Shown here: piece after piece, positions 1 through 64,000 of the stretch
Numbering within the stretch: position 1 is the first letter of the stretch
How the letters are laid out: each line of letters begins with the position of its first letter
IMG/VR virus record: IMGVR_UViG_3300036793_000047
Location: 148 to 64,147 of that record
DNA from: a virus
Taxonomy: Duplodnaviria; Caudoviricetes
Length of the DNA: 64,000 nucleotides
Strand: one strand, 5' to 3'
Translations under genes and position numbers: made by a program
The notes under the pieces: generated by a model
What the model was told of the DNA's origin: nothing
Databases searched by the model: none
What the model saw: only the letters and a program-made list of their open reading frames with translations

Positions 1-120
1 CCGGTTGTTTTTCGCCCTGGCCGTACGCCTTGCGGCTGCGTTGTGCGTTTGTGGGTGGGCCGGTTGCCTTGGGGGCCGGCTTAGGTTGACGGCCCTCGCA
101 GAGCACGAGAGGTTGGCTCT
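1..120. other. Genome-end (putative cos/packaging-side) non-coding region
   Basis: Non-coding and G/T-skewed on +, next to the terminal HNH-like gene. GGTGGGCCGGT (54-64) is the exact reverse complement of ACCGGCCCACC (63901-63911) at the other end. Confidence 0.5.
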
Positions 121-121
121 C

Positions 122-499
122 CTACCATCGTGCGAGTCGCACTGTCTGCTGCTGCCGGGTCGTCGTGCTGGGGGCGGTTGTTCTGAGGCGGGCTCGCTGC
201 AGTGCGTTGCGCAGCAGTGCGCCGTGACGCCGGTTACAGCTCGCGTGCGCGAGTCGCTTGACAGGCACGATGCCCCGGGGCAGTGCCAGGGCTCTCGGCG
301 GGTAGTCGTCGAGATCTAGCCGTTGCCGGATGTAGAGTCGCCGGCCGGGGTACGGGCAGTCGTCGAATGGGCAGCGGTCGATTCCTTCGCGCAGTGCTGC
401 GAGCGCTGCGACCCGGTCACGCTGATGGGGGGCGCCGAGCCCGGCTCGTGTCGTCGCGCCGGGCAGCGCTCGTCGACGTCGTCTGGCGCGTCCGGTCAC
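122..499 (-). CDS. HNH-like endonuclease, probable terminase/cos-cleavage partner
   Basis: GLGAPHQRDR...CPFDDCPYP...LDLDD...LAHASCNRRHG pattern; last gene before the genome end, the usual position of packaging HNHs. Confidence 0.55.
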   Translation of the reverse strand: MTGRARRRRRALPGATTRAGLGAPHQRDRVAALAALREGIDRCPFDDCPYPGRRLYIRQRLDLDDYPPRALALPRGIVPVKRLAHASCNRRHGALLRNALQRARLRTTAPSTTTRQQQTVRLARW

Positions 500-511
500 T
501 GCGTACGTTTC

Positions 512-964
512 CTAGTCGGTGTTGATCTTGCCGGTGTACGCAGTGCGCCGGTCTAGCTCGCTGCTCAGCTCGCGCACTGTGTACGGGTCGTGGCCCGGCC
601 CGTGGTTCGGCGCGTACGGGCGCTCGCCGTCGACGACGAAGTCTTCCATGCGCTCATGCGTGTCGACGTCGCCCAGGCGGTCGAACAGCCAGCGCTGCCA
701 CGACTGCCGGTTGTACGTCGCGGCCGGTACAGCGAAGTAGTGCGCGACGCGGATCGTGCGGTCGTGGTGGTACGAGTCGGGTCCGCTTCGGGTGACGACT
801 AGTGTCAGCCCGCCGGCGCGCCCGCTGTGCACGTTGCTGTGATCGCGCTCGACGTCGTACAGCTCGACGCGCCAGCCCATGTGTCGCCGGTAGTTGAGCT
901 GCTCGATGAGCTGGCGCAGCTCGACGGGGTAGGGCGCGTACTGACGCATCGTCGTGTCAGTCAC
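512..964 (-). CDS. Conserved actinophage-type hypothetical protein
   Basis: 150 aa, GTGA overlap with the upstream stop; PAATYNRQSWQRWLFD segment. Confidence 0.65.
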   Translation of the reverse strand: MTDTTMRQYAPYPVELRQLIEQLNYRRHMGWRVELYDVERDHSNVHSGRAGGLTLVVTRSGPDSYHHDRTIRVAHYFAVPAATYNRQSWQRWLFDRLGDVDTHERMEDFVVDGERPYAPNHGPGHDPYTVRELSSELDRRTAYTGKINTD

Positions 965-1842
965 TGCTTCGGCCTCTCGACGACTCGTGTCGCGTACTTG
1001 CTCGCGTCGCTCGGCGCGTAGTCAGCGCGTCTGATCAGCCCCATGTTCTCCCACTTCGACCAGTCAGCGATGTGGTGCCAGCGACCGAAGCGATAGTGCA
1101 GCCGGACGTCGTCGGGGTGCATCTTGACAGCGAGCTGCGACTTGTGCAGCGTGCCCTCAGTCGCATAGAACGCTTCCGTATTGCCGCCGGCCATCGCTTG
1201 CGTCACTGTCTTGTGCTGCAGGAACGTGCGGAAGACGACTGTGCACCAGCCAGCTTCAAGGAACTGGTACGCCAAGTCGAGATCTTCGTTATAGCGGCCT
1301 CGCCAGCGTATGCCGGTGTCGTTGCGGATGAGATTGCAGCTGAACACTCGCCGGTTGAGGACGAACGGGTGCGCTTGTCGAGTGCGCGCCTTGACGAAGA
1401 ACCAATAGTCAGGGCCTGCTTCCCCGATGTTCTCGTACCTGAGCACGAAGTCTTCCATCGCCGCGAAGATCATGCCGTCGCCTGACAGCATGCGCTTGTT
1501 CTCGTTCAGCCGGCCAAAATACCGGATGTTGTCGTCCATCACCCAGTGCCACGCGTGCCCTTCGCTGACGCTGTGATCGAGCGCGAAGTTACGCGCCGGC
1601 CCCGGTCCCATCGGGCGCGAGCTGCCCAGTCCGTCGCACGGGTCATAGCCGAGCTGATACTCGGGCGGCAGCACGAGCAGCCGGTCACGCGGGTACTGGG
1701 CGGCGTAGTCGTCGAGCTGCTGCGCTTCGACGATCATCCGCCAGGGCACGCCGAGACGATCCAGAGCTCGAGGTGTCAGCGCTGTCTGCGCGCGTGACTT
1801 GCTCGGGATGTAGACCGGGAAGCGCGGGACTAGCGGCGCCAT
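961..1842 (-). CDS. GT-A fold glycosyltransferase, GREB1-like/TET-associated (TAGT) type, putative DNA-modifying
   Basis: PVYIPSKSR start, ARNFALDH, HWVMDDN (DxD-like), FSCNLI, WRGRYNED, GGNT motifs; ATG 1842 with a purine-rich RBS; near a ParB-like gene. Confidence 0.7.
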   Translation of the reverse strand: MAPLVPRFPVYIPSKSRAQTALTPRALDRLGVPWRMIVEAQQLDDYAAQYPRDRLLVLPPEYQLGYDPCDGLGSSRPMGPGPARNFALDHSVSEGHAWHWVMDDNIRYFGRLNENKRMLSGDGMIFAAMEDFVLRYENIGEAGPDYWFFVKARTRQAHPFVLNRRVFSCNLIRNDTGIRWRGRYNEDLDLAYQFLEAGWCTVVFRTFLQHKTVTQAMAGGNTEAFYATEGTLHKSQLAVKMHPDDVRLHYRFGRWHHIADWSKWENMGLIRRADYAPSDASKYATRVVERPKQ

Positions 1843-2168
1843 AGCAGCGTGCCCTTCCACAGTGCGACTGCGAGCGCTGAGCAGCGATGCTCGACGAGCC
1901 AGATCGCTGCGCCGTCGATTCGGTGCTCGACAGCGAGCCGTAGCCGGACGGGGCGCGGCAGCGGGTCGATCAGCTGCACCGGGCCGTTGCGCGATGCGTA
2001 CCAGCGCCGTCGCAGCTGCAGCAGCTCGCGCTGCGTGATGGGCTCGGCGTAGGCGGCGAGTGTGCCCGTAGCGCGCAGATCAGCGCGTGTCAGCTTCGTA
2101 ACTGAACGGCGAAACCTGCGATCTTCGGCTGCGAGGAAGCGCTCCCACCAGTCCATGCGGTCGCTCAT
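1830..2168 (-). CDS. Hypothetical protein
   Basis: 112 aa, coupled to the ParB-like gene (ATGA overlap). Confidence 0.55.
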   Translation of the reverse strand: MSDRMDWWERFLAAEDRRFRRSVTKLTRADLRATGTLAAYAEPITQRELLQLRRRWYASRNGPVQLIDPLPRPVRLRLAVEHRIDGAAIWLVEHRCSALAVALWKGTLLWRR

Positions 2169-2908
2169 GCTGCGCCGTCGCTGACTTCCATCTCAGCGAA
2201 GTCTGTGCCGACGTGCCCGTCAGACTGCGGCCACCACAGCCACCGCGACCGCGGCCGGTCGATCAGCTTAAAGAATGCGTCAGCGTCTTCGTCTGTCGGG
2301 AAGTGGATCCGCACAGCTGCCGCGCCTTCTAGCGAGTTGTTGCGGAAGCCGGGCATGCCTTCCCACTCGTCGTCAGGGTTCATCGGCAGCTCACCGAGCG
2401 ACGCTTGACGGCGCATGATGTCTGCGAGTGCGCTGTCGGTGTACGCAGTGCCGGCCAGTCCTGACGGTGACTCTTGCACGCGCTGCAGCAGCGCGATCAG
2501 TCGTTTCTCGTCCGGCTTCGCGAGCGCGCTCGTGCGGTTGTCGACAGCGAGGATGCGCGCAGCTTCGTCGTCGTCGACGTCGAGCCAGAACCCCGGCAGC
2601 GTCTTCGCGCCGAGCTTCACAGCTTCGCGGTGCCGGTGATTGCCCCACAGGATGTATCCGGTCGACTTCTGGACGCCGATAGCGCCGTAAAACCCGTGCG
2701 CGCTCAGCGACTCGTCGATCGCGCCCGTGTCAGCCTGATTGTAGTTATCAGGGTGCTCGCGCACAGCGTCGACAGCGATCGCCGGGTCGAACGTCTGATC
2801 AGCGACTCTGAACAGCTCGTCAGCCACCCGCTCACTCCCAGTCGTGACAGTCGCAGTCGCAGTCGATCTCGTCTTCAGCGCGGCAGTCGCCGTGCTCGCC
2901 TTTGACAC
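2165..2908 (-). CDS. ParB N-terminal (ParBc/Srx-like) domain protein of the DNA-modification-associated type
   Basis: VREHPDNYN...AIDESL...GFYGAIGV...ILWGNHRHREAVKLG...ILAVDNRT; C-terminal EWEGMPGF...IHFPTDEDADAFFKLI. Confidence 0.75.
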   Translation of the reverse strand: MSKASTATAALKTRSTATATVTTGSERVADELFRVADQTFDPAIAVDAVREHPDNYNQADTGAIDESLSAHGFYGAIGVQKSTGYILWGNHRHREAVKLGAKTLPGFWLDVDDDEAARILAVDNRTSALAKPDEKRLIALLQRVQESPSGLAGTAYTDSALADIMRRQASLGELPMNPDDEWEGMPGFRNNSLEGAAAVRIHFPTDEDADAFFKLIDRPRSRWLWWPQSDGHVGTDFAEMEVSDGAA

Positions 2909-2917
2909 ACTCGATCG

Positions 2918-3181
2918 TCATTGCTCGCCGTCGAACACGAACCGGCGTGCTCCGTCGTCTGCGATCGACCCGCGCCAGTGGTAGACAGCGCAGCGTATCG
3001 GCACCATGTTGACGGAGTCTCGCAGCTCAGCGACGAACAGCGCGATCTCTGGCTGCAGTGGCACGAGATACGTCGTCATCTCGCGCGGCACCCACACGCG
3101 CGCGCCGTCAGCTGTGCCGCCCTGCAGCTCGATCTCGACGGGCATCTCACGCAGCTGCGCGAGGTCGTCAGCGTGACTCAT
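2918..3181 (-). CDS. Hypothetical protein
   Basis: 87 aa in a tightly packed leftward operon; IELQGGTADG motif. Confidence 0.6.
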   Translation of the reverse strand: MSHADDLAQLREMPVEIELQGGTADGARVWVPREMTTYLVPLQPEIALFVAELRDSVNMVPIRCAVYHWRGSIADDGARRFVFDGEQ

Positions 3182-3357
3182 CCGCGGCCGATCAGATCAG
3201 CGAGCCAGCCGACGATGCGCTCGACGATGCTCGGCTGTGCTCGCGCGTTTTCAGCGACGACCCAGGGCAGCTGACAGTCCGTCATATTCCGCGCGCACGC
3301 GTCATAGCGGTGCAGCGGGCACGAGCAGACGACGGGGAACCTCTCGTCAGCTCTCAT
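3178..3357 (-). CDS. Small hypothetical protein
   Basis: Start reassigned to ATG 3357 (overlaps the stop at 3354); 59 aa. Confidence 0.5.
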   Translation of the reverse strand: MRADERFPVVCSCPLHRYDACARNMTDCQLPWVVAENARAQPSIVERIVGWLADLIGRG

Positions 3358-3611
3358 GCGCGTATCTCGTCCGGCTGGTAGCGGGGGCGCTGCACCCAAG
3401 TACCGGCGACGCGTTCAGTCGTGCAGCTCGTCAGCGAGCGTGTCGCCTCGTCTTTGGTCGGCTCGGGTTTGCGCTCGTCGACGTGCTGCCGGAAGCCGAA
3501 CGGCACGCGCTCGCGCTCAGATGAGTCAGACGCTGTGCCGTCCGGCAGCGGCGGGGGCGGCGGGGGTTCTCCAGCAGGCGGGTCGGTATCTGGCCGGGGC
3601 TCGTTTGTCAC
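3354..3611 (-). CDS. Pro-rich hypothetical protein
   Basis: GTG 3611 preceded by GGAGGG; 85 aa. Confidence 0.5.
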   Translation of the reverse strand: MTNEPRPDTDPPAGEPPPPPPLPDGTASDSSERERVPFGFRQHVDERKPEPTKDEATRSLTSCTTERVAGTWVQRPRYQPDEIRA

Positions 3612-3683
3612 TTGCGCCCTCCGGGCATGAGGTACCAGCAGCAATTAAGCCAGCAAAGTGCGATCGCAGCAAGTCGCGCACTG

Positions 3684-3893
3684 TCACGGGCGTGTCATGA
3701 ACGGTACCAGCGCCGTGTGCAAGTCGATGAGCAGCTGCGCGTCGTAAGTCAGCGGCGGCCGGCCAGTGTCGACGACACGCTTACCGGCCGGCTTGATACC
3801 GAGCGCGCGCACGATCGCTGCGAGCGAGTCTGCGCTGAGCGGCGGATCGAGCCAGTCGGCAGCTTCCCTGATCGTCAGTTCGGCGCCTGGCAT
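3684..3893 (-). CDS. Small HTH-like DNA-binding protein
   Basis: LTIREAADWL...GRPPLTYD; paralog of 4551..4826. Confidence 0.55.
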   Translation of the reverse strand: MPGAELTIREAADWLDPPLSADSLAAIVRALGIKPAGKRVVDTGRPPLTYDAQLLIDLHTALVPFMTRP

Positions 3894-4549
3894 TTGCGCG
3901 GCATGGTACCGCGCGCGGACTGGATCGCGCCGTCACTCCAGACGAGTGCGGGGCCGTGCAGCTCAGTCAGTTCCAGCCGAGCGACTGGTCGCTCGCCGTT
4001 GTCGTCGCCGGGGCAGCCCGGATTCAAGCACGCGACGACGAACCTGCCCTCAGCTAGTCGCAGAGTGAAGCGCTGACAGTACCGGCACTTCGGCGGCGTC
4101 GGCGCGTCAGGGTCGAGCCGGATCGGCACCCAGCGCACAGCTTCGTCTAGACCGGGTAGCAGCTCGATCGACCGCGCCCAGCGGGCCAGTATCCGGGCGG
4201 CTCGTGCAGCGTCACGATGGTCGAGCGCTTCGGCCAGGCGGACGATCGCGACGAGCGCCGCAGCGGTGTGCGCCGGCGAGCTGCCGCGCCGCGTGCCTGG
4301 CTTGCCGGTCACCTGGACGCGCAGCGATGCCTCAAGACGTCGAGCGCCCTCGTGCGCTGTCATCAGCGCGTCAGCAGCTAGCGCGTTCCACGGGGCTGCA
4401 GACTTCGCTGAGCTGCCCGTGATCGCTTTGCCCTGCTGATCGGGGTAGCGGATCAGCGCTTCAGCAGCTGAGATGCCGCGAGCGAGCTGACGAGCTGCGT
4501 CGTCGACTAGGCGACTGCGTGCTGCGTCTTTCTCGCGTCGCGTCGGCAT
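3875..4549 (-). CDS. Helical protein with C-terminal Zn ribbon, possible late-gene regulator
   Basis: CRYC...CLNPGC; lies in the arm approaching the packaging end. Confidence 0.45.
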   Translation of the reverse strand: MPTRREKDAARSRLVDDAARQLARGISAAEALIRYPDQQGKAITGSSAKSAAPWNALAADALMTAHEGARRLEASLRVQVTGKPGTRRGSSPAHTAAALVAIVRLAEALDHRDAARAARILARWARSIELLPGLDEAVRWVPIRLDPDAPTPPKCRYCQRFTLRLAEGRFVVACLNPGCPGDDNGERPVARLELTELHGPALVWSDGAIQSARGTMPRKCQAPN

Positions 4550-4550
4550 C

Positions 4551-4826
4551 TCACGCTGGCGCTAGATCGAGATCAGTCAGGCCCATGCATTCCAGCATCG
4601 CAGCTTCAGCGCGTACGCAGCACGAGCGACGCTCAGGCATGGGCAGCCAGGGGCGCAGCGCGTCGTGCACGCCCAGCAGGTCGGCCGCATCCCAGCGGCC
4701 GGGTTCGACTTCGGGGATGCGGAGCAGTCTGACGACGTTCGCGAGCAGTTCTGCATCTGCGCGCGGAGAAAGGGCGGCAGCAGCTTCAGCGGGCGTCCAT
4801 GCGACGCCTAGACGGGTGGGCAGCAT
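4551..4826 (-). CDS. Small HTH-like protein, paralog of 3684..3893
   Basis: WTPAEAAAALSP...LANVVRLLRI...WDAADLLGVHDALRPWL. Confidence 0.5.
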   Translation of the reverse strand: MLPTRLGVAWTPAEAAAALSPRADAELLANVVRLLRIPEVEPGRWDAADLLGVHDALRPWLPMPERRSCCVRAEAAMLECMGLTDLDLAPA

Positions 4827-4934
4827 GGGGACAGCGTAACTGTCGCATGAGCTGCTGCTCGCCTGCTCGCCGTCAAGTCCCGTTCAGTTTTTGATACCGC
4901 TGAACCGCGCCTAACGGGCGGTACGCATAGTCGC

Positions 4935-5132
4935 TTACTCGTCAGATGCGGGGCTGGCAGCGCCGTCCTCAGCGACGGCCTGAGCTATTGCCGTCTGCCA
5001 CGACGGCGGGAGCGCGTCGAAGTCGAGCGCGAAGCACGGATGCCGATGCCAGCGCGCTCGACGAGCGTCGCACTGCCAGCAGTAACGCCAGATCGTCTGC
5101 CACGCTGCCCAGGCCAGCCACGCTCGGATCAT
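4935..5132 (-). CDS. Hypothetical protein
   Basis: 65 aa, Trp-rich, CWQC; coupled start. Confidence 0.5.
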   Translation of the reverse strand: MIRAWLAWAAWQTIWRYCWQCDARRARWHRHPCFALDFDALPPSWQTAIAQAVAEDGAASPASDE

Positions 5133-5350
5133 GCGAACAGATCAGTCTGCACTGGGGCGGGCTTGCCTTCGCAGCCAGCGCAGATCTTGTCACTGTCACG
5201 CCGGTCGACCGGCCACCACAAGTCATCAGCTTCGACGACTACGCCGCAGCGCAGCACAGTCCCCGGCTGCACTCCCCTCGCGACGATGCCCGGCGCGTCT
5301 GTGATGTGGAGCTGGTCAAGGACGCGCCGGGCGGGAGCGACGTACTGCAT
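5129..5350 (-). CDS. Hypothetical Cys-containing protein
   Basis: 73 aa; LRCG...ICAGC; ends QTDLF. Confidence 0.55.
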   Translation of the reverse strand: MQYVAPARRVLDQLHITDAPGIVARGVQPGTVLRCGVVVEADDLWWPVDRRDSDKICAGCEGKPAPVQTDLFA

Positions 5351-5353
5351 CGC

Positions 5354-5554
5354 TCAGCGGTCGCTCATCTTCGACGACGCGAGCACGCGCCGGATGTTCG
5401 TCATCAGCGTCGGCGGCGGCGCGAGCTGCAGCGTCGGCGCGAGTCGTCCGGGCGCTCGACGACCCGCCCCGCCCCGCGGTCGCCCAGTCCACAGCACGCG
5501 CGGCCGGGTTAGCCGGCCGGCGTTCAGCTTGCGCGTCTTGCGCCGGTTGCTCAT
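5354..5554 (-). CDS. Basic hypothetical protein
   Basis: 66 aa, coupled start. Confidence 0.45.
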   Translation of the reverse strand: MSNRRKTRKLNAGRLTRPRVLWTGRPRGGAGRRAPGRLAPTLQLAPPPTLMTNIRRVLASSKMSDR

Positions 5555-5862
5555 GGCTTGTCCTCGCTGCGCGCAGCCGCCCTGATCAAGTCTGCCAGTT
5601 CATCGGCGGCCCACGCAGCAGTCGGATGCTCATCGAGAGTGTCAGCTAGCGCGATGACGCGCTCTCGCAGATAGTCGCGTATCACGGGGAACGCGACGTC
5701 GATACAGGTCATCACGTCGCCGTGGTCCAAGTACATGTTGATCGTGTGCGGCTCGATCAGATCCTCTAGCTGCCCGCGCAGCGGGTCGGGCATCGGCTCG
5801 TCGAGCGAGCGCTGCAGCGACTCGACTCTGCTCGCTGACTGCTCGGGCGTCAGATCGCTCAT
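5551..5862 (-). CDS. Hypothetical protein
   Basis: 103 aa, helical and acidic. Confidence 0.55.
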   Translation of the reverse strand: MSDLTPEQSASRVESLQRSLDEPMPDPLRGQLEDLIEPHTINMYLDHGDVMTCIDVAFPVIRDYLRERVIALADTLDEHPTAAWAADELADLIRAAARSEDKP

Positions 5863-5863
5863 G

Positions 5864-5932
5864 TCAGATCCCCTGCCAGCGCTGCGCTCGACGATCGCGA
5901 CGTCGCAGCAGCCAGCGTGCTAACCATCTCAT
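5864..5932 (-). CDS. 22-aa Arg/Trp-rich micro-protein MRWLARWLLRRRDRRAQRWQGI
   Basis: ATGA overlap with the stop of 5929..6297; exactly fills the gap to the next start at 5862; below the ORF-track cutoff. Confidence 0.4.
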   Translation of the reverse strand: MRWLARWLLRRRDRRAQRWQGI

Positions 5933-6297
5933 CCCATGCTCTCCCTTGCTTCGCGTGCGATCCGGCGTAGCTCGCTGTCACGCCAGCCTGCCTGCAGCTG
6001 ATCGTCGCATGCGACAGCTGCTGCTCTCGACGGGAACGGGCCGACGCTGTTTGTCTCGCCGCACGCGCACGGCTCAGTGCAGTGCAGCACGATCGACCAG
6101 CCGGGCGGCGCAGCGTCCCAGTCGTACTCGATCGTCGTCGGTAGCGGCTCGATCGTCGGCAGCGCTTTGCTCTCGTCGAGCCGGTCGCCTCTGCACTGCT
6201 GCTCGCCGCAGTCGACTGCGCAGATACATGGGCCAGCGTGATCGAGGCACGCGCTGCACAGGTTGCCCGCTTCGTCGCGCGGGATCGAGTCAGTCAT
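5929..6297 (-). CDS. Cys-rich hypothetical protein
   Basis: 122 aa with several CxxC-like pairs. Confidence 0.55.
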   Translation of the reverse strand: MTDSIPRDEAGNLCSACLDHAGPCICAVDCGEQQCRGDRLDESKALPTIEPLPTTIEYDWDAAPPGWSIVLHCTEPCACGETNSVGPFPSRAAAVACDDQLQAGWRDSELRRIAREARESMG

Positions 6298-6440
6298 GAC
6301 TTCGCCGGCTTGCGATGATGCGGGTTACGGCACTTCGTCTTGACGCAGTACAGCGAGCCAGCCGGAATGTCGCACGGCTCATGATCGTCCGGGCACAGCG
6401 GGCAGTGATGCCCGCAGCGGCCCTCGTCGCAGCACGTCAC
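6294..6440 (-). CDS. Small Cys/His-rich protein
   Basis: GTG 6440 overlaps the upstream stop; 48 aa with 8 Cys. Confidence 0.5.
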   Translation of the reverse strand: MTCCDEGRCGHHCPLCPDDHEPCDIPAGSLYCVKTKCRNPHHRKPAKS

Positions 6441-6895
6441 AGCTGCGCTCCCTTCGCTTCGTCCGGCAGGTCGGGGATGCCGTAGCCCGCGCACATAATC
6501 AGCTGCGCGTCAGCCCAGCCGTGCTCGTCGAGCAGTTCAGCGACGCGCGCGACGTGATACCAGACGACGACTCTGCTGACGTCGGCCGGGTCGCGGTACT
6601 CCCAGCGCAGATGACGCTGCGACAACTGCCAGCCGGCCACCGGCTTAAACTCGGACGCCTTCGTGCACGTCGCCCAGTGATTGACCCCGCGGAATTCCCA
6701 CGAGCGCGGCTGCTCGCCGGCTGTCAGCACTCTGCAGCACAGATCGCCGTGATGATCCCACACAGCCAGGTTGCCGTCCGGGTCGCCGGCGCTGCCCGCG
6801 TCGACCGGCATCGACTTGCCGGCTTGCGTGCGCGCCCAGTGGAAGCGCCCCGCGCAACTGGGCTCGCTGCAGTCGACCGGTATGCGCTTACTCAT
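6437..6895 (-). CDS. Actinophage-type hypothetical protein (MPVD...GN...HWATC)
   Basis: CSEPSC...SMPVD...DGNL...NHWATC. Confidence 0.6.
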   Translation of the reverse strand: MSKRIPVDCSEPSCAGRFHWARTQAGKSMPVDAGSAGDPDGNLAVWDHHGDLCCRVLTAGEQPRSWEFRGVNHWATCTKASEFKPVAGWQLSQRHLRWEYRDPADVSRVVVWYHVARVAELLDEHGWADAQLIMCAGYGIPDLPDEAKGAQL

Positions 6896-7151
6896 CGCGG
6901 TCACGCTTCGACAGCTTGCACGCGAGCGCTGTCAGTACGTCATTCTCAGCTCGCAAGATCGCGTGCTGCTGCTCAGTCAGCAGCACGCCAGACACGACAG
7001 CTCGTTCAGCGTCGCGCACAGCAGCTGTCCGCTGCTCCGACTCTGCTTGCGTGTAGCCGTCGACGTCCGCGCTGTCGCACAGCTCAGTGCAGACGAGCAG
7101 CTGCCCGTCTGCTAAGCACAGCGGGCAGCCCCATCCGACAGAGTCAGCCAT
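6888..7151 (-). CDS. Hypothetical protein (Cys pair plus coiled coil)
   Basis: 87 aa, CPLC. Confidence 0.5.
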   Translation of the reverse strand: MADSVGWGCPLCLADGQLLVCTELCDSADVDGYTQAESEQRTAAVRDAERAVVSGVLLTEQQHAILRAENDVLTALACKLSKRDRDE

Positions 7152-7599
7152 CGCCCCAGTCTCCGATCTCGTCGTACGTCACGCCCTGGCGGTCATAGTC
7201 GACGCACGACGGCTCGTCGCAGTCGCAGCCGCGAGGCGAGCGCAGCCGCAGCCACACTGCGCCGAGCGACGTCAGCTGCACGCACCACAGCCCGTCACGA
7301 GCTGCGACGTGCACATGCTCGTCCCGCGCGAGAGCAGCACCGATCGCGAGCAGCTGAGCTGTCGAGCGTCCACCGATGCGGCCGCCCAGCACAGCAGCTG
7401 TCGAGCTGCTGCTGCGCATGAACGCGTCGAGCACGTGCTGCTGCCAGCGCGACAGCGACTTGCCGATAGCGTCAGCGATCGCGAGCAGCTGCGACACAGC
7501 CGACAGATGCCCGCACGTGTGCTCAGGCGGGTCCGGGCGCGTGTACTCGTCGCGCGAGCCGCACGCCGGGCACGTCACGATGTATACCTGCTTAGCCAT
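7144..7599 (-). CDS. Hypothetical protein
   Basis: 151 aa; CPAC N-terminus; GGRIGGRST. Confidence 0.5.
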   Translation of the reverse strand: MAKQVYIVTCPACGSRDEYTRPDPPEHTCGHLSAVSQLLAIADAIGKSLSRWQQHVLDAFMRSSSSTAAVLGGRIGGRSTAQLLAIGAALARDEHVHVAARDGLWCVQLTSLGAVWLRLRSPRGCDCDEPSCVDYDRQGVTYDEIGDWGDG

Positions 7600-8143
7600 C
7601 GCTGCCCCCTCGGCATTTAGCGAAGCATGAGCCGTCAGCGCTCAGCGAGCCCCTGCAGCTCTGGCACACCTGAAAGCCCGTCTCCGGGTCGTGTCCGTGC
7701 GGCGAGTTGCCGCCGAAATGCGAGTGCCGGACTGTGACGCCGTCGTCAGTGCCGTGCTCGTGCGCGTGCCCGCTGATCTTGCGCCAGTCGACGACCGGGC
7801 GCGGCGCTGGGTGCAGCTTCGCGTCGTGCTCATCTCTCGACGTCAGCAGCACTGGCACGAGACAGACACGGCACTCGACAAACACTGCGCCCGGCGAGAT
7901 CGACCGCCAGCGCTCGCTGTCTCTCACAGGCTCATCCTTCGCTCTCAGCGCTGCGGCTGCAGCGAGCACGTCATCAGCGAGCAGCAGCAGCTCGTCGCGC
8001 TCGACGACGTCAGCGGGGTGCATCATCGACGGATCATCGCCCATCCAGTTCGTGAGGATCGCGCGATCTTCAGGGCGCGTGTAACCCTGCCGGATGCACC
8101 ACAGCAGCCATGCGATCTGCTGCCTGTCTGTCGTCGCGCTCAT
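7592..8143 (-). CDS. Hypothetical multi-domain Cys/His protein
   Basis: 183 aa, coupled start. Confidence 0.55.
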   Translation of the reverse strand: MSATTDRQQIAWLLWCIRQGYTRPEDRAILTNWMGDDPSMMHPADVVERDELLLLADDVLAAAAALRAKDEPVRDSERWRSISPGAVFVECRVCLVPVLLTSRDEHDAKLHPAPRPVVDWRKISGHAHEHGTDDGVTVRHSHFGGNSPHGHDPETGFQVCQSCRGSLSADGSCFAKCRGGSDG

Positions 8144-8619
8144 CCCCAGCCTCGCGTCCTGATCACGCGCAGCACGTACGCAGCGAACGCGTCGCGCTCA
8201 GCGTTCGTGCGCAGCGACGACGCGATCATCACGACCGGTGTCAGCGCGTCGTCGAGCGCGTCACGCTTCGCAGCGTTCGCCTCGGCTCGCATCCGCGCAT
8301 TGCGCGAGCGCGCGATCTTGTCAGCTGCGCACCAGCGCAGACGCCGGTCATGCTGCTCGTCGTCGTCATCAGGGTCACCGACGTACACCGGCTTGCCGAA
8401 CAGCGATACCCCGCCGTCTGGCTTGCGCACGATCTCAGCGCGATACGTGCCGCCGATCACCGACCCGGCTAGCTTCGACTTCGCGAACGTCCATTCGCTG
8501 CCGTCCGGCCCGATCCAGCAGTAGCGCAGCGACTCGTTCTCAGCGAGCCTCACCCCGCCCCATCGCCACAGCTCGTGCTCGTGCTCGACAGTCTCGCTCG
8601 ACGTCTCAGTCTCGCTCAC
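8140..8619 (-). CDS. Hypothetical protein
   Basis: Start reassigned to GTG 8619, preceded by GGAGAGAAGG (8628-8637). Confidence 0.6.
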   Translation of the reverse strand: MSETETSSETVEHEHELWRWGGVRLAENESLRYCWIGPDGSEWTFAKSKLAGSVIGGTYRAEIVRKPDGGVSLFGKPVYVGDPDDDDEQHDRRLRWCAADKIARSRNARMRAEANAAKRDALDDALTPVVMIASSLRTNAERDAFAAYVLRVIRTRGWG

Positions 8620-8644
8620 AGCTTCGTCCTTCTCTCCGGTCGTG

Positions 8645-8938
8645 CTACTCGTCAGTCGGCTGCTGCAGCCGTGGCCGGCCAACGCCGCGCTTAGTCGGCA
8701 GCCACGCAGCGATCGTCGACTCACGCCACTGCGGCGACTTCACCGGCGCTGTGCGCGTCGGCGTCTGCCGGATCTGCCGGACCTTGTAAGCGTCCGGCAT
8801 CGGCAGATCGCCGGGCTTAGGGTTCCGGCGTCGTTTCTTAGCCTGCGACAGCATCTTGCGCACAGTCAGCGCGTCAATCCCGGCAATCTCCGCGACCTCT
8901 TCCGGCCACAGCAGCCGGTCGTCAGCTTGTGTCGTCAT
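8645..8938 (-). CDS. AlpA/excisionase-like HTH DNA-binding protein
   Basis: LLWPEEVAEIAGIDALTVRKML...QWRESTIAAWL...RGVGRP; ATG 8938. Confidence 0.55.
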   Translation of the reverse strand: MTTQADDRLLWPEEVAEIAGIDALTVRKMLSQAKKRRRNPKPGDLPMPDAYKVRQIRQTPTRTAPVKSPQWRESTIAAWLPTKRGVGRPRLQQPTDE

Positions 8939-8980
8939 TGTTCTCAGTCCCCTCACTTTCTGCTGCCTCATGTGGCGCGA

Positions 8981-9006
8981 GCCGGCGCGAGTTACCCCGC
9001 GCCGGC
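8981..9006. terminator. GC hairpin downstream of the DUF932 gene
   Basis: GCCGGCGCG-8nt-CGCGCCGGC perfect 9-bp stem in an intergenic gap; no U-tract. Confidence 0.35.
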
Positions 9007-9056
9007 CCGCTCTCGATCTTGTCGACCCGATCACCCTCCGGGCCGGCACGATCGGC

Positions 9057-10400
9057 TCAGCTAGCTGCTGCCAGCTCCAGCACGCGCATCGCGCGGTTGT
9101 CCATCTCCCACGCCCTGTCGGGCGAGTCGACAGTCTGGCTGTAGCTCGTCACAGCGTTGACGACGCCGCCCGCGGTCATCTGCCCGCCGCGAATGAAGTG
9201 CGACAAGATGCCCGCAGCTTCGTCGTTCGTGAACCCGACAGTCTTCGCGACTTGCTTGATCGTCGCTTCAGCGTCAGCGACCGGCGCAGCTGCGAGCGCT
9301 TCGACCTTCTCGACAGCAGACGCGAGATAGCCGGGCGACAGGAACGCAGTCACAGCGTCACGCGCCTGCGCAGTGATCAGCGCTAGTTCCTTCTCTTGCG
9401 TGTCAGACGAGTAGTCGACGACGCCCTCGATCTGCTCGCTGCCCAAGTGGACTTTCTTGTCAGCGTCAGCGAGCATCGTCAGCCCGTTCTTGCAGATCTT
9501 GACGCGCATCTGCGGAGCGATCGAGCGAGCGCCGCCGCCGACGTCGCTGTTCGACACGACGAGCCCGGCCCACACGACCGGCTCGCTGCCCGGCGCGTAA
9601 CCCTGGCCCTCGCGTGCTGCAGCTGCGAGCGCAGCCGGGATGCTCCAGCCGCCGCCCTCGACGCCCATGCGCATGCCGGCCCGCTCGGGTGCGCCCGGCC
9701 CGTCGAACGGGTTGCGGTACCCGTCGAGCAGCTTCGGCGCGAGCATCGCGATCTGCGGCGCGTGGATCTTGACGTACATGCGCCGGTCGGACAGATCGCA
9801 CTGCGACACTTGCAGCTCGATCGGCTGCGAGCGCGCGATCGCGTCGCTGTCGTCCGGGTCCGGGGTCGTGCCCGTCTCAGGGTCGACGAGCACTTTCGAC
9901 GCCCCGTCGAGCACTGCGAGCAGCACGTCGAGATTGTCCATCCGCCTGTACTTCGGGCTCAGGAACGCGCGAGCGATGCCGGCGCTGCTGTCGTCGCCTT
10001 TCAGCAGACGCAGCAGGTACTTGCCGGACACGCCGGGGAAGGTGAAGTCAGGCGCCGGCGCTTTCGCGCTCGTGCCCCCGTGCAGCATGCCGTTAACGTT
10101 CGCGTCCCACAGATCGGGCCGGTTCTGCTGCATCCACTCGACGTACTGCGTCGGGATGCCCAGTTTTTCGCCCAGCAGCCGGTTGCACCACGTCGTGACG
10201 TTGTAAGCGCCGGCTGCTGACGTGACGCCGTCGTCGCTGACGAGCTGCGCAGCGTCGACGTCTGCGATGACGAGCTGCCCGTCGACTGCGCTGATCGCTG
10301 CAGCGTTGACGACGAGATCGAGCCGACGCACGCGCTGCTCCTGCAGCATCGTGACGATGCTCTCAAGGTCGGCGTTACGGGCTTGGGTCTGGATGGTCAT
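9057..10400 (-). CDS. DUF932 family protein
   Basis: GLVVSNSDVGGG...PQMRVKICKNGL motif; ATG 10400 preceded by GGAGAGAAGG (10407-10416). Confidence 0.65.
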   Translation of the reverse strand: MTIQTQARNADLESIVTMLQEQRVRRLDLVVNAAAISAVDGQLVIADVDAAQLVSDDGVTSAAGAYNVTTWCNRLLGEKLGIPTQYVEWMQQNRPDLWDANVNGMLHGGTSAKAPAPDFTFPGVSGKYLLRLLKGDDSSAGIARAFLSPKYRRMDNLDVLLAVLDGASKVLVDPETGTTPDPDDSDAIARSQPIELQVSQCDLSDRRMYVKIHAPQIAMLAPKLLDGYRNPFDGPGAPERAGMRMGVEGGGWSIPAALAAAAREGQGYAPGSEPVVWAGLVVSNSDVGGGARSIAPQMRVKICKNGLTMLADADKKVHLGSEQIEGVVDYSSDTQEKELALITAQARDAVTAFLSPGYLASAVEKVEALAAAPVADAEATIKQVAKTVGFTNDEAAGILSHFIRGGQMTAGGVVNAVTSYSQTVDSPDRAWEMDNRAMRVLELAAAS

Positions 10401-10436
10401 GCGGGTCCTTCTCTCCGTGTCGACCGGGATGACTTC

Positions 10437-10488
10437 CCGGTACGCGTACAGCATACCCTAGCGCGGGCAGATGTAAACGCGTACCCGG
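10437..10488 (-). promoter_or_regulatory. Promoter TTTACA-N16-TATGCT flanked by inverted GGTACGCGT sites
   Basis: -35 at 10477-10472, -10 at 10455-10450; GGTACGCGT at 10439-10447 and ACGCGTACC at 10477-10485. Confidence 0.55.
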
Positions 10489-10503
10489 TAAGCCCCGCGC
10501 AGC

Positions 10504-10863
10504 TCAGCTGCCGTTACCGCCCTCGATCGCGCGCAGCGGCATCCGGCCCGCTGCTTCGTCTTCAGCGTCCATCCGCGCAGTGCGCGCTGCCTCCAGCAGC
10601 TTGCGCGCTGCCTCAGCGTCGTCGTCGAACAGCGGCTCAATCCGCGACCAGCGCACGATGATCTGATGCGTGCCCTCGTCCGTGTTCAGCTTGTCGTACA
10701 GCCCGTAAAACTCGACGACAGCGAGCCGACGCTGCCCCGGATCCTTGACGAGCATGTCGACGATCGGCGTCAGCCCGTCGTTCCCTCCCGGCGGCTTGCT
10801 GCCCGCGAGATTCAGCTTGTTCTTCGGCCCGTCGTCTAGTTCGTCTGGCGTGTTCGGCATCAT
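10504..10863 (-). CDS. Hypothetical protein
   Basis: 119 aa, coupled to RuvC. Confidence 0.6.
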   Translation of the reverse strand: MMPNTPDELDDGPKNKLNLAGSKPPGGNDGLTPIVDMLVKDPGQRRLAVVEFYGLYDKLNTDEGTHQIIVRWSRIEPLFDDDAEAARKLLEAARTARMDAEDEAAGRMPLRAIEGGNGS

Positions 10864-11423
10864 GCGATCCTTCCCTGTAGGTACGGCCAGTCGATCACCG
10901 GCAGGCCGTAACGCTTGCCCTTCTTACTCACTGTCGCGTACAGCAGCGCGACACGATCTTTCGGCATCTCAGCGAGCGGACAGCCGTAGCGCTCACAGAC
11001 CATCGCCAGCAGCCACAGCGCGTCAGCTGCGTCCTCAGACGTGAACTCGACAGCCGGGAAGCGCTTAGCAGCTGCGAGCAGCACGTCAGGCTTCGGCGCG
11101 AGCCCGCTGCCCGTCGCAAATTTCTTCAGCGTCGCCGGCGGGATCGAGATGTACGGCACAGCGCGACGGTGCAGCTCGTGCGCGACAAGCCACCACAGCC
11201 CCGCCGTCTCGTGCTGATACTGCGTCCGCGAGTTGTACGACGGCCCCTCGATCGCGACGAGATCGCAGCCAGTCACGTAGTCAGCTGCGCCGCCGATCAG
11301 CCAGTTCAGCCGGGCATGCCCCTTGCGGTTCGTGCGCAGCTGCGTCGCCGCGATGCCGCCGTCGTCGAGCCGCGCCGCGCCGAGCGACGTCAGCGACAAG
11401 TCGAGCCCGCCGAACCTCAGCAT
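10860..11423 (-). CDS. ruvC: RuvC-like Holliday junction resolvase
   Basis: GLDLSLTSLG...VAIEGPSY...PPATLKKFATGSG.A.K...DAADALWL. Confidence 0.85.
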   Translation of the reverse strand: MLRFGGLDLSLTSLGAARLDDGGIAATQLRTNRKGHARLNWLIGGAADYVTGCDLVAIEGPSYNSRTQYQHETAGLWWLVAHELHRRAVPYISIPPATLKKFATGSGLAPKPDVLLAAAKRFPAVEFTSEDAADALWLLAMVCERYGCPLAEMPKDRVALLYATVSKKGKRYGLPVIDWPYLQGRIA

Positions 11424-12007
11424 CAGCCGGCCCACTCGACGAGCTGCGCGTCAGCTCGCTGCCGCAGCGGATGCACCGGCTCGCCAGACGCAGTCGAGCC
11501 GAGACAGAACAGCGGCGCAGCGCCGACCACCTGGCGCAGCAGCTCGACGACGTGCAGCCGCCGCGGGCGCAGCAGCGAGTGCGCGGCCCACTCACCCCAG
11601 CCGACGAGCACGAACCGCTCAGGATGCTGCCCGATCGAGTCAGCGATCACGCTGTCAGCTCGCTCGTCGACGCGCTCATCCCGCGAGTGCGACAGCAGAT
11701 CTCTCGGCTGCGTCGCGCGCAGCGTGAACAGGTTCAGCGCTTGCGCCGCGGAGCAGCCCTCGCGCCGGGCGTAGCCGCAGACGCGTCGCCATGTCGCGTC
11801 AGACGACAGCGCGTCAGCTGTCGACGGGTTCAGCATCACAGCTGTCAGCGTCCGGCCATCGCCACCCGGCCAGTCGTTCAGCAGCAGCAGACGATGACGC
11901 AAGTCGGGGCTCAGCAGCGCGAGGCTGTGCCGGTAGCCGTCGACTGCGCGCTGCCGGATCAGCCCGTTCGCGAGCCGGTCGTCGGGCTCAACGGTGTGTG
12001 ACGTCAC
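11423..12007 (-). CDS. DUF1643 family protein
   Basis: VMLNPSTAD...D.TWRRV...NLFTLRATQP..L...VGWG...LG.T..G.PVHPL; GTG 12007 preceded by GGAGAGAAGG. Confidence 0.75.
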   Translation of the reverse strand: MTSHTVEPDDRLANGLIRQRAVDGYRHSLALLSPDLRHRLLLLNDWPGGDGRTLTAVMLNPSTADALSSDATWRRVCGYARREGCSAAQALNLFTLRATQPRDLLSHSRDERVDERADSVIADSIGQHPERFVLVGWGEWAAHSLLRPRRLHVVELLRQVVGAAPLFCLGSTASGEPVHPLRQRADAQLVEWAG

Positions 12008-12029
12008 GGGGGTCCTTCTCTCCATTTCA

Positions 12030-12340
12030 GTACGTGTTCCCGCAGCTTACAGCGCGACACGCTGATGCGCGCGTATGAGTTGACACGCTGCAGTTGTGTC
12101 GCTTAGATCTCGTTACACTCCCCCTAGGTTGTTGAGACTGCCGTTAACCCACTGATCGGGGGCGTTAGCCCCCCGGATCGAGTAACTGCAGTCAGTAACG
12201 TGCGGGTAGTAGAGAACAGCGACGGTCACACGTCTGATCACACGTCGCAGACAGCGAAAACACACGCTCAGCAGCGCTGACGCGCTGAGCAGACGCAGCA
12301 TCTGTGATCTCGCGACGATCACGCATCTGATCACGCGTTT
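12030..12340. promoter_or_regulatory. Non-coding region with iteron-like repeats, candidate replication origin
   Basis: 24-bp imperfect direct repeats at 12221-12244 and 12314-12337 (20/24 identical), each an internal 12-bp tandem; GACACGCTG twice; abuts the 3' end of the helicase gene. Confidence 0.35.
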
Positions 12341-13491
12341 ACCTCGTCCCCGATCGTCCCCTCGGGCCACCCGCTGCCACGGCTCGGGTCGTCGGGCGGC
12401 GGCACTTCGTCGAGAATCGTCGCGCCAGGTTTGAACCACAGCACGTCGCGCCCGTGCTGCACTCGATCAGCGACGCCGCGCTCAGCGAGCGCGCCCATGA
12501 TCCGGCTGACAGTCTCGCGCTTGTACCCCGGCGGCCCGTATCTTGATACGACCCGGTCGACGAGCTGTGTCCCCGTCGACGGCTGCTCAGTGAGCACGCT
12601 GAGCAGCTTCTCGGCAGCCGGCGACAGCCCGCTGCCGCTGCCCGACTCTTCCGCTGCAGTCGACTTCGTGAATTTCAGATCGAGCAGCGGCTGCGGCACG
12701 ACACGCACCGACCAGTAACGATGCAGGCAGCCAAAGCGATCTTTCGCGACAGTCAGGTTCACCATGCCCTCTTGGGTCCGGCTGAACGGACGCACCGGCC
12801 ACGCCTTGATCCCGACCTCGCCGGCTGACAGCTTCGCGCCCGTGCCCCGCGAGTAGCGCGACTGTTTCTCACTCTTAGTGTCGTGGTCGATCACGAGCGC
12901 AGCTGAGCCGAACTGCCGGGCGATCGGCCGGACGTTGCTCTTGACGAAACGAGTGACAGCGCCGGGGTCATTCTCGTCGACGTTCGCAGCTGACAAGATC
13001 TCAGCGAACGAGTCGACGATCGTCAGCTTGGGCTGTCGCTGCGTCAGTACGTCAGCGAGCCGGGAACGGTCGCCCGGCGTCCAGCGCAGCTCAGCGTCCT
13101 CGAAGTACACGAAGCGCTCGTCGATCAGCTCGGGCTCAGCGCCCATCGAGTTGAACAAGTCAGCGACTTGTCGCCGGCCCGTTTCCTCGTCGATCATCAG
13201 CACGCAACTGCCGCCGCGCATCGCTCGCAGCGCGAGCCAGAGCGCGAGCACTGTCTTAGCTGATTCGGGCGGGCCGGATAGCAGATGCACAGTCCGGCCG
13301 TACAGCAGGTTAGCGACGACTTTGGGTGGCGGCAGTTTCTTGCGCATGACTGAGCCCAGGTCGACGGGCTGCAGCGGTGCGTGCTCGGGCGCATGCCCGT
13401 TCAGCGCTGCAGGCGGCGGGGCCTCGGGTTCGTACAGATCGCTGAGCGGGCCGGGTGGCATGTCGTGCAGTGCGTCGCTGACATCACTCAC
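12331..13491 (-). CDS. RepA/DnaB-like AAA (AAA_25) replicative helicase with C-terminal winged helix
   Basis: Walker A SGPPESAKT, Walker B LTIVDS, VIDHDTK, RGTGAK, KDRFG; GTG 13491 overlaps the upstream stop. Confidence 0.75.
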   Translation of the reverse strand: MSDVSDALHDMPPGPLSDLYEPEAPPPAALNGHAPEHAPLQPVDLGSVMRKKLPPPKVVANLLYGRTVHLLSGPPESAKTVLALWLALRAMRGGSCVLMIDEETGRRQVADLFNSMGAEPELIDERFVYFEDAELRWTPGDRSRLADVLTQRQPKLTIVDSFAEILSAANVDENDPGAVTRFVKSNVRPIARQFGSAALVIDHDTKSEKQSRYSRGTGAKLSAGEVGIKAWPVRPFSRTQEGMVNLTVAKDRFGCLHRYWSVRVVPQPLLDLKFTKSTAAEESGSGSGLSPAAEKLLSVLTEQPSTGTQLVDRVVSRYGPPGYKRETVSRIMGALAERGVADRVQHGRDVLWFKPGATILDEVPPPDDPSRGSGWPEGTIGDEVNA

Positions 13492-13886
13492 CACGACTGC
13501 ACCGGCCCGCCCGCATAGTCGCTGCGCCGCGGGAGTCGAGCGAGCCAGCGTCGTTCTTGCTGACTCGTCATGTCGGCCGGGACTTCGCCGGCCCATCCGT
13601 CCGGCGCGTACCGGCGTATCTGCAGCTGCCGGAATGGCGGGGTGCTGATCTGGGGCAGCAGATGATCGCACGCTCGGCGCTGCGCTGCTGCGACTCGTGC
13701 GAGCGTCGAGCGCGTGCCGTCTTCGCGGCCGGCGTGATAGCCGCGAGCGAAGCCCTGGCGCTCAGCGTCGAGCACTCGCTGCAGCCAAGCGCTGCGCTCG
13801 TCTGACAGAGCGATGACGTCGTCGCGAGTCCACCGTCGCATGCGTCTGCTAGTTGTGCGGTTCCGGGGCGGGTTAGGTATCGTCAT
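13488..13886 (-). CDS. Hypothetical protein, first gene of the leftward arm
   Basis: 132 aa, divergent from 14127. Confidence 0.55.
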   Translation of the reverse strand: MTIPNPPRNRTTSRRMRRWTRDDVIALSDERSAWLQRVLDAERQGFARGYHAGREDGTRSTLARVAAAQRRACDHLLPQISTPPFRQLQIRRYAPDGWAGEVPADMTSQQERRWLARLPRRSDYAGGPVQSW

Positions 13887-13887
13887 G

Positions 13888-14117
13888 TCTGATCCGGCGC
13901 CTTCCGTGGCAAGAGCTTCGGATCAGCGGCCCCCGGCCTCGGCAGCTGGGGGTCGCTGCTTGTCACTGGTCGTGTCTCGACACGATAGCGCCGACTCGCC
14001 TTTTCTCGCGAATACGCCAAGAAATCGTCGCGCCCTTGTCTCCTAAGCGTTTCCGCACTGCTAATATTGGGTATGAGTAGAGCGTTAAACAGCACAGATC
14101 GCGACCCGGAGAGAAGC
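13888..14117. promoter_or_regulatory. Divergent control region between the leftward and rightward early arms
   Basis: AT-richer gap; operator-like palindrome TCGTGTC-TC-GACACGA (13970-13985); hairpins CTGATCCG/CGGATCAG and GCGGCCCCC/GGGGGTCGC; GGAGAGAAGC at 14108. Confidence 0.45.
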
Positions 14118-14126
14118 GAGCGAGAC

Positions 14127-14651
14127 ATGACGAGCAGCCCGGCCCTCAGCGCCACGCAGACCGCTGACGCAGCGCCCGTGAACGACGACAGCGCGCTGAC
14201 GCTCGTCGCGCCTCAGCCGTCCTCAGACGTACAGCAAATCGGTACGCGTAGCAGCCAGCTGCCCGAGAAAGATGACGAGCAGTACGCGACGATGATGCGT
14301 CGCTGTCTTCGCGCCTACGGCAAGCGTGTCGTCGCGTCAGACGCGTCAGTGCTCGCAGATCTCGCAGCGCTTCGCGATCTGCTCGACGAAGTGACCGGCC
14401 GCGCAGCTCGCACTCTCAACGCAGACGGCGTGTCCTGGTCGCAGATCGGGCTAGAGCTGAACGTCACGAAGTCAGCAGCGTTTCAGCGTTACGGGAAGGG
14501 CGAGACGGGCGGGTTCGACGTCGAGCAGCCCGGCCGGTACTGCGACGCGCATCGTCGTTACGAGTGCACGAGCAGCAAGCGCAACGGTGACGACTGTCAC
14601 GCCCCTGCAGTGTTCGCGACAGCGCACTGCCCGCACCACGCAGCGAAGTGA
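14127..14651 (+). CDS. HTH transcriptional regulator with C-terminal Cys/His Zn-binding domain
   Basis: GVSWSQIGLELNVTKSAAFQRYG HTH; C-x6-NGDDC...CPHH tail; first rightward gene. Confidence 0.7.
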   Translation: MTSSPALSATQTADAAPVNDDSALTLVAPQPSSDVQQIGTRSSQLPEKDDEQYATMMRRCLRAYGKRVVASDASVLADLAALRDLLDEVTGRAARTLNADGVSWSQIGLELNVTKSAAFQRYGKGETGGFDVEQPGRYCDAHRRYECTSSKRNGDDCHAPAVFATAHCPHHAAK

Positions 14652-14983
14652 GAGCAGACATGAACAACGCGATCGCAGTCGGAGAGATCGTCACAGTCGA
14701 CGAGCAACAAGTGCGCATCGAGCAGCTGAGCGAGCTGCCCGGCCGCGCGTACGTCATGCCGCTTAAGTACAGCGACGAGCGCGACGGGCTCGTGCGCGCC
14801 GGGCGCTCGTTTTGGGCCGACATCGTCGTCGACGAGAGCGAGTCGACGTGGGACGCGCAAATGCAGCTCGTCGACGAGCTAGCGACGAAGCTGCGCGCAG
14901 CAGTCGACGTAGCGCGCGCAGCCGGGCTCGACGCGCAGTGGATTTACGACGCTGTCGATCAGCTTCGCGACGAGCTGTCATGA
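14648..14983 (+). CDS. Hypothetical protein
   Basis: 111 aa, GTGA coupling. Confidence 0.6.
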   Translation: MRADMNNAIAVGEIVTVDEQQVRIEQLSELPGRAYVMPLKYSDERDGLVRAGRSFWADIVVDESESTWDAQMQLVDELATKLRAAVDVARAAGLDAQWIYDAVDQLRDELS

Positions 14984-15327
14984 GCAGCATGCTCGCGTCG
15001 AGCTGCACGTGCGCTGCTGTGTGGGCAGGGTCGGGCAAGCGCCCGCTCTGCTCGCTCAGCGGGCACGAGACAGTGTGCCCGGCGTGCGGGTACAACCTGC
15101 CCTATCACGCGACGTACTGCGACGAGCGCCAGATCTCGCCGCTAGAGCTGCGCGTCGAAGTCGCGAACATGAGCGACAGCATGAGTAACGAGCGCTGCGC
15201 TGACTGCGACGGGCGCATCGGCGGCGGCAAGTGCAAGATCTCTGCCGGGCAGATCGTGCATCGCGACGCTGCGATCTGCGCGTCAGTGCGCCAGGAACGC
15301 GCTTACTACGCACGCGAGGGGAGGTGA
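14980..15327 (+). CDS. Cys-rich hypothetical protein
   Basis: ATG 14980 coupled; CPAC, CADC. Confidence 0.55.
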   Translation: MSSMLASSCTCAAVWAGSGKRPLCSLSGHETVCPACGYNLPYHATYCDERQISPLELRVEVANMSDSMSNERCADCDGRIGGGKCKISAGQIVHRDAAICASVRQERAYYAREGR

Positions 15328-15332
15328 GCGAC

Positions 15333-15539
15333 ATGACGAACAGCATCACGCTGACGATCGCGCTCGACGCGGAGCTGAGCCGGTACGACGTGCTTGACCG
15401 GCGAGACGAGATCGTCGACAAGCTGGCCGAGCTGGGCATCAGAGTGTCAGCTTGGGTCGGCGCAGACGTGTACCTCGCAGACGCGGGCTCGGCGGCGACG
15501 ACGGCCGCTACTGGCGCAGCGTCGACAGCTCGCGCATGA
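15333..15539 (+). CDS. Small hypothetical protein
   Basis: ATG 15333 after GGAGG; 68 aa. Confidence 0.55.
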   Translation: MTNSITLTIALDAELSRYDVLDRRDEIVDKLAELGIRVSAWVGADVYLADAGSAATTAATGAASTARA

Positions 15540-15593
15540 CTGTCGTCGACGTCGCGCGCATCACAGTCGCGCCCGAGTGACGCGCTGACAGAC

Positions 15594-15804
15594 GTCCGGC
15601 CGGCTCCCGTCTTCCCCGAGAGCCGGCCGGACCGATCCCCAATCTGCTGCCACGCAGCCCCGAGCATAACGAGCGCCCCCGATCGAGCGGAACGATCGGG
15701 GGCGCTTCGGCGTGTCTGTGAGATCTTCCACGGCGCGCGCACCCGACACAGGGTGAATGGTCGGGCGCGCGCCCGCTGGAGAGAAGGAGTCGCGAGAACG
15801 CGAC
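15594..15804 (+). ncRNA. Cluster of four strong stem-loops (terminator array or candidate sRNA)
   Basis: Perfect 13-bp stem 15594-15632; perfect 14-bp stem 15672-15706; 14-bp stem with a 2-nt bulge 15732-15773; 6-bp stem 15789-15804. Confidence 0.4.
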
Positions 15805-15865
15805 CCGATCTGAGCGCCATGTTACCGCACGTCACAGCTGCAGCCGATAGGGCGGGCCTGCTGCT

Positions 15866-15910
15866 TTGTCAGACGAGCGCGCTACGGTAACGTATTGCTT
15901 GGAGAGAAGG
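15866..15910 (+). promoter_or_regulatory. Promoter TTGTCA-N16-TAACGT plus GGAGAGAAGG start-associated motif
   Basis: -35 at 15866-15871, -10 at 15888-15893, motif at 15901-15910. Confidence 0.55.
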
Positions 15911-15919
15911 AGGCACGAC

Positions 15920-16339
15920 ATGGCGAAACCCGCCCATGACCGCTCACAGCCGGACAGTCCCGTGCTCGCAGCTAGCTACGATTCCGAGCTGGACGCAGAC
16001 CCGGATCGCGCAGCAGTCATCGACCCAGCCGACGAGATCGACTCTGCAGCTCTCGCACCCGTCGAGACGATCGAGGGCATCTGGCGCGATTACGAGCTGA
16101 TCGTGCGGAACGAGGACGCACTGTACGACGGCGCGCTGACCGACGCGAACGCGCTGCGACAGTCGACGACTAACCAGGCTCGCGATGCGTTCGTCGCCGC
16201 GACGGTCGAAGCTGACCGGCTGTACGCAGCTGCAGCAGACGGAGCGGAGCAGGCGCGCCGGGCAGCTGTCGCAGCTGCTCGCACGACCCGCGATCGCCGC
16301 ATCGACGACGTGCTGCACTCGATCGGCTCGACGCGATGA
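15920..16339 (+). CDS. Acidic/helical hypothetical protein
   Basis: ATG 15920 with a strong RBS; 139 aa. Confidence 0.65.
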   Translation: MAKPAHDRSQPDSPVLAASYDSELDADPDRAAVIDPADEIDSAALAPVETIEGIWRDYELIVRNEDALYDGALTDANALRQSTTNQARDAFVAATVEADRLYAAAADGAEQARRAAVAAARTTRDRRIDDVLHSIGSTR

Positions 16340-17409
16340 GCGTCGAGATCGCTGACCCGATGCTGCAGCTCCACTCCGAATACGAGCCGCGCTGCGTGCA
16401 GATCATGTCTCAGGATGAGATCGACCACGACCGCGGGGGATGGCTCGCAGCTCGTCGCGGCAACGACGAGACGGGCTGGGTGCTGACAGCGTCAGAGATG
16501 TCCGCTGTTATCGGCATCGCGCCCGGCGAGCACAGCTCAGCGTTCGACCTGTACCACGCGAAGCTGACCGGCGAAGACTCGTTCACCGGCAACGACCGCA
16601 CTGAGCTGGGGCTGTATCTGGAGAACAGGACAGCTGCGAAGTTTGCTGCGATGCATCCCGAGCTCCTGCTCGGTCCCGGCGGGTTGTATGCGTCGAAGCG
16701 CTGGCCGTGGCTGCGCGCGACGTTCGACCGCATCGCGCATGACGTGCGCTTCGTGCAGTGGCCGGACGGCGAGACAGGCGAGTCGTATGAGCCAGCCGGG
16801 CCGGTGCAGCTCAAGAGCTGGGCGGGTTCGCGCGGCGAGTTCGGAGACGAGCACAGCGCGCAGATGCCGCCGTACTATCGCGTGCAGCTGCTCGTCGAAA
16901 TGGCTGTACTCGGCACTGACACAGCGTGGCTGCCCGTGCAGTTCCTGCCGTCCGGCAAAGTCGTCACGATGCTGATCGAGCGCGACGGTGCTGTCGAGCA
17001 GCAGATCGAAGCGCTCATCGAAGCCGGCGACGAATTCCGGCAGATGCTCGTCGACCGCCGCGAACCCGCAGTCGACTGGTCGCCGGCGACAGCTGCGCGG
17101 CTGCAGCAGCTCTACCCGCTAGAGCGCAGGACAGTGCGCGTGCCTGTCTCACTCGCTCGTCGCTGGAAAGCAGCGAAGCGAGCCGAGGACCGGGCTAAGC
17201 GTCTTGTCAGCCAGTGCAAAAACGAGCTGCGCAACCGCGCGCAGGGCGCTGACACGATCGTGGCGCACGACCCGACGACCGGCACTGAGCGAGTCGTCGT
17301 CAAACGCACGGGCGGCCCGAAGGCCGGGTACACAGTCGCGCCGCAGCCGTTCGTCGAGACGATGCGACAGGGTGACTGGGGCACGCCTCCGAAGGAGACG
17401 AAGCGATGA
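16336..17409 (+). CDS. YqaJ-like (lambda-exonuclease/RecE family) recombination exonuclease
   Basis: WLAARRG...TASEMSAVIG...DLYHAK...LGLYLE...WLRATFDRI...QLK; upstream of RecT. Confidence 0.85.
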   Translation: MSVEIADPMLQLHSEYEPRCVQIMSQDEIDHDRGGWLAARRGNDETGWVLTASEMSAVIGIAPGEHSSAFDLYHAKLTGEDSFTGNDRTELGLYLENRTAAKFAAMHPELLLGPGGLYASKRWPWLRATFDRIAHDVRFVQWPDGETGESYEPAGPVQLKSWAGSRGEFGDEHSAQMPPYYRVQLLVEMAVLGTDTAWLPVQFLPSGKVVTMLIERDGAVEQQIEALIEAGDEFRQMLVDRREPAVDWSPATAARLQQLYPLERRTVRVPVSLARRWKAAKRAEDRAKRLVSQCKNELRNRAQGADTIVAHDPTTGTERVVVKRTGGPKAGYTVAPQPFVETMRQGDWGTPPKETKR

Positions 17410-17798
17410 GCGCTGAGTACAGCCCGACTGATCCGGTCGTCGTCGACGAGCTGGCGCACCGGGGCGTCGCGCTGCGCTGGACTGACAGCGGCGATCTCGT
17501 CGTGCAGCTCGCCGGCCCGTCGACTGTCGAGGTCGCAGCCGTCTGCTGGGACATGCTCAGCCGGTTCGCTGCGACCGGGTCCGGCCACGCGGCGCGTGTC
17601 GGCCAGGTGCAGATCACGAAGTGGCGCGCGGTGCTGGAGCAGTCTGAGCCGCACATGCTCGTCGCTGAGGGCGCCGGCCCGCTGCTCGATCCTGACTGCC
17701 GCGACGGCAAGCACACGAGCTGCATCGGCGATCCGTGCGAGTGCACGAGCGGGCCGGAAGGCGCGCACTGCTGGACGGAGGCGCACCGTGTCATCTGA
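17406..17798 (+). CDS. Hypothetical protein with C-terminal Cys cluster
   Basis: 130 aa; DCRDGKHTSC...CEC. Confidence 0.55.
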   Translation: MSAEYSPTDPVVVDELAHRGVALRWTDSGDLVVQLAGPSTVEVAAVCWDMLSRFAATGSGHAARVGQVQITKWRAVLEQSEPHMLVAEGAGPLLDPDCRDGKHTSCIGDPCECTSGPEGAHCWTEAHRVI

Positions 17799-18219
17799 CA
17801 GCTTCCGCAGCGTGTATGCGCAGCTGATGACAGCGGCGCCGCTGGGCACCATGTCAGCGCGGCAGCTCGCTGCGCTGCGCGCACTCGACGAAGTCATGGT
17901 CGTCGCTGAGCACGTCATGCGGGGCACGCCGGTAGGGGCTGGAGCGCACGCGACGATCTGCGCGCTGATGATGGACTGCTACGCAAAGGGTCGGCAAAGC
18001 GCCGCTAGCGACGCGCCGCGAGCAGCTGTCGAGCCGGCCCACTCGATCGAGACCACACGCCTCAGCTGGCTGCTGCGAGCAGACGAGCTGCGGCAGAAAG
18101 TAGCTCAGCTGCCGCCCGGCGCACTGCCCATGCTGGAGCGCGTCATCGCCGCCACCGTCGAAACACTCGAGGAATGCGCGGCTGAGCTGCGCGACGCTGC
18201 GACTGCAGCTGAGCGCTAG
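17788..18219 (+). CDS. Hypothetical helical protein
   Basis: GTG 17788 after GGAGG; 143 aa. Confidence 0.55.
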   Translation: MSSDSFRSVYAQLMTAAPLGTMSARQLAALRALDEVMVVAEHVMRGTPVGAGAHATICALMMDCYAKGRQSAASDAPRAAVEPAHSIETTRLSWLLRADELRQKVAQLPPGALPMLERVIAATVETLEECAAELRDAATAAER

Positions 18220-18264
18220 AACGTCCGGCGACAGCGCCGGCCGATGGGGAGAAGGATCAGGGAC

Positions 18265-19638
18265 ATGAGCGAACCGAACAACGCTGCAGCCCGTAACGCC
18301 CGCGACATGATCGCGGGGCCGGCTGACGGCGGCAGCAAGCAGCAGCGCAACGCTGAGCAGCAAACGCCCGGCAACGAGCTGGAAGTGCACAAGCGCGACC
18401 GGCTCGACGCGATCATCGACCACATAGCGCCCGAGATCGATAGGCAGCTCGTCGCGCACATTCCGAAAGACTATTTTCTGCGCACCGTCGAGACGGGGCT
18501 GCGCAAGTCGCCTGCGCTCGCGCGCATCGCGCTGCACCCGGAGGGGCGGCGCTCGCTGTACGCGGCGATGCTAGAAGCTGCGCGCTGGGGGCTCATGCCG
18601 TTCACCAAAGACGGCGCGATCGTCCCGTTCGGCAAGCAGGCGCAGTTCATTCCGCAGTGGCAGGGGCTCGTCAAGACCATGTACAACAGCGGGATGGTCA
18701 CAGCCGTCGAGGCACGGCTGATCCATCAGCGCGATGAGTGGGCGCTTGCATACGGCGATCAGGGCGGGTTCTATCACCGGCCGGCGCTCGTCGACAGCGA
18801 CGGCAACACTATCGACCGCGGCCCCGCGATCCTGGCGTATTGCTTCGTCCGGCTGCGCGACGGCAACCGCACAGCCGTGACAACTGTCACGAGGCAGCAG
18901 GCGATCGAGACAAGAGATCGCTACTCGCGCAGCTACCAGAACGCTGAGACGTCATGGAACGGCAAGCCGCCGACGCTTGACAGCGCGTGGCATACCAACT
19001 TCGACGAGCAGTGGATCAAGACAGCTGTGCGCCGGCACTTCGACGTCGCGCCCAGCTCGCCTGAGCTGCGCGACGTGATGCTCGCAGCGTCGCGTGACGA
19101 CACGCAGCGCCCGGCAGCTGCTGACGGCACGTGGACAGCTGAGGTCGTGTCTGACTCGTTCGACGATTACAACGGCGACCCGTGGTCGACTGACGCCGCT
19201 GATCTGCCGCCCGACCCCGAGCAGCACGAGCAGACGCCCCCGCCGCCGCCCGCGCCGCCGCGAGCCCGCGGCACGATCATGCGCGAGCTGCACGCCCGGC
19301 TCTCTAACGGCGGCCTCAAGGGCGCCAAGAACACTGACGCGAAACTCGCTGTCTGCGCGCTGCTCGGGCGCGACAGCCCCGAGGCGCAGCCGCTGTCGCT
19401 CAAGTCATTCAACGATCTCAGCGACGAGCAGCTGCAGCTGATCTGCACCAAGCTGGAAGTGATCGCCAAGAACGCCGACACTGGCGAGCACCGGCCCGAA
19501 GCTGACGTACGCGAGGATCTGCTCAGACTCGCGCGCGCAGCCGGCTGGGCTGAGCGAGCTGGCAACCCGACAGCTGGCGCTGACAGCGTGTCTGCTGCTG
19601 CTAGCGACCGCGAGCACGCAGAGGACGAGCAGCAGTGA
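18265..19638 (+). CDS. recT: RecT family ssDNA-annealing protein with long C-terminal extension
   Basis: SLYAAMLEAARWGL...AIVPFGKQAQFIPQWQGLVKTMYNSG...AYCFVRLRDG...W.TNFDEQWIKTAVRR. Confidence 0.85.
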   Translation: MSEPNNAAARNARDMIAGPADGGSKQQRNAEQQTPGNELEVHKRDRLDAIIDHIAPEIDRQLVAHIPKDYFLRTVETGLRKSPALARIALHPEGRRSLYAAMLEAARWGLMPFTKDGAIVPFGKQAQFIPQWQGLVKTMYNSGMVTAVEARLIHQRDEWALAYGDQGGFYHRPALVDSDGNTIDRGPAILAYCFVRLRDGNRTAVTTVTRQQAIETRDRYSRSYQNAETSWNGKPPTLDSAWHTNFDEQWIKTAVRRHFDVAPSSPELRDVMLAASRDDTQRPAAADGTWTAEVVSDSFDDYNGDPWSTDAADLPPDPEQHEQTPPPPPAPPRARGTIMRELHARLSNGGLKGAKNTDAKLAVCALLGRDSPEAQPLSLKSFNDLSDEQLQLICTKLEVIAKNADTGEHRPEADVREDLLRLARAAGWAERAGNPTAGADSVSAAASDREHAEDEQQ

Positions 19639-19826
19639 AACTCCACCTGTGGCCGTGGGAATGGATCATGTCGCTCGCGGGCACCGTCGCCGGCTTCGCT
19701 GCGTTCGCGTCGTACGGGACGTGGCAGGGGATCGCCGGCGCAGCAGCTGGCAACATCGCCGGCCATGCTGCGCACGCGCAGATCTCGCGCGAGATCGCGC
19801 AGCGCAAGAGCAAGAGCAAGACGTGA
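19635..19826 (+). CDS. Small membrane protein
   Basis: 63 aa, hydrophobic hairpin. Confidence 0.55.
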   Translation: MKLHLWPWEWIMSLAGTVAGFAAFASYGTWQGIAGAAAGNIAGHAAHAQISREIAQRKSKSKT

Positions 19827-19828
19827 GA

Positions 19829-20155
19829 ATGATCATCCGCTGCGTCGCGCTCGCTGGAATCATCACCAGCGGGCGCGACCCGCGCGGGCTGTGGCTGCGC
19901 TCGTACGACCCTGAGCAGAATGGCGGGCGCGGCGCAGCTGAGTGGACAGACGACCCGGCTGACGCGCTCGTGTTCGGCAGCCCTGACGAAGCATACGAGT
20001 GCTGGGCGAGCACGCCCAAAAACAAGCCACTGCGCGACGGCGGGCAGCCGAACAGGCCGCTGACTGCATACACAGTGCAGATCGAGCCTGCTGACAATCC
20101 CGACGTCAGCGCCCCCGGATTAACGACGATCGAAGTGAAAGGGGACCTGCTGTGA
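19829..20155 (+). CDS. Hypothetical protein
   Basis: ATG 19829; WLRSYDP...WTDDPADALVF...RPLTAYTVQIE. Confidence 0.6.
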   Translation: MIIRCVALAGIITSGRDPRGLWLRSYDPEQNGGRGAAEWTDDPADALVFGSPDEAYECWASTPKNKPLRDGGQPNRPLTAYTVQIEPADNPDVSAPGLTTIEVKGDLL

Positions 20156-20553
20156 GCGCACCAGCATGCCCGCGCAAGCAACCGCACAGCGCGCACCCCG
20201 GCTGCCCCGGCATCATGCCGAAGTCGCTCGCAGCCGAACTCAAGACGTCGCTCGCTGATGCGCTGTTCAGGACACAGGCAGTCGTCGACTGCACGTGGTG
20301 CAAGCAGCGTCACAGCGGCCGCTACCTCTGCGACGCAGCTCGTCGCGTGCTCGACGCTGCCCCCGAGGTAGCCGACCAGCTCGCGCTGTGGCACGACACC
20401 GCGCGCGTGCTGCAGCAGCACGTCGACGCCGATCACGAAGCGCTGCGCCGGGTCTGGCTCGTCGCGCAGCGGTTCGATGACACGCTGTTCGATCTGCGCT
20501 TCACAGCCGCAAGCGTCGCCCGGAGGATACGCGAGGCGGTGATCGGCTCATGA
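20152..20553 (+). CDS. Hypothetical protein
   Basis: 133 aa, coupled. Confidence 0.55.
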   Translation: MSAPACPRKQPHSAHPGCPGIMPKSLAAELKTSLADALFRTQAVVDCTWCKQRHSGRYLCDAARRVLDAAPEVADQLALWHDTARVLQQHVDADHEALRRVWLVAQRFDDTLFDLRFTAASVARRIREAVIGS

Positions 20554-20729
20554 GCGCCCGGCTGCTCGCCTGGGCAATCTGGGTCGGCTTGGCCCGGAAG
20601 GTTGCGCGGCTGATCGTCGACGACCTCCGCAAGTACCCGAACGAGCGATCTCTTACCATCGTCGGCTCAGCGCTGACGATCGTGTTTGTGCTCGCAGCTG
20701 CAGTGACGATCGTGCTGGTGACGCTGTGA
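20550..20729 (+). CDS. Small membrane protein
   Basis: 59 aa MSARLLAWAIWV...IVFVLAAAVTIVLVTL; overlaps both neighbours by 4 nt. Confidence 0.5.
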   Translation: MSARLLAWAIWVGLARKVARLIVDDLRKYPNERSLTIVGSALTIVFVLAAAVTIVLVTL

Positions 20730-21100
20730 GCGGCGAGCTGATCGCTGAGCATCGCGGCGGCGTCGAGTGGTGGCGGGCGCCTATCCCGCGGCGTTGGCAT
20801 CGCTGCACCCCGTGGACGATCGCGCTCGTCGACGATGAGCGCGTCGATCGCTGCGCGTGCGGTGGGCTGCGCGTCAGTTGTCTCAGCTGCACGCAGCTGC
20901 ATGTCAGTTTCGGTCTGCACGTCAACTGTCGCAGCTGCGGGCTGTGGCTGCAGCGCAATTCGCGGCAGTACGTCTGCGACGAGCACGAGCAAGCAGCTGC
21001 GCATCAGCGCGTCGATCAGCTGCTCGACGAGTGGCAGACAGCGTGCGCTGCTCGTCGACGTCAGATCGTCGCTGAGCTGAGCACGATGAGGCTGCTGTGA
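20726..21100 (+). CDS. Cys-rich hypothetical protein
   Basis: 124 aa; CACG, CLSC, CRSC. Confidence 0.55.
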   Translation: MSGELIAEHRGGVEWWRAPIPRRWHRCTPWTIALVDDERVDRCACGGLRVSCLSCTQLHVSFGLHVNCRSCGLWLQRNSRQYVCDEHEQAAAHQRVDQLLDEWQTACAARRRQIVAELSTMRLL

Positions 21101-21447
21101 GGACGAGCAGCGCTGACCTAGTCGAGCGCGATCAGTTCCGGTGCGTGCGCTGCGGCGTGCTGTGCGCCGGCGCTGCGTCGTCAGTGCATCATCGGGTGCT
21201 CGGGAACCGCAGCAACAACCGCGCGTCGAACCTGATCCTGCTGTGCGGATCCGGCACGACCGGCTGTCACGGCTGGGTGCACGAGCATAGCAAGCGAGCC
21301 AAGGATGAGGGCGGCTGGATCGTGTCGCGTCACGCACAGCTCGACGTGTCAGCGATCCCCGTGCTGTACGACCAGCCCGGCCGACAGGGCTGGTATCTGC
21401 TCGACGACGATCTGCAGCTGACGCTGTACGAAGGGGGAGAGGGATGA
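21097..21447 (+). CDS. HNH endonuclease
   Basis: RDQFRCVRCG...VHHR...NLILLCGSGTTGCHGWVH. Confidence 0.85.
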   Translation: MRTSSADLVERDQFRCVRCGVLCAGAASSVHHRVLGNRSNNRASNLILLCGSGTTGCHGWVHEHSKRAKDEGGWIVSRHAQLDVSAIPVLYDQPGRQGWYLLDDDLQLTLYEGGEG

Positions 21448-21797
21448 GTCATCACGTCGCAGTGCGACTGCCGCACCCGGACGGGCCGCGCGCTGGGCGC
21501 GAGATCGTCGTCGACTACCGATGCGAGATCGTGCCCGTCATGCACCGGATACACGACGAAGCGCAGAAAGGACGGGAGGGCAACCCGGAAGATTACGCGC
21601 TGATCGTCGAGTGGGCCGACATGAACCCTGACCGGCTGTGCTCGATGGCAGAGATCGCTGCAGGGTCGATCTCGGGGAAGCCTGACGCGACGTGCGGCGG
21701 GAAGCATCCTCCCGCGCTCGCTGAGCCGTTCGCTTACAAGCCGTACCGGCCGAAGCGCCAGCCCGGCCAGCAGTCGCTGTTCGCCGGGGTGGACTGA
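21444..21797 (+). CDS. Hypothetical protein
   Basis: 117 aa, ends QQSLF. Confidence 0.55.
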   Translation: MSHHVAVRLPHPDGPRAGREIVVDYRCEIVPVMHRIHDEAQKGREGNPEDYALIVEWADMNPDRLCSMAEIAAGSISGKPDATCGGKHPPALAEPFAYKPYRPKRQPGQQSLFAGVD

Positions 21798-21798
21798 T

Positions 21799-22059
21799 AT
21801 GGCCGGCTCGTGGGACCACATCACAGACGATCAGGGCCGGTTCACCGGCACAGCGCTGATCGACAACCTCGGGGACGCGTACGAAGCGCTGCAGCAGTGC
21901 TACGGCATGATCCAGTACCTCGCGCAAGAGATCGCAGAGGACTGGGCTGCTGAGCAGCCGGACGCTGAGCAGATCGCGGTCGAGCGAGCTGACGTGATCG
22001 AAGACGCGCGGCAGCACGCAGCTGACGGGCTCGCGCTGGGAGGGCAAGTCGATGAGTGA
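21799..22059 (+). CDS. Hypothetical protein
   Basis: 86 aa, acidic. Confidence 0.55.
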   Translation: MAGSWDHITDDQGRFTGTALIDNLGDAYEALQQCYGMIQYLAQEIAEDWAAEQPDAEQIAVERADVIEDARQHAADGLALGGQVDE

Positions 22060-22540
22060 ACGCAAGCCGTCGCGGTACACGACGACGATCAAGGCCAGGC
22101 GCACAGCAGGCGAGTGCGTCGATCTGCTCGCAGACGCGGGCGCAGCCCGTGTCGCGATCGAGATGACTGACCGCAAGCCGACAGGGCTGTCATTCCGGCT
22201 CGACATGGCCGGCCAGTGGCAAGACTTCGTCATGCCGGTCGACGTCGACGCTATGCAGGCTGTGCTCGTCAAAGCGTGTAAGCCCGGCGGAGCGCTCGCG
22301 AAGATGGGCGGCACACGCGGCGCTCGTCCCGTCGAGCTGGCTCGCTGGCAGACACGCGAGCACGCAGCTGACGTCGCATGGCGCGTCGTGCTGAACTGGC
22401 TAGAGGCGCAGCTCGCGCTCATCGACGCTGACATGGCGAAACTCGATCAGGTGATGCTGCCGTATCTCGCTGTCGACGGCGGCACGCTGTACGAAGTCAT
22501 CCGCGACAAGCATCTTGCGCTGCCCCGCGGTGCGTCATGA
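22052..22540 (+). CDS. Conserved phage hypothetical protein
   Basis: YTTTI...VAWRVVLNWLEAQLALI...QVMLPYL. Confidence 0.65.
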   Translation: MSERKPSRYTTTIKARRTAGECVDLLADAGAARVAIEMTDRKPTGLSFRLDMAGQWQDFVMPVDVDAMQAVLVKACKPGGALAKMGGTRGARPVELARWQTREHAADVAWRVVLNWLEAQLALIDADMAKLDQVMLPYLAVDGGTLYEVIRDKHLALPRGAS

Positions 22541-22713
22541 GCGGGATCTTTTACGGCGGCGACAGCTGTCAGCCCGGTCTGTGTCACTGCGACGAGCCGC
22601 CGTCGAGCCGCGCCTGCTACAGCCGGCAGCACAAGCGCTGTCGTGGTCGGCGCCGTGACGGCAGGCAGCTCGCAGATTGCGAGTGTAGCTGCCACGAGGG
22701 GAGCGCGTCATGA
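22537..22713 (+). CDS. Small Cys-rich protein
   Basis: 58 aa, coupled both sides, ends CECSCH. Confidence 0.45.
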   Translation: MSGIFYGGDSCQPGLCHCDEPPSSRACYSRQHKRCRGRRRDGRQLADCECSCHEGSAS

Positions 22714-22889
22714 TCGTCGGGCTGCCGCTCGGCTGGGCGATCTGGCTCGTCGCAGCAGCTAACTTCGCCCGGCTCGCATACCGCGACTGGCGCGACCCGG
22801 CCGAAGATCGTCAAGTCGTCATCGGTGCTGCGCTGATCGTCGTCGCGATCATGGGCGCAGCAGCGATCGTGCTGGGGGTGCTGACATGA
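22710..22889 (+). CDS. Small two-TM membrane protein
   Basis: 59 aa MIVGLPLGWAIWLV...VVIGAALIVVAIMGAAAIVLGVLT. Confidence 0.5.
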   Translation: MIVGLPLGWAIWLVAAANFARLAYRDWRDPAEDRQVVIGAALIVVAIMGAAAIVLGVLT

Positions 22890-23104
22890 CGGGGCAGCGA
22901 CAAGCCGGCGAGCTGGCACGCATGGGGCTAGTCAGCGTTCAAGTGATCATGCCGCTCAAGCTGCGGCAGTCGTGCAAAGTGATCGCAGCGCTGCGCGACG
23001 TGCCGCTGCGCGTCGTATACGTCGACGCGCTGAAAGAGTACGTCGCAGCGCACGAGCCCAAAGGGCCGGTGTCGCTCCCCGCGATCGACGACGACGATGC
23101 ATGA
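22886..23104 (+). CDS. Possible ribbon-helix-helix DNA-binding protein
   Basis: VSVQVIMP strand followed by two amphipathic helices. Confidence 0.4.
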   Translation: MTGQRQAGELARMGLVSVQVIMPLKLRQSCKVIAALRDVPLRVVYVDALKEYVAAHEPKGPVSLPAIDDDDA

Positions 23105-23327
23105 CAAGCGTTGCGAGCTGACTGACCTGCTCGTGTCTGCGTGCTCTCACTGTCACCCGCGCGCAGCTGCTCAGCCAGCAGCTGTGCCGCGGGGACCGTG
23201 GGTCACTGCTCGATTCCCCGGCCGGTGCTCGCAGTGCGACGAGCGCGTGCACGAGGGCGACCAGATCAGATCAGACAGCGAGGGCGGCTGGCTGTGCGAG
23301 ACGTGTGGAGGGGAGCAGCATGCATGA
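23097..23327 (+). CDS. Small Cys-rich protein
   Basis: CELTDLLVSACSHC...ARFPGRCSQC.E...EGDQI...WLCETC. Confidence 0.55.
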   Translation: MHDKRCELTDLLVSACSHCHPRAAAQPAAVPRGPWVTARFPGRCSQCDERVHEGDQIRSDSEGGWLCETCGGEQHA

Positions 23328-23472
23328 CACAGCGCTCATCGTCGCAGCTGTCGCCGGCGCAGCGGGCGGGTACATCGTCGGACGCTGCCACCAGGCAGTC
23401 AGGTACTGGATCGCAGCCGGCCGCAAGCTGCGCCGGGACTGGGGCAGCTTCCGGCACGGCCCGCGCTTGTAG
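23320..23472 (+). CDS. Small membrane protein
   Basis: 50 aa with an N-terminal TM segment. Confidence 0.45.
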   Translation: MHDTALIVAAVAGAAGGYIVGRCHQAVRYWIAAGRKLRRDWGSFRHGPRL

Positions 23473-23581
23473 GCGCGGCGCTAACGGGTCGTGCTCGTCG
23501 CTGCAGCTGATCAGTCACGAGCACGCCCGCCGCCTGTCAGCCGCGCTCGATCGTCACCCGCTGCTGTACGACGTCAGCCGC

Positions 23582-23743
23582 TCAGCTGACGCCGACATCC
23601 CAGTGGAAGTGCCCGACTGAGAAGTGCCAGTCGAACCCGCCTATCGCGTGTATGACGAACGCGAGCACGATGACGACGACGACGACGATGAGCAGCCAGA
23701 TCAGGAATCTGAGAAACGCGGGAAGTCCGCTGAGCCAGGACAT
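23582..23743 (-). CDS. 53-aa membrane protein on the opposite strand of the early arm
   Basis: MSWLSGLPAFLRFLIWLLIVVVVVIVLAFVIHAIGGFDWHFSVGHFHWDVGVS; fills an otherwise empty gap; not in the ORF track. Confidence 0.55.
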   Translation of the reverse strand: MSWLSGLPAFLRFLIWLLIVVVVVIVLAFVIHAIGGFDWHFSVGHFHWDVGVS

Positions 23744-23793
23744 GAGCTGTCAGCTACCCCGGCCGCAGTGCGCTGAACATCTGCCGCTGACCT

Positions 23794-23872
23794 GCATAAA
23801 TACAGCGCGAGCACGTATAACTGCGTACGCGTTGCGTGTATGCTTTGCAGTGGAGAGAAGGGAGCGCGCACA
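23794..23872. promoter_or_regulatory. Divergent promoter/leader cassette, copy 1
   Basis: GTACGCGTTGCGTGTATGCT...GTGGAGAGAAGGGAGCGCG, nearly identical to 26262-26306; possible leftward TTATAC-N16-TATGCA. Confidence 0.5.
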
Positions 23873-23874
23873 AG

Positions 23875-24474
23875 ATGAGCGCAGCAGTCGAGACAGAGAT
23901 GCAGCGGGCGATTCGCCGGCTGACCGAGCAGCACTACACGCCGGCGCAGCCGGTCGTCGCTGACATCGTGTTCGGGGACCCCGAGACGATTACAGTCGCT
24001 GACCTCAAGCCCGGCGACTTCGTCGTCACGATCCCGGCCTACAAGGGCATCCGGGGTTACAGCTTCAGCACAGCAGTCAAGACGATCAGCGACGCAGCGT
24101 TCGGGAAGTGGGAAGAGCATCACGGGCGCGGGCGCGGGCACTTCCGGCAGCAGCTGCAGTCGCGCGTCATGACGTTCGCGACGCAGCCCGCCGGCATCGT
24201 CTTCGATTACCCGCTCGACGCGCCTGTGATCGTGCGCCGGCCGGCTGTGCAGCAGCTGACGCTCGACGAGCAGATCAGCAAGCTGTGCGAAGCAGTCGAC
24301 GCAGCTGAGCGTGACGTCACAGCTGATCAGGGCGCAGACGTGCTCGATGCCGGCGCTTGGGTCGAAGTGACTCGCGCTGTGATCGTGCTCGCCGGCCCTG
24401 AGATCAGCGACGCAGCAAAGCGTGCAGTCGAGCGCATGACCGGCCTGCGTGACGACGACAGCGATGGGGAGTGA
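23875..24474 (+). CDS. Hypothetical protein
   Basis: ATG 23875 after GGAGAGAAGG; 199 aa. Confidence 0.6.
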   Translation: MSAAVETEMQRAIRRLTEQHYTPAQPVVADIVFGDPETITVADLKPGDFVVTIPAYKGIRGYSFSTAVKTISDAAFGKWEEHHGRGRGHFRQQLQSRVMTFATQPAGIVFDYPLDAPVIVRRPAVQQLTLDEQISKLCEAVDAAERDVTADQGADVLDAGAWVEVTRAVIVLAGPEISDAAKRAVERMTGLRDDDSDGE

Positions 24475-25127
24475 CGACGATGCGATACGCGACTGACCCG
24501 ATGATCCGGTTCCTCAAGACGCTGCTCAGCGAGCGCGAGCTGTACTCGGGCGAGTACGACCTGACGTGGAAGATGATCGAGTGTCACGAGATCGACATAC
24601 TGCGCCCCGGCGACGGTTCGCGCGTGTCGTTCGACTGGGCGTCGACGAAGATCGACGACGTCAAAGCGATCCCGCGGCCCAAGCCGGCGAACGGCGAGCG
24701 TCAGCACTACGGGCGCAAGCAGCCCGCAGCTGCGCACGAGCAGCGCTATAACTCGCAGCCGGCAGAGTGCGGACTGTACCGGCGCGACGGCCGGCTGTAC
24801 ATCGTGCGCGAATTCAAGCCCCAGGGCGAGAGCGAGCGCGTGCGCTTCGCTCGCGAGCTAGTGCCGACTGACGCTCGCGCTGCTAGTCGCGCCGGGCTCG
24901 ACGGTGAGAGCAAGCAGCTGCGCAGCGTCAAAGCGCCGCGCATGCAGTGGTCGCTGCGCGCTGACGAAGCTGTGCCGATCGACGAAGTCGAAGCGCTCGG
25001 CATCGAGTTCGGTGAGTGCATCATCTGCGGGCAGCCGATCGAGACAGCGGCGAGCGTCAAGGGTCGTCACGGCATGGGCAAAGTCTGCTATGACAAGCAG
25101 CTCGCGCTCGTCGGTCGTGCAGCATGA
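24471..25127 (+). CDS. Protein with C-terminal DUF6011-like Cys motif
   Basis: GECIICGQPIET..S...GMGKVC. Confidence 0.55.
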   Translation: MTTMRYATDPMIRFLKTLLSERELYSGEYDLTWKMIECHEIDILRPGDGSRVSFDWASTKIDDVKAIPRPKPANGERQHYGRKQPAAAHEQRYNSQPAECGLYRRDGRLYIVREFKPQGESERVRFARELVPTDARAASRAGLDGESKQLRSVKAPRMQWSLRADEAVPIDEVEALGIEFGECIICGQPIETAASVKGRHGMGKVCYDKQLALVGRAA

Positions 25128-25486
25128 GCGCGCACGAGTGCCACGCCGGCCCGCTCTGCGCGTTCTACTTCGCAGACGTCGAGATCGCTGACGAGCGTCA
25201 GGACTGCGAGCACGACAGCTGCGCAGAGATGATGCACGAGAGCTGCCCGGCTTGCTTCGTCGAAGCGATGGAAGCGATCGCAGCGCAGGCGGTGCTCGAC
25301 GCGCCGCTGCTTGAGGGCAAGTGCCCGGAAGACGGCAAGACGATCGAGATCGGGTGCCCGTTCGGCGCCCCCGGTCACGGCCACAGCGCGCGCTGCCCGG
25401 ACGGGCACGCGTACAGCTACGTCGCCGGCGCGTTTCACCGGCTGGAATCCGAAGCACACATACTCACGCTCGCGAACGTGATCTGA
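25124..25486 (+). CDS. Cys/His-rich hypothetical protein
   Basis: 120 aa, coupled. Confidence 0.55.
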   Translation: MSAHECHAGPLCAFYFADVEIADERQDCEHDSCAEMMHESCPACFVEAMEAIAAQAVLDAPLLEGKCPEDGKTIEIGCPFGAPGHGHSARCPDGHAYSYVAGAFHRLESEAHILTLANVI

Positions 25487-25487
25487 G

Positions 25488-25823
25488 ATGGGAGACGAAG
25501 TGCAGCACGACGTGACGACAGCAAGCGAGCTGTCCGACTATCTGCGCGACGCGTTCGCCGCGTACGCCGAAGAGTACGACCGGGGCGAAGACGTCCCCGA
25601 GCCGCCGACTGTGCGCTCATACGCTGAGCTGCAGATGATGACGCGCGACGCCGGGCTCGTCTTCAGCTTCCCGAACGGCGCCGAATTCCAGCTGACGATC
25701 GTGCGGACAGCAGAGGCGCACGAAGACAGCGACATAAGCGAGTCAGCTGAGCAGCTGCGCGCGATGAGCGACGAGCGGGCGCTGCGCGCGTCCGGCGTCA
25801 TTAAGGGAGGGTCGACGTCATGA
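25488..25823 (+). CDS. Hypothetical protein
   Basis: 111 aa; MMTRDAGLVFSFPNGAEFQLTIV. Confidence 0.6.
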   Translation: MGDEVQHDVTTASELSDYLRDAFAAYAEEYDRGEDVPEPPTVRSYAELQMMTRDAGLVFSFPNGAEFQLTIVRTAEAHEDSDISESAEQLRAMSDERALRASGVIKGGSTS

Positions 25824-26218
25824 TCATGTGGGGCGAGAAGATCAAGCCGCGCAAGCGCGACAACGGTCACAGCGCTGTGCAGTACGGCAGCACCGGCAGC
25901 GACCGGGGCAAGACGTTCGTGCTCTGCGAGTGCGGAACGCGGCTGTCCGGCCGGGGTGACAACGGCGGTTATGACAGCTACCGGCGACACGCGCAGCGCG
26001 AAGCTGCCAAGCGCGCGTCAGCGCCCGAGCGTGCGCTGCGTGACCGCTCAGCATCGCTGCTCAGCGAAGCGCGCGAGCGTGTCGCCGGCATGCGCGCCGA
26101 GCCCGGTATCGACGTGCTCGCAGACGTGCTCATGGACATCGATCTGCTGCTGCCCGGTCTGTCGTATTACGAGACAGCGGAAGTGATCGCAGCCAGGCTG
26201 ACGACAGCCGGCGTATGA
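25820..26218 (+). CDS. Hypothetical protein
   Basis: 132 aa, coupled. Confidence 0.55.
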   Translation: MIMWGEKIKPRKRDNGHSAVQYGSTGSDRGKTFVLCECGTRLSGRGDNGGYDSYRRHAQREAAKRASAPERALRDRSASLLSEARERVAGMRAEPGIDVLADVLMDIDLLLPGLSYYETAEVIAARLTTAGV

Positions 26219-26232
26219 CAGCTGCTAGCTCG

Positions 26233-26306
26233 ACACGCAACGCGTACCCAGGCTTTACAGGGTACGCGTTGCGCGTATGCTGAGAAGTGGAGAGAAGGGA
26301 GCGCGA
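26233..26306 (+). promoter_or_regulatory. Promoter TTTACA-N16-TATGCT overlapped by a 14-bp perfect inverted repeat; leader cassette copy 2
   Basis: CGCAACGCGTACCC (26236-26249) / GGGTACGCGTTGCG (26260-26273) bracket the -35 (26254-26259); -10 at 26276-26281; GGAGAGAAGG at 26289-26298. Confidence 0.65.
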
Positions 26307-26309
26307 CAG

Positions 26310-26768
26310 ATGAGCGCTAAGCACGACGCAATCCGAGCGCAGCTCATGAACGAGCTGCTGCACCCCGAACTATTCGACGCGAACCCGTTCGACGCTGACG
26401 ACTTGTCGCCCGCGACGATCGCAGCCATCGACGAGATCGAGCACGCAGATGCACTCGCGCAGCACGACCCGGCCGGGTGCGGCTGCGGCGCCCACCAGGG
26501 CGGCCCCGGCGACATCGCCCCGATCAGCGTCGACACGCTGACGACAGCTGAGCCCGCGCTCGCGTACCACGGCGAGCGCGACGAGCGCTTCGCCCCGTGC
26601 CTGATCTGCCGCGTGCACACTGCGCACGCGACGCGCGTCTGCGTCGACTGCCGCCCGCGTGTGCTCGCTCGTCTCGCGTACGAAGCGAGTCGAGTCAACG
26701 CGCCGGACGCGCTGCAGATCTCGCACGCAGCAGCTGACGCGTACGCAGCGAGCATGGCGACTGCGTGA
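26310..26768 (+). CDS. Hypothetical protein
   Basis: ATG 26310; 152 aa; CLIC...CVDC. Confidence 0.6.
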   Translation: MSAKHDAIRAQLMNELLHPELFDANPFDADDLSPATIAAIDEIEHADALAQHDPAGCGCGAHQGGPGDIAPISVDTLTTAEPALAYHGERDERFAPCLICRVHTAHATRVCVDCRPRVLARLAYEASRVNAPDALQISHAAADAYAASMATA

Positions 26769-26980
26769 TGCGACAGCTTGACGACGACTTCGACGGCGTC
26801 CAGTACGACACGTTCTATGCGCCGAGCAGCGCGCAGCTGGAAGCTGACGAGATCAGGCGCGAAGTCAACGCGCGAGCGCGTAAGCCCCGGCGCGTGAGCA
26901 AGGCGCAGCAGCTCGTCGACAGCGGGCTCGCTGACAGTCTCGCTGACGCGCGCGCGCAGCTGCGCGACATGGGCGAGTGA
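26765..26980 (+). CDS. Hypothetical protein
   Basis: 71 aa, coupled. Confidence 0.55.
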   Translation: MMRQLDDDFDGVQYDTFYAPSSAQLEADEIRREVNARARKPRRVSKAQQLVDSGLADSLADARAQLRDMGE

Positions 26981-27159
26981 GCATGCAGTATGAAGTCGAG
27001 CATCGGCAGTGCGGCTGCGTCATCGTCACCGCGACCGGCGACGGTTGCGGTGACGGATGCCGTGGCTGGCACTGCCACGTCGCACGAGCATGCTCGCGGC
27101 ACTTCGCAGTCATGCCGCCTGAGCGAGCATGGTCGTGGGCAGCTGTGAATCGCAGCTGA
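26977..27159 (+). CDS. Small Cys-rich protein
   Basis: 60 aa, coupled. Confidence 0.45.
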   Translation: MSMQYEVEHRQCGCVIVTATGDGCGDGCRGWHCHVARACSRHFAVMPPERAWSWAAVNRS

Positions 27160-27270
27160 GGACTGCGACCGGCGCGCGCGATCGCTGCACAAGTCGAGCG
27201 CTCGTGCCCGCCGGCCGGGGTCCCCGGAGACAGCAGAGTGCTGTCGCAACAGGAGAGAAGGAAGACACAA

Positions 27271-27819
27271 GTGAACGTCAATCCCCAGCCACGCAAGACG
27301 CATCGAGTGCGCAAGACGCTGCTCGTCATCGGCAGCGTGTTCGCCACGATCATCGTCGTGTCTGTGATCGTCGCAGCGGTCAACGGCACGCCCTCGTCGA
27401 CGAGCACGAGCAGCCCCGCTGTGTCGTTCACCCCGATCACGGAGACGCCCGCGCCCGCGGCGCCTGTGTCTGCGCCGAGCACGCCGGCAGCCCCGCTGCT
27501 CACAGTGCCTCAGCAGCAGGCGATCGCGTCTGCTCTGAGCTATCTGAGCGGCGGGCAGGGCTTCAGCAAAGCCGGCCTGTTCCATCAGCTGCACTCGCCG
27601 TACGGCGAGGGATTCTCAGCGCGCCTAGCCAGGTTCGCTGTCAAGTTTTTCGATCACGGCAACATTTGGCGCAGGCAGGCAGTGATGTCAGCCAGGAGCT
27701 ACATGCAGAGCGAGCCTGGCTGGTCACGGAGCGCTCTAGTCGCGCAGCTCGACTCGCCGTACGGCGAGCAGTTCACTGTCTCGCAGGCTGAGTACGCAGC
27801 GCACAAGGTCGGGCTCTGA
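27271..27819 (+). CDS. Ltp-like surface-exposed membrane protein (superinfection-exclusion family)
   Basis: N-terminal TM, Pro/Thr/Ser linker, two repeats (A..SA.SY(L/M)...G(F/W)S(K/R)..L..QL.SPYGE.F); GTG 27271 after GGAGAGAAGG. Confidence 0.75.
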   Translation: MNVNPQPRKTHRVRKTLLVIGSVFATIIVVSVIVAAVNGTPSSTSTSSPAVSFTPITETPAPAAPVSAPSTPAAPLLTVPQQQAIASALSYLSGGQGFSKAGLFHQLHSPYGEGFSARLARFAVKFFDHGNIWRRQAVMSARSYMQSEPGWSRSALVAQLDSPYGEQFTVSQAEYAAHKVGL

Positions 27820-27920
27820 TCGAGCGCTGTTTGACCGGGGACGACGCGCAGCACGTCAGCTGCGCGCCGTCGCCGGCCGGGGCACCCGAGCTAGACCCGG
27901 ACGGAGAGAAGGAGCACACC

Positions 27921-28373
27921 GTGAGCGAGAAATACCGTCAGCGCGTCAGCCGCGATCTGTGGGTCGTGCTCGACGCTAACGGCGAGATCACGCTGGAGAC
28001 AGCGAACGGCGCGACAGTCGTCGATGCGCCGAGCAAGCTGATCGACGAGCTGATCGACGCGCTGACTGCAGCGACCGCGCAGCGCGAGCTGCTGCCCGGC
28101 CGGCCCGCTGTGCGCGCGCTGACTGACGCGCAGCTCGTCGACGACGTCTGCCGGCATGTCGAGCACCAGCCGTGGGGGCGAGACGGCAACCAGCCCGTGC
28201 CCGTCGAGATCTGGTACCACACGCGCACGCACACTGAGCACGCGTCGTACTGGGTCGTGCGCTTCGTCGTCGCGGCGAAGGGCAGCCGGCGCAAGTACGG
28301 GCGCACAACTGGCGCGACGCTACGCGAAGCGCTGACAGCGGCACGAGAGCAGCAGACAGGCGGCGCGTCATGA
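27921..28373 (+). CDS. Hypothetical protein
   Basis: GTG 27921 after GGAGAGAAGG; 150 aa. Confidence 0.6.
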   Translation: MSEKYRQRVSRDLWVVLDANGEITLETANGATVVDAPSKLIDELIDALTAATAQRELLPGRPAVRALTDAQLVDDVCRHVEHQPWGRDGNQPVPVEIWYHTRTHTEHASYWVVRFVVAAKGSRRKYGRTTGATLREALTAAREQQTGGAS

Positions 28374-28951
28374 CCGCGATCGCTGCTGCTGCCGCACAGC
28401 TCGATCTCGCGAGCCTGTACGACGACACGATCAGCCAGCACGTCGGATACATGCAGCAGCTCGACTGGGCCGAAGACGAGATACAAGCCGGCATGCGCCG
28501 ACACCCGAGGGCAGCAGACGTCATCTGGCACTCGCTGACGCTGACGACGCCGACAGCTGACCTGATGCGCGTCGAGACCGTGTATCGCGCGCACTGCCGC
28601 GAGATCGTCGACCGGGTTGCCGCCGGGCAGGACACGCGCCCCGGCACAGCTGTCGAAGTCGCGATCTTGTGCTGTCACGTCTCAGGGCTCGCGCCGCTGA
28701 CAGCGACAGCCGCGGGGCTGTACTTCCGCATGCTGCGCGCAGCTGAGCTGCCATTCGCTGTCGACGACGAGCGAGCCGGCGCGTACGAGCAGCTGCGCGG
28801 CGATCAGATCGACGACGCAGAGGCAGAGGCGCGGCACAAGCTAGCTGACAAGACGCGCACGCTGCGACGCATCAGCTGCGGGGGCAAGCATCACGGCACG
28901 CCGGTCGCCTGCCGGTACGCGCCCGCAGCGCGCGGGGAGTTGCTGTTCTGA
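28370..28951 (+). CDS. Conserved actinobacterial MGE hypothetical protein
   Basis: WAEDEI...RHP...VYRAHCREIVDRVAAGQDTRPGTA. Confidence 0.65.
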   Translation: MTAIAAAAAQLDLASLYDDTISQHVGYMQQLDWAEDEIQAGMRRHPRAADVIWHSLTLTTPTADLMRVETVYRAHCREIVDRVAAGQDTRPGTAVEVAILCCHVSGLAPLTATAAGLYFRMLRAAELPFAVDDERAGAYEQLRGDQIDDAEAEARHKLADKTRTLRRISCGGKHHGTPVACRYAPAARGELLF

Positions 28952-29079
28952 TGGGCGCGACAGTCGACGTCGGGCTGCTCGTGCACGACTTGCTGCTGCT
29001 CGCAGGCGCCGCCGCTATCGTCGCCCTGGCCGTAGTCGTCGGCTGGTGCGTCGTCAGAGTCTGGCGGATGACGCGATGA
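28951..29079 (+). CDS. Small single-TM protein
   Basis: 42 aa, TGATG coupling. Confidence 0.45.
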   Translation: MGATVDVGLLVHDLLLLAGAAAIVALAVVVGWCVVRVWRMTR

Positions 29080-29246
29080 GCCAGACGACGTGCAACAGCA
29101 CGCACAACCTGATGGCGATCACGATCCGGCCCTGGTATCGCGGCTTCCGCAAGCACTCGCTGATCGTCTGCTTTGCGTGCCGCGAGACAGTGCACGAACC
29201 ACGCCCGCGGATCTTGCGAGCAGAACGGAGAGCCCCCAATGACTGA
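29076..29246 (+). CDS. Small hypothetical protein
   Basis: 56 aa, coupled. Confidence 0.45.
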   Translation: MSQTTCNSTHNLMAITIRPWYRGFRKHSLIVCFACRETVHEPRPRILRAERRAPND

Positions 29247-29535
29247 CGGCACAGATAGCAGCGTGTGGGCCGAAGTCGACGTGCTGCGCGCGCTGCTCGC
29301 GCCTGGCCCGGCTGTCGAGCGCGACGAGCATCACGCGCTGCGCTACCGCAAGCCGACGATCTACACGCTCCGCATGCCCGGCACGTACCAGGAGCGGGGC
29401 GACGTCGAGATCAGGTTCGTGTTCGACCGTGCAGACGGCCGGGGCCGGCTGCACTTCCATGCAGTGCTCAGTCAAGACGACTTGTTCCGCGCGCTGATCC
29501 GCGCCGGCGTGCTGATGAGCGAGCAGCGACGATGA
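29239..29535 (+). CDS. Hypothetical protein
   Basis: ATG 29239 after GGAGAG; 98 aa. Confidence 0.5.
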   Translation: MTDGTDSSVWAEVDVLRALLAPGPAVERDEHHALRYRKPTIYTLRMPGTYQERGDVEIRFVFDRADGRGRLHFHAVLSQDDLFRALIRAGVLMSEQRR

Positions 29536-29780
29536 GCGGCCGCTGCGGCTCGCTGATCGAGCAGACGAAGGGCGCTGAGCTGACCCCGTGCACGGGCGTG
29601 CCGGTCGGCACGTTCATGGCTGCTTGCCGGTGCGGGCATCTGAGTATCAAAGATCTGTGCGCGAGCTGCCGCGACGTCCGGTCGGCTGTGCAGACGCCGC
29701 TGTGCATCGTGTGCCATCGCGCTGAGAACAGTCACGAGTGCGCGATGACGCGCCCGATCATCTTGGAGTCGCAGCCATGA
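29532..29780 (+). CDS. Cys-rich hypothetical protein
   Basis: 82 aa; CRCGH, CASC, CIVC. Confidence 0.5.
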   Translation: MSGRCGSLIEQTKGAELTPCTGVPVGTFMAACRCGHLSIKDLCASCRDVRSAVQTPLCIVCHRAENSHECAMTRPIILESQP

Positions 29781-29992
29781 CGAGCTACCGGACAGCGTAC
29801 GTCGGCAGCGGGCCGCGCAGCCGACCGCAGCGTCGGCTGACCGCAGCTCAGGCGTGCGGTTCCCCGGCTGCGTACGACAGGCACAGGTACTGGGGCGAAG
29901 TGCCGTGCGCTCGCTGTGTCGCAGCGATGCGGCCGATCTGGGCTGCGAAGGCAGCGCGCCGGTACGCACGCAGAAAGGTCCGGCAGTCATGA
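29777..29992 (+). CDS. Small basic Zn-binding protein (CG...Y.RH...GE.PC..C)
   Basis: ACGSPAAYDRHRYWGEVPCARC. Confidence 0.55.
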   Translation: MTSYRTAYVGSGPRSRPQRRLTAAQACGSPAAYDRHRYWGEVPCARCVAAMRPIWAAKAARRYARRKVRQS

Positions 29993-30336
29993 GCGCGTAC
30001 GACGAGCAGATCGCAGCACAGCGACGCGCAGACGGGCGCATGCTCGTCTGGCTACGTAAGCAGCTGAAGGCTGACCTGCGACGCGCTCGCGCTGACTTGC
30101 GCGTCGCAGTCGACTGCAGCGACGACGTCAGCTTGCCGATCGCGAGTGACGAGGTCGACCTGTTCAAAGCGCTGCTCGTCTGGCAGCGCCGGATCGACAG
30201 TTGGAACACGACCCGCGGGGACCCCGACTATGCGAACGTGCGACTGATCGCTGACACGGTGATCGCGATCGCGCGACACGTCGCGTACGGCTACCGGCAG
30301 CGCCCAGGATGGCGCGACGAATGGAGTCCGAGATGA
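29989..30336 (+). CDS. DUF6221-like protein
   Basis: C-terminal VAYGYRQRPGWRDEW pattern. Confidence 0.45.
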   Translation: MSAYDEQIAAQRRADGRMLVWLRKQLKADLRRARADLRVAVDCSDDVSLPIASDEVDLFKALLVWQRRIDSWNTTRGDPDYANVRLIADTVIAIARHVAYGYRQRPGWRDEWSPR

Positions 30337-30800
30337 CCGGTCCCGAGGTCGAGTTCGTGTCAGCGCTCGTGCTCATCACTACACGCAAGCCCCTGCTCGC
30401 AGTCGCGATCCCGCGCAGCTGGCGCGTGTGGTGGCGGCGCGGACGACCCCGCCCGTCGATCCGCGCTCGACTGCGCCGACGCGTGTACGCAGCTGACAAC
30501 TATCACTGCGTGTACTGCTGGCGGACAGTCGACTTGCAGCTCGATCACGTGCGCCCCTGGTCGACCGGCGGGCTGTCGTCGCTGTGGAATCTCGTCACGC
30601 TGTGCGGCTCGTGCAACCGCGCGAAGTCGAATTACTGGCAGTACCGCAACGGTCGCATCGTGTTTCGGCTGTGGACGTACGACGACGTCGAGCGCATGCC
30701 TACCCGTTATCAGCTCGATATCGCAGCAGCGATCCTCGCGCGCGAGCGACGAGCACGCCGCAACCCGCTGCGCTGGCTGCGAGCTGCTGCAGCGCGCTAG
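30333..30800 (+). CDS. HNH endonuclease
   Basis: RVYAADNYHCVYC...LQLDHVRPWSTGG...NLVTLCGSCNRAKSN. Confidence 0.85.
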   Translation: MTGPEVEFVSALVLITTRKPLLAVAIPRSWRVWWRRGRPRPSIRARLRRRVYAADNYHCVYCWRTVDLQLDHVRPWSTGGLSSLWNLVTLCGSCNRAKSNYWQYRNGRIVFRLWTYDDVERMPTRYQLDIAAAILARERRARRNPLRWLRAAAAR

Positions 30801-30823
30801 CACCACCGGAGAGAAGGACTGCC

Positions 30824-31579
30824 ATGCCCCCCGAACTGCCCCTCGCCGTTCAGCGCGCACGAACCGGCGCGCTCATCACCATCGCTGCGCTGACAGCTGC
30901 TGCAGCGCTCGCTTCGTTCGCTGAGTCATACCGCGGGCTGCTCGACTGGGCGCTCGCGCACAGCCTGCCCCTCGGCTGGGCGATCGTCGCCCCGCTCATG
31001 GTTGACGTCTTCGTCGCAGTCGGCGAGCTGTCGCTGTTCGTGCTCGTGCTCGACGGGTTCAGCTGGCAGCAGCGCATACCCGCGTGGCTGATCTCGATCG
31101 TCGGGCTCGCAGCGTCGATCGCAGGCAACGCCGGCCACGTCTGGACGCTGAGCATCGCGACACGCGTGACAGCTGCTGTGCCGCCGGTCGCTGCCGCAGC
31201 TGCGCTCGCTGTCGCGCTCGGGCTACTCAAGCGCGTCATGGCCGGACCGAAAGCTAACCCGGACACGACGCAGCTGCCGGACACAGCTGAGCCGGTCACT
31301 GTGCCGGACATCGTCGAGCCGGACACGCGGCCAGCGTCCGGCAGCGTCCCGGACAGTCCGGTCGTCGTCCCGGACATCAGAGTGCCGGACGTGCCAGCAG
31401 TCAGAGTGCCCAAAGTGCCGGACGTCAAGGTGCCGGACGTCTCAGCTCAGCAGCTCCGCGCGATCGAGCTGCTGACTGCGCGACCAGACATGACCGGCGC
31501 TGACCTCGGCCGCGCTCTCGGCGTGTCCGACCGGCAGGGCAGGCGCGTGCTGAACGCGCTGAACGGCAGCCGGCCATGA
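30824..31579 (+). CDS. DUF2637 (Spd-like) membrane protein with Pro-Asp repeats and C-terminal HTH
   Basis: Four TM helices (ASFAESY..L..WA...PLMVD...SIAGNAGH...AAVPPVA), PD repeat linker, MTGADLGRALGVSDRQGRRVL HTH; ATG 30824 after GGAGAGAAGG. Confidence 0.7.
   Translation: MPPELPLAVQRARTGALITIAALTAAAALASFAESYRGLLDWALAHSLPLGWAIVAPLMVDVFVAVGELSLFVLVLDGFSWQQRIPAWLISIVGLAASIAGNAGHVWTLSIATRVTAAVPPVAAAAALAVALGLLKRVMAGPKANPDTTQLPDTAEPVTVPDIVEPDTRPASGSVPDSPVVVPDIRVPDVPAVRVPKVPDVKVPDVSAQQLRAIELLTARPDMTGADLGRALGVSDRQGRRVLNALNGSRP
31256..31440 (+). repeat. Nine direct CCGGAC repeats (candidate clt / TraB recognition sequences)
   Basis: CCGGAC at 31259, 31277, 31304, 31319, 31349, 31370, 31385, 31418 and 31433, all on the same strand and in frame. 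Confidence 0.6.
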
Positions 31580-31878
31580 GCACGACGATCGTGTACGCGG
31601 CGATCGCCGTCGTCGGCATACTCGCGTCAGGTTACGCAGCAGCGTTCGTGACGCGTCAGGTTAGATCACAACGTGACTACGCAGCCCGGCTGCACTGGGG
31701 AAACGAGCCTGGTGACCGTGTGGCACAGTCACAGCCGGTGCTGCGACCTGCACTGACGCACAACGACCCGAGTGACGGTCACAGCGCTGTCACAGGCGAG
31801 CCACAAGCGATGTCACAGCTAGCCGTCGCTGTCCGTGCGGCTCGCAGGTCCAGAGCACGCGCTGTGGCTGATGACTAG
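31576..31878 (+). CDS. Single-TM membrane protein
   Basis: 100 aa with an N-terminal TM segment; last rightward gene. Confidence 0.55.
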   Translation: MSTTIVYAAIAVVGILASGYAAAFVTRQVRSQRDYAARLHWGNEPGDRVAQSQPVLRPALTHNDPSDGHSAVTGEPQAMSQLAVAVRAARRSRARAVADD

Positions 31879-31955
31879 CGACAGGACTGTGCGCCCGCCT
31901 ACGCCGATCCGGCGTGTCGGGTACTGATACGCGATATTCACGCAGACAGACGACG

Positions 31956-31990
31956 AGGGCCGGGCTAGACGAAGACGTCAGCCCGGCCCT
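31956..31990. terminator. Hairpin between convergent transcription units
   Basis: AGGGCCGGGCT-13nt-AGCCCGGCCCT perfect 11-bp stem. Confidence 0.5.
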
Positions 31991-32010
31991 TAAAAACGGC
32001 TCAGCGACGC

Positions 32011-34020
32011 TCAGGGACGCTGCGCGAAGCGATACCGCGCGCCGACGCCCTGGCCCGTGCGCTCGATCGTCCCGCCCTCGATCTCAGCCTTTAGCCAACG
32101 GTGGATCGTCTCGCGCCGGACGCCCATGTTTTCCTTGCGCAGCACAGCCTCGATCTCGACGACAGACAGCCCGAAGATCGGCCGCTCCCCGAGCAGCGAG
32201 AACATCCGCGCCTTGGGATCCGGCTTCGCGCTCGCCATTCCCTCAGCGGACATGATGGCCGCGAAGTCTGCAGCTGTCGTGTCCGCGACCGGCTTGACGT
32301 CCGTCCGCGTGACCGTCGCAGTGCTCGTGCTGTCCGGCCCGGACGCGACGACGTCCGCAGCGGACAGTCCGGCATGCTGAGCGGCCAGCCGCTGATACAG
32401 CGATGACCGCTCCCACCGTTCTGTGTAGTCCGCGCCCATCGCAGACGCTGACAGCGCGTCCGGCCCTGGCCGCGTGTGTCCGGCTACCCGCGCTAGCTCG
32501 TCGATGCGCTTCGCGTCGCTGTCGTTCTCCGGGTCTAGCCGGTAGAACCGCAGCGGCATCGGAGACGACCGGCCCGGCTTCCAGACGATCGCTGAGCCGG
32601 GGTGCTGCAGGCCGGCGAGCAGCCGCGCAGCTCGCGTGTCGTCAGCGACGATCGAGCGCGCGTCAGCTTCAGTCGCGACGCCCAGCGCGAACCGCAGCTT
32701 GCACTGCGACTTCAGGTCACCCGAGCCGAGCATCGTCACCGTCGCGCGCTGCGTCGCCCATATCGGCATCACAGCTTCAGACCGGCATTTGCGGGTGATG
32801 CGCGTCGCGACAGCTGTCATCGTCGCGTTTGACGTGCCGTCACCCTGCTCGCTGCGGGGCACGTCTGAGCCGAGCACGTCAGCGATCTCGTCAGTGATGA
32901 GCACGAACTGCGGCATCGCAGGCGTCGGCTTAATCTTGCTGCCGCCGATCAGCGACTCGCCGCGGGCGGTGATCACTCTGTCGATCGCGCGCAGCATGAC
33001 CTCAGTCTCTTGCCGGTTCGTCGCGACCCAGTCGATAGCGGGGCGCGGGCAGTCGCCGCGGATCCAAGGCATGATCCAGGGGGCGAACAGCCGGCCGCCC
33101 TTCAGGTCGACGCCGAGCACGACGACGTCAGGGCAGCGCGTCAGCTGCGCCATCAGCACGTTCAGGAAATTCGACTTGCCCGCGCCGGTCACGCCGATGA
33201 CGAGCGCAGCGACTTCGCGCAGCAGCACGCTCGCGACGTCGCCGTTCGACTGCACGCCGATGTCGACGGGCTGCGTGATCGTCAGCAGATCGCCGGGCGA
33301 GCACGGCGGGAACGGCACGTCGACAGACAGAATGTCTTTCGTGTCCAAGTGCATGAACGCTTCGCCGGCGTGCCTGCTCTGCGTGAACGACACCGAGTTA
33401 GCCGGCAGGCGCAGCGCAGTCGCTACGCCGTCCGGCAGCTGATGCAGCGTTTTCAGCGTCACTCTCCCCGATCTCGGCAGCCGTAGCTTCACTGTCGCCC
33501 CCGCCCTTCCCTCGTCGACGCTCAGACAGCGCACGCCGTCAGCGCCGAGCCTGGCTAGCACGTCTTCGTACCGGCGCAGCATCGCCAGATCCGGTCGTGC
33601 TCCCCCGTCAGTCAGCTCGTCGAGATATGCGCCATACGCCCGTACTGTCGCAGCTGTGAGCAGCGCAGCCGGCACGGCTAGCTCAGCGATCGCGACGCCT
33701 GACCACACGGTGTATACCCGTCCGACGCCAAGAAACGCAGGCAGATGATCAAACCGCGCGTGTATCGCCCACGCCGCGAGCAAGATCGCCCACCCGGTCA
33801 CAGCTCGCGCCATGTGCATCGAGCGCGTGACAGCTTCAGTCGTCGCGATCGCTGCGCCGCCTAGGACGAGCACAGCCAGGTCCGGCATCCACGCATGCAC
33901 GTGCGCTGCAGACGCGCCGGCTGTCCCGGCAAACGTCAGCACGCACGCGAGCGCGCAGCTCTCCGCGACGAGCCCGGCGTGACCGGCTTTGACCGGCTTA
34001 CGACTCGTGACGCTGCTCAT
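32011..34020 (-). CDS. traB: TraB-like FtsK/SpoIIIE dsDNA translocase (actinomycete conjugation type)
   Basis: N-terminal TM helices; Walker A GVTGAGKS; VDLKGG; RPAIDWVAT; Walker B LITDEIA; WATQR; C-terminal winged helix (LSVVEIEAVL...RETIHRWL). Confidence 0.75.
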   Translation of the reverse strand: MSSVTSRKPVKAGHAGLVAESCALACVLTFAGTAGASAAHVHAWMPDLAVLVLGGAAIATTEAVTRSMHMARAVTGWAILLAAWAIHARFDHLPAFLGVGRVYTVWSGVAIAELAVPAALLTAATVRAYGAYLDELTDGGARPDLAMLRRYEDVLARLGADGVRCLSVDEGRAGATVKLRLPRSGRVTLKTLHQLPDGVATALRLPANSVSFTQSRHAGEAFMHLDTKDILSVDVPFPPCSPGDLLTITQPVDIGVQSNGDVASVLLREVAALVIGVTGAGKSNFLNVLMAQLTRCPDVVVLGVDLKGGRLFAPWIMPWIRGDCPRPAIDWVATNRQETEVMLRAIDRVITARGESLIGGSKIKPTPAMPQFVLITDEIADVLGSDVPRSEQGDGTSNATMTAVATRITRKCRSEAVMPIWATQRATVTMLGSGDLKSQCKLRFALGVATEADARSIVADDTRAARLLAGLQHPGSAIVWKPGRSSPMPLRFYRLDPENDSDAKRIDELARVAGHTRPGPDALSASAMGADYTERWERSSLYQRLAAQHAGLSAADVVASGPDSTSTATVTRTDVKPVADTTAADFAAIMSAEGMASAKPDPKARMFSLLGERPIFGLSVVEIEAVLRKENMGVRRETIHRWLKAEIEGGTIERTGQGVGARYRFAQRP

Positions 34021-34361
34021 ATCCCCCTCGCTTCCAGATGGGGCGCGCCGGCCCCGTGTCGCGGCGTCGCGCGCATGCCGTACAAGTACACGCTCGGCTC
34101 GCAGTGCTCGATCGCAGCAGCTTCAGCTGTCATCTTGATCAGCAGCTGATACCACTCCGGTTCCATCACCCAGCACGCGCCAGCTGATTTGTCAGCGTGA
34201 CTCGACGTCGCGACGTGCCAGATCAGATAACGCTCGATCGCGTCTTTACCGAGATCTGACCAGCCGGTAGCCGGCAGCATCGGCAAGATCCGCCACGGCT
34301 CGGGCGGCTTGCGCTTGCGCTGCAGCGGCCAGCGCGACTGCAGCCGTTCAAACGCGCTCAC
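34017..34361 (-). CDS. Hypothetical protein in the transfer operon
   Basis: 114 aa, coupled on both sides. Confidence 0.55.
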   Translation of the reverse strand: MSAFERLQSRWPLQRKRKPPEPWRILPMLPATGWSDLGKDAIERYLIWHVATSSHADKSAGACWVMEPEWYQLLIKMTAEAAAIEHCEPSVYLYGMRATPRHGAGAPHLEARGI

Positions 34362-35095
34362 GGGATGATCCTCTCCTGCTCTGGCTCGCTCACACGCTGG
34401 CGCAGCACCGGGGCAGCGACCGGCAGGCCGGGCACCGGCTCGGGCGGCGGGATGCGCACGGGCTCGTCTTCGATTGTCCGCTCGATCGGCTCGTGCTCGA
34501 TCTGCGGCCGGGGCAGCTGCTCGGGCAGCCAGGCGATCTGCGGACGGCGCACGATCGGACGGCCAGTCATCACCGGGCGGCGCACAGCTGACGCCTGACT
34601 GACGATCCGGCCGCCGCTGCTCCTGCGCGTCTGATGCCGGTACACAGCGAACGCAGCAGCGCCGGCTGCGGTGATGATCGCGAGCACGCGCAGCAGATCA
34701 GGCAGCACGACCCACGCCGCGACAGCCCCGGCGGGCACGGCCAGGCCGCGAACGACGAGCGCACGCGAGCGTCGCCGTGCCGGCAGTCCGGCTGACAGCT
34801 TCCGGCTGCGACGAGCCACCCGATGCCGCGCGATCGTCGCCCGAGCTCCTGACAGCTTCCGCAGCCCGACAGTGCGCGTGACCGGCGGCAGCCGGTAGTC
34901 ATAGCACAGCACTGTCAGGTAACCGCGCCAGCCGTGGTTATAAACGTCACCGTACTGATCGACAGATGCGAGCAGCCCGACTGTCCACTGCCCGCCCCAC
35001 TGCCGCGCCAGCGACCGGGCGAGCGCGCAGTTACGCGCCGAGCGGCGCTGACCGCCCGCCCGGTCCATGAAACTGATCTGAGTGTCGAACGCCAT
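34358..35095 (-). CDS. Membrane protein in the transfer operon
   Basis: Central TM hairpin, Pro-rich tail. Confidence 0.55.
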   Translation of the reverse strand: MAFDTQISFMDRAGGQRRSARNCALARSLARQWGGQWTVGLLASVDQYGDVYNHGWRGYLTVLCYDYRLPPVTRTVGLRKLSGARATIARHRVARRSRKLSAGLPARRRSRALVVRGLAVPAGAVAAWVVLPDLLRVLAIITAAGAAAFAVYRHQTRRSSGGRIVSQASAVRRPVMTGRPIVRRPQIAWLPEQLPRPQIEHEPIERTIEDEPVRIPPPEPVPGLPVAAPVLRQRVSEPEQERIIP

Positions 35096-35098
35096 CGC

Positions 35099-35386
35099 TC
35101 AGTCCGTCAGCCACATGTCGTGCTGCTTGGAATGCGTCGCTGCGACCGTCTCGGCCGGGTCGTGCAGCCCGCCGGCTGCTGACGCCAGCTCGTGCAGCGC
35201 TTCGACGACCGGCGCTTGTATCGGGTCCTCTTCCATGCCGGACGCTGCTGCGTGCAGCGCGCTGCCCAGCTCAGTGAACAGATCCGGCAGCGCTTTGAAA
35301 AACGCGTCGGCCTCTGACCTGCTCTGCGGCCGGAAGCCGGCCAGCTGCTGCTGTACTTGCTCTATCACTGCGTCGATTGCGGCCAT
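35099..35386 (-). CDS. Nested in-frame 95-aa helical protein (TraB-linked accessory type)
   Basis: Internal ATG 35386 preceded by CGAGAGAAGG (9/10 match to the genome's start motif); MAAIDAVIEQ...HSKQHDMW. Confidence 0.5.
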   Translation of the reverse strand: MAAIDAVIEQVQQQLAGFRPQSRSEADAFFKALPDLFTELGSALHAAASGMEEDPIQAPVVEALHELASAAGGLHDPAETVAATHSKQHDMWLTD

Positions 35387-36541
35387 GCCTGTTTTCCTTC
35401 TCTCGGGGATCGTGCGCCCGTTCTTAGCGACTAGGCGCAGCTTCGGCTTTGGCGCTGGCGCGCCAGGTTTAGCCGGGGTCGTGCTCTTGTTCGGCTGCGC
35501 TGGCTGCGCAGGCTGTGCGGGCTTCGTCGCACTCGTCGCTGTCTTCGACGGGTGCAGCCGGCCGATCAGTCGTTTGCTGCCAGACGCGACGATCAGACGA
35601 CGAGCCGGACGCGTGCGCAGCAGCCGGGGCAACGGCTTCACAGCTGCAGCTGCTCGACGCATCCTGCGACGCTGACGCCACGACGGGCGCTTGCTCGTCG
35701 ACAATCCGGCTGCAGCTGCACCGGGCAGCGGGCGTCGACGCCGAGACGGCATCCATCGCGGTCGACGAGTCGACGCTGCTCTCGTCGAGCCGGGGCGCGT
35801 CCGGCTGCCCGGCCGGCTGCTCTTGCCCGTCGACGAGCCGGGACGCGACGACGAGCTGCCGCCGCGCGAGCGGAACGGCAGACCGAACCGGCGACCGCCC
35901 GAGCGACCCCCGCTGCGACCGCCGGGGCGCGACGAGCTACCCGGACGCGACGAGCCGGTGCGGCTGCGACCGCCGAACGGGCGCAGCAGCGACCGCCCGC
36001 CCGAGCGACTACCCGGACGCGACGACGAGCCAGCTGGACGCGACGACGAGCCAGCTGGACGCGACGAGCTACCGCCACGGCTGCGCCCACCCGGCCAAGA
36101 CATACGCCGCCCGCCGCTCGTCCCAGCTCGAGGTTTGCCCGCGGCAGCGGGCTGCGACTGTCGACCGCGCGCTGCGTGTGGCATGCGCGACGCGTGGAAT
36201 GGCAGCCGGTGTGACGAGCTGCGTCGAGCCGGTGCCGGACTGTACTGAGCTGCTGACTGCTCGCGGTTCGATCGACGTGCCCGGCGCGGCCCGTACCCCG
36301 GTGGGTAAGCGAAGTGCCGCCGCACATGCGGCAGCCGCCACAGCACGAACAGCAGCAGCACAGCGCCGGCTGCGATCGCGAGCACGACGAGCGCTGTCGA
36401 GCCGCCCAGGAAGTGCACGCCCGCGCCGGTCCCGGTCGCAGCTGTGCCGCCGAGCAGCGCCCAGCGACGTCCAGTCATGACTTTCGCCGTCGCAGCTACC
36501 GGCGTCGGCGTGTCTGTCGTCTCAGTCTCGTTAGCTGTCAC
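35099..36541 (-). CDS. Membrane-anchored transfer-accessory protein: TM hairpin, R/S/G low-complexity linker, helical C-terminal domain
   Basis: GTG 36541 with RBS; WALLGG...VLAIAAGAVLLLFVLW; GSSSRP repeats; C-terminal GFRP...LPDLF...P...VVEALHE domain. Confidence 0.55.
   Translation of the reverse strand: MTANETETTDTPTPVAATAKVMTGRRWALLGGTAATGTGAGVHFLGGSTALVVLAIAAGAVLLLFVLWRLPHVRRHFAYPPGYGPRRARRSNREQSAAQYSPAPARRSSSHRLPFHASRMPHAARGRQSQPAAAGKPRAGTSGGRRMSWPGGRSRGGSSSRPAGSSSRPAGSSSRPGSRSGGRSLLRPFGGRSRTGSSRPGSSSRPGGRSGGRSGGRRFGLPFRSRGGSSSSRPGSSTGKSSRPGSRTRPGSTRAASTRRPRWMPSRRRRPLPGAAAAGLSTSKRPSWRQRRRMRRAAAAVKPLPRLLRTRPARRLIVASGSKRLIGRLHPSKTATSATKPAQPAQPAQPNKSTTPAKPGAPAPKPKLRLVAKNGRTIPERRKTGMAAIDAVIEQVQQQLAGFRPQSRSEADAFFKALPDLFTELGSALHAAASGMEEDPIQAPVVEALHELASAAGGLHDPAETVAATHSKQHDMWLTD
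35831..36073. repeat. Coding tandem/dispersed repeats (21-bp GGACGCGACGACGAGCCAGCT x2 plus partials)
   Basis: 36015-36035, 36036-36056, partial 36057-36069; encode GSSSRP(A)G units. Confidence 0.6.
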
Positions 36542-36747
36542 TAGCCCGCTCCCGTCCCGTTGCGGTTGTCCGCAGTGTACGGGATACGCGCGCATTCCCG
36601 CTGTACGTGCGGAGACGCGTTTCGGCAGGTTGCACGCTCCCTGCGGTCACCCGTGAGCTGGGCTGGCGTTCAGGACTGCCCGAAGACGAGCACACGCGGC
36701 AGGCTGTCGATCTTGTTAGAAACGGCCTCAGAGCCGCGCGGGCATGC

Positions 36748-36779
36748 AAAAAACGGGGCCGCTCCGCAGAGCGACCCCG
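36748..36779 (-). terminator. Rho-independent terminator closing the late/lysis operon
   Basis: On minus: CGGGGTCGCTC-TGCG-GAGCGGCCCCG then TTTTTT. Confidence 0.75.
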
Positions 36780-36826
36780 GCTTACTTACATGTGCTCGAT
36801 CGAGCGCGCGCAGCTCGCGCGCTTAC

Positions 36827-37135
36827 TCACATATCGCGGCTGATCAGATGCTCAGCGCCAGCGTCGACAGCCGCCTGATAGCCGCGCGCAGCTAGCTGAA
36901 ACTGGTGCCGGTTCGGATGGATGACAGTGCAGCCGCCGTTAGCGAGCTGCCACATCAGCACGTGCACATTGTGGTGACAGCCGTCGCACAGCTGCACGAG
37001 ATTGCCCGGCTCAGTCAGCCCGCCCAGCGCCGCCGGGAAGACGTGATGCCAGACGAAGCGCAGCGGCACCGGCCGGTGATAACCGGTGATCTCGCAGCGC
37101 ACAGCCTGCCCTAGCCCCGGCACAGTCTCAGTCAT
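36827..37135 (-). CDS. HNH endonuclease-like protein
   Basis: WHHVFP...GG....NLVQLCDGCHHNVH. Confidence 0.75.
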   Translation of the reverse strand: MTETVPGLGQAVRCEITGYHRPVPLRFVWHHVFPAALGGLTEPGNLVQLCDGCHHNVHVLMWQLANGGCTVIHPNRHQFQLAARGYQAAVDAGAEHLISRDM

Positions 37136-37146
37136 CGGCGTCTCTT

Positions 37147-37728
37147 TCAGGCAGCGCGCGCGACGTCGAGCGGAGCTGGAGCGTCGAGCAGCATAGACAA
37201 GTCGATGGGACGGTCATACCCAGTCCACCGGCCCGGCCACAGCGCAGTGCCGCCCTTCCACTCCCACCACGCGACAGCCTGGCTGCAGATCATGTGCCGA
37301 GTCGACTCGACAAACTGCTGCAGCCCCGGCGCTGGGATATGCCAGGCGCGCGCTGCCAGCGCCGCATAGTCAGCGAACGAATAATCGACCTCATCGTCGC
37401 CGCTGCGATGAGCGGCCGCGCACGACAGCTCGCGCGCTCGATCACTCTTGACGATCACGCCGGACGACCAGGCCATCGACCCGGCCGGGTAGTGCAGCGG
37501 CACGTGCTGACAGCCGCCCGGCATCATCTCGCTGATCATCTTGACGCCGTTGAGCACGCAGCAGTGATACGCCGCGTGCTCGTAATCGCCGTGCCCGCCC
37601 GACGCCTTCTCCAGCTCGTATATGAGCCGGCCGACCGCTGACGTCGAGTGCACGACCGTCCAGTCTCCCGGCCGGACCTCTGCGCCAGCAGCGACCCAGC
37701 CGAGAGACGTCGCGACGTACTTCGTCAC
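37147..37728 (-). CDS. Permuted papain-like NlpC/P60 amidase (YiiX/YaeF-like)
   Basis: RPGDW...YEHAAY (His first)...YSF..Y...MICSQAV (Cys last). Confidence 0.65.
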   Translation of the reverse strand: MTKYVATSLGWVAAGAEVRPGDWTVVHSTSAVGRLIYELEKASGGHGDYEHAAYHCCVLNGVKMISEMMPGGCQHVPLHYPAGSMAWSSGVIVKSDRARELSCAAAHRSGDDEVDYSFADYAALAARAWHIPAPGLQQFVESTRHMICSQAVAWWEWKGGTALWPGRWTGYDRPIDLSMLLDAPAPLDVARAA

Positions 37729-38267
37729 GCTGCAGCACCGCCAGCCTGCTGCAGCATGTTCAGGTGAATCGCGAGCAGACGAGCAGTGACCTTCGCCGCG
37801 TAGATAGGCGAGTACCGGACAGTCAGCTGATTGTCTTGCTTCGACTCGCCGCCGCCACTCCAGTTCGTTGACCCGTCGAACACGATCGCGCCGTCGATCA
37901 CGCCCATCTTCAGATGCATGATCGCGCCGCGCTCGCTGCGCCCGATCGCGACAGACGACGCCGGATACGCCTGCTGAGCTAGCAGCGCTTTCTCGTGCAC
38001 GCCGGCTGCCTGCGAGCTGTCGAGCGTCAGCATCACAGCGACGTGCTCAGCTGACAGCTTCGTCGAGATCGTCTCAGCGAGCGAGTCATCGTCGAACCCG
38101 TACATTGCGACGACGAGCGACAGCCGAGCCCACGACAGCACCATCGCGAGCGCGCCGTGCACGTCGTCGACCGGCGAGAAAAACGTCCGCTCATCAGCCG
38201 GGTAGCCCGCGGGGAATCCGGACGTCGAGAACTGGTCGAGGTCGGACAGATCTGCTGCGCTGATCAT
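37725..38267 (-). CDS. Single-HKD phospholipase D superfamily protein (Nuc/PLDc_2-like)
   Basis: HLKMGVID (HxKxxxxD) plus GSTNWS...QDNQL; FFSP; AMYGF; ATG 38267 overlaps the upstream stop. Confidence 0.8.
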   Translation of the reverse strand: MISAADLSDLDQFSTSGFPAGYPADERTFFSPVDDVHGALAMVLSWARLSLVVAMYGFDDDSLAETISTKLSAEHVAVMLTLDSSQAAGVHEKALLAQQAYPASSVAIGRSERGAIMHLKMGVIDGAIVFDGSTNWSGGGESKQDNQLTVRYSPIYAAKVTARLLAIHLNMLQQAGGAAA

Positions 38268-39172
38268 GCGAACCCCTTGTCTGCTGCCCACGTTTCGAGC
38301 GCGTCCTTGAGGCGCACGAGATCGGGGCGCTCGCGACGCTGAGCTGCCCACGGCCCGGCGACTTGCCACAGCGCATGATCAGCGTCCGGCGGCGGTGTCG
38401 GCCCAGGGGTCGGCGGCACCGGTGTGGGTGTCGGCACTGGCGCTGGAGCTGACAGCGGCACCGGGTACACGCAGTCGCCGCCCGCGCTGAGCAGCTGCTG
38501 CATGAGCGCGCGCTTGATACGGAACGAGCCGCCCGCACCCCAGCCCGTGCCCCACGAGTTGTCGCCTAGGTACTCGTCAGCTGCGACGTCGAGGCCGCGC
38601 AGCTCCAGCTCGTGACCGCCGCGCACGTAGTCGCCGGCACGGCGCGCGATCAGCCCGCTCGCGCCCGGCGCGTCGAAGCTGGAGTACCAGTCGATGCCGA
38701 TGAGCACCGGCCCGGACTGCAGCGCAGCGTCGATGTCAGCAGTCGTCATGCACCACTGATAACCGGAGATCAGCCCGGCGTTCTTAGCTGCCTTGCAGAC
38801 CGACAGCCCCGATGAGCCGTTGTCGTTCGGCGGGTACGGTCCGTCGCCGTCGATGACTTCCGCAGCTGAGTAGATCCGCAGCGCTTCAGCTTCGTCGAGC
38901 GCCGGATGCGCCGCGGGCAGATCGAGAAAGTCCGGCAGCGTGCCGAGCGCGCCTGTCATCGCGTTGCCGGTACAGCTGCCGACGTCGCCCTGATCGAGTA
39001 TCGGTATCTGCCGGGCATGCGTGACGCTCGCGACCTGCACGCCGGCAGACGGGAACGCGAACGACAGCGAGCGCGAGTCGAAGCGCCGATGCCGCCCCAG
39101 TCGGCGCAGCCGCCCGTCTTCAGACGGGTGCTCGACGTCGTAACGCTCGACAGCCGTGTACCAGCCCGTCAT
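38264..39172 (-). CDS. Papain-like (C1A) cysteine peptidase, possible second endolysin
   Basis: DQGDVGSCTG, GGHEL, DNSWGTGWG; Pro/Thr linker and helical C-terminal domain. Confidence 0.8.
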   Translation of the reverse strand: MTGWYTAVERYDVEHPSEDGRLRRLGRHRRFDSRSLSFAFPSAGVQVASVTHARQIPILDQGDVGSCTGNAMTGALGTLPDFLDLPAAHPALDEAEALRIYSAAEVIDGDGPYPPNDNGSSGLSVCKAAKNAGLISGYQWCMTTADIDAALQSGPVLIGIDWYSSFDAPGASGLIARRAGDYVRGGHELELRGLDVAADEYLGDNSWGTGWGAGGSFRIKRALMQQLLSAGGDCVYPVPLSAPAPVPTPTPVPPTPGPTPPPDADHALWQVAGPWAAQRRERPDLVRLKDALETWAADKGFA

Positions 39173-39543
39173 GCAGTGAGCCCGTACTCGCGCGCTGCCG
39201 TCGAGCCCTTGACCGCAGCCGAGGCGGGCGTAACGCTCTGACGCAGCAGGAACCCGACGATGATCGACAGCGCTGCTGTCGAGTAGCCGATCTGGTTGAC
39301 CGTCAGGTGCAGGCCGAACGCGCTGAACGCGACGAGCACAGTCGCAGCAGCGCCCTTGACCACCGTCAGCGGCACCGGGCGGACCGAGAACGCTGTTACG
39401 AGCGTGACGACCGCAGTGGCGATCGTCGTGATAGCGCCGACCTGATCAGCAGTCAGCTTCAGCCCCCACGACACGAGCAGGCTAACAGCGACGTTGAGTA
39501 CGTACATGATCGCGACGGGTTCTAGTTTCAGGAACCTGACCAT
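39169..39543 (-). CDS. Holin-like membrane protein
   Basis: Four short TM segments, EPV start motif, ends QSVTP; inside the lysis cassette. Confidence 0.65.
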   Translation of the reverse strand: MVRFLKLEPVAIMYVLNVAVSLLVSWGLKLTADQVGAITTIATAVVTLVTAFSVRPVPLTVVKGAAATVLVAFSAFGLHLTVNQIGYSTAALSIIVGFLLRQSVTPASAAVKGSTAAREYGLTA

Positions 39544-39656
39544 TGCAGTCGCCCTTTCTCGGGGCTAGACGAGCCGGATAGCCCGGCCATTCACGCGCTC
39601 ATCTTGGCAGATGCGCGCGCGTGATTCACGCAGCGCTGACCTGTTTGGCGCAACTA

Positions 39657-40424
39657 TCAGCCGCGCCGCCAGGCGCGGAACCACGCCACGCGCAGCGTCG
39701 CGGCTTGCTGGTAGCTCGACGCAGCAACCATGTGATCGAACAGCGCGATCATCGGCACGCGCGTCGTCGAGCGTCTGACCCGGCCGACTAGCCGGCCGTC
39801 TTGCCACACATTCCAGCCGCGAGCCCACCACGTAGCTGTGAAGACATGCCAGCCCGGCGGCGTCCGGTAACAGCCGTGCACGATCGCGCGCGGATGCCCC
39901 GGCCGGCTGTAGTGATACGTCCAGCAGTCGTGCCCGGCGAGCACTTCCATTACGTCCATTTCCCCGTTCGCCGGCCAGGTGCCCGACGCACCGACCATCC
40001 AGAATGACGGCCAGTTCAGCAGCCGCGCAGCGCTGACGCCCGGCACGTACACCCGCGCTGAGAAGCCGCCGAATCGCTGCGTGAACACGCCCGACGACTG
40101 CACTGCGCCGGATCGCCACGGCTCGCCAGCGCCGGTCCACGGGTTAATGCAGTTGCTCGTCGCAGCGCGCACTTCGATGCGCAGCGCACGATGCGGCAGC
40201 GGCGGCCGGACCATCGACGACGTCGGGCACGTGATTCCCGGCCCGCCCGGCGAGCCCGGCGGATTGCCGCCGAACGCGTGCGACCAGCGGTACAGCTGCC
40301 GCGCGTCTGCCTGATAGGTAAGTGTCCAGTGATGCGCCGCCGGCCCGAGGGGCTGCGGAGCTGCATGAGCTGGCGCGAGCGCGGCTAACGAAGCGGCTGC
40401 TACCGCAGCGAAACCGAGCATCAC
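39657..40424 (-). CDS. Secreted GH16 glycoside hydrolase
   Basis: Signal peptide (MLGFAAVAAASLAALAPAHA); WPSFWM...WPANGEMDVME (ExDxxE); WHVF; GTGA coupling to the endolysin. Confidence 0.8.
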   Translation of the reverse strand: MMLGFAAVAAASLAALAPAHAAPQPLGPAAHHWTLTYQADARQLYRWSHAFGGNPPGSPGGPGITCPTSSMVRPPLPHRALRIEVRAATSNCINPWTGAGEPWRSGAVQSSGVFTQRFGGFSARVYVPGVSAARLLNWPSFWMVGASGTWPANGEMDVMEVLAGHDCWTYHYSRPGHPRAIVHGCYRTPPGWHVFTATWWARGWNVWQDGRLVGRVRRSTTRVPMIALFDHMVAASSYQQAATLRVAWFRAWRRG

Positions 40425-41305
40425 GGGCTGCCGGTGACGAGCGCTTCCCACGTGCGCGGCCCGACGATGCCGTCGACGCGCAGACCGTGCCGGCGCTGCA
40501 GCCCGCGCACTGCTTCGTCCGTGCGCTTGTCGAAGTGCCCGGACGGCTTCAGCAGCTCCTTCTCAGTGCGCGCGTTGATCAGGTGCTGCACAGTCCATAC
40601 GTTCGGGCCGGCCGCGCCCTCGCGGATCGTAGGCAGCTTCTGCATCATGGCCTCCTGCCAGTCGGGATGCTGCTTGACGCCGGTCACTAGCTCGCGCAGC
40701 GCTGCTTGCGTGCCCCGCCACGCTGACACGTCGACGAGCCCGCTGAACCCGGCCACGACTGCGCGCGAGCTGAACTGCAGCAGCGCTGGCCCGCGGCCGC
40801 CGTACGGGTCCCACCACGAGACGGGAACGTGCGGGTACAGCTGCTCAGGCGTGCCGACGCCGGACACGTACTCTGACGCCCACAAGTAGTCGACGAACGT
40901 CGTGTCTTGGCTGCCCCAGTACCAGTGTGGGATGTACCCGCCGACCGGGTGCTGCGGGTAGTGCTTGCGCAGCTGCTCGACAGCAGTCGCTGCGTCGAGC
41001 GGCGTCGGGCGGCTCGTCCCGGTCGGCTCGACGTCGACAGCGATCGCGAACCCCGTCAGATCACCGGCTGTCGCAGCGAAGTGATCAGCCTGCGCAGCTG
41101 CGTTGCTCTCGTGCAGGAACAGGTACGCGCCGGGCACGAACCCGTCAGCCTGAGCTCTGGCCTGCAGCGCGATCTTCGCAGCCGGCCAGTACGGATTGAC
41201 GTAGCCGATGCCCTCAGTGGCCTTCTCCCAGCCGAAATGCCCGCCAGCGTGCGCCCAGTCTGCTGCGCCCTGCGCACTCGACGCGTCTGCTCCGAATATC
41301 GTCAC
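40421..41305 (-). CDS. Endolysin: GH25 muramidase plus PG_binding_1 domain
   Basis: IFGADAS...KATEG..YVNP...GAY.F...AVDVE...LQFSS...VDVS; C-terminal VRGLQRRHGLRVDGIVGPRTW. Confidence 0.85.
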   Translation of the reverse strand: MTIFGADASSAQGAADWAHAGGHFGWEKATEGIGYVNPYWPAAKIALQARAQADGFVPGAYLFLHESNAAAQADHFAATAGDLTGFAIAVDVEPTGTSRPTPLDAATAVEQLRKHYPQHPVGGYIPHWYWGSQDTTFVDYLWASEYVSGVGTPEQLYPHVPVSWWDPYGGRGPALLQFSSRAVVAGFSGLVDVSAWRGTQAALRELVTGVKQHPDWQEAMMQKLPTIREGAAGPNVWTVQHLINARTEKELLKPSGHFDKRTDEAVRGLQRRHGLRVDGIVGPRTWEALVTGSP

Positions 41306-41332
41306 TGCGCTGCCCTCCTGACGCTGCGCATC

Positions 41333-41689
41333 TTAGCGGGACGAGCGCAGCGGGATGCTGTAACGCGCCGCCCAGTGCAGCAGCGTCGGGTCTGGGTGGA
41401 TCGCCGGCGTACAGCCTTCACCGATGTACGCGTCATACGAGTCAGCGACGATCGTCACGCCCAGCCGGGTCGGCGGATGCCCCGACGCTGTCGGCATCAG
41501 CGGCGCCTGGCCGATGTCCCGCATGAACGCGCAGTTAGCGTCGATGCGGCCGTTCGCGTCGACGAGCATCACGACGATCGTCGCCACGCCGCCGATGAGC
41601 AGCACAGCTGCCGTCGCCAGAATCGCGTACACAGTGCGCTGAGACATCCGCACGACTCGCTGCAGCTGCTCGTCCAAGTTGCCACTCAT
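41333..41689 (-). CDS. Single-TM lysis-cassette membrane protein
   Basis: TM segment then periplasm-like domain with two Cys. Confidence 0.55.
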   Translation of the reverse strand: MSGNLDEQLQRVVRMSQRTVYAILATAAVLLIGGVATIVVMLVDANGRIDANCAFMRDIGQAPLMPTASGHPPTRLGVTIVADSYDAYIGEGCTPAIHPDPTLLHWAARYSIPLRSSR

Positions 41690-42099
41690 GACGGTCCTCC
41701 CGCGCCTGTGATCAGCTGCCGCGTCAGCTTGAATTCGCTGAGCACTTCAGCTCGCAGCGCTGTCTGCTGCTCCAGCAATCTATCGAGCGCAGCTGCGCCC
41801 GTGATCAACTGCCGCAGCTCAGCGATGACGAGATCTTGCCCGTGCATGCGCTCGTCGTTCGCAGCGAGCTGCTGTCTCAGCACGTTGACTTCCCGGTCGT
41901 GCTGCTGGCGCATGTCGTCGAGCTGACCTCTCAGCGACTCGGCCAGCGACTGCGCTGACTCTGCTGACTCGCGCCAATCCTTGATCGTCTGCGCTGTCTT
42001 GCCGGTACGTAGCGCAGCCCAGCTGCCGACTGTCACTGCTGCGACGAGCAGCACAGACAGCAAGCCGCCGCCGAGCCACTGCAGCAACGACGTGCTCAC
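41686..42099 (-). CDS. TM plus coiled-coil lysis-cassette protein
   Basis: N-terminal TM, long coiled coil. Confidence 0.55.
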   Translation of the reverse strand: MSTSLLQWLGGGLLSVLLVAAVTVGSWAALRTGKTAQTIKDWRESAESAQSLAESLRGQLDDMRQQHDREVNVLRQQLAANDERMHGQDLVIAELRQLITGAAALDRLLEQQTALRAEVLSEFKLTRQLITGAGGPS

Positions 42100-42158
42100 G
42101 GCGCAGCTCCTTCAGTTGTGTAGTAGGGGCCGGCGCGAGCTGATCGCCGGCGTTGAGA

Positions 42159-43376
42159 TCACGCCCAATGCCACGTTGTGTGCCAGTGCTTGTGCTTCCG
42201 GCGCCGGCCGTGCCCGCCTTTACCGCCGACGTACGTGTACGTATACGTCGCGTAACCATGCGGGTTGATCACGTACTTTCGGCCCTTCGCCTGGCTCGCG
42301 CGCTGCGACAGGAACGCAGCGAAGTCTGACCGTGCTGACAGGAACGGCGTCACTGTCGCTTGCTGGGCGTCTTCGTCCCACTCGTAACCGCCGACGATGA
42401 ACTGCACCGGGCCGGCTGTCAGCTCGCCGCCCCAACCCTCGTCGAGCAGGATCAGCCGGCAGACCATCGGGGCTGCGCCGAAGAAGACGCCGAGATCGAC
42501 CGGCTGCCCGCCAAGCGTCAGCAACTGCCCCGGGTAGACAGTGAACGGCCCGGCGAAATTAGCGCGCGTATACCGCTGCAGCACGTAATTACCGACTGCC
42601 TGCGCATCAGTCGCGAGCATCGGCCCGGCGCTCGACAAGTCAGTGAACGCTTCCATCTCGCCGTGCTGATTGATCGACTGCTGATTGACGACCTTCGTCG
42701 TCGCGTACGCAGCCGGCGTGCTCCCGAAGTCCGGCGCTGAGCAGTAGCGCAGAAAGATCGTGTTGACGTCGCCGCCGAGCGTGCGCGGCGCCGGGTCGGT
42801 GCAGATGAGCAGATGCGTCGTCGTCGACGGCAGCGGAAAGACTTGCAGCACGTTGCCGGACGCGTCTCTGCGTACCTGCCATGTCAGCCCGCCGTTCGTG
42901 CACGCCAGGTTAAGCAGCTCGTCGATCTGCAGCGACGCTGAGTCTTGCGCCTGGCCGAGCCACAGCCCGGTAGGCGAGCCGACGCCGGGGTTCGACCAGC
43001 CGAGCCCGCGACTGATCGCGTCATTGACTGCCCGGTCGATCACGCCGGATCCCCACGAGCCGGTGTACTCCGCGACGTGATCAGCGCCCCACGTGCCCGA
43101 ACCGTGCGACGTGATCTGCCAGCCGCCGGCGCTCGGTGTCGGCTCGTCTAGCTTGCCCTCCCACACGACGCCCGCGCCGCGGATGACGCGCACGATCCGG
43201 CCGGGGTTGAGCGCTTCAGTCCGATAGTCGGGGCGGCGCTGCAGCAGACACGACAGCTGATCGCAGCCGCCCGGCAAGCTGTAGCTGTATTTCAGCCCGG
43301 ACACCGGGCCGAGCGCGCCCAGGTAGCGCGCTTTCGTGCCGTCCGGCGCGAACGTGACGACTTGACTGCGAGCCAT
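42159..43376 (-). CDS. Minor tail (baseplate hub-like) protein
   Basis: 405 aa beta-rich; LKYSYSLPGGC...VWEGKLDEP; tail module position. Confidence 0.65.
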   Translation of the reverse strand: MARSQVVTFAPDGTKARYLGALGPVSGLKYSYSLPGGCDQLSCLLQRRPDYRTEALNPGRIVRVIRGAGVVWEGKLDEPTPSAGGWQITSHGSGTWGADHVAEYTGSWGSGVIDRAVNDAISRGLGWSNPGVGSPTGLWLGQAQDSASLQIDELLNLACTNGGLTWQVRRDASGNVLQVFPLPSTTTHLLICTDPAPRTLGGDVNTIFLRYCSAPDFGSTPAAYATTKVVNQQSINQHGEMEAFTDLSSAGPMLATDAQAVGNYVLQRYTRANFAGPFTVYPGQLLTLGGQPVDLGVFFGAAPMVCRLILLDEGWGGELTAGPVQFIVGGYEWDEDAQQATVTPFLSARSDFAAFLSQRASQAKGRKYVINPHGYATYTYTYVGGKGGHGRRRKHKHWHTTWHWA

Positions 43377-43379
43377 CAG

Positions 43380-43688
43380 CTACTGGCTGTTGCCGTTAGA
43401 CAGAGGCGGTCCGGCGAGCACTGCGAGCGCGTTCGCGAAGTTGAACGCTGCTGGCAGATCCTGCAGCCCCTCGGCAATCGCAGCGAGCTGCGCCATGTAG
43501 CCGACGAGCGTCACGTACTCTGCTGCGTCGTCAGTAGCGAAACCGGCCGAGTTGAGCCCGTCCGGGCCGATACCGGCGACGTAGCGCTGCAGTGCTGCTG
43601 CGCGGTCGAGCCAGGACGCGCCGTCTGCGGCGATCTGCCGGGCGTCAGCTAGCAGCTCGTCGCTTGTCCGGTTCGGTGCGATAGCCAT
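43380..43688 (-). CDS. Hypothetical tail-associated protein
   Basis: 102 aa, helical. Confidence 0.5.
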   Translation of the reverse strand: MAIAPNRTSDELLADARQIAADGASWLDRAAALQRYVAGIGPDGLNSAGFATDDAAEYVTLVGYMAQLAAIAEGLQDLPAAFNFANALAVLAGPPLSNGNSQ

Positions 43689-43699
43689 GTGCTCTCCGT

Positions 43700-44104
43700 C
43701 TAGACGATGTCGATGACTGCTTGCCCGTAAAAGAACGCTGTACTGCTGAGCGTCGCGCCCGCCCCGCTATAGCGGAAAGCGCCGCTCGTGTTGAGCACAG
43801 CGAACGCAGCTGCGTTGCTGAATCCGCCGCCGCTGATCTGACACGGCATGACAGTGTTGTCACTCGGGTAGGCGTAGCTGCTCGGCAGCGTGTTAATCAA
43901 GTCGTTGTTAGCGACCACGGTCGGCGCGGCGACTGACAGTTTCCAGGTGATGATCACAAGGCCGGGCTCGATCAGCTTCCTGTACTTGATCACGCCAGAC
44001 CAGCCGGCGTGAAAGCCCGTCGTGACCGAGCCCCGCGTATCGACGCCGTTCGCGATCAGGTTGTTCAGACGCTGCTCGACAGCGACTGACTTGTCGCTCG
44101 TCAT
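43700..44104 (-). CDS. Small tail fiber/tip-like beta protein
   Basis: ATG 44104 overlaps the stop at 44101; GWSGVIKYRK...INTLPSSYAYP. Confidence 0.5.
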   Translation of the reverse strand: MTSDKSVAVEQRLNNLIANGVDTRGSVTTGFHAGWSGVIKYRKLIEPGLVIITWKLSVAAPTVVANNDLINTLPSSYAYPSDNTVMPCQISGGGFSNAAAFAVLNTSGAFRYSGAGATLSSTAFFYGQAVIDIV

Positions 44105-47100
44105 ACCAGCCGCTCCAGCATCCATCGCGGTGTGTAGATCATCTGAGCTGACGGCGCGACTGCGCCCGAGTCGCCCGCGTACAGCATCAGCGTTTGACTC
44201 GCGCCCTGCGGGTCGACGTACAACGGCGGGCCTGACACCCACGCGTAAGCGAGCACCGAGACAGCGTCATCGCGGCCGAACTGCGAGCCCATGATGTTGC
44301 CGACGTCGTATCCGGGTATCGGCTCGTCGATCCAGTAGAACGGGTACAGAGTCGGGGACTGCACCATGACTGTCGAGCCGAGCGTGTCGATGAACAGCGC
44401 GTCGCGGAACCGGTCGCCCGTGTTCGTGTCGACGACTGTGATCGTGAAATAGGAGTTAGTGACACCCGGCGGGATCGAGTGATCAGGCAGCGTCAGCTCG
44501 CCCATTCTGATCAGCGGGCCGTTATCCGGGCCGGACAGCGACGACGGGGTGAGCGTGCGCGTCACTGACTGCGTATAGACAGCGCCGCCGGGCTGCTCGT
44601 AATGCTTGACGTTCACTGTGACTGTCCGGCTCGCGCTCGGGTTGTTCCACCCGAAGCACGACAGCAGCACTGTGTACGTCCCGCCGAACCGGGCCCGCTG
44701 CCCAGGGACGAGCGACGGCACGGGGTACTCTGTCGTGCCGTCCGGCAGGTCTGTGTAGTCGAGCGGAGTGTACGGGCACAGCGTGTCTGTCGCGTTCGGC
44801 CCTGGCCGGTGCGCGAGCCACGACGCGACGCCGACTGTCTGACTGAACGTGACTGCGATCTGCCCGTCGCCGCCCGCGCCCGCAGTGAAAAACGTGCCGC
44901 CACCGCCGCCGCCGCCGCCAGGGACCGAGCCGGCTTTAGCCGACCCGGTCGACGATCGCGCACCACGGCCGCCAGCGCCGCCGCCCGCGACTGCAGCACC
45001 GCCCGCTGAGCCGGCCGCGCCTGTCTGCCCGATATTGCCGCCCGCGCTCGTCCCCGCAGACGACCCGCCACCGCCAGCGCCCGTGCCGGTCGTGCCTGCC
45101 CCGCCAGCGCCCCCGGCGAAACCACCCGAGCCGGCTGCTGGTGCTGCAGCCCCGGCTGTAGACCCGACTCCTGCCGAGCCGAGCCCGCCGGGCGCGCTGA
45201 CTGTCGTCCCCAGGTCCGACGTGAACGACGACGCCTCTCCGTTCCCGCCTGGCTGCACGCTGATCGTCCCCGCTGTGCCGCCCCTGCCGGCGTACCAGGT
45301 CGACACTTTGCCGGGCGTGACAGCGACAGCAGCGTTATGAGCAGTCGAGCCACCTGACGCACCGCCCGGCGCGACAGAGTTAGACCAGCCCCCGCCCCCA
45401 CCCGAGCCGGTCGGCCTGACATCGACTGTCGTGACTCCGGGCGGCGCTCGCCACTGCCCGCCGCCAGGCCCGCGCAGAAACTTCGTGTACGTCGCAGTGC
45501 CCGTGAGCGCGAGCGCGAGCGACATAGGCGATCGAGCTGAGCCGAGCACGCCGGCGAGATCGTACACAGCGCCGTGATCCGGGTTGACCGGCGCGAGATT
45601 CGTCAGCGGCACAGCCTGCAGCTGCGACAAGTACAGATCAGCGAACGGCAGATCGCCGGCAAACCTCGAAGACACGCCGACCCAGTACGCGACGACGTTC
45701 GCGAAGCTGAACGAGCTAGAAGCCGGAAGCGTCACGCGGATCTTCTGCCACGACGGGTTAGACGAGTCAGCTGAGCTGATGACTTTCGCTGTGTGGCTGA
45801 ATGACAGCCGGTTGCCGGACGCGTCGTACAGCGTGATCGCGAACTGCACCGGCCCGGCGCCGCGCAGACCCCAGTCAGCAAAGTAGCTCGACGAGCCGAA
45901 CCCTGCCCACAGAGTGAGCGCCCCAAGCACCGGCTGCGGCCCGCACTGCACGAGCACTTCAGCGCGCGCGACCCAGTCAGTTCCGAGTATCGGGGTGAAG
46001 TTGACTTGCACAGTGTCGAGAAACGGCGCCGTGATCGAGCCGACAGTGAAGATCTGCCCGGCTGCGACACCGATGTACGCGTCGTCGACATAGTCGATCT
46101 CGCCCACGCCCCCGGCGAACACGCTGACGAGCAGCGCCACGTACGCGGCGTTAGCCGGCGCGACGATCTGCCCGCCGTCAGTCGCTTGCGTCCATCCGGT
46201 TGTCGACTCGGTCACGCCGGGCCCGTACACGATCGGTGACAGCAGAGCACCGCCCGCGTCGAAAAACTGCGCGCCAACAGCGACAGCTCGCGCCACTGTC
46301 GTACCGCGGAACCACGCGCTTGCGTAGATCTGCTGACCGGGTGTGACCGCTAGCCCGTTCGTCGCGATGTTGACGTACTGACAGTGAGCTGCAGTCACGT
46401 CCCCGCCGGCGACGTTAGTCAGCTGCAGCGAGTTAGCGCCGCTGTGCGCTTGCACGCCGGTATCAGACAGCGAGACGTTACCGGCGTTCGCCCATGTCCC
46501 GGTCGTGCCCTCAAAGTCACGGTTATGTATCGACCCGGACGCTGCGAGTTTCAGCCAGTTCTCTGCTCGCTGGAATGTGTCGCCCGGATTGATCGACGCT
46601 GCTTGCTCGCCCGTGCACCCGAAGTAGTTGCCGGCGAGCGAGTCCCCGTTGCTCGGCGCTGACCAGCCCTGCTCCAGATTGAGCGGGCCGACGTGCGCTG
46701 CATACGCGGGGTTGAGCCCCTGCCCGTCCGGCTGTCCCCATAGCGACGGGTCCCAGTGCCCGGACGTCCCGCCGGGGCCGAGCGTGAGCGAGCGCCAGTC
46801 GTACCCGAAGATCAGATCGTCGACGTAGTGAACCTCGCCGGACTGGACCGGCCCGACGATTCTGTAGCACGGAGCTGCGTACCCGTCAGCTGGTGCAGCG
46901 AACATGTCCGACGCGATGACTTGCGACCAGCCGGCAGAGTTGTCGCTAGAGAACAGCCAGAACTGCTGCTGTGTCGGCGTCCCGTTCTTGTCGTACCACT
47001 GGACGCCGCCGACTGTGGACCGGATGACGCTGATCGCGACGTCGTCGACGAACGTGATCTCGCCGACGCCGGATGTTCCGATAGACACCTTGGCCGACGC

Positions 47101-48285
47101 GAACGCAGCGCTAGCCGGCGCAGTGATCAGCCCGCCGTCAGTGCTCTGCGTCCATCCGGTCGACGTGTCGAAGATGCCGGCAGGGCCGCTCTGCGTCGAC
47201 AGAAAAACGTGGCTGGCATCCCAAAAGTCGACCTGCATCACGCACGAGTGGACAGCCGTGTTGGCCCGGAACCACGCCGACGCGGAGATGCGATTGCCGG
47301 GGACGACCGCGATCTGCTGCGCAGTCGCTTGCGCAGCTGCGACTGCGCTGCCCGACGCCACCGTCGACGTCACAGCGAGACAGCTCGTCCCCGAGTGCGC
47401 CTGCGCTGAGCTGCCAGCTACCGTGCAGTTTGTGACTGCCGTCCAGCCGCCGATGCCGCCCTCAAAGCCGGCGTTCTGCCCGCTCAGCTTGTTAGCGTTC
47501 ATCATGTAGTGAGTCATGCCGATCCACTGCCCGGCCTTGACTGGCAGCCCCTGCGTGCCGAAGTCGTCGAGCGCGATCATGTCGCCCGTGCCTGTCGCTG
47601 TCAGCGCGAGCGACGCGACACCCGAGTGAGAGATGCCGGACGCGCGAGCGACTGTGCAGCCGGACTGCGCGCGCCATGCGCCGATGCCGGGGCCGAACCC
47701 GGAGTCAGCTGAGCTGAGCCAGTTTCCCGGCTGCGACACGAACGACTCGACGCTGATCGACGCGGGCGGCGGCGGCGCGCCCGGCAGCGGGACTTGCAGG
47801 TTGACGACTTCCGGCACGTCTGACCGGCCGTACGGCGCAGCGCTAAACGACACCGTCATCGTCGCTACTCGCGACTTGTCGCGGATCAAGTCGTAATCGA
47901 CTGTCGTCGGCAGTGCTGAGTAGCAGTCGAGCACGAGCGGCGGCCGGCTGTCTCGCGACCATGTGAGCGTGAACATGTCTTGACTCACGACGCGGATCAG
48001 GCACTCACGAGCAGCTGCGAGCAGCTGCCGGTCGTTCACTGGGTTCGACGTCGCCGGTACTTGAATGACGACCGGCAGCACGGGCGTGCGGTTCGACGCT
48101 GCGCCTTGCACCGGGCGCTCGCCGTCGAGCACGAGCGATGCGATGATCGCAGCTGTCGGCTGCGGCGCTGACAAGTCGAACCCCGGCGCGAGCCGGAACA
48201 TCGCCCCGGCGCACTCGGGGATCGTCGACGGTACGCCGCCGGCTAGCAGCTCGATCCGGTTCGCCAGCACGAGCGAATCAGTCAC
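44101..48285 (-). CDS. Large minor tail (Dit-like) protein with three CBM-like jelly-roll modules and a glycine-rich segment
   Basis: Follows TMP; three (F)EG/G.W...(A)HSG..SL...PG..(I/Y)..SAW...YVDD modules; GGGGG-rich stretch. Confidence 0.75.
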   Translation of the reverse strand: MTDSLVLANRIELLAGGVPSTIPECAGAMFRLAPGFDLSAPQPTAAIIASLVLDGERPVQGAASNRTPVLPVVIQVPATSNPVNDRQLLAAARECLIRVVSQDMFTLTWSRDSRPPLVLDCYSALPTTVDYDLIRDKSRVATMTVSFSAAPYGRSDVPEVVNLQVPLPGAPPPPASISVESFVSQPGNWLSSADSGFGPGIGAWRAQSGCTVARASGISHSGVASLALTATGTGDMIALDDFGTQGLPVKAGQWIGMTHYMMNANKLSGQNAGFEGGIGGWTAVTNCTVAGSSAQAHSGTSCLAVTSTVASGSAVAAAQATAQQIAVVPGNRISASAWFRANTAVHSCVMQVDFWDASHVFLSTQSGPAGIFDTSTGWTQSTDGGLITAPASAAFASAKVSIGTSGVGEITFVDDVAISVIRSTVGGVQWYDKNGTPTQQQFWLFSSDNSAGWSQVIASDMFAAPADGYAAPCYRIVGPVQSGEVHYVDDLIFGYDWRSLTLGPGGTSGHWDPSLWGQPDGQGLNPAYAAHVGPLNLEQGWSAPSNGDSLAGNYFGCTGEQAASINPGDTFQRAENWLKLAASGSIHNRDFEGTTGTWANAGNVSLSDTGVQAHSGANSLQLTNVAGGDVTAAHCQYVNIATNGLAVTPGQQIYASAWFRGTTVARAVAVGAQFFDAGGALLSPIVYGPGVTESTTGWTQATDGGQIVAPANAAYVALLVSVFAGGVGEIDYVDDAYIGVAAGQIFTVGSITAPFLDTVQVNFTPILGTDWVARAEVLVQCGPQPVLGALTLWAGFGSSSYFADWGLRGAGPVQFAITLYDASGNRLSFSHTAKVISSADSSNPSWQKIRVTLPASSSFSFANVVAYWVGVSSRFAGDLPFADLYLSQLQAVPLTNLAPVNPDHGAVYDLAGVLGSARSPMSLALALTGTATYTKFLRGPGGGQWRAPPGVTTVDVRPTGSGGGGGWSNSVAPGGASGGSTAHNAAVAVTPGKVSTWYAGRGGTAGTISVQPGGNGEASSFTSDLGTTVSAPGGLGSAGVGSTAGAAAPAAGSGGFAGGAGGAGTTGTGAGGGGSSAGTSAGGNIGQTGAAGSAGGAAVAGGGAGGRGARSSTGSAKAGSVPGGGGGGGGTFFTAGAGGDGQIAVTFSQTVGVASWLAHRPGPNATDTLCPYTPLDYTDLPDGTTEYPVPSLVPGQRARFGGTYTVLLSCFGWNNPSASRTVTVNVKHYEQPGGAVYTQSVTRTLTPSSLSGPDNGPLIRMGELTLPDHSIPPGVTNSYFTITVVDTNTGDRFRDALFIDTLGSTVMVQSPTLYPFYWIDEPIPGYDVGNIMGSQFGRDDAVSVLAYAWVSGPPLYVDPQGASQTLMLYAGDSGAVAPSAQMIYTPRWMLERLV

Positions 48286-48291
48286 AGCTGC

Positions 48292-51201
48292 CTACCCCCA
48301 GCCCGGCGAGTACGAGCCCCGGTATCCGGCTGAACGAGCTGCGCCGCCGAGCGCAGCTGCGACGCCTGCAGCTGTGTCGCCCGAGTTAGCTCGCACTTCT
48401 GCTGCGACTGCGCCGAGAGCGTCGCGGATGTCAGCGAGCAGCCCGGCGAGATCTGCAAGGCCGCGCTCGCTCGTGACGACTTCGCTGCCGGCTTCACCGA
48501 ACCCGTACGTCCGGCCGGACTTGCCGATGCCCATGACCGGCTCATTGATGACGCCGCCCTTGGCATACCAGTGCGGCGAGCGGCCGAGCCACGCTGAGTA
48601 TGCTGCAGCCGGCGTGCCGTACACGTCCTTGATATAGCGCTCACCCCAGCGGATCTGCGTCTTGTAATCCGTGAGCCAGTCAGCACCGGCTGACGCCATC
48701 TTGGCAGCCGGCAGTGCTTGCGGGATGCCGTACGCGCCGGATGACTTGTTCTGCGCGTCCCAGCGCCAGCCTGACTCGCCGTTCCACAATGCTTGCAGCG
48801 AGCCCCACTGTCCCGGACCCCAGCCGTAGTGCTGCATGAGCGACTTGCCGTACTGCTGCGCAGCGCCGGTCGCTGCTGTGCCCGCGGATCCGCCCTGAGT
48901 CGAGCTGCCGCTGCTGCCGAACCCGAGAAACGACTTGAGGGCAGACCACGCGTCTGAGCCGAGATTCTTGACACTCTTCAGCGCCCACGACGCTATGCCC
49001 TTAGCACCGCCGAGCATGCCCCGGCCGAGCGCGTTGATCAGGTTCTCACCCATCTTCAGGAACACAGTCGACGGCGACTTGATCCCGAAAAAATTCTTGA
49101 AAGCAGTCACGATCGTCGAGCCGATGTGAGCTGCCCAGCTCGCTGCGTGACCGGCCCAGTCTGTCGCGCCCTTGAACAGCCCGACGATCAGATTCTTGCC
49201 CGCAGTGATCAGCCAGCCGATCGTGTTATTCCAGACGACCATCACACCGTTCTTCAGCGTCTTCAGCCCGGACAGGAGACTGTCCCAGTCGCGCTGAATG
49301 AGCTGCACAGCTGCGTCGACCGGGGCTCGCAGGAAATTCTCGACGTCTCGCCAGATCCGGTCTAGCCAGTGATAGACAGCCAGGATGCCGTCCCATTCCA
49401 TCTTGAAATAGCGCACGATCGCGTCGACAGCAGCGACCACGGGCTTGCGCAGGAAGCCTTCGACGTCTCGCCACACGTTGTTGATCCAGTGCCAGACGTC
49501 GAGCAGCGCAGCTCGCACTGTCGACCAGTGCGTGACGATCGCGTCGACAGCGAGCCCGAACGGCCCGAACAGCAGCGCAGCGAGCAGATGCCAGTGATCG
49601 TGTATCCAGCTGAACACGTCTTCAGCCGCGCCGACGACGGCATGGAAGGCAGTTGTGCCCCAGTTCAGAATGTCTCCGAACGCTTGCTTGAGGAACGACC
49701 AAACTGCCTTAGCCGCAGCCTCAAGCCCGTGCCAAGCGTCGATCGCCCACTGCTTGAAGTCGCGCCAGTGCTTGATCACTTCGACGATCCCGATCGCGAG
49801 CGCTGCAGCGATCAGGATCATCCCGCCGGTAGCGATCACTGTCGCTGCAGCTGCACTCTCGACGCCGACCGTGTACATCACCCACAGCGCTGCTGTCTCG
49901 ATCAGCGACGCAGACTGGGCAGCCGCCCATACGACGATCCTGATCGAGCCCTGCACCAGCGCAGAGTTATAGACAGCAGCAGCGAGAGCTGCAGCAGTGA
50001 ACGCGCCCGCGAGCGCGAGAATCACCGGCAGATTGCCCCTGATCACGCGCATCAGCGCGAGCACAGACGGCAGCAGCGCGTTCCCGATGCGGATCCCCAT
50101 CGCGACTATGCCCTGCTCTAGCGTCTTGAACTGCTGCGACGCTGTCTGCTGCGTCTGCTTCCACGCGTCACCGAACGACGACGCGCCCTTCGCGATGTCC
50201 GGGTACTTCGACTTGATCCGGTCGAGCTGATCCATCAGCACGTTCAGCCCGGCGCCCGCGCGCTTGCCGAACATCTGCGTTATGACTTCGCCCTGCTCTT
50301 TCGCCGTCACGCCGTTCTTGACGAACAGTCCGTGTAGCTCGTCAAGCGCGCCAATCAGCCCGCCCTTACGCATCGCAGTCGCGAGCGACCCCGTCTTCTC
50401 ACCCCACGAGACGAGCGTCGCAGCTCCGGCTTTCGCCGGCGCGGCGAGCGCCATCACAGACATGCGCAGCTGAGTACCGGCCAACGCACCGCGAATATTG
50501 TTATCCCCAAATGTGGCCAATGCGGCGCCGACATCGTTTAGGGACAGACCGAATCCCTTGACAGTCGCGACCATGCCAGAGCCGAACGCTTGCGCTAGAT
50601 CCTGCATCTTCATGTCGCCGGCGCCGACAATCGCATTCAGAGCGCCCATAGCGCCCTGCATGTTCGTTGCGCCCTTGATCCCTGACGCCATGACAGCTGT
50701 CAGCGCGTTCGTCACGTCGACAAGATCAGCGCCGCCAGTCGCTGCGCCCTCAGCTGCGATCTTGACGAGCCCGAGTGCCTTCGTGCTCGTGATGCCGAGC
50801 GACTGAAAGTTTGACTCCACATGGAACAACGACTCTGCGAGCGAGTCAGGCGACAGCCCCACCTGGCCAGCCAGCGACAGCACGCCTGCTTTCAGCCCGG
50901 CTAGCTTCGCCTGCGGCACGCCGGCTTGCGTCGACAGCCGCTGCATCGACGCGTCAAACTTGACGGCCAGGTCGACGCTCGCGACTGCTGCCCCGGCGAG
51001 CGGCAGCGCGAGCATCTTCCCGATCTTCGCCATGCTCGTGTTCAGACGACTCGCCATGCCACCCGAATACGCTGACCCGGCCTTCGCCCCAGCAGCTGAC
51101 GCAGCGCCGGACTGAGCGTCAAGCTGGGCCTGCATCTCCTTCCCGAACCCCGTCGCGAGCGGACGGATCCGCACGAACGCTGTCGCCAGAGGCGTCGGCA
51201 T
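48292..51201 (-). CDS. Tape measure protein with C-terminal lytic transglycosylase-like domain
   Basis: TP901-type core, Trp-periodic repeats, ESGWRWDAQNKSSGAYGIPQALP. Confidence 0.9.
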   Translation of the reverse strand: MPTPLATAFVRIRPLATGFGKEMQAQLDAQSGAASAAGAKAGSAYSGGMASRLNTSMAKIGKMLALPLAGAAVASVDLAVKFDASMQRLSTQAGVPQAKLAGLKAGVLSLAGQVGLSPDSLAESLFHVESNFQSLGITSTKALGLVKIAAEGAATGGADLVDVTNALTAVMASGIKGATNMQGAMGALNAIVGAGDMKMQDLAQAFGSGMVATVKGFGLSLNDVGAALATFGDNNIRGALAGTQLRMSVMALAAPAKAGAATLVSWGEKTGSLATAMRKGGLIGALDELHGLFVKNGVTAKEQGEVITQMFGKRAGAGLNVLMDQLDRIKSKYPDIAKGASSFGDAWKQTQQTASQQFKTLEQGIVAMGIRIGNALLPSVLALMRVIRGNLPVILALAGAFTAAALAAAVYNSALVQGSIRIVVWAAAQSASLIETAALWVMYTVGVESAAAATVIATGGMILIAAALAIGIVEVIKHWRDFKQWAIDAWHGLEAAAKAVWSFLKQAFGDILNWGTTAFHAVVGAAEDVFSWIHDHWHLLAALLFGPFGLAVDAIVTHWSTVRAALLDVWHWINNVWRDVEGFLRKPVVAAVDAIVRYFKMEWDGILAVYHWLDRIWRDVENFLRAPVDAAVQLIQRDWDSLLSGLKTLKNGVMVVWNNTIGWLITAGKNLIVGLFKGATDWAGHAASWAAHIGSTIVTAFKNFFGIKSPSTVFLKMGENLINALGRGMLGGAKGIASWALKSVKNLGSDAWSALKSFLGFGSSGSSTQGGSAGTAATGAAQQYGKSLMQHYGWGPGQWGSLQALWNGESGWRWDAQNKSSGAYGIPQALPAAKMASAGADWLTDYKTQIRWGERYIKDVYGTPAAAYSAWLGRSPHWYAKGGVINEPVMGIGKSGRTYGFGEAGSEVVTSERGLADLAGLLADIRDALGAVAAEVRANSGDTAAGVAAALGGAARSAGYRGSYSPGWG

Positions 51202-51549
51202 CGTCAGCTCCCTCCTGCTCCCCTGCTAGTCGAAGACGCTGCAGCAGCTGACGATTCGCCTGATCCCAGCCGCCCGGAGGGGCCAGCAGATCGCTGTCGA
51301 GATCGTCGCGCGCCCTAGGCTCTCCGCCGGCTGACAGCACAGCGATATCGACCTGGCGGGCATGCTGGCACAGCCACGCGTACGTCACATTGCAGAACTG
51401 GCGGGGTGTCAGCCCGCTGATCGGGCTAGATCGCTCACCGGCACTAGTCCAGCCGCCTGAGGATGCGCCGGCGAGGATGAGTGCTCCCTCGATCTCGTCG
51501 ATGCATTGCGCGCCGCAGGTGATGAGTCTGAGCGCGCGTTCGTAGGGTT
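51119..51549 (-). CDS. Tail assembly chaperone frameshift extension (-1 frame)
   Basis: Open -1 frame from AACCCTA (51549-51543): PYERALRL...IDEIEG...GLTPRQFCNVTYAWL. Confidence 0.6.
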
Positions 51550-52041
51550 CGCGGTGATGCGCTCGATCACTTCGTTGACGACGTCGAACAGCTCGTCAGG
51601 GCCGGCCTGTTTGTCGATCGCTGCGCGTTCAAACCGATCCCAGTCGCCCTCGACGTACTGCTCGCAGCCGACTGCTGACGGCGGCGTCCCCGGTGCAGCT
51701 GCTGTGCACGCTTCGCAGTCCCCGCACGCCGGTTCGCCGTGGTAAATGCAGTCGCGGATCATCGCGTACATGGCCGCCATGCCGGCCATGTCTTCAGCGT
51801 TGAGGCCGCGGTCGGCTGCGTTCGCGAACTTCAGCAGCGGCATAAGCCCGACGCGCTCGCTGATCCGGTACTCGTCGCCCATGAACGAGACCGTCTGCGC
51901 TTTCGACGCGACGCCCTGCACTGCAGCTTGCACAGCTGCGATGTCAGCTTCGCCCGACTCGATCTGCGCTTGCGGACGCGGACGCTGCTGCGGGTGACGC
52001 TGCTGCGGCTGCCGGTACTGATCGCGCTTATTCGACGTCAT
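51409..52041 (-). CDS. Tail assembly chaperone
   Basis: Between major tail and TMP; DWDRFERAA...LFDVVNEVIERITANPT. Confidence 0.75.
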   Translation of the reverse strand: MTSNKRDQYRQPQQRHPQQRPRPQAQIESGEADIAAVQAAVQGVASKAQTVSFMGDEYRISERVGLMPLLKFANAADRGLNAEDMAGMAAMYAMIRDCIYHGEPACGDCEACTAAAPGTPPSAVGCEQYVEGDWDRFERAAIDKQAGPDELFDVVNEVIERITANPTNARSDSSPAARNASTRSREHSSSPAHPQAAGLVPVSDLARSAG

Positions 52042-52619
52042 CCCCGCACCGTACCAGCGGTCCAGTAACGGAAGGGGAACCCTGACGCCGGAATCTCAGC
52101 GCGGAATTCGACGCCGATCTCAGCGACAGCTGCTCCCTTCTTGCGCATGATCGCCAGCGACCCGACCTGCAAGCACTGCTCCATGACAAGACGCTCTGTC
52201 GAGTCTTGCGCTTCCCAGCCGATCGCGACGCGCACTTCTGAGCCGACAGCGCCCGGCGTGTACGTGTTCAGCTGCGTCGCGCCTGACCCCGACGTCGTCA
52301 GCGAACCGCCGTTGATCGCCCGGCTCATGTTCGTCGCATGGATCTGCATCAGCGACATTTTTATGCTCGCTGCTCGCGCTGTGATGACGACTTGCATCGG
52401 GTCGTAATACTCGGCAGCGAGGATGTCGGCTGTCGTCAGCGCGTAGTCAAATTCTGAGCCGTCCATCGTGATGCCCAGCAGGCTCCACCCGCCCGGCCAG
52501 TTGTCAGTGAAGACAGAGCCGGCGACTGTGTTCGCGGGCAGCGACACCCCCAGCGCTCCGAGGTAGAGAAAGCCGGGACCGCCGGCGATTGCATTCTTGG
52601 GCACTACTGCACTGGGCAT
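52038..52619 (-). CDS. Major tail (tube) protein
   Basis: GPGFLYLG...W..LG.T.DG..F.Y...AEYYDP; position before the chaperone. Confidence 0.8.
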   Translation of the reverse strand: MPSAVVPKNAIAGGPGFLYLGALGVSLPANTVAGSVFTDNWPGGWSLLGITMDGSEFDYALTTADILAAEYYDPMQVVITARAASIKMSLMQIHATNMSRAINGGSLTTSGSGATQLNTYTPGAVGSEVRVAIGWEAQDSTERLVMEQCLQVGSLAIMRKKGAAVAEIGVEFRAEIPASGFPFRYWTAGTVRG

Positions 52620-52629
52620 GTCGGCCTCC

Positions 52630-53050
52630 GTGACCGGCTAGTGATGGATGTATTCGGCCGCGCTCGCGCACGAGCTGTCAGTGCGGCCCTCGATCTGCGC
52701 GATGGGGCAGACCGGCGCTAAGATCGCCGCAGCCCCTCGGGCGCGCCTGGCGGCGCGTGTCGGGGACGCTGCAGCACGAACCGGCGACTGATCGCCGGGA
52801 GTCAGAGTCAGGCACGAGTCAGCGCACTCGTGACGGGCAGTACCTGATACGGCTGCTTGCACGCCTCCCGGCTCGGACAGCCCGCAAGGCGAACGGGCTC
52901 GTCTCGCGCTTAGCGTGAGACTGTCCCGGCCAGTAGGGACCCGAGGGGCCATTCCGCGTACAGATCTGCTGAACGTTCAGACGGCCTAAGCAGGTCGGCG
53001 GGCCTGTCGCTGATGATGCGTCGCGGTCGTGCGCGCCGCCTGTCTGCCGC
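52630..53050 (-). ncRNA. Candidate large structured RNA / structured leader of the major tail gene
   Basis: About 420 nt with no credible ORF; an 11-bp long-range stem (52950-52940 with 52741-52731) encloses several hairpins; more than 10 stems overall. Confidence 0.4.
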
Positions 53051-53054
53051 AGCC

Positions 53055-53399
53055 TCAGCCGCCCAGGAACCCCGTCACGTCGTTCAGCGCCGGGCGCAGC
53101 GAACGATGCGGGCGACGATCACGCACTCGCCTGTCTTCGTGCACGAGCGGGTAAGGGAAGCCCTTGTCGTTGACAGCTGTGTACCCGACGTCTGCGTACA
53201 CGCCGGCTTCGTCGTGCGCGATCGAGTACCGGCAAGAATCGCGCATGCGGCCCGTGCGCACTTCAGCTCGCCGCTTCGCGCCGTTCTTGACGACTTCAGC
53301 GATCGGCGTCATCACGTCGAGCGCGAGCGTGCCGTGCGGGTTGTCGAGAAACGCAGCGAGCGCCAGGTGATCGACTTCGACGACGAAATCGCCCGGCAT
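53055..53399 (-). CDS. HK97 gp10-like neck/tail-completion protein
   Basis: AKRRAEVRTGRMRDS...ADVG...Y...VHE...RP..SLRPAL. Confidence 0.7.
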   Translation of the reverse strand: MPGDFVVEVDHLALAAFLDNPHGTLALDVMTPIAEVVKNGAKRRAEVRTGRMRDSCRYSIAHDEAGVYADVGYTAVNDKGFPYPLVHEDRRVRDRRPHRSLRPALNDVTGFLGG

Positions 53400-53402
53400 A
53401 GC

Positions 53403-53840
53403 TCAGCTGTCCTGCAGTGCGATGCTGACGCCGACACCGCGAGCAGCTGCGAGCGCGCCGTGCGCGCCAGCGCCCGCGACGTTGTGCCACTCATTGATCA
53501 CAGCTGCTACCTGGCCGGCCTGCTGATACGGCAGCCCCGTGACCGGCTGCGACGTGACACAGCCGACTGAGTCGAGTGTCACTGCGCCGTAGTCGGCGCC
53601 GATCACGCACGACTGCGCTGACGCAGCTGCGAGCCCGGCAGCTGACATCGTCGCTGACCCGGCCGACTGCACCGATGCGATCGTCGTGCCCGGTGTCACG
53701 TTCCCGGCCGACGTGATCGTCTTGCCGACGTCTGCCTGCGTGAAACTGTTACCTGAGTCGAGCACAGTCGTCGTCGTCGCGAACGTCATCGTCCCGGTGA
53801 TGTTGCGCGAGCTGAGCGGGCGCGTCTTCGTCGTCGTCAT
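53403..53840 (-). CDS. Putative virion accessory protein
   Basis: Thr/Ser/Ala-rich beta segment plus a C-terminal PYQQ..Q.A..INEWHN motif shared with the next gene. Confidence 0.55.
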   Translation of the reverse strand: MTTTKTRPLSSRNITGTMTFATTTTVLDSGNSFTQADVGKTITSAGNVTPGTTIASVQSAGSATMSAAGLAAASAQSCVIGADYGAVTLDSVGCVTSQPVTGLPYQQAGQVAAVINEWHNVAGAGAHGALAAARGVGVSIALQDS

Positions 53841-53843
53841 CTG

Positions 53844-54074
53844 TCAGATCTCCTGAATCGCGACGCCGAGCGAGCCGAGCCGCGACGCAGCTGCTGCTGC
53901 TCCCGTGCCCGCGGGGCTGTTATGCCACTCGTTGATAGCCTGCGCGATCTGCGCGAGCTGCTGATACGGCGGTGTGAAGCCAAGCGCCGTGTTCACTCGA
54001 TCACAGCAGCCAGTCGCGTCCGTCGTGATCGTCGTGAACGATCCGCTACTGCTCGGCTTGACTTTGGTCGCCAT
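53844..54074 (-). CDS. Small paralog with PYQQ...INEWHN motif
   Basis: ATG 54074 after GGGGA; 76 aa. Confidence 0.55.
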   Translation of the reverse strand: MATKVKPSSSGSFTTITTDATGCCDRVNTALGFTPPYQQLAQIAQAINEWHNSPAGTGAAAAASRLGSLGVAIQEI

Positions 54075-54375
54075 CGCCGTTCCCCTTTGCGCTCTCCGGT
54101 CCATACTTCGCGATGAGCTGCGCGCGAGTCATGCCCGCTGCAGCGTCTGGGTCCGCGCCCGTGCTCACGGCGTACGCAGCCCACTGAGACTGCGACGCGT
54201 TCAGCGCGGGCACTTCCAGCCGGACCCCTTCGACCGGCTCGACGTCGTCGAGCGGCACCCACGCGTGCGGCCCGTCGACGAGCGCTTCGTGCACGAGATC
54301 GCCCGCGTTAAACGCGCGCACGCCGTTGTAAGCGATGTCTCGCACCGCGCGGTAGTTCATGCCGACAGCCTGCAT
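54046..54375 (-). CDS. Small head-region protein
   Basis: PALNASQSQWAAYA...MTRAQLIAKYG. Confidence 0.55.
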   Translation of the reverse strand: MQAVGMNYRAVRDIAYNGVRAFNAGDLVHEALVDGPHAWVPLDDVEPVEGVRLEVPALNASQSQWAAYAVSTGADPDAAAGMTRAQLIAKYGPESAKGNGDGDQSQAEQ

Positions 54376-54378
54376 AGG

Positions 54379-54714
54379 TCACGCTCCTAGCGGATAGAGC
54401 TTCATTTCAGCTGACGTGCCGTCGACCGAGACAGTCACTCGGCCGTTAGCGTCGCCGTACGCGTTCGGGATCCGTATCACCTGGATCTGCCCGGCGGTGA
54501 AGTTGTACGTTCGGAAGCCCGGCGCAGTCGTACCGGCGAGCAGCCCGTCGACCGTCTGATTCACGCCGACTGTCAGCACGTGCGAGCCGGCTCCGGTGTT
54601 CCGGCACAGCAGCACGCAGCCGGCCGGGTACGTGTCGACGCCCACGCCAGCGCCAGACAGCTCAGTGACGACTGCGCCAGTGCTTACCGCCTGCACTGCA
54701 GCTTGTGCGGTCAT
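54379..54714 (-). CDS. Small beta-rich head-associated protein
   Basis: RNTGAGSHVLTV...DG...YGDANGRVTVS. Confidence 0.55.
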   Translation of the reverse strand: MTAQAAVQAVSTGAVVTELSGAGVGVDTYPAGCVLLCRNTGAGSHVLTVGVNQTVDGLLAGTTAPGFRTYNFTAGQIQVIRIPNAYGDANGRVTVSVDGTSAEMKLYPLGA

Positions 54715-54750
54715 GCTTGCCTCCCGGCTAGAAACTAGACACTAGACAGA

Positions 54751-55581
54751 TCACGCGAAGCCAGGCCGGCGCTCGCCCTCAAGTAGCTCCAGCGCGCGCC
54801 CCGGTATCCGGTAGCCCGCCGGGATGCTCTGTTCAAAACTCGTGATCTCCTGCAGCCCCGGCTCTTGCTGATCTGTCAGGTTGCCGCGCTGCGTCGCCCA
54901 CAGATCCCAGATGATCTCTTTCACACCCAAGATCACGTCGTCGGGTATCTCAGTCCGGCCGCCCGTGTACGTCGCCTTCCACGGCCCGAACCAAAACGGC
55001 AGGAACGACTGCAGGCGCAGCGTCGCAGCGGCCGGGTTGACGATCAGATCGCTGTTCTGCCAGACCGGCCCGCCATTCCACACTGAGCTGACAGACGTGA
55101 CTGATGCTGTGCTGACGAGCGGGCCATGCAGCAGGCGCATCACGTCGCGAAACTCGCCGGGGATGATCTCGTCAGTGAACTGCCGGATAACGAGCGTCCC
55201 GACGATGCGCTCAGCGAGCCGAGTCGCGCCGGCCATGACGCCGCGGATCTTCTCATCGTTGCGCGTGTCGCTGATCGCGAGATAGTCGCGCGTCTCAGCG
55301 AGTGACACAACTGACCGGAACTTCCGAACGTTGACGTAGTCCGTCTTGTGCGTCGTCGGGTTCGTCGTCGCCCAGTCGAACGCGTGCAGCCCGGCTTGCG
55401 CGAACACGTAATTAACGAGCAGCAGCCCCTGAGTCGCCGGGGGCAGCGTGACAGTCGGGCTCGCCGTCGTCTGATCCGGCAGCGTGATCGTCAGCGTCGC
55501 TGTCGCTGGGTTAGCCGGCACGCCGTTCGCGTCGACGATGGGCAGCGTCACTGCGTAGGACTGCCCGACGTCGTACGTCAT
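54751..55581 (-). CDS. Head-to-tail adaptor with N-terminal extra domain
   Basis: VVSLAETRDYL...DEKIR...ATRLAE...ATYTGG...IPDDV.LGV. Confidence 0.75.
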   Translation of the reverse strand: MTYDVGQSYAVTLPIVDANGVPANPATATLTITLPDQTTASPTVTLPPATQGLLLVNYVFAQAGLHAFDWATTNPTTHKTDYVNVRKFRSVVSLAETRDYLAISDTRNDEKIRGVMAGATRLAERIVGTLVIRQFTDEIIPGEFRDVMRLLHGPLVSTASVTSVSSVWNGGPVWQNSDLIVNPAAATLRLQSFLPFWFGPWKATYTGGRTEIPDDVILGVKEIIWDLWATQRGNLTDQQEPGLQEITSFEQSIPAGYRIPGRALELLEGERRPGFA

Positions 55582-55605
55582 GTCCGCTGCCCCTCTGCGC
55601 TGCTG

Positions 55606-55950
55606 CTACTTGCGACCCGAGCTCGAGGTCTGCTGCTTCGGCTTGTCTGACCGGCCGGGCGGCGCCTTGTCGACGCGCGCAGTCTTGTCGTCGCTCTCGT
55701 CCTGGCCGCCGACGTCGTCGCCCTGCTCAGCTGCCTGCTTGCGCTTCGCTGCAGCTGCACGGCGCTGCTCAGCTGCACGCGCTCGCGGCGTGTAGCCGAG
55801 CGAGTCGGCGTGCGCGTCGAGCACGTCCGTTGGGGCGCCGTACGCGACAGCGTTCTCGCGCTCGCTCATGATCTGCTCGACGAGCTGACCCTTGCCCGGC
55901 TCGTCGACGTACTGCGCGCGGATCGCGTCGCGCTCGTCCAGATCCTGCAT
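55606..55950 (-). CDS. Hypothetical protein (charged, low complexity)
   Basis: 114 aa in the head module. Confidence 0.55.
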   Translation of the reverse strand: MQDLDERDAIRAQYVDEPGKGQLVEQIMSERENAVAYGAPTDVLDAHADSLGYTPRARAAEQRRAAAAKRKQAAEQGDDVGGQDESDDKTARVDKAPPGRSDKPKQQTSSSGRK

Positions 55951-55963
55951 CGTGTCTGCCCTT

Positions 55964-56542
55964 TCACTCGATCTCGATCACACCGAACCCGGTCCCCGAG
56001 TTGCCGTCATACGGGCCGGCTGTCGCTATCACCCGCGTCTTATACCGGCCCGACGCTTCGATCTCGTCCCACCACTCGATGACGCCCGGCATCATCCGCA
56101 CGTCGTGCACGAGCACGAGCCCGCCCTTGCGCACGATGCGCGAGTACACGGCGAAGTCCATCGAGCAGCCGTCATAGCTGTGATCGCCGTCGATATAGAC
56201 GACGTCAGCGACGCCCTCGCAGCCCGCGTCGAGTAGCTGATCAGTGACGAACGCGACCGCCTCGGGGGTGTGCGAGTCGACGAACATGAATCGCACGCCC
56301 GCCGGCACTTTGACCCAGTCGGGACCGGGCACCGGCTCGCTGATCGCGACGATGACTGGCGGGCCGGGCAGCTGCGACCACGCCCACAGCGTGCCGCCCT
56401 CACCGACGCCTATCTCGACGATCGTCGACGCGTTGCGCTCGTCGAGCAGCTGCAGCACTTCAGTCAGCTCCGCGGGCACTTGCTGCGCCCGGCGCTTGTC
56501 GCACGCTTCCCGCGCGATCGCGCCCCAGTCACGCACGCTCAC
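55964..56542 (-). CDS. Class I SAM-dependent methyltransferase (Methyltransf_24-like)
   Basis: IVEIGVGEGGT...DVVYIDGDHSY...D...RKGGLVLVHD. Confidence 0.8.
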   Translation of the reverse strand: MSVRDWGAIAREACDKRRAQQVPAELTEVLQLLDERNASTIVEIGVGEGGTLWAWSQLPGPPVIVAISEPVPGPDWVKVPAGVRFMFVDSHTPEAVAFVTDQLLDAGCEGVADVVYIDGDHSYDGCSMDFAVYSRIVRKGGLVLVHDVRMMPGVIEWWDEIEASGRYKTRVIATAGPYDGNSGTGFGVIEIE

Positions 56543-57069
56543 GGCAGCTCACCCGCCTGTCCTAGCCGGTAGTGCAGATGCACCGGCCGCACGCTCCAGT
56601 CGATCGGCACTTCGCGCTCGACGTGCCGGTAATGCCAGCCCGCGAAGGAGATGTCATCCATGCGCACGCCGGGGTGCTCAGCGACAAAGCGCTGTGTGAG
56701 CGCGCCCGGCAAGTAGACCATGCCGAACCCGAACAGGTGACACGTCGGCTCGTCGTCTTCGACCCAGCGCAGCTCGCGCTCGCTGCGCGTGTAACGCTGG
56801 GCTGCCCAGACCGGCTGTTCAGGGACGCCGTACAGCCGATACGGCCCGACGAGCGGCCGCTCAGGAGTCGCAGCGGCACGGGCCGCGAAGCTGCGCAGGT
56901 CTTCGCGGCTTACGGCGATGTCCCAGTCGAGCACGATTGCATCCCCGAGCATCGCGACAGCGGAATAGTCCCAGTCGTCGACGACGATGCGGCGCATGCT
57001 GTCAGCGACGAGCGCGCGCGGCGCGTCCGGCGCTATCGGATGCTCAGGCCACGCTCTGACGAGCTGCAC
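56539..57069 (-). CDS. Short GT-A glycosyltransferase-like protein
   Basis: IVLDWDI (DxD), GFGMVYL, DISF...HLHY. Confidence 0.55.
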   Translation of the reverse strand: MQLVRAWPEHPIAPDAPRALVADSMRRIVVDDWDYSAVAMLGDAIVLDWDIAVSREDLRSFAARAAATPERPLVGPYRLYGVPEQPVWAAQRYTRSERELRWVEDDEPTCHLFGFGMVYLPGALTQRFVAEHPGVRMDDISFAGWHYRHVEREVPIDWSVRPVHLHYRLGQAGELP

Positions 57070-57075
57070 GGCTTG

Positions 57076-57342
57076 CTACTGATTGCCGACGAGACAGGCC
57101 ACGTCGACTGAGCTATCGCTATTCGCCCACAGCTGTTCGCCTTCAAGCATGACGAACGGCACGGGAGTCCCGTCGCTCGGCAGCACGAATCCAATGTCGC
57201 CTGTGACGTCAGCTTCAGTGCCAGATACCCATGCGTTACCGCTGCCGCCGTCCCACCGGACAACAACGTGCGTCGGCAGCTCGCCGGTCGCTTCCGCGAT
57301 CTTTACCGGCGCAGTTACTGCCTGAGTCTTCCCGCTGATCAT
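57076..57342 (-). CDS. Small beta protein, possible capsid decoration
   Basis: ATG 57342; 88 aa immediately after the major capsid gene. Confidence 0.5.
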   Translation of the reverse strand: MISGKTQAVTAPVKIAEATGELPTHVVVRWDGGSGNAWVSGTEADVTGDIGFVLPSDGTPVPFVMLEGEQLWANSDSSVDVACLVGNQ

Positions 57343-57365
57343 TCTGGTCTGTCCTCTCGCTAGAC

Positions 57366-57456
57366 CACAGCTCGCGCGAGTGATACCGAGCATGCCGTCA
57401 TCCTGGCATGCTGCGAGCCCGGAGATCGGCGCCTCCGGGCTCGCAGTCGAGCTGTG
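57366..57456 (-). terminator. Branched stem-loop after the major capsid gene
   Basis: 14-bp stem 57411-57446; 7-bp stem 57390-57411; 9-bp closing stem 57366-57374/57448-57456. Confidence 0.5.
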
Positions 57457-57462
57457 TCGTGC

Positions 57463-58938
57463 TTAGAAGGTCGGCGTGATCATGCCGGTGCCGCCGACGC
57501 TGCCGATCGCGTTGGCGTACCGGCGGAACGTGTACGCGAAGTAGCCGTACAGCACGAGCAGCACACCGAGCGACGCAGCCTTGGGCTGTTCGGCTCTTAT
57601 ATAAACCGGGGCATTTGGATCTTCCCACAGGTGACACTCGTCAGCCGGGACGACGTACATCTCATCCTGGTTGGTGCCGGCGCCCAGGTTCGTCGCGAGG
57701 TTGTTGTCGACGACGACCTTGAGGCCGGACGGCAGCACACCCCTGATGCCCTGGCTGTACGAGCTGTCCGGGTTCATCACGCCGCCCGAGTACATCGGGA
57801 TGCCCGCCGAGTTGATCAGCGGCCACGTCGAGCCCAGCTGGCTCGACAGCCAGTACCAGCGCCGCGAGTGCATGATCGCGTGAGTCGGCGTCGCCTGCGC
57901 GAGCAGCGCAGCCTCGACGTCGCCGGCTGCGCCCAGGATCTTCGGGTACAGCAGCGCCGCGGTCGGCTGCGTAGTCGTGAACGCGCGCTGCTGAGCCTGC
58001 GCGAGCGCAGACACACCGGTCGTCGCCTGAGTCAGCAGCGTCGCGTCGAGCGTCGTCGCGTAACGCCGGAACAGGTCTTGGATCGTGACTTCCTCGATGC
58101 CAGTGCCCCGGTCGATCGCCTGCCGCGACAGCGTGACCTGGCCGGCTGCTGTCTGCACGTTCTCAGTCAGCAGCGTGTCAGCGATCGACGACGCCGTCAC
58201 CCCGGCGGGCAGTTCAGACGCCTGCAGCCCCACGCCCGACGCTGTCGTCACCCGCGAAATGTTGATCGTCATCCCGTTCGGCGGGAGGTCGTGATGATTG
58301 CAGATGTCCGCGAACGGACGCAGCGCTGCGACAGCCGGCGCGTACATGTCCGTCAGGTACTGCGGCACAGTCAGACCGGCCCAGTTCGCCGTAGTCGAGT
58401 CACCGGCAGCTCGCTCCTGCATGCCGTTGACGTACTCGGCGCGCTCGATCCGCTCTTCCTGCATGTGCGTCGCGAGACGGTGCTGAGCAGCTGCGTCGTT
58501 GCGGATCGTCGCAGACACGACGTCGCGCAGGAAAAACACGCCCTTACGGTCGGTGTCAGCGCGATACGTGCGCTCGTTCCGGCCGATCTGCAGCGACGCT
58601 GTGCGCGTCTCCGCTGCGGCGGCAGACCGCTGCGGCGGCAGCCCCTCAGCGTCGCGTGACTCGTTCGCAGCTTCGACAGCTTCCATCTCGTCACGGCGAG
58701 CCTGACGAGCAGTCTGCAGCTTGTGCTCGATGCCCCGGATCGCAGTCAGGGCCTTCTTGCGCTCAGCTTGCGCGTCAGCGACCTGCTTGTCTTCCTCGGC
58801 GGTGAGCGCCGACCGGCCCTCTTGCGTCGCCTGCGCGACGATGAACTTGACGGTCCCGAGCGCGCGATCGCGCATGCGCTCAGCTTGCTCTAGCTCGACT
58901 TCGATCTCAGTGATGACGTCGTCGATGTAAATGGGCAT
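57463..58938 (-). CDS. Major capsid protein, HK97 fold, with N-terminal scaffold (delta) domain
   Basis: Coiled-coil N-terminus; GLTVPQYL...PFADIC...ISRVT...AGQVTLSRQAIDR...MHSRRWYWL. Confidence 0.9.
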   Translation of the reverse strand: MPIYIDDVITEIEVELEQAERMRDRALGTVKFIVAQATQEGRSALTAEEDKQVADAQAERKKALTAIRGIEHKLQTARQARRDEMEAVEAANESRDAEGLPPQRSAAAAETRTASLQIGRNERTYRADTDRKGVFFLRDVVSATIRNDAAAQHRLATHMQEERIERAEYVNGMQERAAGDSTTANWAGLTVPQYLTDMYAPAVAALRPFADICNHHDLPPNGMTINISRVTTASGVGLQASELPAGVTASSIADTLLTENVQTAAGQVTLSRQAIDRGTGIEEVTIQDLFRRYATTLDATLLTQATTGVSALAQAQQRAFTTTQPTAALLYPKILGAAGDVEAALLAQATPTHAIMHSRRWYWLSSQLGSTWPLINSAGIPMYSGGVMNPDSSYSQGIRGVLPSGLKVVVDNNLATNLGAGTNQDEMYVVPADECHLWEDPNAPVYIRAEQPKAASLGVLLVLYGYFAYTFRRYANAIGSVGGTGMITPTF

Positions 58939-58939
58939 G

Positions 58940-59100
58940 ATCTGCTCCAGGTGGGAACGCGAGTTGATCGGGTTGATAGCCGTCGCGGTCGCTCTGACCG
59001 GCGCATGTGCGCGGCTCGCATTCCCCAGGCGATCGAGTCTGATTGCCCGTTTGCCTGGGCGTCGCCCGGTCTGATTGCCGGGCGGGTCGTGCTGCGGCTG
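58940..59100 (-). promoter_or_regulatory. Structured 5' leader of the major capsid gene
   Basis: 11-bp direct repeat GTCTGATTGCC (59037-59047, 59069-59079), each inside a 7-bp stem. Confidence 0.4.
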
Positions 59101-59103
59101 ATG

Positions 59104-59958
59104 TTACAGGTCGACGTCCAGTTCCGCGAGCACCATCGCGATCGAGCGCCCGCCCGGCTGCTGCACCGGCTTGGCGCCGTTGCGCGCGATCTGCCGCAGA
59201 CGAGCCGGCGAGCCCTCATCGAAGCCGTGCCCGGTCGCTGACGGCAGCAGCACCCCGCCGAACCGCTCAGCGAGCTGCGCGAGAGCTGCGCGCTGCGCCC
59301 CATCGGGCAGCTGCGACAGATCACGCAGGAACTCGCGCGACCGCGCCGCGATCGACGTGTACGGGTTCGCGCCGTAGTTGACAGCGCTGACGTCCCCGCG
59401 GTCCTGGTCGACTTTCGTGATCGTCAGATGCTCGTAATCCTCGTCCCACTCCGCTTCAGTGATCATGAACGCGAACGACATCTCAGTAATGTGCTCGTCG
59501 TCGATCGCGACGAGCAGATCGTGCACGTCGACGCGCTGCGGGTTGACGAACGCGAGCACCTTTTCGCCGCGCGCGTCAGCTGACAGCTGCAGCGTGTCGT
59601 TCGTCGTCCGCGCCATCGTCACGCCCCGGTGATTGACAAGGAACGCGACGTCAGGGCCGGCTGCGAGAGTTTCGTCGAACGCGCCCGGCGCCATCGTCTC
59701 GCCGTACGGACCCCACGCGTCCCACATCTCGTACTCAAGCCCGACGATCGAGCTGTACCCCTCTAGCTGGTACATCTCCTTCGTTCCGAGCACGACCGGC
59801 TGATGCCGCCACTCAGCTTTGAACCCGTTCATGCGCGCAGCCGGCCCGAACGTGCTGCGCTCGCCGTAAGCAGCTGCTCGCGCTTCGTGCGGCCGGGTCG
59901 ACGACGTCAGCTGCTGCGCTCGCGCGCTCGCGCTGCTGCCGTGCTCGTTATCAGACAT
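59104..59958 (-). CDS. HK97-family prohead protease
   Basis: EGYSS...ETMAPGAF...FLVNH...MART...LQLSADARG...EMSFAF...VSAVNYGANP. Confidence 0.85.
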   Translation of the reverse strand: MSDNEHGSSASARAQQLTSSTRPHEARAAAYGERSTFGPAARMNGFKAEWRHQPVVLGTKEMYQLEGYSSIVGLEYEMWDAWGPYGETMAPGAFDETLAAGPDVAFLVNHRGVTMARTTNDTLQLSADARGEKVLAFVNPQRVDVHDLLVAIDDEHITEMSFAFMITEAEWDEDYEHLTITKVDQDRGDVSAVNYGANPYTSIAARSREFLRDLSQLPDGAQRAALAQLAERFGGVLLPSATGHGFDEGSPARLRQIARNGAKPVQQPGGRSIAMVLAELDVDL

Positions 59959-59960
59959 CG

Positions 59961-61289
59961 TTACGAACCTCCCGGTCCCTCGATCGCTGGCAGCTCAGGG
60001 GACGGCTCCAGCTCAGGCTGACTGCTGTCGCCAGGCGGCTCAGCCGGGCTCAGCGCTTGCTCTTTCGACGGCGCATAGATCGCCGGCACACCCGTCGCGT
60101 ACTTGACACCGAACAGCCGGTCAAACTCTGCGAGCTGCTTATCAGTGAACGGCGCCCTGTTCTCCAGCTCGCGCGCCTCGCTTGGCGCCAGCGTCCGCGA
60201 CTGGATCGCAGTCTCAATCGCCTGCGCGCGCGTCAGCGGATCGAGTCGCAGCAGCGAATCAGTGTTCAGCTTCACATACCGGGGCTGCACCAGGATGCCC
60301 GACAGCGCTGACTCACGGCGGATGATCGCCGGGCCGAGATTCATGACGAGCAGCTGCAGGTTCCGCTGCGTGATGTTCGCGTATGTCATCTGACGAGTCG
60401 CCCCGGTGGGCGCTGAGTCGATCAAGTCAGACGGCACGCCCAGGAACCGCGCGACGTCAGTGATCGAGTATTTTTTCGCCTCTAGCCAGTCGTTCGACGC
60501 TGACTGTGCCTGGATAAAGTCGTACTCCCAGTCAGCGCCGTGCACGAACGGCTCGCCCGCTGCGACGCTCGCTTTCCACGATTCCTTGACGACTGCAGCT
60601 TCGACTTCATTGAGTGTCTTCTGCGTGTTCTTGAGGCGCGAGCGGGGCACTGCGCCGCCGCTAAACCAGTCTGTCGCGAACTCTTGCACGCTCAGGTACT
60701 CACCGATCGACCACGCTGCGTACATGATCGGGGACAGCCCGACGTGCAGGCCGGGCAGCGTGTACGCCTTCTCGTGCCAGATGATCGACGGGTCGTACAG
60801 CGTGCCGTCAATCCGGTATTTGTTGATCTTGCCGTTTTTGACGATCACTTGCGTCGACGTCGCCGGCGCTAGCTCGATGCGAGACGGGTTACCGAACCCG
60901 TCTGTCTTCGTGATGACGCCGATCGTGTTGCCGATCCGGTCGAGGTCGACTTGCGTCGAGTACATGAATTCCGGCATCAGCGCGTTACCCGTGTTGACCG
61001 GCTTGCCCTCCGGGTTGACGAGCACAGGCGGCGGCGGGCATGCGATCTGCACGCCGTTGACGCGCCGGTACACGTCGAGCGGGAACGTCGAGATCAGATC
61101 AGCTCGTATCCGCAGACACGCCCACACAGCTGAATGACGCAGCGCTGACTCTTGCGTGACGACCGGCGCGCCCATCCGCTGAAACGGCCGGGGCGGCACG
61201 AGATCAGCCGGCGACGTGATGCCCCAATACGGGCCGGCACGCTGCGCGGCACCGTTGGAACTCGGGCGCGACCCGAACAGCAGACCCAC
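59961..61289 (-). CDS. HK97-family portal protein
   Basis: ALRHSAVWACLRIRADLIS.FP...GLSPI...VARFLGVP...NITQRN...LAPSEARELEN. Confidence 0.9.
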   Translation of the reverse strand: MGLLFGSRPSSNGAAQRAGPYWGITSPADLVPPRPFQRMGAPVVTQESALRHSAVWACLRIRADLISTFPLDVYRRVNGVQIACPPPPVLVNPEGKPVNTGNALMPEFMYSTQVDLDRIGNTIGVITKTDGFGNPSRIELAPATSTQVIVKNGKINKYRIDGTLYDPSIIWHEKAYTLPGLHVGLSPIMYAAWSIGEYLSVQEFATDWFSGGAVPRSRLKNTQKTLNEVEAAVVKESWKASVAAGEPFVHGADWEYDFIQAQSASNDWLEAKKYSITDVARFLGVPSDLIDSAPTGATRQMTYANITQRNLQLLVMNLGPAIIRRESALSGILVQPRYVKLNTDSLLRLDPLTRAQAIETAIQSRTLAPSEARELENRAPFTDKQLAEFDRLFGVKYATGVPAIYAPSKEQALSPAEPPGDSSQPELEPSPELPAIEGPGGS

Positions 61290-61291
61290 GG

Positions 61292-61546
61292 CTATCGCCT
61301 AGCGTCGATCCGCAGGCAGCACACGCCCAGCAGGCCCAGCCCGGCCCACAGCCCGAACCGCAGCCCAGCAGACGCGCTGATCAGCAGCACCCCAGCGACG
61401 CCGTACGCGCTGTCTGACAGCTGCCACGAGCGAGCAGACGTCAGCGCAGCAGCGACCCGGCCGCGACCCCAGCGCGCTGCGTCGACGAGCCCCGGCCGGT
61501 GCATGATCGCTTTCGGGTTCAGCGGCATCGTCTGCTGCTCAGTCAT
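61292..61546 (-). CDS. Small membrane protein between terminase and portal
   Basis: Two TM segments, ends GVCCLRID. Confidence 0.55.
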   Translation of the reverse strand: MTEQQTMPLNPKAIMHRPGLVDAARWGRGRVAAALTSARSWQLSDSAYGVAGVLLISASAGLRFGLWAGLGLLGVCCLRIDARR

Positions 61547-61559
61547 CCGTCATGCCCTC

Positions 61560-63293
61560 CTAGTCGCCGGCGAGTATGCGCGCAGCAGCTTCAGCAGTGA
61601 TGATCCCAGCGCTCGACAGCCGCTGCAGATCAGCCGGCCCGTACACGCCCATCGCGAGCATGCGCTTGATCTCAGCTTCACCGAACCCTACCGACGCGCT
61701 GATGTCATAGTCAGCGTCCCCGGCGTACTTGCGGTGACCCCACAGCGCGAGCGTGTACGCTTCCAGCCCGCACACTGACGCGAGAGTGTTTTCCGCGTCC
61801 CACACCCACTGACGCCCCATCTTGCGAGTCGCAGCGCCGGCTAGCGCTTTGCGCACGTCGTCGTCTTCAGCGTGACGCAGCTGATCGTCACGGAACGCGT
61901 CGTAAAACTGCCCGCACGCCTGCCCGATGTCGACAGCTGTCGGCTGCTCGACTTTCAGCCCGGCGGCTGTCAGCTCGTCGATCAGCGACCCGGCCGCAGA
62001 GTGCGAGTCGACGACCCAGCACGTCGGGTCATACCGGCGCTCTAGCTCGCACGCACGCTCGACGACCCAGCTCGTGCCCTTGCGGATGTCAGCTAGCTCG
62101 ACACCCCAGCGCCCGTCAGGACGCGAGCCCGCGATCGCGACAGCTGTCGTCCCGCGCTCGCGTTCAGTGCAGATCGCGAACGCCGGCGACCGCGGCCGGT
62201 AGTCATCTCGCATCGTCGTACCGGTCCACCAGTCTTCCGGGATGACAGCCCAGCCGTCTTTCGCCGCCGGGTAGGTCCCGACGCCGAGCCGTTCCCGCGC
62301 GTACGACTCTGCGCTCATCGTGTTGCGCTCGCGCTCACTGTGCTCGTACGTCAGCCGGTAGCCGATGCCAGGGTTCGCCTTCGCGATCGAGCGCCGCGAC
62401 GTCACGTCGTCATGCTCAGTGCAGCTCGGGCGGCAGTGCTCATGATGCGGCACGATCGACCACTCAGCTGCGCCGAGACTCGCGTCAGCCAGCTCAGGCG
62501 AATACTGCAGCTCGTCTTTATCCCACGCGCGCAGCATCCGGTGACGCAGCTCAGCGAGCTGAGACGACGACCGCAGCCCCGCTGACGCCGTGTACAGCAC
62601 TTGCGGATTCAGCGCAGCAGCCATCGACGGCAGCGACGCGCCGACGTCGTCAGCGTTCAGGAACATCGCCTCGTCATAGACGAGCAGACTGACCTTTTCA
62701 AACCCGCGGCCGCTCGACTGCGAACGCGTCTTGTATGCCAGCTCAGGCGCAGTCGACTGCACGACGTCCTCGCGGCCAGGCCCGAGTATCAGCGTCGGCT
62801 CAGCGACGAGCTGCAGCCCCTCGCTGCCGTGCGAGTCTGAGTACGTCCGCACCTTGCGGTCTAGATCCGGGTTCGACTCGATCAGCGTGCGCAGACGCTT
62901 ATACGCGCGCTGCGACGTGTCGAACCTGTGCGCCGTATGGAAGATCAGCGGCTCGCGCAGCAAAAACAGGCCGCCCAGCTCGCGCGCTTCGATGATCGCG
63001 CCCTTGCCGTTCTGCCGCGACACGATGAGCAGAAACTCGAAGGCCGCCCACGCGCCGTCGACGTCTTCGCTGACGATCTGCTGCAGCACCCAGCGTTCCC
63101 ACGGATCGAGCTGCAGACCGCACGACAGCGCCAGGCCGGCGAACTCGTCGACCATCGACGACACGACAGTCTGAGGGAACGACCACAGCCGCGGGCGCTG
63201 ATCCCCGTGACGTGGCGCGTCGACGTCATCCGAACCCGGCGCGTCGCCGCTTCTCACGTCGCTTCGCTGCGAGATCGTCTCGGAGCTGGTCAA
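61560..63293 (-). CDS. terL: Terminase large subunit
   Basis: LDPWERWVL...VSRQNGKG (Walker A)...HTAH...LVYDEAM (Walker B)...YTASAG...ANPGIG...RERLG. Confidence 0.9.
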   Translation of the reverse strand: MTSSETISQRSDVRSGDAPGSDDVDAPRHGDQRPRLWSFPQTVVSSMVDEFAGLALSCGLQLDPWERWVLQQIVSEDVDGAWAAFEFLLIVSRQNGKGAIIEARELGGLFLLREPLIFHTAHRFDTSQRAYKRLRTLIESNPDLDRKVRTYSDSHGSEGLQLVAEPTLILGPGREDVVQSTAPELAYKTRSQSSGRGFEKVSLLVYDEAMFLNADDVGASLPSMAAALNPQVLYTASAGLRSSSQLAELRHRMLRAWDKDELQYSPELADASLGAAEWSIVPHHEHCRPSCTEHDDVTSRRSIAKANPGIGYRLTYEHSERERNTMSAESYARERLGVGTYPAAKDGWAVIPEDWWTGTTMRDDYRPRSPAFAICTERERGTTAVAIAGSRPDGRWGVELADIRKGTSWVVERACELERRYDPTCWVVDSHSAAGSLIDELTAAGLKVEQPTAVDIGQACGQFYDAFRDDQLRHAEDDDVRKALAGAATRKMGRQWVWDAENTLASVCGLEAYTLALWGHRKYAGDADYDISASVGFGEAEIKRMLAMGVYGPADLQRLSSAGIITAEAAARILAGD

Positions 63294-63726
63294 CTAGCTC
63301 CTTCCGCGCCGGGCCATTCGACGCTAGCGCAGCAGCCGCTGCAGCTGCTGCGTCACGACGTTGACGCCCCTCCGTCTCCAGACCCAGCAGACGACTGCGA
63401 CGAGCGCTCACACGCACAAGCCGGTCGATCGCCTTGAGTACAGTCGCCTGGTCCTTGGCCTCAGCGGCCTGGCGCAGCACAGTCTGCGCTGCACGCTCAT
63501 GCGAGTCGAGCCGCGACAGCTCCAGCGTTACGTGCAGATCCGCGCGGTGCGACAGCTCAGCGCGCTGCTGCTCCAGAGCCTGATACACGTCGTCGACTGC
63601 CGCGTGCGCGTTACGCAGCCCCAGCTCGTCAGCGATCGTCTGATACGACAGCCCCGCCTCACGCAGCTGCAGCACACGCTGCCGCCGCGACGCGACGTCG
63701 CGCTGCTTACGAGCGCTCGCGGGCAC
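63226..63726 (-). CDS. terS: Terminase small subunit (HTH N-terminus)
   Basis: RRQRVLQLREAGLSYQTIADELG HTH, coiled coil, RRSRLLGLE; start reassigned to GTG 63726. Confidence 0.6.
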   Translation of the reverse strand: MPASARKQRDVASRRQRVLQLREAGLSYQTIADELGLRNAHAAVDDVYQALEQQRAELSHRADLHVTLELSRLDSHERAAQTVLRQAAEAKDQATVLKAIDRLVRVSARRSRLLGLETEGRQRRDAAAAAAAALASNGPARKELVDQLRDDLAAKRREKRRRAGFG

Positions 63727-63809
63727 TCGATCACCTGCCTCAGCCTGTCCTAGCCTGCTCAGACTGTACGACGACCAGCAGCAGACAGGCGCGACTGCAC
63801 GCCGAACCA

Positions 63810-64000
63810 CAAAGCACGCGCTTTGTCAGGACGCACTGCACCCACCGGCACGGAGGCGCGAAACTGCACCCACCAGCACAGAGGCACGCCACCCGACACG
63901 ACCGGCCCACCACAAGCCGACCCGAGAGGACCGGCCTCCTAGCAGCCCCAAACCGCGCGCGGTCGAGCGTCGGAGAGAAAACGGCCGCTGACACCGCTCA
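63810..64000. other. Genome-end (putative cos/packaging-side) non-coding region
   Basis: C/A-skewed on +, the mirror of the G/T skew at 1-120; upstream of terS. Confidence 0.45.

Follow-up and report, generated by a model that had tools for sequence, protein, structure and literature searches.

The window, a 64,000-nucleotide stretch of DNA, comes from an uncultured soil actinomycete phage that carries a membrane DNA pump together with a helper gene, both kin of those that move DNA between hyphae for Streptomyces plasmids. A phage with such a pump is already on record, and the window is another example, without the supposed whole conjugation kit. We infer, with moderate confidence, that pump and partner form a phage-borne two-gene DNA-translocation cassette of the mycelial-actinomycete plasmid type, which would move double-stranded phage DNA across septa or envelopes. 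Virion and lysis genes (terminase, portal, protease, capsid, tape measure, and endolysin) are present in the window, and the module sits directly after the lysis cassette in a transcription unit separate from the lysis genes. The features considered here are the following:

30824..31579, plus strand: DUF2637-family membrane protein with a C-terminal HTH, convergent with the ATPase gene
31241..31440, plus strand: candidate clt B, ten CCGGAC copies inside the DUF2637 linker, proposed separately by the first-pass annotation
31576..31878, plus strand: 100-aa ORF with an N-terminal hydrophobic segment, convergent with the ATPase gene
31728..31819, plus strand: candidate clt A, four same-strand 8-mer copies in 90 bp (GTCACAGC three times, GTCACAGG once)
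31957..31989, no strand assigned: 10-bp G+C-rich hairpin between the convergent transcription units, read from the sequence
32011..34020, minus strand: ATPase, 669 aa, a TraB-like single-domain FtsK/SpoIIIE-family dsDNA translocase (family scans, AlphaFold model, tree)
34017..34361, minus strand: 114-aa soluble ORF, GC3 0.77, translationally coupled on both sides
34358..35095, minus strand: 245-aa ORF, hydrophobic region at about 112-152, GC3 0.81, good coding signal
35099..36595, minus strand: partner protein, 498 aa, with a helical domain found upstream of the ATPase in related loci (HMM matches)
35384..35405, minus strand: possible internal start that would yield the helical domain as a free 95-aa protein, CGAGAGAAGG upstream of the Met404 ATG
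36754..36779, minus strand: strong intrinsic terminator (11-bp stem and T run) closing the lysis/HNH operon just upstream of the module

The TraB-like ATPase and its operon

All ORFs described by the first-pass annotation are present, and its start at 36541 for the 498-aa protein is an in-frame GTG. Read 5' to 3', the minus-strand genes encode proteins of 498, 245, and 114 aa and the 669-aa ATPase; the first junction is a 3-nt gap, and the last two are start/stop overlaps.

The ATPase matches Pfam FtsK_SpoIIIE at 24.2 bits and phrog_31069 with an E value of 1.7e-40, and its best NCBIfam match is plasmid_TraB, at 67 bits over profile positions 127-626 of 639, a score far under the curated equivalog cutoff of 800 bits. 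In the AlphaFold model (mean pLDDT 86), an N-terminal helical membrane bundle (about 12-157) leads into a small beta domain; the RecA-type motor spans about 250-545, and after a disordered linker (564-581) comes the C-terminal winged helix (602-665), consisting of three helices and a beta-hairpin. The predicted architecture is TraB-like, and the top Foldseek matches of the model are FtsK dsDNA motor structures (E 2e-16). The Walker A residues (G276, G279, G281, and K282) and the RPxIDWVAT motif are kept in 30 homologs. In a maximum-likelihood (ML) tree of motor domains, the window ATPase family (support 99/96) is sister (98/93) to the partner-type ATPases of plasmids and phages (100/99), and both form one clade with canonical TraB (96/94), apart from FtsK, EccC, and other paralogs; a quick tree agrees with this careful ML tree on the placement in the TraB superclade. 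The earlier assignment of the ATPase to the TraB type is borne out by the tree and the NCBIfam match, and the protein is truly related to the transfer pumps of actinomycete plasmids, not an FtsK or EccC.

In the 498-aa partner, residues 57-91 form a single N-terminal hydrophobic segment or membrane anchor, a low-complexity linker rich in Ser, Arg, Gly, and Pro comes next, and about 100 aa at the C terminus (Met404-498, DNA 35102-35386) make up a conserved domain, modeled as four helices with a core pLDDT above 90. At least 30 related loci have this domain immediately upstream of the ATPase, and the anchor is kept in loci L002 and L050-L052. An HMM of the domain matched proteins of the Frankia plasmid pFQ12 and of two Streptomyces plasmids (pDSM40587 and the NBC_01102 plasmid) as well as pZL12.72c, Hiyaa gp101, and P1312_064 at 37-70 bits, every one of them encoded directly upstream of a TraB-like ATPase, whereas it gave zero matches among control neighbours. 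The domain may possibly also be made as a free 95-aa protein, as CGAGAGAAGG at 35405-35396 is a one-mismatch copy of the phage's start-associated motif and is placed 9 nt upstream of the ATG at 35386-35384 (Met404). In L055, L057, L003/L004, and L086, the gene called is a short stand-alone partner of 96-114 aa.

The other two operon genes are orphans, absent from every relative. The 245-aa ORF, inserted between the partner and ATPase genes, had no match in Pfam, PHROG, NCBIfam, or PADLOC and no homolog in about 50 related loci; the 114-aa ORF had no Pfam, PHROG, or NCBIfam match and no homolog in the related loci. Chromosomal 114-aa proteins beside the ATPase were rejected as homologs of the latter, as they match the partner's helical domain.

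Relatives on plasmids and phages

The DUF2637 protein of the window consists of about four hydrophobic helices, a Pro-Asp-rich linker, and the C-terminal HTH; it scores 23.1 bits against a Pfam cutoff of 22.8, its HTH matches are weak, and its start is preceded, at a distance of 6 nt, by an exact GGAGAGAAGG motif. It is 60% identical to the DUF2637 protein of L002 and 31% identical to that of L052. DUF2637 genes adjoin TraB-like genes in the plasmids pFQ12, pDSM40587, NBC_01102, and NBC_01237 and in L052, L055, and L088, and the family often appears as a neighbour of such pumps on plasmids. An equation of DUF2637 with SpdB2 could not be made; DUF2637 is missing in phiC31 and pIJ101.

The order DUF2637-partner-ATPase recurs in pFQ12, the NBC_01102 plasmid, and the viral contig L052, and the pump-partner pair is kept across plasmids, the plasmid-phage pZL12, isolated phages, and many soil phage contigs. 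The window belongs to a 10-protein subclade whose examined members lie on phage-like contigs with the same layout. All plasmid records (47/47) and all isolated phages (7/7) with relatives come from mycelial actinomycetes. In MAG chromosomes, close relatives also occur as bare partner-ATPase pairs amid housekeeping genes, so what the pair does may have nothing to do with element transfer.

The source of pZL12/phiZL12 is reportedly Zhong et al. 2010, J Bacteriol 192:3747 (GenBank GQ919031). [quoted passage not shown] Its pZL12.71c is a TraB-like ATPase in the sister clade of the window pump, and pZL12.72c, directly upstream, has the window partner's helical domain (43.5 bits). However, identity between the two ATPases is only about 25%, ParA/ParB and a plasmid replicon are present in pZL12 (PMC4487206) but were not found in the window record, and pZL12 is without the DUF2637 gene that the window has. 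The novelty of the window had been overstated: this conjugative plasmid-phage was already described (cited in PMC3583192), and spread of phage DNA by Spd-like proteins had been proposed by Thoma et al. 2015 (PMC4447253).

The operon of the Frankia plasmid pFQ12 (AY027524) encodes a DUF2637 protein that passes the Pfam cutoff, a 76-aa ORF, a 524-aa protein, and an ATPase. This ATPase is the best plasmid match of the window ATPase (33% identity), the 524-aa protein upstream of it ends in the window partner's helical domain (47.6 bits), and GACGCAA stands in five direct repeats at the stop of the ATPase. Unlike the window, with its virion genes, the 22-kb plasmid pFQ12 had none in the region examined; the literature on pFQ12 yielded no characterization of transfer.

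Among actinophages, an "FtsK-like DNA translocase" is annotated in the Streptomyces Hiyaa group (Hiyaa, Spocter, Keanu, and Galactica) and in Thermobifida phage P1312, all with mycelial hosts. In Hiyaa (gp101/gp102) and P1312 (P1312_064/063), the helical-domain partner gene lies directly upstream of the ATPase, as in the window, and Hiyaa gp98 is a sub-threshold DUF2637 membrane protein; these ATPases belong to the sister clade, outside the window's own. Roles in replication or segregation are suggested, without tests, in their published annotations (PMC4569894, PMC11536984).

The canonical TraR-TraA-TraB/Spd systems (pSVH1, pIJ101, pCQ3, and pSSPS4.7a) belong to Streptomyces plasmids and AICEs. 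Canonical TraB shares with the window pump its architecture (membrane anchor, motor, and winged helix) and superclade, and in both cases the gene directly upstream of the pump is a small one. In contrast, TraA has no detectable kinship to the helical partner, the window ATPase falls under the TraB equivalog cutoff, and the window is without a GntR regulator, SpdA, SpdB, or KilB. The window cassette is not the classical pSVH1/pIJ101 TraB-Spd kit.

Candidate clt repeats

In canonical systems, clt repeats usually adjoin the pump gene (PMC3583192, PMC4447253). Candidate clt A is located 190-280 bp past the ATPase stop, between the convergent genes, and is among just 12 sites in the 64 kb where an 8-mer appears three times over a span of 100 bp or less; four of these 12 tight clusters fall inside the 5.8-kb module. 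Across the window the plus strand has 14 copies of its word and the minus strand none, a bias that is borderline after multiple testing, and the simple 7-mer count is equalled by 18% of control windows. The cluster was not found in relatives. In candidate clt B, nine of the ten CCGGAC copies encode Pro-Asp, and Pro-Asp pairs are coded CCGGAC in 9/9 cases in the DUF2637 linker versus 15/31 elsewhere; a duplicated peptide repeat would account for this candidate equally well. At the same place L055 has another repeat, TGGCGCG, and L002 none. A clt site in the window is unproven: the two clusters are each a candidate only, and neither is kept in relatives.

The 100-aa ORF is a doubtful gene, with a GC3 of 0.63 versus about 0.8, no homologs in related loci, and no Pfam, PHROG, or NCBIfam match. 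The hairpin at 31957..31989 is likely a bidirectional terminator.

Possible roles of the cassette

We favor DNA translocation by the two-gene cassette because of the placement in the TraB family, the model architecture, the partner-domain HMM matches, and the pZL12 precedent, together with the synteny, the phage-like contexts, the mycelial hosts, and the 4/12 repeat clusters in the module. The membrane-anchored pump would act as a TraB-like hexamer, with the four-helix protein as its partner and the DUF2637 membrane/HTH protein alongside, and would assemble at a septum or a contact between hyphae, within the membrane. The pump's winged helix may load onto a repeat site in the phage DNA, for which the GTCACAGC cluster just downstream of the gene is the best candidate, and the motor would then drive the double-stranded DNA into the adjoining compartment or hypha. 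If so, the phage could spread inside, or between, mycelia independently of virions.

The first-pass annotation, which is partly supported overall, had gone further and proposed a complete Streptomyces-type kit (TraB, Spd, and clt) in an intact genome, a conjugative phage-plasmid that a lysogen would hand on, as a replicon, to a different mycelium. The TraB-type pump, its regular DUF2637 neighbour, and the repeat clusters close by fit this proposal, but we consider it unlikely. Searches with NCBIfam, BLAST, and HMMs turned up no homolog of SpdA, SpdB, KilB, or TraA, and two of the four operon genes are orphans, so that the kit is not whole. The record is classed as linear and 73% complete by CheckV, and an intact genome is therefore not established; it showed neither an integrase nor a ParA, plasmid Rep, or repressor, its sole ParB-like gene is coupled to a glycosyltransferase, and integrases are likewise absent from two relatives that are 97% and 83% complete. 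A resident replicon for transfer is thus not evident, and a lysogenic or plasmid state of the phage is not established.

It is similarly improbable that the pump acts like FtsK, SpoIIIE, or SffA at sporulation septa, clearing or moving phage DNA into spores or viable compartments. The closest solved structures are indeed FtsK motors, the hosts are sporulating mycelial actinomycetes, developmental genes such as WhiB and Lsr2 occur on related phage contigs and an ssgA-like gene in ΦNon1 (PMC5431353), and the bare chromosomal pairs hint at a possible cellular role. However, the pump clusters with plasmid transfer proteins, apart from chromosomal FtsK, and the nearest characterized locus, that of pZL12, is reported as a transfer locus (PMC3583192).

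Less probable again is a module directed at competitors or the host, which would exclude incoming plasmid, AICE, or phage DNA or aid takeover or lysis through Kil-type membrane toxicity. In Streptomyces plasmids, traB is toxic when unregulated (the Kil-Kor system; PMC4447253), the lysis cassette directly precedes the module, and a NUDIX gene (Pif type in AICEs) adjoins it in L088; against this stand the separate transcription unit, the conservation of both a sequence-reading winged helix and a dedicated partner, and matches to known defence systems that are weak, P-loop only, and at most 22 bits.

A minimal type VII-like secretion pair, in which the ATPase would export a small helical protein, is very improbable: an approximately 100-aa helical protein beside an FtsK-family ATPase resembles the WXG100/EccC pairing, and the EccCa profile matches weakly (31 bits), but the partner-domain alignment has no WXG motif, a fold search with that domain gave generic helical matches only, EccC is the outgroup of the tree, and the pump has one ATPase domain, not three, followed by a C-terminal winged helix typical of DNA-reading translocases.

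The pump and its relatives

The first-pass reading of the module genes was confirmed: four tightly coupled minus-strand genes converge on a plus-strand DUF2637/HTH gene. They form a unit of their own, which follows a strong intrinsic terminator. An additional 100-aa ORF on the plus strand is probably not a gene.

Module features
36779-36754: strong intrinsic terminator, closing the late-region unit through the HNH gene
35099-36595, minus strand: 498-aa partner protein, first gene of the module
34358-35095, minus strand: 245-aa ORF, orphan
34017-34361, minus strand: 114-aa ORF, orphan
32011-34020, minus strand: 669-aa ATPase (the pump), last gene of the module
30824-31579, plus strand: DUF2637/HTH gene, convergent with the ATPase gene

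The ATPase has an FtsK/SpoIIIE-type RecA motor with intact Walker A and B; across 30 homologs, residues G276, G279, G281, K282, and E378 do not vary. The Pfam FtsK_SpoIIIE model barely recognises its P-loop region (24.2 bits). Its best NCBIfam match was plasmid_TraB (NF041214), which aligned across nearly all of the profile, as far as position 626 of 639, with 67.4 bits; since the equivalog cutoff is 800 bits, the protein is a distant TraB relative and not an equivalog. The phage family phrog_31069 matched it over its full length (E 1.7e-40). The AlphaFold model (mean pLDDT 86) comprises, from the N to the C terminus, a helical membrane bundle (helices 12-157), a small beta domain, the RecA-type motor, a disordered linker, and a winged helix, the last an H-H-H-beta-beta unit at residues 602-665 with pLDDT >90. 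The closest solved structures were FtsK dsDNA motors (E 2e-16), followed by the pCW3 coupling protein TcpA, EccC, and HerA.

To place the motor domain, a maximum likelihood tree was built from 15 family members, seven ATPases of partner-type plasmids and phages, two canonical TraB proteins annotated by PGAP, the ATPase of the Streptomyces NBC_01237 plasmid, and pIJ101 Tra; it also took in the FtsK proteins of E. coli and Polymorphospora, as well as EccC and further Polymorphospora paralogs. The window family was a clade (99/96) and the partner-type plasmid and phage ATPases (100/99) were its sister group (98/93); together with canonical TraB they formed a clade supported at 96/94, with FtsK and EccC outside. 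A quick tree agreed with this careful one; pIJ101 Tra sat on a long branch, so that its placement is unreliable. The phylogeny that the first-pass annotation had proposed thus favors a TraB-type pump over FtsK or EccC. A type VII secretion EccC/EssC protein can be dismissed, as there is one motor domain here versus three in tandem and EccC is an outgroup in the tree. We keep a segregation role as an alternative for this pump.

Homologs of the ATPase at 37-50% identity are numerous, and the window family splits into two subclades. The subclade containing the window ATPase (99/99) has 10 members; the four examined (P0002, P0003, P0008, and P0010) come from phage-like contigs 62-140 kb long, and in two of these the lysis genes, the module, and a convergent DUF2637 gene are arranged as in the window. 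The second subclade consists of copies in metagenome-assembled genomes (MAGs), mostly from Streptosporangiaceae, plus one cultured Polymorphospora, and its settings vary from bare pairs, through a pair with an HNH gene and small orphan ORFs behind it, to a clear phage (locus L088). In the MAG chromosome loci L003, L004, and L086 a 112-114-aa helical-domain protein and a TraB-like ATPase stand as a bare pair amid housekeeping genes (Ppx-GppA, nitroreductase, and sugar-utilisation genes), with no other mobile-element genes within 10 kb; such pairs could be domesticated or remnant cassettes. Some chromosomal family members (P0059, P0062, L035, L037, and L039) are 950-1180 aa long, and a precomputed LAGLIDADG_3 match (PF14528) in P0059 and P0062 suggests an intein or homing-endonuclease insertion in these ATPases.

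Among about 50,000 phage records, the only isolated phages with relatives were the Streptomyces phages of the Hiyaa group, the Thermobifida phage P1312, ZL12, and PIS136. All 47 plasmid records with relatives came from mycelial actinomycetes, as did every one of these isolated phages. No Nonomuraea record was among the plasmid matches; a plasmid-phage of that genus, ΦNon1, has been described (PMC5431353), and the portion of that account available to us does not mention a TraB-like gene. A single-sequence scan of viral contigs gave no match, and an alignment-based scan gave five loci.

A four-helix partner domain upstream of the pump

In the relatives, the protein encoded next to the ATPase matched neither the 114-aa nor the 245-aa ORF of the window, but the last ~100 residues of the 498-aa protein. 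In at least 30 related loci, the gene just upstream of the ATPase encodes this helical domain, in some as a short protein (96-140 aa) and in others as the C-terminal part of a longer, membrane-anchored one (450-610 aa). A profile HMM made from the domain was searched against very small sets of neighbor genes, and it matched the gene upstream of a TraB-like ATPase in each of the following elements.

Matches of the helical-domain HMM
Frankia plasmid pFQ12: 47.6 bits
Streptomyces mobaraensis pDSM40587: two copies, 59.7 bits
Streptomyces NBC_01102 plasmid: two copies, 69.9 bits
pZL12 (Streptomyces plasmid-phage) gene 72c: 43.5 bits
Phage Hiyaa gp101: 40.1 bits
Phage P1312_064: 37.4 bits

Control neighbors, pIJ101 Spd and KilB, and canonical TraA gave no match. 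Although the E-values come from tiny sets, the bit scores, as profile scores, are high enough to stay significant in large databases. The window thus has the arrangement of the pZL12/pFQ12 cassettes, a TraB-like ATPase gene directly preceded by a gene whose product ends in the four-helix domain, and at the level of sequence comparison these matches establish that the module is homologous to the pZL12-type cassette. pZL12 is a Streptomyces plasmid that also forms infectious virions, and its conjugal transfer is reported to require a major tra gene together with two neighboring ones (Zhong et al. 2010, cited in PMC3583192; PMC4487206, PMC7157519). Both pZL12 and the window have the partner-domain gene upstream of the ATPase, whereas the DUF2637 gene is found in the window and not in pZL12. 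Canonical Streptomyces plasmid loci (L092, pSSPS4.7a; L093, pCQ3) have instead a GntR regulator, traA (168-182 aa), and traB; TraA takes the position of the helical partner, but similarity between the two is undetectable (hhalign probability <1%).

The domain is modeled as four helices with a core pLDDT >90 and belongs to no Pfam family. A fold search returned only generic helical hairpins and coiled coils (Z ~8, the background level), and a look-alike search of the Atlas returned viral and Actinomycetota proteins of 94-119 aa, all of them unnamed. In the complex prediction for the ATPase (residues 145-669) with the partner domain, the score was 0.00, which counts neither for nor against contact.

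The minus-strand stretch 35384-35405 holds a one-mismatch copy of the start-associated motif (CGAGAGAAGG) and, 9 nt after it, the in-frame ATG of Met404, the residue at which the conserved helical domain begins. Because of this motif, a free 95-aa form may also be made from the 498-aa gene, which suggests two partner isoforms, one membrane-anchored and one free. The word GGAGAGAAGG, with up to one mismatch, occurs 14 times versus 2.5 expected. Thirteen of the copies are in the nonstructural region (window 8628-30817), one of them 6 nt upstream of the DUF2637 start; the fourteenth is inside the 498-aa gene, and the late region has none.

Companion genes, phage background, and possible role

The DUF2637 gene beside the window's pump is a further feature that we looked for in a partner-type cassette. 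The same family stands beside the pump in pFQ12 (within the same operon), pDSM40587, the NBC_01102 and NBC_01237 plasmids, the viral contig L052 (in the order DUF2637, partner, ATPase), and the phage-like contigs L002, L055, and L088; this makes it a common neighbor of the pump. It is present on 330 Streptomyces plasmid records and absent from pZL12 and P1312, and tblastn of the window protein against plasmids and phages gave no match. Equating DUF2637 with SpdB2 was rejected: SpdB of pIJ101 does not belong to the DUF2637 family, which is missing from pZL12 and P1312 as well, and there is no DUF2637 match in pIJ101 or in phiC31, which is said to carry an SpdB2 homologue (PMC4447253). In L088 (Actinobacteria MAG GCA_017354215.1), NUDIX, WhiB, 497-aa, 196-aa, TraB-like ATPase, and DUF2637 genes stand in this order, and genes for portal, S78 protease, and HK97 capsid come after them; the NUDIX (Pif-like) gene beside the pump recalls, by analogy, an AICE-like organization inside a phage.

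The first-pass annotation saw an apparently whole conjugation kit. No module neighbor matched SpdA, SpdB, KilB, or TraA in NCBIfam (E up to 0.1), and BLAST with pIJ101 SpdA, SpdB, and KilB found nothing among the window neighbors; with the helical-domain HMM in agreement, the kit as described did not hold. What stood of the proposed neighbor and synteny checks was the occurrence of the partner domain and DUF2637 on plasmids, while the 245-aa and 114-aa ORFs stayed orphans and no Spd, KilB, or TraA relative appeared. An exclusion or Kil role is another alternative for the module, on which PADLOC gave weak P-loop matches only (≤22 bits).

The viral record has 64,147 bases, nearly all of them in the window (GC ~67%), and is classed as linear with a CheckV completeness of 73%, so that the supposed intact genome was not confirmed. 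Its siphovirus-type late region runs on the minus strand from ~63.3 kb down to 38.3 kb and encodes terminase, portal, protease, major capsid protein, adaptor, a 969-aa tape measure, a 1394-aa tail protein, endolysin, and peptidase, after which come a PLD-like gene and the HNH gene. The major capsid protein has a distant likeness to those of cluster J mycobacteriophages, and no near-identical DNA was found in the phage collection. Recombination genes resembling RecE/RecT are found in the left arm, together with an AAA_25 helicase-like gene and a ParB-like (ParBc) gene that is coupled to a glycosyltransferase.

These genes bear on the alternative that the element is a complete conjugative phage-plasmid. 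As candidates for plasmid replication or partition genes beside the virion genes, solely the ParBc-type protein and the AAA_25 helicase-like protein were found, in a record from which about 27% of the genome may be missing. Six-frame searches of this record gave no integrase or resolvase match (PF00589, PF00239), none of 20 scanned ORFs matched a Rep family, so no RepSA/RepAM/Prim-Pol module was seen, and neither ParA nor a repressor was detected. The lysogenic or plasmid state that had been proposed was accordingly not borne out, and an AICE was rejected, there being neither integrase nor replication module in the 73%-complete record. Tyrosine integrases were present in two of five related viral records and absent from a 97%-complete and an 83%-complete one.

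Judged from sequence and phylogeny, the module is a phage-borne member of the partner-type branch of the TraB dsDNA-pump family. We put at about even the chance that it moves phage dsDNA across septa or cell envelopes. A more tentative proposal, which we consider rather unlikely, is that phages of mycelial actinomycetes, also those without lysogeny genes, use the cassette of pump, partner, and DUF2637 protein as a movement apparatus. Once one hyphal compartment was infected, the pump would take up newly replicated phage dsDNA at a repeat site particular to the phage and drive it through septal cross-walls to neighboring compartments or touching hyphae, and the infection would spread without receptors or virions, much as with plant-virus movement proteins. 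The four-helix domain would then be the universal adaptor for this branch of pumps.

A cassette that moved phage DNA between hyphal compartments or mycelia would give the tailed phages of filamentous bacteria a second, virion-free route of infection, and views on phage host range, on how plaques form, and on gene flow among soil actinomycetes would be affected. The concept of such spread, put forward for Spd-like proteins and phage DNA by Thoma et al. 2015 (PMC4447253), and one experimental example, pZL12, were already known. Added here are a conserved core, common to plasmids, a plasmid-phage, and phages, of the pump and a previously unnamed four-helix partner domain; a distinct pump subclade whose examined members are on phage-like soil-metagenome contigs; the finding that the cassette does not include the classical Spd proteins; and cultured proxies, namely the Hiyaa group on S. 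lividans and pZL12.

Candidate clt sites

The two densest short-repeat clusters of the window fall in the module, both within low-complexity coding stretches. Of the window's 12 clusters in which an 8-mer recurs three times within 100 bp, 4 are in the module. Two clusters are candidates for clt, the cis repeat site read by TraB pumps.

Candidate clt clusters
31241-31440: CCGGAC, 10 copies, inside the DUF2637 linker, encoding Pro-Asp repeats; flagged separately in the first-pass annotation
31728-31819: GTCACAGC, four copies within 90 bp, at 190-280 bp beyond the ATPase stop

CCGGAC encodes all nine Pro-Asp pairs of the DUF2637 linker versus 15 of 31 elsewhere. At the same position L055 has a different repeat, and L002, the closest syntenic relative, has none. 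The stretch with the GTCACAGC cluster, between the convergent genes, is probably noncoding, and this cluster is the better placed of the two candidates. Neither cluster is conserved in relatives or clearly beyond chance or coding repeats, and the clt stays a candidate. Tight repeats lie right at the pump stop in pFQ12, the related loci L051, L053, and L054, and P1312, and a simple 7-mer repeat count downstream of ATPase genes was not significant for most relatives.

All 14 occurrences of GTCACAGC in the window are on the plus strand. This bias was rejected as a KOPS-like signal because several unrelated words are equally polar and it is thus not specific. The near one-stranded words were TCAGCCCG (18:0), CAGCTTCA (13:0), GCTGACC (21:0), CTTCAGC (26:1), and GTCACAGC itself; their one-strandedness holds for either gene orientation, and coding direction does not explain it.

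In P1312 (locus L007), a very dense GGTCCGG-type array lies just downstream of the translocase (~8020-8600), with 23 copies in the locus, and spans two overlapping annotated ORFs on opposite strands (061 and 062); Hiyaa gp100 contains GGTCCGG six times within the gene. The GGTCCGG repeats of both phages are candidates for either cis sites or coding repeats.

Follow-up and report, generated by a model that had tools for sequence, protein, structure and literature searches.

Ribosomal-protein leaders are chromosomal autoregulators that lie before their own genes, and the L17 leader, an RNA hairpin, is found ahead of rplQ in Actinobacteria and Proteobacteria. In the literature we found no account of ribosomal-protein leaders in phages, either as passengers or in a functional role, in a search that was only partly aimed at phage leaders. 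The late mRNAs of phages are known to carry 5′ stem-loops that serve as stabilisers or processing sites, such as the RNase III sites of T7 and the 5′ stabiliser of SP82 in Bacillus subtilis. Tailed phages also have hotspots among their late genes in which one lineage carries extra DNA (a moron), often on the reverse strand, where its relatives have nothing or other cargo. The MPME ultra-small mobile elements of mycobacteriophages are reportedly ∼440 bp long and have 11-bp inverted repeats.

Here we describe a non-coding gap in the late operon of an actinophage that shares features with each of these systems. We favour, with about even confidence, the explanation that the gap is a composite of a conserved leader of the tail tube gene and a lineage-specific insert, and that the insert is most likely passenger DNA. 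An element that resembles the L17 leader lies in the insert on the strand opposite to the late genes. Such an orphan leader would mean either that RNA motifs travel as passengers or that the phage binds a ribosomal protein.

The slot between the neck and tail tube genes

The stretch of DNA that we analysed (the window) comprises 64,000 nt of an IMG/VR virus record of 64,147 bp in all, with a CheckV completeness of 73%. To judge from the relatives of three of its proteins, the host of the phage is an actinobacterium: the terminase relatives that carry names are all from Streptomyces, the named relatives of the tail tube protein are from Micromonospora and Verrucosispora, and the matches of a TraB-like ATPase are confined to actinobacterial plasmids. 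The closest terminase relative (L213, 88% identity) comes from a contig that stops short of the tail genes. The tail tube protein has 221 homologues at E ≤ 1e-20, the closest of which is 77% identical, and about 75 loci encoding tail tube relatives were collected. None of the GenBank phages is related to this one, either by DNA or by the tail tube protein. The gene map and profile searches place the late genes on the minus strand, arranged as follows:

54751-55581, minus strand: head-tail adaptor (phrog_442)
after the head-tail adaptor, minus strand: gene for a 111-aa protein (phrog_16194)
after the 111-aa protein, minus strand: gene for a 109-aa protein (phrog_2322)
between the 109-aa gene and the gp10-like gene, minus strand: two related genes (86 and 145 aa)
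53055-53399, minus strand: gp10-like neck (Neck1/tail completion) gene (PF04883, E = 0.0013; phrog_5, E = 0.0095)
52620-53054: gap of 435 nt between the gp10-like gene and the tail tube gene
52723-53054: lineage-specific non-coding insert of 332 nt in the vacated tail terminator slot
52038-52628, minus strand: ribosome-binding site GGAGG (52628-52624) and tail tube gene (52038-52619, ATG at 52619)
after the tail tube gene, minus strand: chaperone and tape-measure genes

The upstream border of the gap, the gp10-like neck gene, shares 41-52% identity with the gene at the same position in the relatives. Its downstream border, the tail tube gene, was recognised by PF25681 (E = 1.4e-5) and by phrog_117.

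The earlier note on this DNA had placed the gap where a tail terminator gene should be, and by synteny this is right. In relatives with a tail tube identity of ≤62%, a phrog_123 tail terminator lies exactly between the gp10-like and tail tube genes, and the SPP1 gene order 16.1-17-17.1 matches this slot (PMC6316719). Gene 17, the counterpart in SPP1, is essential (PMC6316719). The gap occupies the canonical slot of the tail terminators (phrog_123; gp17 of SPP1, gpU of lambda) but differs from them in that it holds no coding remnant, and the whole close clade is without a detectable terminator. An HMM built from the phrog_123 terminators of 13 relatives had no match at E < 1, either in the window or in the close clade, and tblastn for the phrog_123 terminator gave nothing in the gap. 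A decayed terminator was rejected as the identity of the gap, as we saw no protein-level trace of one. The 111-aa and 109-aa neck proteins were also rejected as terminators: the former has the features of a beta sandwich and the latter of an SH3-like fold plus helices, all fold matches had E > 0.02, and neither shows a terminator fold. No terminator was thus found among the neck genes, and the claim that none is recognisable elsewhere holds with the profile, HMM and fold searches that we used. On these comparisons of sequence and gene order, the terminator gene is lost from the slot in the whole close clade, which gives an uncultivated actinophage clade without a recognisable tail terminator, the emptied slot having become a hotspot for cargo.

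That the gap contains no credible open reading frame had also been proposed, and the whole 435 nt are indeed non-coding by codon-position G+C and by searches for homologues and families. The longest candidate to have been raised, a 104-aa frame (ORF104, 52638-52952), is not a real protein by these measures. Its G+C is flat over the three codon positions (.69/.70/.70), as compared to a GC3 of.75-.83 and a GC2 of.45-.61 in the neighbouring genes, and a search of 5.8 billion proteins gave no homologue of it, nor did Pfam or PHROG give a match. Two small plus-strand frames in the gap were likewise rejected, being without coding signal, homologues or family. Neither a tRNA nor a tmRNA was found in the gap, and scans of both of its strands gave no sigma-70-like promoter and no intrinsic terminator. 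The one terminator-like site seen, a weak one, is within the tail tube gene. The 7-mer GTACGCG was considered as an operator and discarded; it is enriched genome-wide (47 versus 20), so its one copy in the gap is meaningless.

We then compared the slot among the relatives. Depending on the relative, between 75 and 1221 nt separate the gp10-like gene from the tail tube gene. The nearest relatives have gaps of 75-160 nt, and in the nearest of all (L087, 77% tail tube identity) the gap measures only 121 nt. In some relatives the slot is empty, and in others it contains an HNH endonuclease gene (L016), a reverse-strand gene for a secreted protein (L008), two small reverse-strand genes (L088) or other open reading frames (L023, L028, L073 and L043). 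In three contigs (L014, L030 and L089) it holds 565 nt of non-coding DNA of 80% G+C that is 93% conserved among the three. None of these fillers resembles the insert of the window. Blastn and nhmmer detected no similarity to the insert in ∼70 related loci, in the whole records of five relatives or in GenBank phages, and exact-pattern scans of IMG/VR found no copy of it. Judged by these sequence comparisons, the slot is an insertion hotspot and the insert is a lineage-specific, recent cargo. It is like a moron in that one lineage has extra DNA where its relatives have nothing or something else; unlike a moron, it is without a gene and without a recognisable promoter or terminator of its own, and its cargo is an RNA motif.

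The leader of the tail tube gene

The part of the gap next to the tail tube gene differs from the insert in being shared with the relatives. It consists of the following features:

52646-52722, minus strand: two-hairpin leader (sense and antisense folding energies not clearly separated, p = 0.06-0.10)
52720-52718, minus strand: anchor TAG
52715-52712, minus strand: CCGG
52712-52693, minus strand: hairpin 1
52693-52687, minus strand: linker TCGAGGG
52688-52656, minus strand: hairpin 2
52655-52646, minus strand: A/T-rich tail GAATACATCC

The layout in the clade is TAR, CCGG, hairpin 1, a linker (YCGARGG or GCTAGGG), hairpin 2, an A/T-rich tail (GTATATCC or GAATACATCC) and the ribosome-binding site. 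Alignment of the DNA before the tail tube start showed it in all close relatives examined, and it was present in 18 of the 18 distinct close-clade relatives that we re-folded, each alone, which with the window makes 19 sequences. In each fold the linker marks the end of hairpin 1, and two to three bases past it hairpin 2 begins. The distance from the linker to the ATG is 55-65 nt in the 18 relatives and 74 nt in the window, where hairpin 2 is longer. The stem sequences are largely unrelated between phages, and both stems show compensatory changes. In a covariance-model alignment of seven sequences, 100% of the cells were paired and 12 cells were changed on both sides; none of 500 shuffles reached this, and slid controls paired at 27-48%.

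Searches with descriptors and models bear on how specific the leader is. A strict descriptor found the right place in 11 of the 18 sequences, against a background of about one match per kb, whereas a loose hairpin descriptor was abandoned as unspecific genome-wide (131 matches versus ∼80 in shuffles). Models R1 and R2 are biased to the GCTAGGG subtype, and the TCGARGG subtype scores weakly with them. In the records of four relatives, model R2 matched the tail-tube site only. It did not detect the leader in a further relative (L005), whose leader belongs to a subtype that R2 scores weakly, and in the window its sole match is the leader, at a weak 12.4 bits. A duplicate of the leader inside the insert was considered and rejected: local alignment between them was at the level of shuffles, and R2 matched the true leader only. 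In sequence and predicted fold, the leader is conserved in place and structure across the clade and is specific to this gene. It contains no sigma-70-like promoter and no U-tract.

The earlier note had offered a translational enhancer for the tail tube mRNA as one identity for the gap. A cis-acting element is supported for the last ∼75-100 nt, by the conserved leader and its compensatory changes, and for these only; the rest of the gap gave no such support. The last ∼75-100 nt would act as a cis-acting leader of the tail tube mRNA that sets the stability, the processing or the translation start of this message, and the high-copy tail tube message would in this way be controlled independently of the upstream neck genes. 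Like the mRNA elements of T7 and SP82, the leader consists of conserved hairpins before the ribosome-binding site of a high-copy structural gene in a polycistronic message; it differs from them in its short hairpins (4-9 bp), its conserved single-stranded linker and its A/T-rich tail. This small covarying leader is thus a candidate for mRNA processing or translational control.

An L17-leader-like element in the insert

A scan of Rfam had been suggested for the gap, in which the earlier note recognised no known RNA. The scan bore this out for the large RNA families, none of which matched. It also returned a match on the other strand that had been missed, to the L17 ribosomal protein leader (RF03132), which is the only Rfam match inside the insert (52811-52858, plus strand, 22.3 bits, below the gathering cut-off of 34.9 bits). 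The element has the following parts:

52811-52864, plus strand: L17 ribosomal-protein-leader-like element (RF03132), antisense to the late genes, inside the insert
52813-52832, plus strand: P1 hairpin, CACGAGT/ACTCGTG
52829-52863, plus strand: P2, with an outer stem, a bulged A (52833), an inner stem and a 10-nt loop ACCUGAUACG
52834-52841/52852-52859, plus strand: inner stem of P2, 8 bp

The E-value of the RF03132 match depends on the search space: it is 4.6 for a search of 3 kb, 0.24 for one of 161 nt, and 0.023 when this one family is run over the record. With all of Rfam, the gap gives an E-value of about 0.2-0.7, at which the covariance model by itself leaves room for a chance match. The score has to be read next to those of real leaders. 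A genuine leader from Limnohabitans (L104, upstream of rplQ) reached only 24.1 bits on RF03132, and therefore the element in the window scores like a real leader. Three genuine rpoA-rplQ leader loci were missed at the gathering cut-off. Together with the low score of the Limnohabitans leader, this indicates that the cut-off is too strict for the stem variant of Comamonadaceae, and that Rfam misses the invariant form of the L17 leader in this family.

Exact matches gave a sharper comparison. When 185,579 species genomes were searched with the 21-mer at 52836-52856, at least 120 exact matches were found in Comamonadaceae and other Burkholderiales, and titles or sequence context place all 120 of the 120 loci fetched in the spacer that separates rpoA from rplQ. 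A natural Comamonadaceae leader (L096) is identical to the element over 27 nt, 24 of which are widely shared. Model R3, built from 24 genuine leaders, matched the plus strand at 52834-52859 with 34.8 bits, with all eight pairs standard and with E ∼1e-7, an E-value that is not independent because the sequences of the model were fetched with the window's own 21-mer. The match was the single one in 149 kb, and there was none in 18 related loci.

The structure points the same way. In the minimum free energy fold of 52828-52864 on the plus strand, P2 forms an outer stem of 4 bp, the bulged A and the inner stem of 8 bp (-15.0 kcal/mol, z = -2.4). The minus strand reaches -11.1 kcal/mol and folds differently, since the inner stem has three G.U pairs among its eight, which would be A.C on that strand. 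The loop ACCUGAUACG is identical to the RF03132 consensus and is closed by U.G, and the same loop occurs in at least 249 seed rows. The Streptomyces coelicolor leader of the seed has an outer stem of 3 bp, a bulged A, an inner stem of 7 bp and the loop ACCUGAUACG (PMC7247131, supplement); where the window differs from this row, compensatory or wobble changes leave all pairs formed. The outer stem and the bulged A are of the actinobacterial type. The inner stem (GGCAG/CUGCC) has the form found in Comamonadaceae, and 249 seed rows, Streptomyces included, have CCGG instead. P1 lies directly 5′ of P2, abutting it and partly overlapping its outer stem, because the usual linker between P1 and P2 is missing.

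The element therefore shares with RF03132 a first hairpin on the 5′ side and, after it, a second one with an outer stem, a bulged A, an inner stem of 7-8 bp closed by U.G and the loop ACCUGAUACG. It differs in its score below the Rfam cut-off, in the missing P1-P2 linker and in its setting: bacterial members lie directly upstream of rplQ, whereas this element is upstream neither of rplQ nor of any other gene and is found in a phage, antisense to a late operon. No remnant of rplQ or rpoA was seen within 52300-53400, where the neighbours are phage neck and tail genes. Other phages gave no such element, with 0 exact matches in IMG/VR and none in the relatives. We consider a true kinship with the L17 leaders highly likely, since chance would hardly produce a match that is so long and that also preserves the architecture of a deeply conserved element; the family-wide statistic alone is borderline.

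Origin and possible function of the insert

How could a leader of this kind have come to lie in a phage late operon? The explanation that we favour is that the upstream 332 nt of the gap were acquired only in the lineage of this phage, in a terminator-less slot that had turned into a hotspot. Illegitimate recombination would have brought in the insert, either as a scrap of the spacer between rpoA and rplQ of a bacterium or as a moron in reverse orientation that was built on such a scrap, and the L17-like element would most probably be a captured passenger. It counts against this explanation that, in a phage of actinobacteria, the inner stem is that of Comamonadaceae leaders and not the usual actinobacterial form, CCGG. 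The absence of rpoA and rplQ flanks is odd for a recent capture and could mean that the hairpin alone was kept by selection.

The folding of the insert bears on this and on the other explanations, and is centred on one feature:

52731-52950: hairpin-rich core of 220 nt, closed by a perfect inverted repeat of 10 bp

Selection on the hairpin leads to a second explanation, in which the insert is a working non-coding moron on the reverse strand: an antisense RNA of ∼220 nt whose L17-binding hairpin acts as a decoy or sponge for free L17 and would alter the autoregulation of rplQ or the assembly of ribosomes during infection or lysogeny. We regard this as doubtful. Several observations are in line with it. 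The structure of P2 is intact only on the plus strand (-15.0 versus -11.1 kcal/mol, with three G.U pairs that would be A.C), the element is preserved although the flanking rpoA and rplQ sequence is gone, two of the relatives (L008 and L088) have reverse-strand expression units in the same slot, and an RNA of this kind would have paired ends through the 10-bp closing stem. On the other hand, the plus strand of the gap has no sigma-70-like promoter or intrinsic terminator, the search for a second phage with the element gave 0 exact matches in IMG/VR and none in the relatives, and P1 and the outer stem of P2 overlap and so cannot both form fully. Moreover, L17 binding has the status of a prediction for the bacterial leader too (PMC7247131). 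The full form of this explanation, in which an actinophage moron mimics the L17 autoregulatory leader of its host and soaks up free L17 as a small RNA with paired ends, we consider rather unlikely. If true, a virus would be using RNA as a decoy for a ribosomal protein and would with it disturb the rplQ feedback or ribosome assembly.

It is unlikely that the resemblance to L17 leaders is due to chance or irrelevant and that the insert is neutral filler, left over from turnover of the slot or from a dead miniature mobile element. The Rfam-wide E-values (0.24-4.6) and the ordinary folding energy of the gap would fit such a filler, as would a hotspot with unrelated fillers and a core bounded by a perfect 10-bp inverted repeat; the other direct and inverted repeats at the ends of the insert are at chance level. 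Against this, identity over 27 nt to a natural leader (L096) together with the whole architecture of the family is very unlikely by chance, and no similarity to the phrog_123 terminators is left in the slot. A mobile element is further argued against by the core being single-copy in the genome and absent from the relatives and IMG/VR. A MITE was rejected after scans of IMG/VR for exact patterns, taken from two hairpins and from the closing stem, had returned nothing but unrelated chance loci (L078 and L079), and no convincing target-site duplication flanks the core. A 9-bp direct repeat and a 15-bp inverted repeat at the ends of the insert were set aside, as by our estimate they correspond to chance expectation. 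The insert is similar to the MPMEs in size, in its short terminal inverted repeat and in its actinophage setting, but it has no small coding frame, no second copy and no likeness to any GenBank phage.

We finally considered the folding of the gap as a whole. Every stem that the earlier note had listed is present where it was placed. The long-range stem (52950-52940 with 52741-52731) has 10 perfect pairs and one G.U, the latter on the minus strand only. That the gap is densely base-paired beyond chance is borne out only to a modest degree. The whole gap had an ordinary folding energy on either strand (versus shuffles, z = -0.88 for the minus strand and z = -0.84 for the plus strand), and the 332-nt insert reached z = -1.7. 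The core gave z = -3.6 versus dinucleotide shuffles on both strands, with bounds that were chosen after the fact by means of the closing stem, and its flanks folded no better than shuffles. Within its own genome the core was only modestly unusual: against 798 windows of the same genome, with G+C corrected by regression, it had z = -1.8, and 30 windows fold as well (top 4%). It contains five perfect local hairpins compared to a genome mean of ∼2.5, a number that 6.7% of the windows equal. Thus, the other hairpins of the insert are probably ordinary for non-coding DNA of 70% G+C and within what the G+C-rich DNA of this genome gives, and the insert is probably not one large functional RNA.

The proposal that the ∼420 nt as a whole are a single new large structured RNA of the sense strand, or else a long enhancer of tail tube mRNA translation, is accordingly very improbable. 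In its favour, the core folds better than shuffles, the centroid fold keeps the long-range stem and the region is presumably co-transcribed with the late genes. Against it, the whole gap does not stand out (z = -0.9), the core is only in the top 4% of the genome's windows with bounds set post hoc, the plus strand folds equally well, and the nearest relatives do without such an RNA in their gaps of 75-160 nt. The gap resembles GOLLD, ROOL and HEARO in being a long gene-free, hairpin-rich stretch in a phage; it differs from them in that the insert has no match to a large-RNA family in Rfam, no homologues and a folding energy that is not clearly unusual for its genome. A novel large ornate RNA, as the gap had been described, gained no positive support in this comparison: neither a known large-RNA family nor a homologue of the insert was found in Rfam, the ∼70 related loci, the records of the relatives, GenBank phages or the IMG/VR pattern scans. 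The best-defined hairpin of the core folds properly only on the strand opposite to the late genes, and what had been read on the minus strand as a hairpin with a GCAA tetraloop is the reverse complement of half of the L17-like element.

Contents of the tail terminator slot in relatives

We found no recognisable tail terminator gene across the close clade (window positions 52038-55581; loci L005-L011, L014, L016 and L021, fetched from relatives). A gene of the tail terminator family phrog_123 is kept in the canonical slot, between the gp10-like neck gene and the tail tube gene, by more distant relatives (L024, L026, L027, L031, L037, L054 and others). In several relatives, members of the close clade among them, the slot holds the following:

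L014:2346-2910, L030 and L089:1-330; non-coding filler of ~565 nt, unlike the window's insert
L008:2399-2782, reverse strand (-); cargo, a 127-aa protein with a signal peptide
L088:108-508, reverse strand (-); cargo, two small genes of 76 and 57 aa
L016:2570-2899, (+) strand; cargo, an HNH endonuclease
L028:750-1301, (+) strand; cargo, a 183-aa protein matching phrog_19622 (esterase/lipase)

The ~565-nt filler, 93% identical among the three metagenome contigs that carry it, has a G+C content of 80%, a folding z of -1.4 and no Rfam match. Within it, a repeat resembling GCGCAATCCGCGCG is present in inverted copies. Judged by its terminase, which is 88% identical, L213 (JGI 3300036833, 10,014 bp) is a much closer relative of the window's phage, and its contig spans the early/terminase side only.

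Paired small genes upstream of the gp10-like gene

Window 53403-54104, (-) strand; two adjoining genes of 145 aa and 86 aa with a common C-terminal motif

The motif reads PYQQ..Q.A..INEWHN and is followed by a G/A-rich tail, and neither protein has a Pfam or PHROG match. Between the 109-aa neck gene and the gp10-like gene, L005, L014 and L030 each carry one gene with the PYQQ motif, and L006, L007, L011 and L021 carry none.

Comamonadaceae L17 leaders and the reach of RF03132

The Rfam L17 ribosomal-protein leader RF03132, of which the insert contains a lookalike, consists of hairpins P1 and P2. In every one of the 120 Comamonadaceae rpoA-rplQ spacers fetched (L090-L209), drawn from more than 120 matches, P2 is an invariant 21-mer, and P1 covaries freely across the same set. 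At its gathering score RF03132 misses these leaders, and the sole one scored, L104, reached 24.1 bits versus the cut-off of 34.9. Because the Comamonadaceae leaders go unreported at this score, the annotated range of RF03132 is too narrow.

Other folding stretches and an enriched word in the window

When the minus strand was scanned in 220-nt windows, G+C-adjusted folding was far stronger at 49781-50000, 37541-37760, 23381-23680 and 15541-15840 (residual z from -3.8 to -2.6) than in the insert core. The last of these overlaps a four-hairpin element that the earlier note had picked out from sequence alone.

The 7-mer GTACGCG occurs 47 times in the whole window, versus 20 +/- 4 copies expected from shuffles, and is therefore a word enriched genome-wide, in agreement with the putative GGTACGCGT operator that had been proposed before any database search.
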